Assembly: GCA_034002465.1 (NCBI GenBank)
Contig: JAVFAO010000040.1
Coordinates: 1 to 28,622, forward strand
Direction: 5' to 3'
DNA: 28,622 bases
Source of the DNA: Myxococcota bacterium
Lineage (GTDB): Bacteria > Myxococcota_A > Bradymonadia > UBA4248 > JAVFAO01
Shown: positions 1 through 28,622 of the stretch, in pieces
How positions within the stretch are numbered: position 1 is the first letter of the stretch
How the letters are laid out: every line of letters begins with the position of its first letter
Position numbers and translations under genes: made by a program
Notes under the pieces: model-generated
Database searches by the model: none
What the model saw: only the letters and a program-made list of their open reading frames with translations
What the model was told of the DNA's origin: nothing

Positions 1-127
1 GCGTATCCAAGAAGGGCGGACACGCAGGTCCGCCCCTACTTCTTGTCGGTTGGGCGCTTGGCCCGTTCTCCCAACTCGTTGCGCGTATCCAAGAAGGGCG
101 GACACGCAGGTCCGCCCCTACTTCTTG
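1..127. repeat. Two direct copies (1-45 and 83-127) of a 45-bp imperfect-palindromic element (gcgtatccaagaagggcggacacgcaggtccgcccctacttcttg), flanking one copy of the dispersed B repeat (46-82)
   Basis: Both copies read directly in the sequence. The internal inverted repeat aagaagggcggac/gtccgcccc..cttctt predicts a hairpin. Confidence 0.9.
46..82. repeat. Dispersed REP/MITE-like B repeat (consensus ttcttgtYgattgggcgcttggcctgttctcccaa..gttgcg), copy 1 of 4
   Basis: Near-identical copies at 4170-4212, 4278-4320 and 28366-28420, all in intergenic DNA. Confidence 0.85.
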
Positions 128-167
128 GAGGTTCATCTCTGCTCTGCTTTGAGCGCTGCGCAGCGCG

Positions 168-336
168 CAGACCCGTGCAGCGCGCCTGCAACACGCTCTG
201 TCACCGATGCAGACCCGTGCAGCAGGCCTGCAACACAGCCTGTCACCGACGCACAGACCGTGCAGCGCGCCTGCAACACGCTCTGTCACCGATGCAAACC
301 CGTGCAGCACGCCTGCAACACAGCCTGTCACCGATG
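168..336. repeat. Tandem direct repeat, 42-bp period x4 (alternating variants cagacccgtgcagcgcgcctgcaacacgctctgtcaccgatg / ...caggcctgcaacacagcctgtcaccgacg)
   Basis: Read directly. There are no unique spacers between units, so this is not a CRISPR array. Confidence 0.9.
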
Positions 337-589
337 ACGATGGCCAAAGCGCGCGCGCCTGAGCAGAATTCACGCGCGCGCCGAGCCAAGGCCGCAGTGC
401 TGAGGCGAGAAAGTGGGAGTGCGTCCGCGGAACACGCGCGTCACCTGCGTCGGGGGCCGGACAAGACCCAGGCAGCGCTTGCTCAATCGGCGCTACGCTT
501 CGTCGTCTTGCTTCGTGCTCTTCGCCGTGCGCAGGTAGAATGACTCCACGAAAGCCTCGCGCTCCGGGAAGAGCAAGCGGAGCTGGTGA

Positions 590-668
590 AAGTTGTTGCG
601 CGCCATCCATGGCGCGCACCCTTCGGGCTTGCTTCGCAGCGAGTCTCCGCCTCCTGGCTTCGACTTCT
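590..668. repeat. Partial copy of the composite REP-like element: B-tail (aagttgttgcg), a 20-nt hairpin (gcgcgccatccatggcgcgc, 598-617) and the A' segment (acccttcgggcttgcttcgcagcgagtctccgcctcctggcttcgacttct)
   Basis: Aligns with 4203-4281. The hairpin copies differ by paired substitutions. Confidence 0.85.
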
Positions 669-702
669 CATTGTAGAGCCGCACCAAGGGGATGTTTCCA
701 CA

Positions 703-802
703 CGCCCCAACCAGGGCATCGTGGATGACCATGGGGTGTGGTTCGCCGTCGTTGCAAAGGGGCGAATCATCATTCGCCCCAGCCAGGGCATCGTGGATGA
801 CC
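703..802. repeat. 28-bp direct repeat (cgccccaRccagggcatcgtggatgacc) at 703-730 and 775-802, with a 9-bp-stem hairpin (ggggcgaat-catc-attcgcccc, 759-780) between them
   Basis: Read directly. It lies about 180-280 bp upstream of the ATPase start. Confidence 0.8.
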
Positions 803-912
803 CCCGATTGGAGACGCATGTGGCTGTCAATGCGAGGCAGAATGGGGGTACGAGGCGAATCCAGTCCTCGCCGTTGATCGAGCCCGTCAAGACCTGGCAG
901 CCTCGCCACACC

Positions 913-940
913 TTGATCGGAAAGCGCGAAGTGCTAGGCT
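913..940 (+). promoter_or_regulatory. Candidate sigma70-like promoter TTGATC-N16-TAGGCT upstream of the ATPase gene
   Basis: Hexamer spacing read in the sequence. An RBS (AAGGAGA, 974-980) and a GTG at 985 follow. Confidence 0.3.
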
Positions 941-984
941 TGCTTGGCCTCGGCGGTCGAGAGCCGTGGGCGCAAGGAGACCCT

Positions 985-2247
985 GTGCTCATTCAGTTTC
1001 GCTTCGAGAACCATCGCTCGCTTCGGGACGAACAGACGCTCTCGTTCGTGGCAAGTTCCGAGTCTGAAGAAGACGAGCCTCGTCTGCTCCACCATCCCAG
1101 CCTCGCCGAGTCACTGCTGCCGACCGTTGCCATCTACGGCGCCAACGCCTCTGGCAAGAGCAATGTCATCGACGCCTTGGCGTTCATGCGCGCGGCAGTG
1201 CTCGACTCCCATCGACTGTGGGAGCCCAAAGGTATCCGAAACGACCCATTTCGTCTGGGGCAGCGCGAAAAGGAGCCTTCGCTGTACGAACTCCAGTTCG
1301 TTTCTGCAGACCGCCGCTATCGATATGGTTTTTCGCTGGACGCGGAACGCGTTTCCAGCGAGTGGCTCGAGCGCTGGAGCGGCACCAGTTTCGAAAGCCT
1401 GTATTCGCGAGACGGTGATCGTTTCGAACTCCACGCAGACTTTTCGAACGATACTGAGCTGCTGACTCGCCTCACGCGTCCCAACAGCCTCTTCCTTTCG
1501 GCTGCAGCGCAGAACAATCATCCTGCGCTTGGCGAGCTGTTTCAGCACTTCGAGGGTATTCGGGTCATCGCGCCATCGGCCTTTGACGCGACGCACTCGC
1601 TCGCGCGAGCGACCCGCTCCGTCGAGGCACTCTTCGCTTCTCCGCGACAGCAATCACTCTTCCCTGACGAGAGAGGTCTCGTACAACAACGCGAGGCGGT
1701 GCTCGAGCTGCTTCGCGTCGCCGATCTGGGCATCCTCGACATTGGCCGGGATGAGTCACGTCGCTCTCGCTCCGCGCCCTCCCTTCTGTTCAGGCATCGA
1801 GCCAGCCCTCCCGAGCGAGAAGCGTGGCTTCCACTCGAGGGTCAATCGCGTGGCACCCTGAAGCTGCTCGAGCTCGCTTTGCCGTTGCTGCTCAGTCTCC
1901 AAAGCGGCACCTCGCTCTGGGTCGACGAGTTGGACGCCAGTCTGCATCCCGTCTTGGCTTCGCACTTGCTTTGTCTGTTCCACACGCCTGAGACCAACCC
2001 GCTCGGCGCTCAGTTGGTCTTCACCACCCACGACACCCACCTGCTCGGCACTTTGTTGGGCCAACCGCCGCTACGCCGGGATCAGGTCTGGTTCACCGAG
2101 AAGAGCGAGGATGGCGCCACGACACTCTTTCCTCTCTCGGACTTCGAGAGCTCCGAGCATCAAAACGTGGAAAGGGGCTACGTGCAGGGACGCTACGGAG
2201 CCATTCCGTTCCTGGACGAGCTCCGACTGACCAAGGGTTCTGAATGA
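985..2247 (+). CDS. AAA_21 / ABC-like ATPase of an AbiL-like or OLD-like two-gene module
   Basis: Walker A reads AIYGANASGKSNVIDAL. The Walker B/D-loop reads LWVDELDASLHP and the H-loop reads VFTTHDTHLL. The N-terminus LIQFRFENHRSL is typical for this family. GTG 985 was chosen because AGGAG lies 5 nt upstream. The 586-984 extension in the track ORF is repeat DNA. The stop overlaps the next start as ATGA. Confidence 0.85.
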   Translation: MLIQFRFENHRSLRDEQTLSFVASSESEEDEPRLLHHPSLAESLLPTVAIYGANASGKSNVIDALAFMRAAVLDSHRLWEPKGIRNDPFRLGQREKEPSLYELQFVSADRRYRYGFSLDAERVSSEWLERWSGTSFESLYSRDGDRFELHADFSNDTELLTRLTRPNSLFLSAAAQNNHPALGELFQHFEGIRVIAPSAFDATHSLARATRSVEALFASPRQQSLFPDERGLVQQREAVLELLRVADLGILDIGRDESRRSRSAPSLLFRHRASPPEREAWLPLEGQSRGTLKLLELALPLLLSLQSGTSLWVDELDASLHPVLASHLLCLFHTPETNPLGAQLVFTTHDTHLLGTLLGQPPLRRDQVWFTEKSEDGATTLFPLSDFESSEHQNVERGYVQGRYGAIPFLDELRLTKGSE

Positions 2248-2864
2248 GTGCAGCCAGAAAGCGGGATGATTCGGTTCGTCGCTCTCCGGGCAGAAAGCAG
2301 CCCAAGCGTCGAATCCTTATCGTCTGCGAGGGGCGGCTGACAGAACCGCACTACTTTCGACGGTTTCAGCACGCGACCCGGAATCCGTTGGTGCACGTCG
2401 AGGTGGCCAAGGAGACCGGAGTACCGCTGACGGTCGTTCAGATTGCTGTCCAGCATAAGGAGAAAGCCGAGCAACAGGCCCGACGCCAACACGACGATTT
2501 CCTTCGTTGGGACGAGGTCTGGGCGGTCTTCGACATTGACGAGCATCCTCATGTTTTCGAAGCCCTTCGCTTGGCGGAGCGCGAAGCGATTCACACTGCC
2601 GTCTCTGACCCGTGTTTCGAGCTCTGGGCATTGCTACATTTCGAGGATCAGCGCGCACATATCGAGAGAAAGCAGCTACGCCTCAGGCTCAAGCGCCACA
2701 TGCCCGACTACGACAAGGAGCTCGACTTCGACAGGATGCACCCCCATTACGACAACGCGGTGGCCAGGGCCACGCACCTGAACGAAGAGCTCTCCACTCG
2801 AGGCCGAAACCCTTCGACTCAGGTGTTTCTGCTTACCGAGTCCATCGCTCGCAACGGCCACTGA
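2244..2864 (+). CDS. RloB-family (Toprim-like) protein, partner of the ATPase
   Basis: The N-terminus has ILIVCEGRLTEPHYF (RloB consensus ilIvcEGekTEpnYf). A DxD-like VWAVFDIDEH motif is present. The C-terminus has SDPCFELWALLHFE (consensus sNPcFElWlLLHf). Its start overlaps the ATPase stop by 4 bp. Confidence 0.85.
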   Translation: MSAARKRDDSVRRSPGRKQPKRRILIVCEGRLTEPHYFRRFQHATRNPLVHVEVAKETGVPLTVVQIAVQHKEKAEQQARRQHDDFLRWDEVWAVFDIDEHPHVFEALRLAEREAIHTAVSDPCFELWALLHFEDQRAHIERKQLRLRLKRHMPDYDKELDFDRMHPHYDNAVARATHLNEELSTRGRNPSTQVFLLTESIARNGH

Positions 2865-2925
2865 AACCCGCGTGCAGCGTCAGCATTGAGCCCTCTCTGC
2901 TGCCCCACCCATTGGAATGCAGAGG

Positions 2926-2976
2926 GCTTGCCCCGCCAAGCGGGGAGAGGCAAGCGCGCGCGGTCAGCGCGCGAGC
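2926..2976 (+). terminator. Two GC-rich stem-loops (gcttg-ccccgc-caa-gcgggg-..-caagc, and cgcgcgc-ggtca-gcgcgcg) downstream of the RloB gene
   Basis: Inverted repeats read directly. There is no U-tract, which is usual in high-GC genomes. Confidence 0.4.
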
Positions 2977-3110
2977 GCCTGGGGTCTGAGAGCGCAAGCA
3001 TCCTGCCGGTTTGACACCTAGATGGCGTTCCTCGTCGTGGACACCGCTGGCCAGCGGATGCCCCCCTCGCCCCTCGCCCCTCGTTTCTCGTTCCCATTGC
3101 TGCGCTTTCC

Positions 3111-3130
3111 GGCCACGGCATGCCGTGGCC
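3111..3130. promoter_or_regulatory. Perfect 20-bp palindrome ggccacggca|tgccgtggcc upstream of kptA (candidate operator)
   Basis: Read directly. It sits about 150 bp upstream of the predicted kptA start. Confidence 0.3.
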
Positions 3131-3277
3131 CTCGATGGGGATCTCAATCGCACCCATCCTCGCCCCTCGCTCCTCCTCCTGTCACAAAGCTGTCGCGGAG
3201 ACGTCGCCTGCGGCATTCTTCCCGCGCGACGCCACCGGAGAGCGCGCCCGCTGGAACGACCCAAGCAGAGACTGAAG

Positions 3278-3841
3278 ATGCGACCTCGACAAGAGCAGAT
3301 ACGGACGAGCAAGTTTTTGAGCATGGTGCTGCGCCATCGACCCGAAAGGATTGGCATCGAGCTCGATGCAGCCGGCTGGGTGAGCATCGACACCCTGCTC
3401 GCGCAGCTCGCCAAGCACCGACACCCCCTCTCGCGAGAGGAGCTCGAGGCCATCGTCAACAGCGATGAGAAGGGGCGCTACGCCATCTCTTCGGATGGAC
3501 GTCGACTTCGCGCCAACCAAGGCCATTCGGTGCCGGTCGACTTGGGCTTGCAGCCTGCGACGCCGCCAGACACGCTCTATCATGGAACCGTCGAGCGCTT
3601 CCTGCCTGCGATTCTCGAGCAGGGCCTGTTGCCCATGCAGCGCCATCACGTCCACCTCTCGGCCGAGCTCGAGACAGCGGTTCGGGTGGGGGCGCGGCGC
3701 GGGACGGCAATCGTAGTTCGCGTCGACGCCGCAGCAATGCGTCGAGACGGTCATCCCTTCTTTGTCAGTGAGAACGGCGTCTGGCTCTGCGAGGCCGTCG
3801 CGCCTGCTTATCTCTCACGCTGCTCGGCTTCGAGCGGCTAG
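3278..3841 (+). CDS. kptA: RNA 2'-phosphotransferase KptA/Tpt1 (ADP-ribosyltransferase fold)
   Basis: SKFLSMVLRHRPERIGIELDAAGWV...YAISSDGRRLRANQGHS...LYHGT...HHVHLS...ENGVWL aligns along its length with E. coli KptA. The start was trimmed to Met90 of the track ORF, because the upstream part is Pro/Ser-rich low complexity. Confidence 0.88.
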   Translation: MRPRQEQIRTSKFLSMVLRHRPERIGIELDAAGWVSIDTLLAQLAKHRHPLSREELEAIVNSDEKGRYAISSDGRRLRANQGHSVPVDLGLQPATPPDTLYHGTVERFLPAILEQGLLPMQRHHVHLSAELETAVRVGARRGTAIVVRVDAAAMRRDGHPFFVSENGVWLCEAVAPAYLSRCSASSG

Positions 3842-4053
3842 GCCTCTTCCTCGAGGTCGAACTCGACGGCTTCGTTGCGATGTCCAGGACGAGGAATACG
3901 CTTCACGGCCTTCTTAGCGACCTCGACGATCTGCTCACGGGTCTCGCGGCCGCTCTTGGGGGTGACCAAGATCGCGACGCTCGCGCCGACGAGTGCGCCG
4001 CCGAGAGCGGCGAGGATGAGGTGTCCGGCTCCGTAGGTGTTGTGATGGCTCAT
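3838..4053 (-). CDS. YtxH-domain protein (general-stress-like, PF12732-like)
   Basis: GAGHLILAALGGALVGASVAILVTPKSGRETREQ is the YtxH signature. The start was trimmed to an ATG with AGGAGG 5 nt upstream. Confidence 0.7.
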   Translation of the reverse strand: MSHHNTYGAGHLILAALGGALVGASVAILVTPKSGRETREQIVEVAKKAVKRIPRPGHRNEAVEFDLEEEA

Positions 4054-4169
4054 GAGGTCCTCCTGCAATGGCGACAATCCCGTCGCCGGGGGTGGCTGTG
4101 TCGTTGTTTTTGTGGGGCTCTGCCCCACTCCCCGCCAAAGGGCAGTGCCCTTTGGAATCCCTCCGAAAT

Positions 4170-4320
4170 TTCTTGTTGATTGGGCGCTTGGCCTGTTCTC
4201 CCAAGTTGTTGCGTGCCTTCCGTGGCACGCACCCTTCGGGCTGCCTTCGCAGCGAGTCTCCGCCTCCTGGCTGCGACTTCTTGTTGATTGGGCGCTTGTC
4301 CTGATTCCACAACTTCTCTG
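4170..4320. repeat. Composite REP/MITE-like element: B repeat (4170-4212), hairpin gcgtgccttccgtggcacgc (4211-4230), A' segment (4231-4281) and a second B repeat (4278-4320)
   Basis: It has the same architecture as 590-668, plus B copies at 46-82 and 28366-28420. It is intergenic. Confidence 0.88.
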
Positions 4321-4331
4321 TTCGGAGCTTC

Positions 4332-4751
4332 TCAGGTCTCCTCGTTCTCGTCGTTCGTGCTCGCGTCTTCGTCGGCCTCTTCAGTCTCCTCTGCGGCGGC
4401 CTCGCTGTTGCGGCTGGCCATGAAGGCGCTGACCGCAGGACCGACGACGGCAGCGACCGAGGAGGCGATGCCGATGAGTGACATGTTACGCTCGACCCGC
4501 TCGGCCAGTTTGCTGGTGGTGTCGAGGATTTGGGCGAGCTTGGCTTCGCTGCCCTCGAGGCCGCGGCTGAGCAGCTCCGCCCGTTCTGCGACGAGCTGAA
4601 GCTGCTTGACCGTGGGCTGCATCTGCTCGGTGAACTGGGCGATGCGCTTGTAGGTCCTGAACAGGGTCAAGAAGATCATGACCATGATGGGGATCAGCGC
4701 ACCGAGTAGCATCGAGAAGAGGATGAGGAGGGTGACTTGCCAGCTTTCCAT
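4332..4751 (-). CDS. DUF948-family membrane/coiled-coil protein (commonly paired with YtxH)
   Basis: MESWQVTLLILFSMLLGALIPIMVMIFLTLFRTYKRIAQFTEQMQPTVKQLQ gives an N-terminal TM helix followed by a coiled coil, typical of DUF948. The start was trimmed to Met49, with GGCGGAG upstream. Confidence 0.65.
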   Translation of the reverse strand: MESWQVTLLILFSMLLGALIPIMVMIFLTLFRTYKRIAQFTEQMQPTVKQLQLVAERAELLSRGLEGSEAKLAQILDTTSKLAERVERNMSLIGIASSVAAVVGPAVSAFMASRNSEAAAEETEEADEDASTNDENEET

Positions 4752-4909
4752 CGGCTCCGCCCTTGACCAGCTTCGAGCTGGTGTTCGTCGACGGGCGCAA
4801 CAACCCAAGGGCTGCGCCTCATGAACCCCAAGCAGACCCAGCAGAGCTACCACAGCCCTTTGGGGCCGACAAGCCATCGCCAGAATCGCGAACACGCAGT
4901 TCGAGCGGC

Positions 4910-5278
4910 TCAGCTCTCGGCGTCGGCTTTCTTCTTCTTTCCACCAAGCGCGGCGAGCAAAATGCCGATGAGCAGCAATCCGCCTCCAGCGCCGAAACCG
5001 ACGTTGCGCAGCATGGTGTTGTCTTCGATGTCACCCATGGCGTTGAGGATATCCCAGGCGAGGTCCTGCTTGCCGGGTGGCGCCGCCTCTTTGAGCACTC
5101 TGTCGATGGCGACCAAGGTCTTGATGTCGGTGAGATCATCTTCTGGTAAGATTTTCTTCAGCTCGGCGGTGTTGGTGTCGATGGTGTTTTGGTTGGCCTG
5201 CATCTCCAGGTGGCCATAGACGCCTGCGCCAGCCGCCCCCAAACCAAGCACGATGAGAAGGATTCCGAGAATGCGCAT
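4910..5278 (-). CDS. Small two-TM membrane protein (hypothetical), first gene of the operon with DUF948 and YtxH
   Basis: It has TM helices at both ends (ILGILLIVLGLGAAGAGV and GGGLLLIGILLAALGG). Start Met16 was chosen. GC3 is high. Confidence 0.5.
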   Translation of the reverse strand: MRILGILLIVLGLGAAGAGVYGHLEMQANQNTIDTNTAELKKILPEDDLTDIKTLVAIDRVLKEAAPPGKQDLAWDILNAMGDIEDNTMLRNVGFGAGGGLLLIGILLAALGGKKKKADAES

Positions 5279-5335
5279 GTCGGCTCCGAGTCGAGAGAGG
5301 AAGAGAGCTTCCTCGCGGTCCACTAGCGCCTGCGA

Positions 5336-5364
5336 GCATATGATAGGCTGTCGGGAGAAACAAG
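5336..5364 (-). promoter_or_regulatory. Candidate promoter TTGTTT-N17-TATGCT (on the minus strand) for the membrane/DUF948/YtxH operon
   Basis: Hexamers read on the reverse strand, about 50 nt upstream of the ATG at 5278. Confidence 0.25.
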
Positions 5365-5407
5365 GCTCGGCGTTCGGCTTGTTCGGCTTGGAGAGGGGAC
5401 CGAAGAG

Positions 5408-5488
5408 GACGCGGAGAGGACACAGAGAGCGCAGGACGCGGAGAGGACACAGAGAGCGCAGGACGCGGAGAGGACACAGAGAGCGCAG
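5408..5488. repeat. Perfect tandem repeat, 27-bp unit gacgcggagaggacacagagagcgcag x3
   Basis: Read directly. It lies 130-210 bp upstream of the minus-strand operon start. Confidence 0.9.
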
Positions 5489-5522
5489 AAATGGTGGGAC
5501 TTGGGGCTGCTAGCCCCTTCGC

Positions 5523-5703
5523 TCACGGTGGCGCGTCGTCGCCTGCGCTCAAGGCGCCATAGAACTGACGCAGCGCCTCGACCTTCTCCTCGTCTTTCGC
5601 GAAGGAGCCCCACTTGAAGGCGATCACCCCAGCGCTCCCCGGCGCGGCTGCATCGAAGTCGGCGCGAAGCAAGCGAGGCTCGATGCTCCCACCCCGTTTC
5701 ATC
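5523..5703 (-). CDS. Candidate small protein (59 aa; MKRGGSIEPRLLRADFDAAAPGSAGVIAFKWGSFAKDEEKVEALRQFYGALSAGDDAPP)
   Basis: It sits below the 60-aa track cutoff. GC3 is about 80 percent, and GAGAG lies upstream of the ATG. It is divergent from the CheB/CheR gene. Confidence 0.25.
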
Positions 5704-5900
5704 GCTCTCTACGACGTGTTCGTTCTCCATTGTGCGGATTGGGCGTATTGGCAACATGCAGAGGCTTTGATAGAACGAGAGGCATGGCGTTGAGGGAGCC
5801 CACGAACAGACGAGGGCGACTGTTCTGTAGGCGAGCTCGGCTCCGAGATGCAGCCTACACCGTCAACGGCTCAACGGCCCCATTCGCGAGGAGAAGACTC

Positions 5901-8900
5901 ATGCTGACAGGGACGAGCTCGGACGCCGAAGCATCTGCTGCCAAGGGGCCTCTGGTCATCGTGGGAATCGGCGCCTCTGCTGGCGGCTTGGAGGCGATTC
6001 AGGCCTTCTTCCAGGCCGTTCCGGTCGACAGTGAGCTGGCCTACGTGGTCATTCAGCACCTCTCCCCGGACCACAAGAGCCTGATGGTCGAGCTGCTCAG
6101 CCGCAAGACCCTGATCCCAGTGCAGCGGGCCGAGAACGGCATGGAGGTGCTGCCCAATCACGTCTACCTCATCCCGCCCAAGATGAACCTGTCGATCTTC
6201 CACGGGAAGCTGCTCCTCGAGGAGCAGAACCGCGACGGCATCAGTCTCCCTGTCGACGTCTTCTTTCGCTCCCTCGCCGAGGATCAAGGCGAGCGCGCCG
6301 TCGCCGTGGTGCTCTCGGGTACCGGCAGCGATGGTGCACGCGGGGTGAGGGCCGTCAAGGAGTGGGGGGGCATGGTCTTGGTGCAGGACGAGCACAGCGC
6401 CAAGTTCGATGGCATGCCTCGTGCCGCAGCCTCCACGGGCGTTGCCGACTTCATCTTGCCGCCCGAAGAGATGCCCCAGCAGATCTTGGCCTGCTTGCGT
6501 CATCCCTATGCCGTGTCACAACGGCGCGGCGAGGCGCCCAGTGACGAGACCGGCATGACGCGGCTCTTCTCACTGCTCAGGGCGCGCACCAAGGTCGACT
6601 TCACCTACTACAAGCCGAGCACCATCAACCGCCGCATCGAGCGCCGCATCGCCGTCTGCCAAGCCGCCGACCTCGACGCCTATGTGCGCTTCGTCGAGCA
6701 GCATCCCAGCGAGCTCTCTTCGCTCTATCGCGAGCTGCTGATCGGGGTCACCAGCTTCTTTCGCGATCCCGAGGTGTGGACGCTGCTTCGTGAGCAGGTG
6801 CTGCCCGAGCTCTTCGCGCGCTGCGAAGACCGCTCGCTTCGCTTCTGGGTCGCTGGCGCCTCATCTGGTGAGGAGGCCTACAGCCTCGCGATTCTCTCTC
6901 GAGAGGTGATGGAGCGTATGGGTTTGGTCAAGGATCTCAAGATCTTTGCCACCGACATCGACCGCGAGGCCGTGGCCAAGGCCGGCGCCGGGGTGTATTC
7001 GGCGAGCATCGTCGCCGATCTCGACCACGCGCTGCTTTCCAAGTACTTCATCAGCCGCGGAGAGACCTTCCAGATTGCGCGCCCCATTCGCGAGATGGTG
7101 GTCTTCGCGCAGCATAACCTGCTCAAGGATCCGCCATTTACGCGCATCGAATTGGTCAGTTGTCGCAACTTGCTGATCTATCTTCAGACCAATCTGCAGC
7201 AGCACGCCCTCGACATGTTCTCCTTCTCGCTCAACCCACAGGGCATTTTGCTACTGGGCAACAGCGAGACGGTGGGAGAGCGAGAGGACCGCTTCGAGGC
7301 AGTGCACCGCAAGGCGCGCATTTACCGCTCGCTGAGCAAGAGCCGCATGCTCACCGTCGAGAGCAACACCAACGCCCTGCTGCGCGGCTCCAGTCATTCC
7401 AACGCTCTGCCTCAGGTGCGTGGGTCCCGGTCCTTGCTGCGTGAGCAGGAGCGTCTCCTCACCCGTATTCTCGATGCAATCTCCAGAACCTACTTGCCGC
7501 TGGCCGTGGTGGTGGATGAGCACCTCGAGATCGTGCACAGCGTGGGCGACAGCAGCGGGCTGATGAGTCTTCCCAGCGGTCGCGCAGTCTACGACATCTC
7601 CAAGATGGTCAGTAAGGAGCTCTCCATTCCGCTCGCCACGGGACTGCAGAAGGTGATGCGCACTGGGGAGGAAATCGTCTACACCAACGTGAGGGTCAGA
7701 GACGACGCCGATGGACGCACTCTGCGGCTGCGGCTGCGCCCGCTCCCAGGACGCAAGACCGAGCCGGTGCTGGCCGTCGTGCTCTTCGAGCAGGTCGAGC
7801 AGAGCTCCGAAAGTGGTCTACTCAGCAATCAGGGCTTCGACCTCGAGATCGAGACCTCCCAGCGCCTCCAGGATCTCGAGCAGGAGTTGCAGTTTACCCG
7901 CGAGAACCTGCAGGCCACCATCGAGGAGCTCGAGACCTCCAACGAAGAGCTGCAGGCCACCAACGAGGAGCTGCTCGCCAGCAACGAAGAGCTGCAGAGC
8001 ACCAACGAGGAGCTGCAGAGCACCAACGAAGAGCTGCACACCGTCAACGCCGAGTACCAGAACAAGATCATCGAGCTCACCGAGGCCAACAACGACGTCG
8101 AAAACCTCCTCTCGAGCTCGCGCATCGGCACCATCATCCTCGACGAAGACCTCTGCATCCGACGCTTCTCTCCGCAAGCTGCGGCAGCCTTCCATTTGGT
8201 CGACAGTGATCTCGGCAGGCCCCTCAAACACATCAGCCACACCTTGCTCGATTTCGATCCCTTGGCCCAGTGCCTTGCGGTGCAACGCAGCGGACGCCCT
8301 GTCGAGGACGACGTCAGCACCGAAGATGGCCGCTTGTTCCTCCTGCGCATCATTCCTTACCTGGTGGCGCCTCGCACCTTTTCAGGGGTGGTGCTCACGC
8401 TCATCGATATCACCCCGCTGCGCGACGTCAGCGCGCGGCTCATGCGCAGCCAGCAGACCGAGGCCGACATCGTCAAGCACATGCCCGCAGGTCTCTTTGT
8501 CTACCTCGTCGACAGTGGCGGAGAGCTGCGCCTGCATGCCGGCAACCCCTATGCCGAGCAGCTCACCGGTCGTCACCTCGAGACCATGCAGGGGATGCGC
8601 TTCCTCGACCTGTGGCCTGGACAGGGCGGTCGAGAGCTGCATCGACGACTGGTGGAGGTACACAGAGCGCAGAGCGTCTTCGAGCATCCTCATTTTGAAT
8701 ACTCGGACCAGCACTTTTCAGGGCTCTTTCGGGTCTCTGCCTTCCCTCTGCCTGCTTCGAGGGTTGGCGTCGCTTTCGAGGACGTGGGCAGCAGAGTGCG
8801 GGCCGAGGCGGAGCTGCGGCGCATCGAGTGGCTGCTCTCTGGCTCGACGCAGGAGCCGTCGGGCTTGGCGCACGCGCGCGGCCAGCTCTCAGACAGTGAG

Positions 8901-9902
8901 CCAGAGAAACGTTTCCTCCTTCCCAGCGGTCGATTGGGGTTGATTGCGCGCACCGTTGGCGCCGAACTGCTGCGCGACGTGGTTTCGGACTACCTCGATT
9001 TGATGCAGACCTCCGCCGCGGTCTACGAGCTCGACGGCGACTACGCGCTGGCGGTCTTTGCTTCGACCTGGTGTCAGCGTCTCGACCAGGCCTCTCGCGC
9101 GGCCTGTCCCTTCGAAGACGACGCCGAGGCCGCCAGTAGCGGGCTGTGGGCCTGCCACGAGTCTTGCTGGACCGATGCCTCCAAGCGAAGCATCGAAACG
9201 GGTGAGGCCGTTGACATCGAATGCGCAGGGGGGCTTCACATCTATGCCTTGCCCATCCGCGCAGCGGGCCGAATCGTCGGCTCGATCAACTTTGGCTACG
9301 GTGATCCCCCTCGCGAACGCGCCGTGCTGTCGGCCCTGGCCCAGCGTTTCGGCGTGCCTCTCGATGCCTTGGAACGAGATGCCGCCGCGTACCCCACTCG
9401 CCCCCCCTTCATCATCGAGCTCGCCAAGCGAAGATTGGCTTCGTCTGCACGCTTGTTGGGTGAGATTGTCGAGCGCAAGCTCGCGCAGGAGGCGCTGGCC
9501 GAGAGTGAGGAGCGGCACCGACAGCTCACCCGTTTGCTCTCCGATGCCGAGCGCAGCGCCCGCCTGGGGAGCTGGACCTGGGAGGTGGCGAGCGACCAGG
9601 TGACTTGGTCAGAGAACCTCTATGCCCTTTTCGGTCGAGACCCCTCCGAAGGCGCGCCCTCTTTTGCCGAGCACGCGGTTCTGTATACACCTGAGTCCAT
9701 GGAGAAGCTGCGGGTCGCGGTCGAGGTGGCGTTGAGCGAGGGTAAACCCTATGCCCTCGAGCTCACTGCCGTCCGAGGCGACGGCAGCCTGATGCGGTGT
9801 ATTGCACGGGGTCAGGTCGAGTATGCGAGGGGTTCTGAGAATGTGGCTGAGGGCGCAGCGGTCTCACGTCTCTACGGCTCGCTGCAGGAGAGCCTGCCAT
9901 GA
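5901..9902 (+). CDS. Multidomain signalling protein: CheB methylesterase, CheR methyltransferase, coiled coil, PAS_10, PAS, PocR sensory domain and PAS
   Basis: VIVGIGASAGGLEAIQAFF...QHLSPDH and VLSGTGSDGARG match CheB. FFRDPEVW...FWVAGASSGEEAYSLAIL matches CheR. The NEELQATNEELLASNEELQSTNEEL coiled coil is typical of CheBR-PAS proteins. AVYELDGDYALAVF...CPFE...HIYALPI matches PocR-like. The start was trimmed to Met58, with AGGAG 7 nt upstream. Confidence 0.88.
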   Translation: MLTGTSSDAEASAAKGPLVIVGIGASAGGLEAIQAFFQAVPVDSELAYVVIQHLSPDHKSLMVELLSRKTLIPVQRAENGMEVLPNHVYLIPPKMNLSIFHGKLLLEEQNRDGISLPVDVFFRSLAEDQGERAVAVVLSGTGSDGARGVRAVKEWGGMVLVQDEHSAKFDGMPRAAASTGVADFILPPEEMPQQILACLRHPYAVSQRRGEAPSDETGMTRLFSLLRARTKVDFTYYKPSTINRRIERRIAVCQAADLDAYVRFVEQHPSELSSLYRELLIGVTSFFRDPEVWTLLREQVLPELFARCEDRSLRFWVAGASSGEEAYSLAILSREVMERMGLVKDLKIFATDIDREAVAKAGAGVYSASIVADLDHALLSKYFISRGETFQIARPIREMVVFAQHNLLKDPPFTRIELVSCRNLLIYLQTNLQQHALDMFSFSLNPQGILLLGNSETVGEREDRFEAVHRKARIYRSLSKSRMLTVESNTNALLRGSSHSNALPQVRGSRSLLREQERLLTRILDAISRTYLPLAVVVDEHLEIVHSVGDSSGLMSLPSGRAVYDISKMVSKELSIPLATGLQKVMRTGEEIVYTNVRVRDDADGRTLRLRLRPLPGRKTEPVLAVVLFEQVEQSSESGLLSNQGFDLEIETSQRLQDLEQELQFTRENLQATIEELETSNEELQATNEELLASNEELQSTNEELQSTNEELHTVNAEYQNKIIELTEANNDVENLLSSSRIGTIILDEDLCIRRFSPQAAAAFHLVDSDLGRPLKHISHTLLDFDPLAQCLAVQRSGRPVEDDVSTEDGRLFLLRIIPYLVAPRTFSGVVLTLIDITPLRDVSARLMRSQQTEADIVKHMPAGLFVYLVDSGGELRLHAGNPYAEQLTGRHLETMQGMRFLDLWPGQGGRELHRRLVEVHRAQSVFEHPHFEYSDQHFSGLFRVSAFPLPASRVGVAFEDVGSRVRAEAELRRIEWLLSGSTQEPSGLAHARGQLSDSEPEKRFLLPSGRLGLIARTVGAELLRDVVSDYLDLMQTSAAVYELDGDYALAVFASTWCQRLDQASRAACPFEDDAEAASSGLWACHESCWTDASKRSIETGEAVDIECAGGLHIYALPIRAAGRIVGSINFGYGDPPRERAVLSALAQRFGVPLDALERDAAAYPTRPPFIIELAKRRLASSARLLGEIVERKLAQEALAESEERHRQLTRLLSDAERSARLGSWTWEVASDQVTWSENLYALFGRDPSEGAPSFAEHAVLYTPESMEKLRVAVEVALSEGKPYALELTAVRGDGSLMRCIARGQVEYARGSENVAEGAAVSRLYGSLQESLP

Positions 9903-12900
9903 GCACGAACGCCAAGAGCAACGTCGAGCAGCTCCATGCGCAGGTCGACGCCATCCTCTCGCGCCTGAGCGGGACCCTCGAGCCAGGCGAAGCCGAGGCG
10001 ATCCAGCGCTTGGCGCAGGAGCTCGCGTTGCACCAATCGGAGCTCGCGCTGCAGAACGAGGAGCTGAGCACGGTTCAGATGGGTCTCCAGGCCGCGCGCG
10101 ACCGCTTCTCGACGCTCTACCAGCAGGCGCCTGTGGGCTACGTGCTGCTCGACGCCGTGGGCATCGTTCGGCAGAGCAATCAGACCTGGCTCAAGATGCT
10201 GGGGCGAGAGCTCGAGGACGTAAGGGACCGCGCCTTCGTCGAGCACATCCTCGCCGAGGACGTGCCGCTCTTTCTCTCCCGCTTCCGCGCCTTCTTCCGC
10301 AACCCGCAGAACAAGCAGCTCGACCTGCGCATGCTCCGCTACGGGGCACCACCCTTCGTGGCCAGGCTCGAGGCTCGCCCCCAAGCCATCGACGCCGAGA
10401 GTGAGCACGAGCCGCTCAACCGCAGCGAGCTGCTGGTCGCCGTCAGCGATGTCAGCGACCTCTACGCCGTCCAGTCGGAGCTCGCACAGCGCCGCCAAGA
10501 GCTCGAGCGCCTCAGCGTCCGGGAGCAGCGACTCAACGCCATTCTGCGGGCGCTACGCAACGTCTCCAAGCTCATTCACCGCGAGCAAGACGCAGAGCGC
10601 TTGATCCAGGGTGCCTGCCAAGAGCTGACCGCCAACCTCAGCTACCATCGAGTTTGGATCGCCCTCTTCGAGCGAGACGGTGCGCGGGTTCGCGCCGTGG
10701 AGAGCTCCAGTCGGGACAGCGATTTTCGGGCCCTCCAGACCCGCATCCTGAACGGCGCCATCCCTGAGTGTCTGCGTCGAGCGCTTGCTGCCGAGCGCGC
10801 GCAGGTGGTGCGGGAGCCCGCCAAGGAGTGCCTCGATTGCCCCCTCTCCGAGCTTTATGTCGGACGCGCGGGTTTGGCTCGGGCGCTGCGCTTCGATGGC
10901 CTCCTGTATGGCGTGATTGTGGCATCGGTCCCTGCTTCCTGCACCGATGAGGAAGAGGTCCAGCTCTTCGAGGAGCTCTCTGACGAGCTCGCCCACGCGC
11001 TTCACAAGCTAGACCGAGAGGCGCAGCTCGCCGAGGCTCGCCGACGCTACCTGGAGATCTTCGAGGGCAGTCGAGACGGTTTCGTGATTGTCGACCAAGA
11101 AGGGCGCTTTCTCGATGCCAATCCGGCCTACTGTGCCATGCTGGGCTATTCCTTCGAGGAGCTGCGCGCGCTGGGGTCGTTCTACGAGGTTACGCATGAG
11201 CGCTGGCATGCCAGTGAGAGGCTGGCCAAGGCTCAGCTCGTGGTCGATGGCAGATCGTCGGTCTATGAGAAGGAGTACCTGCGCCGCGACGGTTCGGTGT
11301 TTCCCGTGGAGGTGCAGGCCTATGCCATTCGAGACCAGAGCGGGGAACTCGACTACATCTGGGCCATCGTGCGCGACATCACCGAGCGCAAAGAGGCGAA
11401 GGCGGCGCTCGAGGCCAGCGAGAAGATGTTCTACAGCGCCTTCGAGCAGGCCTCGGTAGGGCGCGTACTGACCAACATCGACGGCAGCATCGCCAGGGTC
11501 AACCGTACGTTCTGCGTGCTACTCGGCTATCCGTACGAAGAGATGGTGAAAAAAAGCTTTCTCGAGGTCACCCATCCAGATGATCGCGAATCGAGCCGAG
11601 ATGTATTCCAAAGTCTTCTCTCTGGTGAGGCGTCAACGCGGCGCCTCGAGAAGCGTTATGTGCATCGAGATGGTCGTGAAATCTGGGCCGATGTGAGCAC
11701 CAACGTCATCCGCGACGAGGAGGGGCGAGCGCAGCGATTCGTGACGGACATCCTCGACATCAGCGAACGCAAGCAAGCTGAAGACGCGCTGCGTGCCGAG
11801 CAGCGGTGGTCGTCGACGCTGCTTTCGTTGGCTCCGAACATCGTCGTGGTCTTGGGCGAGGGCTCACGCATCGAGCGCTTCAATGAGTTTGCGGAGCAAT
11901 GCACGGGCTACCGCGCCGAAGAGGTGCTTGGACAATCTTGGATTGACACCTTCATCCCCGAGGCGGAGCGCGCTGCGGTTCGCGAAGTCTGGGATACACT
12001 GCTGGAGCTCAAGGCCGTTGGCCAAGAGCAGGTCAACGCTGTCTTGTCGCGCAGCGGCGCGCAGCGCTGGATTCGATGGCGCAACCGAGTCCTCGAGAGC
12101 GACGGCCGCTTTCGGGCCATCCTCTCCATTGGTGAGGACATCACTGAGCAGCGCCTCGCCCAAAAAGCTCTGCAGGAGAGCGAGCGCCGCTTCCAGAGCT
12201 ATCTGGAGCATGCGCCCTACGGCGTCTTCGTTGCAGACGAGCGTGGGAGGTACCGGGAGGTCAATAGCCCCACTTCGCGCATCACTGGCTGGACCCAAGA
12301 GGAGTTGCTCCAGATGGGGGTGGGCCAGTTGTTGGCGCCGGAACACCAGGACCTCGCTGCGGCCCACTTTGCACAAGTGGTTCGTGAAGGGGCTGCGGTG
12401 CGTGAGATGCCATTCGTCCACCGCAGCGGCGCCCAGCGTTGGTGGTCCGTGTCGGCGGTGAAGCTCAATGAGCAGCGCTTCCTCGGCTTCGTTCAGGACA
12501 TCACCGAACGCAAGCAGGCCGAGCAGGAGCTGGCTGCTGCGTTTCAGCAGTTGGGCGCAGCCAACCAGCAGCTTCGCGCTTCGAACCAGCAACTGTCTGC
12601 CGCTGAGCTACAGCTACGGCAAATCAACGTGCAGCTACGGGACAGCGAAGAGCGCTTCCGAACCATCTATCACAACGTCAGCGTGGGTATCGCCAAGCTC
12701 TCGTCAGAGCTGCGTATCGAGCAGGCCAACCCTGCGCTGTGTGCGATCCTGGGCTACTTCGAGGATGAGCTGCGGGGTCGCCTCATCGACGAGCTCTGCA
12801 CGGCTGACCAGGAGGACTTCCAGCGCCTTCGGACGGCTAGCGTGGAGCATCTGCGCTCCGAGTGGCGCTTCGAACGACGCGACGCAGAGCGACTACCATG

Positions 12901-15103
12901 TCTGGTCGACCTCTGTCGCGTCCGCGATGAAGCCACCCAGTCGCAGGTCTATCTGCTCAGCCTGATTGACATCAGCGTGCGGCGGCGGGCCGAGGAGTCG
13001 CTGCGCGAGAGCGTCACCGCACTCTCTCGCAAGACCAGAGAGCTCGAGTATCTGCTCGACGGCGCGCGCGCGGTGCTCGAAGGCGGCGATTTCGAGCAGG
13101 TGTCGCGGCGGGTGTTCGATCATGTCCGATTGCTCACAGGGGCGCAGTCGGGCTACGTCGCGTTGCTCGATGAGCACCGCGAGGAGAACAATGTGGTGTT
13201 CCTGGAAGCAGCGGGAGCCGAGTGTTGCGTCGATCCGAGCTTGCCCATGCCGGTACGTGGCTTGCGCGAGCTGGCCTACACCAGCGGAGAGGTCGTCTGG
13301 GACAACGATTTCGCAGCGTCGAAGTGGGCAGCAGGCCTGCCCGAAGGCCACACCAAACTCCACAACGTGATGTTCGCCCCCCTCATCATCGAAGCCCATG
13401 TCGTTGGCCTCCTGGGACTGGCCAACAAGCCGACACCCTTCACTGAGGAAGATCGCGCCATCGCCAAGGCCATGGGACAGATCGCGTCCCTGGCGCTGCA
13501 GCGCAGCCGCAGCGAGCAGAGCCTTCTCTCGGAGCGAGACAATCTGCAGCGGGTACTGGAAACCGTGCCCGTGGCCATTCTGGTGCTCGACGAGCAGGGT
13601 GAGGTCATCCGCATCAACCCCACAGCCTCTCAGCTCTTTGGCGCATCCGCAGAGGAGCTGCATGGAAAGCGCTGCGGTGACGTCATGGGCTGCGTCTACC
13701 ACTCCGAACACCCTGAGGGCTGCTCCTTTGCCTCGGTCTGCGCGGACTGCACGCTTCACCAGAGCGTGGAGCTCAGCCTGAGGGGCGAAGCGGTCCCAGG
13801 GCGCGAGCTGGAGATTGACATCAGCACTGAAGATGGCGTGCGCCGCCAGCGCCACCTACTCGTCAACGCTGCACCCGTGCGCTACGGTGGTGAGTCCTGC
13901 TCGATCCTCGCCATCCACGACCTGTCCGAGAGTCATGAGTTGCGGGCAAGACTTGCCCAAGCCGACAGGCTCTCCAGCATGGGGCTGCTCGCCGCAGGCG
14001 TAGCGCACGAAATCAACAACCCTCTGTCCTATGTGATGTACAACCTGCAGAGCTCCCTCGAGGACCTTCGAAGTCTCGCCAAACAGCCTCCCCTGCCCTG
14101 GCCTTCATCGGCGGGCCTACCGCTGCTCGATGTCGAGAAACGCATGGAGGAAGCCTATGAAGGCGCCCAGCGTATCCACGCCATCGCCCGCGGCCTCGGT
14201 TCCTTCTCACGCGTCGAGTGCGATGAGCCAGGCCCCATCTACGTTTCTCGGGCTGTAGACATCGCCGTCAACATGGCCCGCAACGAGCTCAAGTACCGCG
14301 CTCGCTTGCAGCTCGATCACGCCAAAACCCCTGCCGTCATGGCCAGTGAAGGACGTCTGGCCCAGGTCATCCTCAACCTGCTCATCAACGCCGCCCACGC
14401 CATCGACGAAGGTGACGCCGACAACAACCAGATTGGAGTCGTCACCCGCCATGAAGGCGATAGTGTCACCATCCGTATCAGCGACACAGGGAGTGGAATA
14501 CGACCAGAGGACCTCGCTCGCATCTTCGAGCCCTTCTTCAGCACCAAGGTCAGTGGTAAAGGCTCAGGACTCGGGCTCGCCATCTCGAAGGGCATCATCG
14601 AATCCTATGGCGGCTCCATCGCGGTCGCGAGCGAGCTTGGGAAAGGGACCCAGTTCTGTATTCGATTGCCCATGATTACGGAGCTTCCCGAGAAGCCCAA
14701 GGAGACGAGCTCTGAGGTGCAACACGACATCCCGACCGGTCGGGTGCTTATCATCGACGATGAGGAGCCCCTCCGAAACGCCATGCGCCGTATGCTGCGC
14801 GGCAACACCCTGGTCCTCGCCGGGAGCGCCGAGGAGGCCATGACCATCCTCCGGGACGAGCGCGACTTCGACGTCATCCTCTGCGACATGATGATGCCAC
14901 ATATGTCCGGGATGGAGTTCCATCAGTGGCTGTGTTCGACCATACCGGAGCTCGGCCCAAGGCTCATCTTCATCACGGGTGGCAGCTTTACCCCTCGCGT
15001 TTTGGAATACCTTGGCAAGGTCGACAACATTCGGATCGAGAAGCCCTTCGATGTCACCAATTTCAAGAAGATTGTCGCGGAGCGTATTCGAAATCGAGGA
15101 TGA
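9899..15103 (+). CDS. Hybrid sensor histidine kinase: multiple PAS/GAF domains, coiled coil, HisKA, HATPase_c and a C-terminal receiver
   Basis: HisKA reads RLSSMGLLAAGVAHEINNPL. HATPase reads NLLINAAHAI...DTGSGIRPEDLARIFEPFFSTK...GSGLGLAISK. The receiver reads VLIIDDEEPLR...DVILCDMMMPHMSGMEF. The start overlaps the upstream stop as ATGA. Confidence 0.92.
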   Translation: MSTNAKSNVEQLHAQVDAILSRLSGTLEPGEAEAIQRLAQELALHQSELALQNEELSTVQMGLQAARDRFSTLYQQAPVGYVLLDAVGIVRQSNQTWLKMLGRELEDVRDRAFVEHILAEDVPLFLSRFRAFFRNPQNKQLDLRMLRYGAPPFVARLEARPQAIDAESEHEPLNRSELLVAVSDVSDLYAVQSELAQRRQELERLSVREQRLNAILRALRNVSKLIHREQDAERLIQGACQELTANLSYHRVWIALFERDGARVRAVESSSRDSDFRALQTRILNGAIPECLRRALAAERAQVVREPAKECLDCPLSELYVGRAGLARALRFDGLLYGVIVASVPASCTDEEEVQLFEELSDELAHALHKLDREAQLAEARRRYLEIFEGSRDGFVIVDQEGRFLDANPAYCAMLGYSFEELRALGSFYEVTHERWHASERLAKAQLVVDGRSSVYEKEYLRRDGSVFPVEVQAYAIRDQSGELDYIWAIVRDITERKEAKAALEASEKMFYSAFEQASVGRVLTNIDGSIARVNRTFCVLLGYPYEEMVKKSFLEVTHPDDRESSRDVFQSLLSGEASTRRLEKRYVHRDGREIWADVSTNVIRDEEGRAQRFVTDILDISERKQAEDALRAEQRWSSTLLSLAPNIVVVLGEGSRIERFNEFAEQCTGYRAEEVLGQSWIDTFIPEAERAAVREVWDTLLELKAVGQEQVNAVLSRSGAQRWIRWRNRVLESDGRFRAILSIGEDITEQRLAQKALQESERRFQSYLEHAPYGVFVADERGRYREVNSPTSRITGWTQEELLQMGVGQLLAPEHQDLAAAHFAQVVREGAAVREMPFVHRSGAQRWWSVSAVKLNEQRFLGFVQDITERKQAEQELAAAFQQLGAANQQLRASNQQLSAAELQLRQINVQLRDSEERFRTIYHNVSVGIAKLSSELRIEQANPALCAILGYFEDELRGRLIDELCTADQEDFQRLRTASVEHLRSEWRFERRDAERLPCLVDLCRVRDEATQSQVYLLSLIDISVRRRAEESLRESVTALSRKTRELEYLLDGARAVLEGGDFEQVSRRVFDHVRLLTGAQSGYVALLDEHREENNVVFLEAAGAECCVDPSLPMPVRGLRELAYTSGEVVWDNDFAASKWAAGLPEGHTKLHNVMFAPLIIEAHVVGLLGLANKPTPFTEEDRAIAKAMGQIASLALQRSRSEQSLLSERDNLQRVLETVPVAILVLDEQGEVIRINPTASQLFGASAEELHGKRCGDVMGCVYHSEHPEGCSFASVCADCTLHQSVELSLRGEAVPGRELEIDISTEDGVRRQRHLLVNAAPVRYGGESCSILAIHDLSESHELRARLAQADRLSSMGLLAAGVAHEINNPLSYVMYNLQSSLEDLRSLAKQPPLPWPSSAGLPLLDVEKRMEEAYEGAQRIHAIARGLGSFSRVECDEPGPIYVSRAVDIAVNMARNELKYRARLQLDHAKTPAVMASEGRLAQVILNLLINAAHAIDEGDADNNQIGVVTRHEGDSVTIRISDTGSGIRPEDLARIFEPFFSTKVSGKGSGLGLAISKGIIESYGGSIAVASELGKGTQFCIRLPMITELPEKPKETSSEVQHDIPTGRVLIIDDEEPLRNAMRRMLRGNTLVLAGSAEEAMTILRDERDFDVILCDMMMPHMSGMEFHQWLCSTIPELGPRLIFITGGSFTPRVLEYLGKVDNIRIEKPFDVTNFKKIVAERIRNRG

Positions 15104-15121
15104 GAGGCTGCTGCCGCTGGG

Positions 15122-16639
15122 TCATCTCGGGACGAGGTAGGGACGAAGGTCGGGTCGACGCATCATGGCGAAAAGGTTTCGCCCATAGAAACGAAGCAGC
15201 GGCCAGACCGCGTGGCCGCCCATCAGCCGGCTCAGGTCGAGGTGTTGCAGCATCTCGAAGAGCGCGCGCAGGTCGTCTTGCGAGAGCTTCAACGGCGCTT
15301 CAATCAGCAGCTCGTGCATCCATTTGAGCCCCTGCATCATCGAGAGCTTGAAGACCTGCTGGTCGAAGGGGGCGAGCGCCGCTCTGCTGGTGTCGTTCTG
15401 ACGCAACGCGACGGCGGCGACCTCGGCGGCGAGGTCGCCGGTGCGCATCGCGGCGACAGTCGTGCACATGCCACAGGTGGCCAGGGCATCGCCGACGGCG
15501 ATGAGGCCCTCTGAGGTCGCGCTCTTGGGCAAGCGCCGGGCGAAGATCCGGCAGCCGTCGAGGAAGCGGCGCTGCTGTAGGTCCACGGGCGCGCCGAGCC
15601 GTGCACTGATGCGCTGATCGTCACGAGCAAGTCCGCCCAGGTATTCCTCCAGAGGACGCTCGTGTTGCCTCGCCTTGTGCTGTTGCAGAGGGCCAGCGGC
15701 GAGCTCCACGTGATCCTTGCCATTGGCCCAGAACGAGAGGAAAGGCAGTCCATCGGGGCTGCCGGCGATGGGTCCGGCAAGAAAACCGAGCTCCCCTGGA
15801 GCGTCGCTTCGTGGGTCGAGCTGCACCATCGCCGCGTAGGACCAAGCCCCGCCCGGCTCGTTGACAGGCGCTCCGAAGCGCTGGGCCAAGCGGCCCGTGG
15901 AGCCCTCGGCACAGATCACCAGGCGCGCTCGCAGTGTCTGCCCAACGCTGTGTTGAACCAGCATGGTGGCGTCGGCGTCGCGTTCGATGCCATGCACCCG
16001 CGTATTCCAACAGATGAGGGCTCCCAACTCGGTCGCGCGCTCGACGAAGAGAGCGACCAGCTCATTCTTGTCGATGTAGGGAAAGATGGCCTTGCCGCGA
16101 CTGGCCTTGGTGGCGAGCCCCTCGGGACCCATGAAGACGAAGTCGCTGAAGCGGTCGCGAATCAGCGCGGTGGGGATGGTGAGGTCGAAGCGCTGCAGGT
16201 GGAGGCCGTCGGGGCGCTCGAGCATGGGGCTGATGTCGGGGGCCGAGAAGACGAGGCCGCCGTCGGGGTGGTGGGCTCGACGCGGCGAGGGCAATCGCTC
16301 CAGGACCAAGACGGAGAGGCCGAGGCGACGGGCGCGCATGGCTGCGCCCAAGCCGGCGGGACCAGCGCCGACGACGATGAGGTCATAGCATTGCTCTGGG
16401 TCGGCGCCCAATGCCGGTTGGGGCAGGTCTGCCAGCTTCTGGCCCCTCGCCATGCGATGCACCGTGATGGCTTGTTGAGCGCAGTCCTCCTCGCAAGCCA
16501 TACACCCGAAGCAGCGCTGGGGATGGGCGAGTCGCACCTTGGGCGGGTCACTCTCGAAGACCATCTGCGGGCAGGTTCTGACGCAGGCTCCGCAGCCGTT
16601 GCAGCGTTCGGTGTCGAGCAGGACGGCGTTCTCGAACAT
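15122..16639 (-). CDS. 4Fe-4S dicluster ferredoxin domain fused to an FAD-dependent oxidoreductase (geranylgeranyl-reductase/FixC-like)
   Basis: Two CxxCxxCxxxCP motifs are present (CNGCGACVRTCP and CFGCMACEEDC). The dinucleotide fold reads YDLIVVGAGPAGLGAAMRA. GAGGAG lies 5 nt upstream of the ATG. Confidence 0.75.
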   Translation of the reverse strand: MFENAVLLDTERCNGCGACVRTCPQMVFESDPPKVRLAHPQRCFGCMACEEDCAQQAITVHRMARGQKLADLPQPALGADPEQCYDLIVVGAGPAGLGAAMRARRLGLSVLVLERLPSPRRAHHPDGGLVFSAPDISPMLERPDGLHLQRFDLTIPTALIRDRFSDFVFMGPEGLATKASRGKAIFPYIDKNELVALFVERATELGALICWNTRVHGIERDADATMLVQHSVGQTLRARLVICAEGSTGRLAQRFGAPVNEPGGAWSYAAMVQLDPRSDAPGELGFLAGPIAGSPDGLPFLSFWANGKDHVELAAGPLQQHKARQHERPLEEYLGGLARDDQRISARLGAPVDLQQRRFLDGCRIFARRLPKSATSEGLIAVGDALATCGMCTTVAAMRTGDLAAEVAAVALRQNDTSRAALAPFDQQVFKLSMMQGLKWMHELLIEAPLKLSQDDLRALFEMLQHLDLSRLMGGHAVWPLLRFYGRNLFAMMRRPDLRPYLVPR

Positions 16640-16696
16640 TGCTTCTCCTCGGTCCAGGGTTTGGCCTCGTGGACAGCGAAAACCGCAATCGAAGCT

Positions 16697-16708
16697 GTCT
16701 CATGAGAC
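16697..16708. promoter_or_regulatory. Perfect 12-bp palindrome gtctcatgagac in a divergent promoter region
   Basis: Read directly. It lies between the oxidoreductase (minus) and methyltransferase (plus) starts. Confidence 0.25.
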
Positions 16709-16887
16709 CTAGACACTACTTTGGCGCGACAGTACAAGCAAGGCTGCTGCGAAGAGAGGTTCGCTCTCGCTCGCGGCACCGGACCTCACGCCGGCAGCAA
16801 ATCCTGCGATTGACGTAAGGATGCATTCTCTTCGCTCACTGTCTCCGGTCTTCGTTCGCCGGAGCCACCCAGCAGGCCTCGGTTGTC

Positions 16888-17739
16888 ATGACACCAGAAT
16901 CCGAACGTTTTTGGCCCATCTTCCTCGAGGTCTACACGGCGCTTCCGCGCCAGGGGCCAGGCAACCGCGCCGCGGCCGAGCGCGCCTTGGAGCTGCTCGG
17001 CCTGCTCTCCCCGCTGCAGCGGGTGCTCGACCTGGGCTGCGGCGTGGGTGCACAGACGCTGTATCTGAGCGAGCTCCTCGGCATCGCTCCGACACAACAC
17101 GCATCGCCTGCGTCATCGCAGAAGCAGCAAGGCCAGACTCCTGCCCTGCCCTCAATCCTCGCCGTCGACCTGTACCTCGAAAACATCGAGCGACTGCAGG
17201 CCGCCATCGAACAGCGCGGACTGCAGTCTCGGGTGAAGGCGCAGGTCGGCGACATGAGCGCGCTCGAGCTGTCCCCCGAGAGCTTCGATCTGCTCTGGTC
17301 CGAAGGCGCCCTCTACAGCATCGGGCTCGCCCCTGCCCTTGAGACCTGCTTCGAGCTGCTTCGACCTGGCGGCGCGCTCGTCTTCACCGATGCAGTCTGG
17401 CGCAAACCCGAGCCACCTGAGGCAGTGCGCGCTTCCTTCGACTTCGACTACCCCACCATGGGCACCGTACAGGACGATCTGCGCCTCATCGAGGAGGCTG
17501 GATTCGAGCTCGTCGGCCACTTCACCCTGCCCGACGAGGCCTGGTGGGAAGACTTCTACACCCCGATGGAGGCCCGCGTTGCTGTGTTGCGCCAGAAATA
17601 CGTCGACGATCCAGAGGCCCTCGAGATCCTCGCCCAGGTCCAGGCCGAAGTCGACATGCACCGCGCGTACTCAGAATACTACGCCTACGAGTACTTCATC
17701 GCCATCAAGCCCGACGGGGCCAAGCTCAGAGTTGGATGA
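16888..17739 (+). CDS. Class I SAM-dependent methyltransferase
   Basis: Motif I reads VLDLGCGVGAQTLYL. The post-I acidic residue and LRPGGALV (motif III-like) are present. A low-complexity insertion reads GIAPTQHASPASSQKQQGQ. Confidence 0.8.
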   Translation: MTPESERFWPIFLEVYTALPRQGPGNRAAAERALELLGLLSPLQRVLDLGCGVGAQTLYLSELLGIAPTQHASPASSQKQQGQTPALPSILAVDLYLENIERLQAAIEQRGLQSRVKAQVGDMSALELSPESFDLLWSEGALYSIGLAPALETCFELLRPGGALVFTDAVWRKPEPPEAVRASFDFDYPTMGTVQDDLRLIEEAGFELVGHFTLPDEAWWEDFYTPMEARVAVLRQKYVDDPEALEILAQVQAEVDMHRAYSEYYAYEYFIAIKPDGAKLRVG

Positions 17740-17860
17740 CTCGCCCCCTCGTTCCTGAGTGATGCAGCCGTAGGGGTGTATGGCCATACGCCGCCCTGGC
17801 CTTCTCATGGCATGTACCCCCTGCAGCGTGTTGGAGCGCTTGGGGCTTGGAGTTGTCTGC

Positions 17861-18811
17861 CTATGCGAAGGCTGTGGAGTGGCGCAGTTGCAGCAGCGGT
17901 GTGAGCAGCTTCTCGTTCACGCCGAAGGCGGGAGCTTGCTCACAGATGGCGTCGAAGGCGCCGTACTCTGCTTTCGTGTCGCAGTCTGTGGTGTAGGCGA
18001 GGTAGAGCTCGAGCCAAGCTCGGTGAATCAGGCTGAAAGGCCGCCCGGCTTCGATGACGAAGCAGTGCCGCCAACGCAGGATGTCTTCGTGGTAGCGGCA
18101 GTGTTTCACGCGTTGGTGTTGTTTGGCTTCTCGATCTCGATTCCCTCGCTTCTTCTTCGAGCTTGGAGCCAGTTGGATGCTGGAAAGTGCATTCTGAATC
18201 TCTCGGGAAAGGTAAGAGACCAGGCATTGGTCGAGCCATTGTGATTCGAACCACTCGCTGAACGAAGAAGCGACGGGTGCGAAGGTGGCCTCCAAGGCGG
18301 CGCTGTAGTCGAGCCAGACCTCGCCGCGGTGAGCTCCGTTGACGACGAGGAAGCTGTAGTAGCCGCCGAGGTCGCAGAGCTCGAGGCAGCCATCGTGGGG
18401 GCTACAGTCGGGGGCGAACGGGCGCGGCTCCTCCGCGACGAACCAGGCACTTTCGAGGGGGAAGGGGCGCAGCAGTGAGGCGCGCGGCGGGACTTCCCCC
18501 TGCCTTGTTGGCTGTTTGGCGTTGGTCCAAGTCAGGCCCCAGTCTCCCAGCGGAGCGATCCCTCCATCTGGTCCACAGCCGCCGTTTCCGACGTAGAGCA
18601 AGAATTCGCGGTAGTCTTCAGGCAAGCGGAGCTGGTATTGGCTTTCGAAGGCTTCGAGCTCGTCCGAACTGATGGTTTTGGCGAAGCGCATGGGGCCAGC
18701 TTTGGCTTGGAGTTCTCCGATCAAGGCGAGCTTGTCGAGGAGTTGCAAGACCCAAGGGGAAGGGGATTCGGCGTCAATGGTTCTCTGTGAGTCTGCATTG
18801 CTGCTTGGCAT
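17861..18811 (-). CDS. SMI1/KNR4 (SUKH-1) family protein with a C-terminal Cys/His-rich extension (immunity-protein-like)
   Basis: SDELEAFESQYQLRLPEDYREFLLYVGNGGCGPDGGI is the SMI1_KNR4 signature. An RBS-like gaagga lies upstream of the ATG. No toxin gene is adjacent. Confidence 0.65.
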   Translation of the reverse strand: MPSSNADSQRTIDAESPSPWVLQLLDKLALIGELQAKAGPMRFAKTISSDELEAFESQYQLRLPEDYREFLLYVGNGGCGPDGGIAPLGDWGLTWTNAKQPTRQGEVPPRASLLRPFPLESAWFVAEEPRPFAPDCSPHDGCLELCDLGGYYSFLVVNGAHRGEVWLDYSAALEATFAPVASSFSEWFESQWLDQCLVSYLSREIQNALSSIQLAPSSKKKRGNRDREAKQHQRVKHCRYHEDILRWRHCFVIEAGRPFSLIHRAWLELYLAYTTDCDTKAEYGAFDAICEQAPAFGVNEKLLTPLLQLRHSTAFA

Positions 18812-19099
18812 CGTCGTTCCTTCTTGGATGGGGCGTCAGGGAGCGCAGCGCCCACTTCGTCATTGATCGCGATGCTCCTGCTTGGGCTATGCAGAGCACT
18901 TGCAAGTGGGCAACTTGCTGCGAGTCACGAAACCGAGGCTACACTATCTCCCAACACAGCCGCAAACAGACTCGTTGAAGCAAGCCCCAAGGCTTGGCGC
19001 AGCGAGGTCGACGATGTTGCCTCCGGTTCACGCAAGTCGCCAATCCTGTCCACCCTGTCCACGCGGACCTGTTCGAACCCGTCGAACCCGTGGTCGAAG

Positions 19100-19128
19100 T
19101 TGACATCTTACTCGGCGACCGATAGCGT
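19100..19128 (+). promoter_or_regulatory. Sigma70-like promoter TTGACA-N17-TAGCGT
   Basis: The hexamers and the 17-nt spacer were read directly. They lie about 55 nt upstream of the candidate small ORF and about 430 nt upstream of the TPR/C39 gene. Confidence 0.4.
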
Positions 19129-19181
19129 CACTCCAGTGGCGTCTGTCTGTCTCCACTCCACCACTAGGACGACTGCAACAC

Positions 19182-19358
19182 GATGGGCGATGCCTTCACC
19201 GCCTGCGTCGAGCAGAACAAGGCCGAGATTCAAGCCTTCGAGGCCAAGTACGGCAAGCGCATCAAGACCGCCTCGAGGGACTACAGATGGGCCGTGGCAA
19301 CTGCGTGCTTCGGAGACGGCAAGTCGACTCCCCTGTGTTCCGTTCCATCCAGATTGTA
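19182..19358 (+). CDS. Candidate small protein (58 aa; MGDAFTACVEQNKAEIQAFEAKYGKRIKTASRDYRWAVATACFGDGKSTPLCSVPSRL)
   Basis: It lies directly downstream of the TTGACA/TAGCGT promoter. GC3 is high over the first ~35 codons and drops afterwards. Coordinates are hand-counted (plus or minus 1). Confidence 0.25.
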
Positions 19359-19556
19359 GCTCATTCACGACTCCATTCGTTCGCAAGAATCGACGACTCG
19401 GCAGCGCCCACATCACAGGCCGCGAAGACCGCAACCGACTTTCAGCGAATCGCCCCTTCCGCGCTTGCCTTGGCACCCTTCGCAGCCGGAAGCGCTGAAA
19501 GCTGCCGCTGCGAGCTCTGCCCAGCAGCTCCTTTCAGACCGCTTCATGGAGACCTC

Positions 19557-21068
19557 ATGTCGGAACTTGCGTCACATTTCCTCGAAGTCGAACGGCTCTG
19601 CGAGCACGAGCAACCCAAGGCGGCGTTGGCGCTGCTTCGAGAGCAACCTTTTCAGAACGACTGGGACCTCGCCCAGCGCGAGCATTGGCGCTGGCTCGAG
19701 CTCGTCTCCCGGCGCTTGGGTGCTGACCCCGAGGATTCCCTTGATGGCATCATTCTGGACGCTAAGAGAGACCTGTCCTGGGTCGAGACGCCCCGACAGC
19801 GGGCACTGCGCTTTCGTTTGATCGCCCGAGGCTATGCGACGAAGCGCTGCGAAACACTCGCACTCGATGCCGCGCGCTCGGCGCGCGAGGCCTGCCCGAG
19901 CAATGCACTCGGGCTGCTTGCCCTCGCTGAGACTGAGCTCTCCTTCGACCGACGCGCTCAAGCTCTTGAGTTCCTTGCCGAAGCACGCACCTTCGAAGAG
20001 CCTGAGCGCGCCCTGCTCGCCACTGCACGCCTCGCCTACACTGAAGGGGATTTCGAGACTGCGATTGCCGCGGCAAAGGCTGCCGCCGCTCATGACGGCT
20101 ACCAATTGGACGCCCTTCGCTGGCAGTTGGCCTGCACACGGGTCCGCTCGGATTGGCGACAGGCGCTCGAGCTTGTCGATGACATCCTGGCGCGAACCGA
20201 GCCCGACGGCCAGTGGTGCCGCTCGGATCGTCTTCTGCGTGCCAATCTGCTCTACCGCCTCGAGCGCCTCGACGACGCCCGAAGCTGCTATGCCGAGCTT
20301 TGGCGCGACAACGAGAAGGACGGTGTGGGGCGTTTTGCTCGCGCTTTTCTCAACACCCTCGAGCGCGGCGAGCGTGAGAAACACGAGCGCATCGAGCTCG
20401 ATCACTTTCCCACCACCGCTCAAAAGCACAACTACTGCGGGCCAGCCTCGCTCGAGCTGGTGCTGCGGCATCTCGGTATCGAACTCGACCAGGACGCCAT
20501 CGCCGCTAGCGTCAAGCTGCCCAATGGCTCGCCAGTCCTGCGCTTGACGCGCTACCTCGAGGCGCAAGGGCTAAGCACCCGCCGCTTCGAGTGGAACCGT
20601 GAGCGCCTTGCCGTGTGCCTGCGCCACGGACTCCCCGTCATTCTCGAGGAAGAGTACTCGACCACCACCCACGTCGCCGTGCTGACCGGCATGGACCTCG
20701 GCGTTGACCTGCTCACCGTGCAGGATCCGATGACCCACGTCCCTCGCGAGAATCTCCTGTCGACCCAGCAGGAGCTGGGTGAGCTCTTCGGCCATGGCGC
20801 CATCCTCGCCTTCCGGCCAGACCCCACGCTCGAGGCCGAGCTCGACGCCGCAGGCATCGTCGACTGCGAGCACTTCCGACTCTACGACTCCTGCGCCGAG
20901 CAGACCCAGGTCGACGGCATCGAAGGGGCCCAGTCGTCTCCCTTGCCGACGGACGAGGTCCAGCGCCGCTGCCGTGTGCTCGAGGCGGAGCAGGTCGAGG
21001 GCACCTACAACTGGCGCGGCTCGGCCATTTGGGAAGGACTGAGAGCAGCGAGCAAGGCTGGGGGTTGA
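19557..21068 (+). CDS. TPR-repeat protein with a C-terminal papain-like peptidase C39-like domain (PF13529-like), paralogue 1
   Basis: Candidate Cys reads FPTTAQKHNYCGPASLELVLRH. Candidate His reads TTHVAVLTG and candidate Asp reads LTVQDP. The N-terminal half is helical TPR-like. The start was trimmed to Met91, with GGAG 5 nt upstream. Confidence 0.72.
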   Translation: MSELASHFLEVERLCEHEQPKAALALLREQPFQNDWDLAQREHWRWLELVSRRLGADPEDSLDGIILDAKRDLSWVETPRQRALRFRLIARGYATKRCETLALDAARSAREACPSNALGLLALAETELSFDRRAQALEFLAEARTFEEPERALLATARLAYTEGDFETAIAAAKAAAAHDGYQLDALRWQLACTRVRSDWRQALELVDDILARTEPDGQWCRSDRLLRANLLYRLERLDDARSCYAELWRDNEKDGVGRFARAFLNTLERGEREKHERIELDHFPTTAQKHNYCGPASLELVLRHLGIELDQDAIAASVKLPNGSPVLRLTRYLEAQGLSTRRFEWNRERLAVCLRHGLPVILEEEYSTTTHVAVLTGMDLGVDLLTVQDPMTHVPRENLLSTQQELGELFGHGAILAFRPDPTLEAELDAAGIVDCEHFRLYDSCAEQTQVDGIEGAQSSPLPTDEVQRRCRVLEAEQVEGTYNWRGSAIWEGLRAASKAGG

Positions 21069-21074
21069 ACGCAG

Positions 21075-21086
21075 TGGTCGACCACG
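21075..21086. promoter_or_regulatory. Perfect 12-bp palindrome gtggtcgaccac between the two paralogous TPR/C39 genes
   Basis: Read directly, 7 nt after the stop codon. Confidence 0.25.
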
Positions 21087-21176
21087 ACAGAGGGCGGCAC
21101 ACCTGACAGTATCTCGTTCGCTGTCGGAATCCACAGCCAGTAGCCACAGTCGTCATGGATGCCAAGGAGACTCGTG

Positions 21177-24100
21177 ATGCAAGACAGTTCGATTTCATGC
21201 CCAGAACTACAGAAGGCCAAGGAAGACTATGCCGGCGAGGCATGGTCCCAGGCAAAGGACGCTCTGAATGCTTGCCCGGAAGAGCTCAGAGAGGGTATCG
21301 AGTGGTTCGCGCTGCACGCCAAAGTTCGGTCGGCTTTGGGCGAATGCCTGGACCGCCTGTTGTTGGACGTCCGGGCGCGACTCTTGGCTCGGAGCGAGGC
21401 TGGCGATGCGGAAAAGGCGACGCTCTTCCATCTGCTGGCGTCGGGATATGGGACCAAACGCGTCCTCTCGCTGGCTTTGGACAACATCAAGAAAGCTCAG
21501 GAGCTGGAGCCGGAGAACGCCCGGCATTTCGCCTTGGAGGGCGGCATTCATCTGTTCTTCGACGATCGGGAGCGGGCATTAGCGCCGTCGGAGGCTGCGT
21601 ATCGTCGGGATTCCGAGGGCTGGGGGGCCCTGGCTCTGGCCCGGTACCACTTCGTGCTGGGCAACTTCTCCAAGGCGTCGGAACTTCTCGTCGCGTGCGT
21701 GAGAAAGGACTGTGAGCTCGCTGTGCTGAGGCTCAGGCTTTCCTTGGCAAATGCAACCGGCGAGTACGAGAAAGCCAGAACCCTTCTCGAATCGATCCTG
21801 CAACGCACACCCAATGGGCACCGGCGCCGGTTCGACCTCTGCGAGCTCGGGATCATACAGTACACCCTGGGAGCAAGCGAACAGGCCTTGGAGGCCTGGA
21901 GCATCGTGTGGCGTGAGAATGCGGATGATGCGCCTGGTGTGCAGGCACGGTTCTTCATGGATTCCCACGAAAACACACAGGGAAAGGGACGTCGGCTTCA
22001 ACTCTCTGCGTTTCCGACGATCGTTCAGAAGTATGACTTCTGTGGGCCCGCCAGCATGGAGTTGCTTCTTCGATACTTCCAGGTAGAGGCTGATCAGGAC
22101 GCCATCGCCAAATTGGTCATGAGGGACACGGGAACGCCGCTGTACCTGATGACGGAGTACTTTCGGGAGCTGGGTTTCGAGACCAGGTATTTTTCAGCCA
22201 ATCCGCACACACTGTGCGCCTGCATCGCATCTCAGGTGCCCGTCATTCTTCACGAGGAGCACTCCAGGTCCAGCCATGTGTCGGTGGTGGTGGGCTTCGA
22301 CGAGCGTCTCGACTGCGTCATCCTCCAAGACCCATCGAATCACGAGCGCCGGTACCGACGTTGGAAGTCCCAGCAGTCCATCGGTGAGCTGTTCAGAAAC
22401 GCCGCCCTCGCGGTCTTTCCTGCATCGGCGAGGGAGATTGCGGCGCAACTGGATGACGCCGGAGTGATTGATCTGGAGTACATGCGTCTCTTCAACGCAA
22501 TCAGCAACCCATCCATAGATGAAGACCCCCTCCAGGTGCTGGACCTGTGCGACCAGGTTCTTGACATGGAGAAGGACTATCCCCTGGCTCACAGGCGCCG
22601 CTTGGACGCGCTCTTGAATCTCGCCCACGGCCCCGAACATGCAAAGTACGCAGAGCGCTTCATGCAGGAACTCTGTCTCGTTCGGTGCACATACATTGGT
22701 TGGGAATTCGCTCATGAGCTTCATGCGCACTTCCTACTGAAGCAGAACCGCCTTCTGGAAGCGATTATCGAGTTCGAAGAGGCGGCGGTGCGGGATACGG
22801 GGGACGCGAACCACCCCGAGCGGCAGGCAGCTTGTTGGTTGGAGCTTGGCAACTACGCAAAGGCTGAGGAGAAGCTTTGGGTAGCCCTCAGACTCGACCC
22901 CACGCACAAGCAGGCCACCCTGGACGGCGCCTGGTATCACCTCGAAATCGATGACCTCGAAGCAGCTTCCCACTTTGCGGAGTGCGCTGCGCTGATGGCC
23001 CCCGAGAATCCGAGCTGTCATCGGGCGCTCATTGAGCTGGCAACGAGGCAAGGGCGCTGGGAAGACGCCCTGGCTACTGCGCGTACACTCGTGGCTTTGT
23101 CGCCGGACCAAGCGAGGGACCGCATCTCTCTGGGACAGGTGCTGGAGAAGCTTGGAGAGCAGGACCCTGCCCATCGAGAGGAGGCGCTGGCGACATATCA
23201 AGCATGTTTCGAGCGCTGGCCCGAGCTTCCCGATGCCGCCATCCATGCCGCCAAGCTGGCCGAGGCTGCGAAGGATTACGTGAGTGCCTTTGCCTGGCTC
23301 CGCAAGGCTGCTGAGACGGCGCCTGAGGACCAATTGGGCTCTCTCTTGCGCAACATCACCCAAGTGGCCGATCGACGTGGGCTGCACAGGAGCGGGACAA
23401 AGGCTCTCGAGGAGATCATCGAGCGAAGACCCATCGAGGACGCTTACGAGGACTATCTGGATTGCCTCGATGAGCTGGACGCGGGGAGTCAGGCTCTGGC
23501 GTTTCTCATGGCTTTGGACCCGACATTGTCCGTTGTGAGGTATTCGCTCCCTGGGCGCCTCGCTGCTTCTGGGTGCACAGACGAAGAGCGAGTCGAGCGC
23601 TTGTTTCGCGAAGCTCTGGCAGAATGGCCCGACGACGAAACGCTGCTCAAGCAGTACGGAGATTGGCTTGCCGTGAAGGACCCAGCTTCGGCACTCGCTC
23701 TGTTCAATTCATGTGAGAGCAGCCCCTTCGTCGATTTGCAGAAGGCGGTTCATCTCGTCGAGCTGGAGCAATTCGATGAGGCTTGGCACTTGCTGGAAGC
23801 GTTGGCGATCAATGACTGCACTATCCAACACTATTACAACCGGGCAACGATCGGCAAATGCGGCGGAGTAGAGGAGGCGAAAGCGTTCGTGTCATCCCTG
23901 GACCCCTTGGAGAAGCACCATTTCCGGACGCTGTTTGCTCTGTTCGCGAGCCAGGGGAGAATCGATGAGGCGCTTGCGTGCTGCAAGAATGTTCCCGATG
24001 AAGATTGGACCATCATGTCCATGCTGAAGAACGCCCAGCTGCAGCATTCGGGGTTGAGAGAGGAGTTTGCTCGGCGTCGAAAGGGGAGTGGTGAGCGAAT

Positions 24101-28622: not shown

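Follow-up and report, generated by a model that had tools for sequence, protein, structure and literature searches.

In the BIMEs of Escherichia coli, palindromic units and conserved non-palindromic linker motifs together make up mosaic arrays; the units occur in variable numbers and the arrays occupy operon spacers. The palindromic elements of Rickettsia, reportedly described by Ogata et al. in 2000, are said to be intragenic repeats, and Elhai et al. reportedly described small dispersed repeats of cyanobacteria in 2008. Bentley et al. (2007, PMC1797815) reported on the NIMEs of Neisseria, arrays of dRS3 and RS repeats in which dRS3 is a 20-bp inverted repeat, ATTCCC N8 GGGAAT. Di Nocera et al. 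(2013, PMC3733652) defined the GTAG REP as a small palindrome (20–40 bp) that can fold into a stem-loop, with an unpaired GTAG or CGTC at one end, and REPs located inside genes are described there as well. REPINs, in which two inverted REPs form a larger hairpin, and the RAYT transposases that mobilize them, encoded by genes with REPs on their flanks, were treated by Bertels & Rainey (2011, PMC3116915); BIMEs are mentioned in the latter paper and in PMC3337134. For Myxococcota, the literature that could be searched yielded no account of short interspersed repeats.

The window analyzed here is a 28,622-nt contig of a Myxococcota MAG (proteins MDX97..., locus tags RBU37_). We consider, with a probability of about 80%, that its repeats belong to a lineage-specific mosaic family, short and interspersed, of an uncultured Myxococcota bacterium, and that they are passengers at this locus. 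The family has three modules, B (36 nt), hairpin+A' (about 70 nt) and C (about 44 nt), found in the combinations C-B-C, B-hairpin-A'-B, hairpin-A'-B-B-B, B-B and solo B. By alternating with C, with hairpin+A' or with itself, B builds arrays of varying length. Every module seen lies one way round. A clear target-site duplication is not seen, nor are terminal inverted repeats; the composite element ends in direct copies of B.

The repeats proposed in the earlier note are genuine: four copies of B and two of hairpin+A' are present, and the right-hand element has the order B, hairpin, A', B, as had been described. In the window B spans about 44 nt with the core TTGGGCGCTTGGCCYGTTC, and its four copies all lie on the plus strand, compared with 0.01 chance matches expected. 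Copy 1 (40–83) lies between two copies of C, the C+B unit having a period of 82 nt. Copy 2 (4170–4213) starts the right composite element, copy 3 (4278–4321) is degenerate, with 68% identity to the reference, and copy 4 (28373–28416) is solitary, upstream of a minus-strand homologue of a vault protein. The 36-nt unit is not palindromic and has no strong structure; on its own it folds as unstructured, and the only inverted repeat within it is of 5 bp (TTGGG/CCCAA). In a contig scan across genomes with the 19-nt core of B, the six matches listed were chance matches in unrelated taxa, with no extension past the core, and have no bearing on copy number.

The hairpin+A' unit occurs on the plus strand on both sides of a group of accessory genes. 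The left partial unit (590–673) consists of a B tail (590–600), a hairpin (597–618), A' (619–664) and a B head (665–673). In the right element the hairpin, with the stem TGCGTGCC/GGCACGCA, is at 4210–4231 and A', with two additional small stem-loops, is at 4231–4277, giving three small stem-loops for the unit. The two hairpins read GCGCGCCATCCATGGCGCGC and GCGTGCCTTCCGTGGCACGC. Their stem is of 8–10 bp, with 86.7% of cells paired versus 13–57% in slid controls; the flanks are GTTGTT and ACCC, and a GTAG or CGTC tag is absent. The 43-nt core of A' is present twice in the window versus 0 copies expected. Together, B tail, hairpin, A' and B head form an 84-nt direct repeat (590–673 and 4203–4286), the copies of which are 89% identical and spaced 3613 nt apart. 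DGR-type adenine-specific mutagenesis between these copies was rejected because their nine differences are mixed in type. A Logan unitig (L017) stops at window position 4269, where the next 31-mer, comprising the A' tail and B head, turns into shared sequence; another unitig break (L008, window 4139) was discounted, as it looks due to a strain SNP rather than to the repeat.

The earlier note missed the third module, a strong hairpin at 1–46 and 83–128, on either side of the first B. Both copies of C are on the minus strand and are arranged head-to-tail; the contig begins exactly at the first of them. The minus strand reads CAAGAA-GTAG-GGGCGGAC-CTGCGT-GTCCGCCC-TTCTTG, which gives an 8-bp G+C-rich stem, an outer 6-bp stem and an unpaired GTAG at one end, with folding z of -3.9 and -4.5; the palindrome is present in both the MFE and the centroid fold. 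C fits the published definition of GTAG REPs (PMC3733652). Its copies do not form an inverted doublet; they are direct repeats 82 nt apart. Beyond their common ACTTCTTG end, homology of C to hairpin+A' was not significant, scores as high being obtained in 103 and 750 of 2000 shuffles.

The same modules were found on at least three further contigs of the MAG and in other metagenomes, which bears out the suggestion of a REP/MITE-like multi-copy family. At least about 12 units are known from at least eight loci (the window, three other contigs of the MAG and other samples). When the composite element was translated in six frames and the peptides used as queries, matches were obtained in three proteins on other contigs of the MAG: hairpin-A'-B is present in P0001, B-B-B-A'-hairpin with a period of 12 amino acids (36 nt) in P0002 and a partial A'-hairpin-B in P0003. 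The modules are multi-copy and dispersed, mostly in spacers and occasionally in frame within genes. The statement that B is always intergenic holds within the window; elsewhere in the genome copies lie inside genes, such as the radical-SAM gene encoding P0003.

Three comparisons of filled and empty homologous sites show that the modules are insertions. P0003 has an in-frame insertion of about 32 amino acids, corresponding to a partial A'+hairpin+B, relative to eight homologues. At L007 an exact 36-nt B lies in the ParB-like gene of an IS21 unit, and there is a clean 36-nt gap in the closest homologous locus (L012), with no clear duplication at the junction, although protein identity between the two loci is only about 77%. 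The third site is at the right-hand repeats of the window, where a DUF948-like membrane protein gene (RBU37_05505, 4332–4751) and a ytxH-like gene (3838–4053), the upstream and downstream members of a minus-strand operon, are separated by a spacer of 278 nt. In the relative GCA_964454015.1, 3 nt separate these genes, and no module was found in its 20 kb. In addition, closely related strains differ in unit number: at the ytxH locus, a related strain (L009) carries one 36-nt B more than the window does.

We infer that the modules are selfish or neutral DNA and non-autonomous. Those with a hairpin are probably copied in single-stranded form by a transposase acting in trans, possibly of the HUH/RAYT type. 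This last specification is tentative and somewhat doubtful; the one feature that points to it is the GTAG tag of C. No RAYT (Y1/HUH transposase) gene occurs in the window, and no transposase was identified for the family. The arrays would subsequently gain and lose units, probably through recombination or slippage, both between B units and at the common CTTCTTG junctions. One array has widened the junction of the DUF948-like gene and ytxH from 3 to 278 nt; a second lies in the repeat-rich spacer of 1 kb that precedes the AbiL pair.

A hairpin-recognizing enzyme would not obviously move B alone, since B lacks a hairpin. It could be supposed that B is an independently mobile 36-nt unit and that its arrays act, outside Neisseria, as NIME-like recombination anchors, speeding the turnover of the adjacent defense genes (AbiL, kptA) between strains of this Myxococcota lineage. 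We regard this as unlikely. If it were so, B would be smaller and simpler than any characterized bacterial transposable unit, having neither a hairpin nor terminal inverted repeats.

Another possibility is that the modules are functional RNA selected for structure, serving as mRNA stabilizers, processing sites or attenuators inside operons. The stem-loops are indeed stable: both hairpins form the predicted stem in MFE and centroid structures on either strand. At five of the six loci with known gene orientation, the sense strand is the one that carries B in reverse complement, and many REPs are transcribed according to published work. The earlier note took a joint change at stem positions 4 and 17 as evidence of selection on the structure. 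The change itself, C-G versus T-A, is present, but it does not demonstrate selection: covariation is not significant because there is one compensated pair in three DNA copies and the third copy (L011) breaks that same pair, and the result is equalled in 320 of 500 shuffles. Furthermore, the modules have no match in Rfam at the gathering threshold and only sub-threshold noise at E up to 1, module make-up changes between loci, copies lie in frame within coding sequences, and B by itself is unstructured. A role as terminators was rejected, as the hairpins are not followed by T-runs and there is no enrichment of terminator-like sites (6 vs. 4.5 expected). A replication-strand bias was uninformative, the GC skew being about 0. 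Overall, a role as functional RNA appears rather improbable.

The earlier note also proposed that the repeats bracket a mobilized 3.6-kb block. It comprises genes for an AbiLi-like AAA_21 ATPase (985–2247, plus strand; PADLOC AbiLi, 1.2e-94) and its AbiLii/RloB-like partner (2244–2864, plus strand), both context genes outside the repeat family, kptA/Tpt1 encoding an RNA 2'-phosphotransferase (3278–3841, plus strand), and ytxH. The 84-nt direct repeats would then be att-like or composite-recombination boundaries of an island. Their identity and spacing, the presence of an AbiL-type defense pair and a strain-variable kptA between them, and a slightly lower G+C content across the AbiL genes agree with such a view. 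However, the repeats belong to a dispersed family that is multi-copy elsewhere and are not specific to these junctions. The right copy is closer to that of P0001 (1 amino acid difference over hairpin+A') than it is to the left copy (4 amino acid differences). The right element splits a conserved two-gene operon, and ytxH lies outside any imported block because it is 3 nt from the DUF948-like gene, its partner beyond the "block", in the relative. No integrase, transposase or tRNA was found in or beside the block. The sole indel observed, in a related strain that lacks window positions 3181–3836, removes kptA alone and ends away from the repeats. Bracketing and mobilization of the block are thus unsupported, and we consider an island with these boundaries very unlikely. 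The locus is nevertheless strain-variable, being compatible with a hotspot of variation in view of the kptA indel, the variable number of B units and the AbiL-type pair. The arrays are best seen as passengers at this locus, with no sign that they carried the AbiL and kptA genes.

Least credible is derivation of B from the end or the first gene of an IS21-family element, with the arrays as MITE-like derivatives: the B of L007 does overlap the 5' end of a ParB-like ORF preceding an IS21-family IstA, but these 36 nt are cleanly missing from the closest homologous locus, the B-encoded peptide is absent from the other L007 homologues inspected (best 120 listed), L007 has no second B-like copy, and terminal inverted repeats are absent. 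The view that B belongs to the conserved sequence of the ParB-like/IS21 gene was rejected, B being an insertion there relative to homologues. No autonomous IS sharing ends with the family, of the kind from which MITEs derive, was found; the only IS beside B, that of L007, acquired it.

Searches of viral contigs with B, A' and C gave zero matches, as did blastn of the composite element and of C-B-C against plasmids, and an exact-protein look-up of RloB, P0001, P0002 and P0004 returned no record. The family is new, and it is a feature of an ordinary kind; it shows no new route for moving defense genes. It does account for MAG contig breaks in the lineage, this contig starting inside the C-B-C cluster, for spurious or inserted peptides in the annotated proteins P0001, P0002 and P0003, and for the 278-nt spacer in an operon of two genes that are normally closely spaced. 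Because they are clean, the 36-nt insertions, including the one within an IS, offer a tractable case for studying the spread of very small repeats.

Among the known systems, the small dispersed repeats of cyanobacteria resemble the family in having units of tens of nucleotides and clean insertions, also into other mobile elements. They belong to another phylum and differ in sequence, and few insertions of B are documented so far. The Rickettsia palindromic elements are alike in their in-frame insertion, seen here in a surface loop of the otherwise intact P0003 and at the 5' end in L007, whereas most copies of the present family are extragenic and its elements are shorter and modular. GTAG REPs and REPINs share the GTAG-tagged palindrome with C, and GTAG REPs have in common with the family that units are clustered, mostly between co-directional genes and sometimes within genes. 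In contrast to them, the hairpin of hairpin+A' is untagged, C is arranged head-to-tail rather than inverted, the commonest module, B, is non-palindromic, and no RAYT gene was identified.

The mosaic architecture of E. coli BIMEs is similar, with unrelated sequences. Palindromic units alternate in orientation in BIMEs, whereas the Myxococcota modules seen all share one orientation. The dRS3 unit of NIMEs is unrelated to B, which is not an inverted repeat, and the family is therefore an analogue of NIMEs rather than a member; neither a site-specific recombinase nor a link to phages was found here, and any role of the B arrays in recombination is putative. In NIMEs, as here, a short conserved unit alternates with several repeat families of 40–150 nt, and syntenic arrays beside variable genes differ in unit number between strains. 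Both hallmarks of BIME/NIME-type architecture, namely unit alternation and strain differences in unit number (as in L009), were found in the Myxococcota family.

The repeats belong to a dispersed, modular, insertional and strain-variable family. Module B, with a unit of 36 nt, is recognized by sequence match at 40-83, 4170-4213, 4278-4321 (a degenerate copy) and 28373-28416, always on the plus strand, and its 19-nt core has four matches in the window vs. 0.01 expected. A longer unit of 84 nt runs from the B tail through a hairpin of 20-22 nt and A' into the head of the following B; its two copies, at 590-673 and 4203-4286, are 89% identical. At positions 4/17 the hairpins have C-G (left) vs. 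T-A (right); further differences at positions 8 and 12 open the second stem at its top. The sequence agrees with the description in the earlier note, which overlooked module C, whose two copies (1-46 and 83-128) lie on either side of the first B. The stem of both hairpins is recovered in the MFE and centroid folds of either strand. Together, the hairpin and A' fold (z about -2.6 to -3) into three small stem-loops. No structure is seen for B alone (z 0.4 and -1.3), and C is the strongest hairpin among the modules (z -3.9 to -4.5). The MAG contig starts at the exact first base of a C module (window 1), consistent with an assembly break inside the repeat cluster.

On the minus strand, module C reads CAAGAA-GTAG-GGGCGGAC-CTGCGT-GTCCGCCC-TTCTTG. 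A GTAG-tagged REP has been defined as an unpaired GTAG beside a 6-13-bp stem (PMC3733652), and module C qualifies as a GTAG REP under this definition. The two C copies stand head-to-tail, an arrangement described as rare for REPs (PMC3733652), and differ in this from REPINs, which are inverted doublets. Neither a GTAG nor a CGTC tag is present in the hairpin named earlier, and no significant homology was found between C and the hairpin-A' unit.

The modules are joined in a regular way. Alignment of eight B copies reveals TTCTTGTYGATTGGGCGCTTGG common to all, with divergence thereafter. Upstream of B lies C, A' or another B, always via a common (A)CTTCTTG junction, and downstream comes GTTGCG followed by C or the hairpin. 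The array types seen are C-B-C, B-hairpin-A'-B, hairpin-A'-B-B-B, B-B and solo B. Gene orientation is known for six loci. Five of them have B in reverse complement on the sense strand: the ytxG-like/ytxH spacer, the spacer upstream of the vault-protein gene, the proC 3' end, the radical-SAM gene and the ParB-like gene.

A protein query of six concatenated reading frames of the composite element matched three proteins, all from the window's own MAG. The N-terminus of P0001 corresponds to hairpin-A'-B. P0002 is pyrroline-5-carboxylate reductase (ProC), whose annotated C-terminus reads through B-B-B-A'-hairpin with a tandem B period of 12 aa, i.e., 36 nt. P0003, a B12-binding radical-SAM protein, contains an internal partial A'-hairpin-B, the DNA of which lies at locus L011, 1430-1530. 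A metagenome scan added one full-length B in Ga0116164_10030153 (L007), and a genome-collection scan gave chance matches only among the matches listed. The repeats are therefore not unique to this locus, being dispersed over contigs and samples. As deposited, the MAG annotations include translated modules as an N-terminal extension, a ProC C-terminal extension and an internal 32-aa radical-SAM insertion.

Several comparisons show that the modules came to their sites as insertions. L007 has a ParB-like ORF with B overlapping its 5' end, and an IS21-family transposase (264 bits vs. a cut-off of 160) comes next. Among the best 120 of 506 homologues of the ParB-like protein with E <= 1e-5, only the L007 protein carries the B-encoded peptide. 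At the corresponding place the nearest of these homologues (77% identity) has MNGGSAMQ, against MNENLGEQAKRPIDKKSAMQ in L007, and in DNA alignment the closest homologous locus, L012, shows a single clean 36-nt gap. Since the peptide is confined to L007 among these homologues and the gap is clean, B entered the ParB-like gene there and did not originate from it. Both L007 1-1987 (minus strand) and L012 have a ParB-like gene ahead of an IS21-family transposase gene. Homologues of the ParB-like protein number >500, come from many taxa and lie almost always on short contigs; this points to a widespread IS21 variant with an extra ParB-like gene.

Insertion is also seen in P0003, which compared with eight homologues has ~32 extra aa, EDTLRRHPEGCVPGMAYNNLGEQAKRPIDENL, inserted in frame into a loop of its B12-binding domain. 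In the window, 278 nt separate the DUF948-like gene from ytxH; the spacing is 3 nt in the nearest relative available (56% identity; GCA_964454015.1 and three more assemblies), and none of the modules was found in 20 kb of that relative. At the same place a closely related strain (ENA contig L009), whose ytxH sequence is 98% identical, carries a further 36-nt B in tandem. At window 4269 a Logan unitig, L017, comes to its end. The 31-mer that follows, 4268-4298 (A' tail and B head), excludes the locus-specific base 4299, and with Logan's k of 31 such an end is the expected de Bruijn graph behaviour at a sequence that occurs in multiple contexts.

The earlier note proposed that the repeats bracket a block that was mobilised or is a recombination hotspot. 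Its genes encode an AbiLi-like AAA_21 ATPase (985-2247), an AbiLii/RloB protein (2244-2864), the RNA 2'-phosphotransferase KptA (3278-3841; 262 bits vs. a cut-off of 239) and YtxH (3838-4053, minus strand). The right-hand element sits within a conserved two-gene unit formed by ytxH and the gene of a DUF948-like membrane protein (identical to RBU37_05505 of the window's MAG; 4332-4751, minus strand; a weak Pfam match under the curated cut-off), so ytxH is resident, not imported. Over hairpin and A', one residue separates the right-hand copy from that of P0001 and four separate it from the left-hand copy; being closer to P0001, it does not form with the left-hand copy a pair from one event. The related strain lacks window 3181-3836 (kptA), with 28 unrelated nt instead, and keeps ytxH and the array; the ends of this indel are not at repeats. 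Comparison between strains thus shows variation at the locus, which fits a defence neighbourhood and proceeds gene by gene. The kptA/Tpt1 gene adjoins the AbiL defence pair and is missing from a 98%-identical strain, which suggests an accessory, possibly defence-associated, gene.

The paired 4/17 change had been read as selection on structure. The three DNA copies of the hairpin offer one compensated pair, L011 has C·A at this position, and 320 of 500 shuffles have a covariation score at least as high as that observed. The P0001 peptide VACHPWHAP implies T4-A17 with A8-T13, as in the right-hand copy, and probably reflects the same historical event. The hairpin palindrome is real; selection on its structure is not demonstrated, and maintenance at the DNA level, e.g., by recognition of single-stranded hairpins, would give the same pattern. 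The repeats themselves are confirmed, while a mobilised block and covariation as proof of selection are unsupported.

Other features surround the modules. Position 1-984 is densely filled with repeats and has no credible gene, and no tRNA, Rfam match, integrase or transposase was found in the window. Three unrelated intergenic tandem arrays lie at 164-336 (42 nt x4), 5406-5488 (27 nt x3, perfect copies) and 24822-24986 (22 nt x7.5, with a palindrome at its start), the last between the genes of a TPR/C39 protein and the vault protein. The latter (25129-28284, minus strand; 1051 aa), with an MVP shoulder domain (1.5e-16) and a vault repeat domain, is a homologue of the eukaryotic major vault protein, unusual in bacteria, and a solo B lies upstream of its gene. 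A 26-nt direct repeat (705-730 and 777-802) precedes the AbiL genes, a perfect 20-nt palindrome, GGCCACGGCATGCCGTGGCC, at 3111-3130 is conserved in the variant strain, and 4054-4169, between ytxH and the first B of the right-hand element, holds three more hairpins. The 21-nt periodic repeat at 7861-8070, within a CheB-CheR-PAS fusion gene, encodes a heptad-like NEEL(Q)xT coiled-coil segment and is a coding repeat unrelated to the B/A'/C modules.

By inference, the family consists of non-autonomous DNA, either selfish or neutral. The GTAG REP suggests that a RAYT-type HUH transposase may work on the hairpins in single-stranded form, a tentative and rather doubtful idea. Tandem B and the shared junction suggest that arrays may grow and shrink by recombination or slippage. 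The in-frame copies inside genes resemble Rickettsia palindromic elements. Literature searches found no report of such repeats in Myxococcota, and the family is a new, lineage-specific one of a well-known kind of feature. In architecture it is like the BIMEs of E. coli and the NIMEs of Neisseria, the latter being arrays, variable between strains, in which a short conserved unit alternates with 50-150-nt repeat families (PMC1797815). Because the sequences and defining units are unlike those of either system, the B/A'/C family is an analogue of BIMEs and NIMEs and not a member.

Follow-up and report, generated by a model that had tools for sequence, protein, structure and literature searches.

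The question raised by this locus is whether two overlapping genes of a Myxococcota bacterium form an anti-phage module and, if so, to which of the known ATPase-nuclease systems they belong. The window, by which we mean the whole stretch of DNA that was analysed, is a contig of 28,622 bp from a Myxococcota MAG and extends 25 kb to the right of the gene pair and 984 nt to its left. The locus was already recognisable in that NCBI names both proteins and PADLOC models identify the system, and the central claim of a first-pass annotation, namely an AAA_21 ATPase paired with an RloB-family protein in an AbiL-like module, is supported by strong matches to PF13304, PF13707 and the PADLOC models AbiLi and AbiLii. 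We consider it likely that the two genes constitute an intact anti-phage module of the AbiL type (RloA/RloB-like). The first gene of the pair and its motifs are placed as follows:

974–979, + strand: Shine-Dalgarno-like AAGGAG, 5 nt before the ATPase GTG, as read from the sequence
985–2247, + strand: AbiLi/RloA-like ABC (Rad50/SMC-head-like) ATPase, 420 aa, GTG start, matched by Pfam AAA_21 and PADLOC AbiLi
1138–1161, + strand: Walker A (P-loop) GANASGKS, residues 52–59, invariant in 27 homologues
1510–1512, + strand: putative Q-loop glutamine Q176 (in AAAQNN), an invariant column in 27 homologues
1846–1857, + strand: ABC signature-like motif S288-R-G290-T291 (consensus ESAGT), with S288, G290 and T291 invariant
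1915–1950, + strand: Walker B and D-loop LWVDELDASLHP (D314, E315, H321, P322), invariant columns
2023–2034, + strand: H-loop TTHD, residues 347–350 (H349, D350), invariant columns

The reading frame of the ATPase is open from position 586, an extension that homologues do not use. We take the GTG at 985 to be the true start because an AAGGAG lies 5 nt upstream of it, because every homologue starts at the MLIQFR that corresponds to it, and because the upstream extension crosses repeat elements. The protein matches Pfam AAA_21 (E 9.1e-32), and its top match among the PADLOC models is AbiLi (E 1.2e-94, 315 bits), followed by AriA as runner-up (106 bits, E 8e-31). NCBI holds an identical 420-aa "ATP-binding protein" (P0121), the closest relative is 53% identical, and NCBIfam lacks a specific model for this protein as well as for its RloB partner. 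Conservation scored on 27 homologues (48–53% identity) agrees with the first-pass annotation in that the P-loop, D-loop and H-loop motifs it had named are all present and invariant, with Walker B plus D-loop read as VDELDASLHP at residues 313–322; Q176 is the candidate Q-loop glutamine by the order of motifs in ABC ATPases. The AF2 model (pLDDT 79, pTM 0.84) has the shape of an ABC head, and with all motifs in order and the head fold the protein qualifies as an ABC ATPase of the Rad50/SMC-head class. The ATPases of the Myxococcota/Acidobacteriota clade also carry a short variable insert.

The best Foldseek matches of this model in the PDB were Rad50 (3e-11), Septu PtuA (8eea, 8e-11), SMC heads and retron-associated PtuA, with E values of 3e-11 to 1e-9 for the Rad50, SMC and PtuA matches, while PDB sequence and profile searches with the ATPase returned no relative, just P-loop-level matches to FtsE and SMC3. 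That Rad50 and SMC heads lead the structural matches, together with weak SMC_N and RecF P-loop matches, might be taken to indicate a housekeeping ATPase-nuclease of DNA repair or maintenance, Rad50/Mre11- or RecF-like. We regard this as extremely improbable: the matches to repair families cover the P-loop only and fall far under the family cut-offs, the long coiled coil is absent, the second gene does not encode an Mre11 phosphoesterase, and the pair has a patchy distribution in non-syntenic contexts that include plasmids and a prophage.

The second gene begins within the last codons of the first, and its features are:

2233–2237, + strand: RBS-like AAGGG in the terminal part of the ATPase coding sequence and 6 nt ahead of the RloB ATG, from inspection of the bases
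2244–2247, + strand: ATGA overlap, in which the RloB ATG (2244–2246) and the ATPase TGA (2245–2247) interlock
2244–2864, + strand: AbiLii/RloB-family protein, a predicted Toprim-like nuclease effector, 206 aa, ATG start
2328–2345, + strand: acidic motif CEGrlTE (E29, E34), with E34 invariant and E29 conserved in at least 90% of 106 members
2532–2546, + strand: DxD motif D97-I-D99-E-H101 (VFDIDEH) at the end of strand 3, with D97 invariant and D99 and H101 conserved in at least 90%
2604–2639, + strand: RloB hallmark SDPCFELWALLH (S121, P123, E126, W128, H132) after strand 4, with W128 invariant and the others conserved in at least 90%

Both ORFs lie on the + strand with the ATGA overlap that had been reported for them. 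Given their common orientation and their overlap of 4 nt, it is most likely that the two genes are transcribed together and that their translation is coupled. Relatives share this arrangement, as an in-frame RloB start falls between −32 and +7 nt relative to the ATPase stop in all 65 of the related loci that could be evaluated.

The RloB partner matches the Pfam model RloB over its full length (positions 1–195 of 195, E 9.9e-38) and has AbiLii as its top PADLOC match (E 5.4e-26, 90 bits), so that AbiLi and AbiLii are the best models for the two proteins in the PADLOC check which the first-pass annotation had proposed. NCBI holds a protein identical to it, a "RloB family protein" from a Myxococcota MAG (P0001). 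The description of this partner as short does not hold: 206 aa is a normal length for a family whose Pfam model has 195 positions, which at 50% identity comprises 11,115 cluster representatives of mostly ~200–220 aa, and whose lactococcal member AbiLii is given as 206 aa (PMC13064643). Nor are the two sequences more than moderately divergent, as the nearest relatives are 63% identical for RloB and 53% for the ATPase. The hallmarks recorded for the RloB protein, ILIVCEG (which carries E29), VFDIDEH and SDPCFELWALLHF, are present and conserved. Residue conservation was assessed over 106 diverse representatives with a mean column identity of 31%, and all 106 match AbiLii. Members of the clade also carry an Arg-rich N-terminal tail of ~23 residues which lies outside the Pfam model.

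Every nucleotide-binding motif is intact in the ATPase, as are the acidic residues E29, E34, D97, D99 and E126 in RloB. These observations bear on whether the pair might be an inactive relic whose function has been lost, a reading to which we attach a very low probability. Several related loci do look degraded, with the ATPase fragmented or truncated in four of them (L034, L042, L065, L079), and a scan upstream of the pair found no sigma-70-like promoter; however, both ORFs of the window are full length with all conserved motifs intact, an RBS precedes each gene, and a consensus promoter scan is uninformative for Myxococcota.

Whether the RloB partner is a Toprim-like nuclease, and the module thereby split-OLD-like as had also been suggested, was approached through its predicted structure. 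The AF2 model (pLDDT 87) has an alpha/beta core of four strands and, after it, a helical C-terminal half, with strand 1 at residues 24–28, strand 3 at 91–97 and strand 4 at 117–122. E29 follows directly after strand 1, E34 stands at the start of helix 1, and D97xD99, the candidate catalytic pair singled out for modelling, falls at the end of strand 3, an arrangement that has the conserved Glu after strand 1 and the DxD after strand 3 of the Toprim fold. Published work describes the same catalytic layout, with RloB bearing the Toprim Glu and DxD (PMC12065111), and reports a relation between RloB and the OLD Toprim from HHpred (PMC10440598). Sequence comparison gave no independent confirmation. 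A Pfam scan of the 106 RloB members yielded no Toprim model match at E ≤ 1, there was no significant sequence or profile similarity of RloB to the OLD-like Toprim (PF20469), and hhalign of two RloB alignments with the C-terminal region of phage P2 Old returned E values of 0.2–0.3, a weak comparison given that Old entered as a single sequence. Homologues of the Old C-terminus amounted to 4 near-identical fragments, and tblastn of plasmids returned none. Both hhalign comparisons aligned the same DxD-strand region with P2 Old. In the PDB, Foldseek with the RloB model found nothing at E ≤ 0.001, and sequence and profile searches found no relative, with chance matches alone. The Toprim assignment of RloB thus draws its support from the topology of the model, the residue conservation and published work. 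The two activities are encoded by two separate ORFs rather than as the fused ATPase-Toprim polypeptide of class 1/2 OLD proteins, and the locus would be "split OLD-like" at most, as is the case for PARIS; this part of the first-pass annotation stands at the level of fold and published evidence, whereas comparisons of sequence and of profile gave no significant link to the OLD Toprim.

The distribution of the pair was followed in a scan of one genome per species, which yielded 80 loci with RloB relatives of 28–58% identity. These are spread patchily across Myxococcota, Acidobacteriota, Planctomycetota, Actinomycetota, Pseudomonadota and other phyla. An ATPase homologue lies directly 5' of RloB on the same strand in ~73 of the 80, the remainder being contig ends or degraded-looking loci. 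The flanks of 73 loci, comprising 502 ORFs, contain no family that recurs in more than six loci and no third conserved gene that accompanies the pair. The sole flank synteny that is shared belongs to four related Bryobacterales genomes, and an Archangium locus has unrelated housekeeping genes as neighbours. Homologues also occur on plasmid records (41 for RloB, 155 for the ATPase), among them 3.9-kb E. coli plasmids annotated with RloB and ATP-binding genes and carrying little else, and homologues of the pair are found in one Klebsiella prophage. Variable flanks, patchy spread and occurrence on plasmids and in a prophage identify the pair as a horizontally mobile, self-contained module, and it moves as such a cassette among unrelated contexts, plasmids and prophages. 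A housekeeping operon conserved in all relatives, which had been named as the outcome that would overturn the defence reading, is not what these flanks, plasmids and prophage reveal.

The pair might instead be a toxin-antitoxin-type addiction module, in which the RloB nuclease would be the toxin and the ATPase the antitoxin, and which would mainly stabilise itself or a mobile element rather than act against phages. In NetFlax, AAA (D29) antitoxins are neighbours of toxins of the Toprim_OLD and RloB (D44) types, and toxicity-neutralisation assays confirmed related pairs (PMC10440598), and the presence of the pair on the very small 3.9-kb plasmids fits the same explanation. This explanation largely overlaps the defence model, however, because PARIS itself is described as a TA-like abortive system (PMC13064643). 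Moreover, the founding member AbiL confers phage resistance, and the pair is chromosomal here with no mobile-element genes in view. We therefore consider addiction as the main function unlikely and prefer the reading as an anti-phage module.

Some RloB representatives weakly match the 'B' partners of the PADLOC candidates PDC-M12, HEC-01 and PDC-M07, and the 'A' ATPases of the same three candidates are weak matches of the window ATPase. These weak matches of both partners place the pair in a wider group of AAA_21 ATPases with small effectors, within which it is AbiL.

The surroundings of the pair in the window were examined for signs of a genomic island or of a functional partner. A neighbouring gene downstream is:

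3278–3841: kptA, an RNA 2'-phosphotransferase gene (NCBIfam equivalog, 262 bits)

A gap of 413 nt separates it from RloB. The first-pass annotation placed the pair in a repeat-bracketed island next to kptA, a description of which the repeats and the adjacency are real and the island is not. An 84-nt repeat occurs at 590–673 and 4203–4286 (89% identical), and a 44-nt repeat at 40, 4170, 4278 and 28373. The flanking repeats are not island borders, because the family to which they belong is dispersed and occurs at 28373 as well; the possibility that they mark the borders of a mobile element was rejected on the same intergenic dispersal, with copies at 40 and 28373. The segment between the repeats would also take in kptA and a ytxH-like gene. 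As regards kptA, the gene was near the pair in none of the 80 related loci and the pair was near kptA in none of 28 kptA loci. The adjacency is thus best seen as coincidental, these counts argue against a link, and kptA was ruled out as a functional component of the module on the same basis.

With a GC3 of 0.70 the pair stands at the lower edge of, and is counted within, the range of its neighbours (0.71–0.81), the window contains no tRNA gene, and neither an integrase nor a transposase is present among the window ORFs scanned. The window has no Rfam match, the number of terminator-like matches (two) is below the chance expectation, and the region 3' of RloB folds no better than its shuffles. 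There is no defence-island context, because the 25 kb on the right-hand side contain no further PADLOC defence gene. The same region is free of restriction-modification (R-M) genes, be it hsdR, hsdM, hsdS or others, which bears on the idea that the pair assists a type I R-M locus by modulating or backing up restriction, in the manner of Campylobacter RloA/RloB. The idea draws on the origin of the RloB family name in R-M-linked ORFs and on one plasmid ATPase homologue annotated as RloA. Against it are the lack of R-M genes in the window to the right, with 984 nt of sequence to the left, and the flanks of the 73 related loci, in which no R-M-like family recurs; we hold this explanation to be highly improbable.

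For the preferred reading as an anti-phage module, the working model that is most likely by analogy is one in which a sensor or antitoxin ATPase keeps a Toprim-like, metal-dependent nuclease in check until infection sets it free. Lactococcal AbiL provides abortive phage resistance, with action after transcription for Ceduovirus (PMC13064643), and as cited in that review phage resistance has been shown only for this distant lactococcal system (Deng et al. 1999). AbiL has been classed with the ABC ATPase + Toprim defence systems (PMC11464382), and its mechanism is presumed to be PARIS-like in a 2026 review (PMC13064643). In PARIS, binding of a trigger leads to release of AriB and cleavage of tRNA-Lys (PMC11464382, PMC13064643), and in related pairs identified by NetFlax, Toprim toxins are neutralised by AAA antitoxins (PMC10440598). 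By analogy with PARIS AriA/AriB and the AAA-antitoxin/Toprim-toxin pairs of NetFlax, an ATPase oligomer would bind the nuclease and hold it inactive. The ATPase may then sense a phage cue in an ATP-dependent manner, upon which the nuclease would be freed or activated during infection. The freed RloB nuclease would cut host and/or phage nucleic acid, possibly tRNA or DNA, and this cutting would halt phage multiplication at a cost to the infected cell.

The conserved Arg-rich RloB tail and the variable insert of the ATPase are features through which trigger, assembly or substrate in the Myxococcota/Acidobacteriota clade could differ from those of PARIS, and in this genome only, RNA ends left by the nuclease might conceivably be a substrate for the kptA product. 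We give little credence to this variant, and the PARIS-like working model remains our favoured view of the module.

The locus represents one more intact AbiL/RloAB-type cassette in a family of ~11,000 cluster representatives. Its value is modest and lies in being an example from the Myxococcota, a phylum in which few defence systems have been characterised. More generally, our PDB searches found no solved structure for relatives of either protein of the ABC ATPase + RloB class, and biochemistry on any member of the clade would help to decide if all ATPase + Toprim pairs act like PARIS.

Among known systems, the closest counterpart is AbiL of Lactococcus lactis (AbiLi + AbiLii), which likewise has an ABC ATPase first and a ~206-aa RloB-family protein second. 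Of the PADLOC/DefenseFinder definition of AbiL, the locus has the ATPase, the RloB partner and their adjacent co-directional order with the ATPase first. Unlike the lactococcal pair, which is plasmid-borne, the window pair belongs to a distant Myxococcota/Acidobacteriota-type clade and sits on a high-GC chromosome, its RloB carries the ~23-residue Arg-rich N-terminal tail, and its anti-phage role is predicted. The RloA/RloB pair of Campylobacter jejuni is similar in that an AAA_21/AAA_15 ATPase adjoins a PF13707 RloB protein, and differs in that the window pair is without linked hsd genes.

PARIS resembles the locus in that an ABC ATPase of the AAA_21 type is paired with a small effector of the Toprim type that has its own gene, and the match of the window ATPase to AriA at E 8e-31 indicates membership of the same superfamily but not of the same family. 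The AbiLi score of the ATPase is three times its AriA score, and the partner is an RloB protein with no AriB or DUF4435 match. PARIS nevertheless serves as the mechanistic template, with a sensor ATPase that restrains a nuclease and a freed nuclease that cleaves tRNA. In contrast to the OLD-family nucleases (P2 Old, class 2 OLD, Gabija GajA), the activities of the window pair are distributed over two polypeptides, and neither sequence nor profile comparison links its RloB significantly to the OLD Toprim. Septu PtuA/PtuB and retron-associated PtuAB share the ATPase fold (PtuA 8eea, E 8e-11) and the two-gene logic of an ATPase with a nuclease; their effector is an HNH nuclease, whereas that of the window pair is RloB.

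The window, which carries the AbiL-like pair of an ATPase gene and an RloB gene, contains a repeat family of two units dispersed in its intergenic sequence, all copies of which share one orientation and none of which would be expected there by chance:

40-83, 4170-4213, 4278-4321 and 28373-28416: 44-nt repeat unit (TTCTTGTYGATTGGGCGCTTGGCCYGTTC...)
590-673 and 4203-4286: 84-nt repeat unit, adjoining the 44-nt unit and containing a GC-rich hairpin

This family may be REP/MITE-like or regulatory. The upstream non-coding kilobase, at the start of the window, is also dense with repeats of other kinds:

1-51 and 83-133: two copies of a 51-nt repeat unit with the hairpin GGGCGGAC...GTCCGCCC
173-334: 85-nt tandem repeat built from 42-nt sub-units

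Within the pair itself, RloB begins with a segment that lies outside the Pfam RloB model:

2244-2312: Arg-rich N-terminal tail of RloB (residues 1-23)

The tail is predicted to be disordered (pLDDT < 50), and R13, P20 and R23 are kept among the 38 closest relatives; its role could be in docking or in binding nucleic acid. Among the 80 related-genome loci encoding RloB relatives, the ATPase gene beside the RloB gene appears interrupted, truncated or frameshifted in four (L034, L042, L065 and L079), which suggests that some copies of the pair are decaying. No association of the pair with kptA was found across these 80 loci and 28 related kptA loci.

3278-3841, plus strand: kptA/Tpt1 RNA 2'-phosphotransferase (NCBIfam equivalog, 262 bits)

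Other features of the window include:

5406-5488: perfect tandem repeat of a 27-nt unit (AGGACGCGGAGAGGACACAGAGAGCGCAG) in three copies, on the upstream side of the cheB/cheR fusion gene
5730-9902, plus strand: CheB methylesterase-CheR methyltransferase fusion, 1390 aa, with PAS and PocR sensor domains
7861-8070: run of 21-nt repeats (7-aa, NEELQxT) inside the fusion gene
9899-15103: hybrid histidine kinase with multiple PAS/GAF domains, 1734 aa, next after the fusion gene
16888-17739, plus strand: SAM-dependent methyltransferase, partial match to the PADLOC mad2 model (E 3e-18)

The NEELQxT run is probably a coiled-coil linker. The mad2 match probably reflects generic methyltransferase similarity, since the other components of a MADS system are missing.

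The bacterial MAG also carries a gene resembling that for the major vault protein (MVP), separated from a TPR/peptidase C39 gene by an intergenic array that could provide binding sites:

24800-24995: tandem repeat of a 22-nt unit (CGCGTGCAAACTAATGGTCGGC, with variant copies), about 7-8 copies in all
25129-28284, minus strand: vault-protein-like gene, 1051 aa

Its product has major vault protein domains, matching the MVP shoulder domain (E 1.5e-16) and Vault_3 (E 2e-6).
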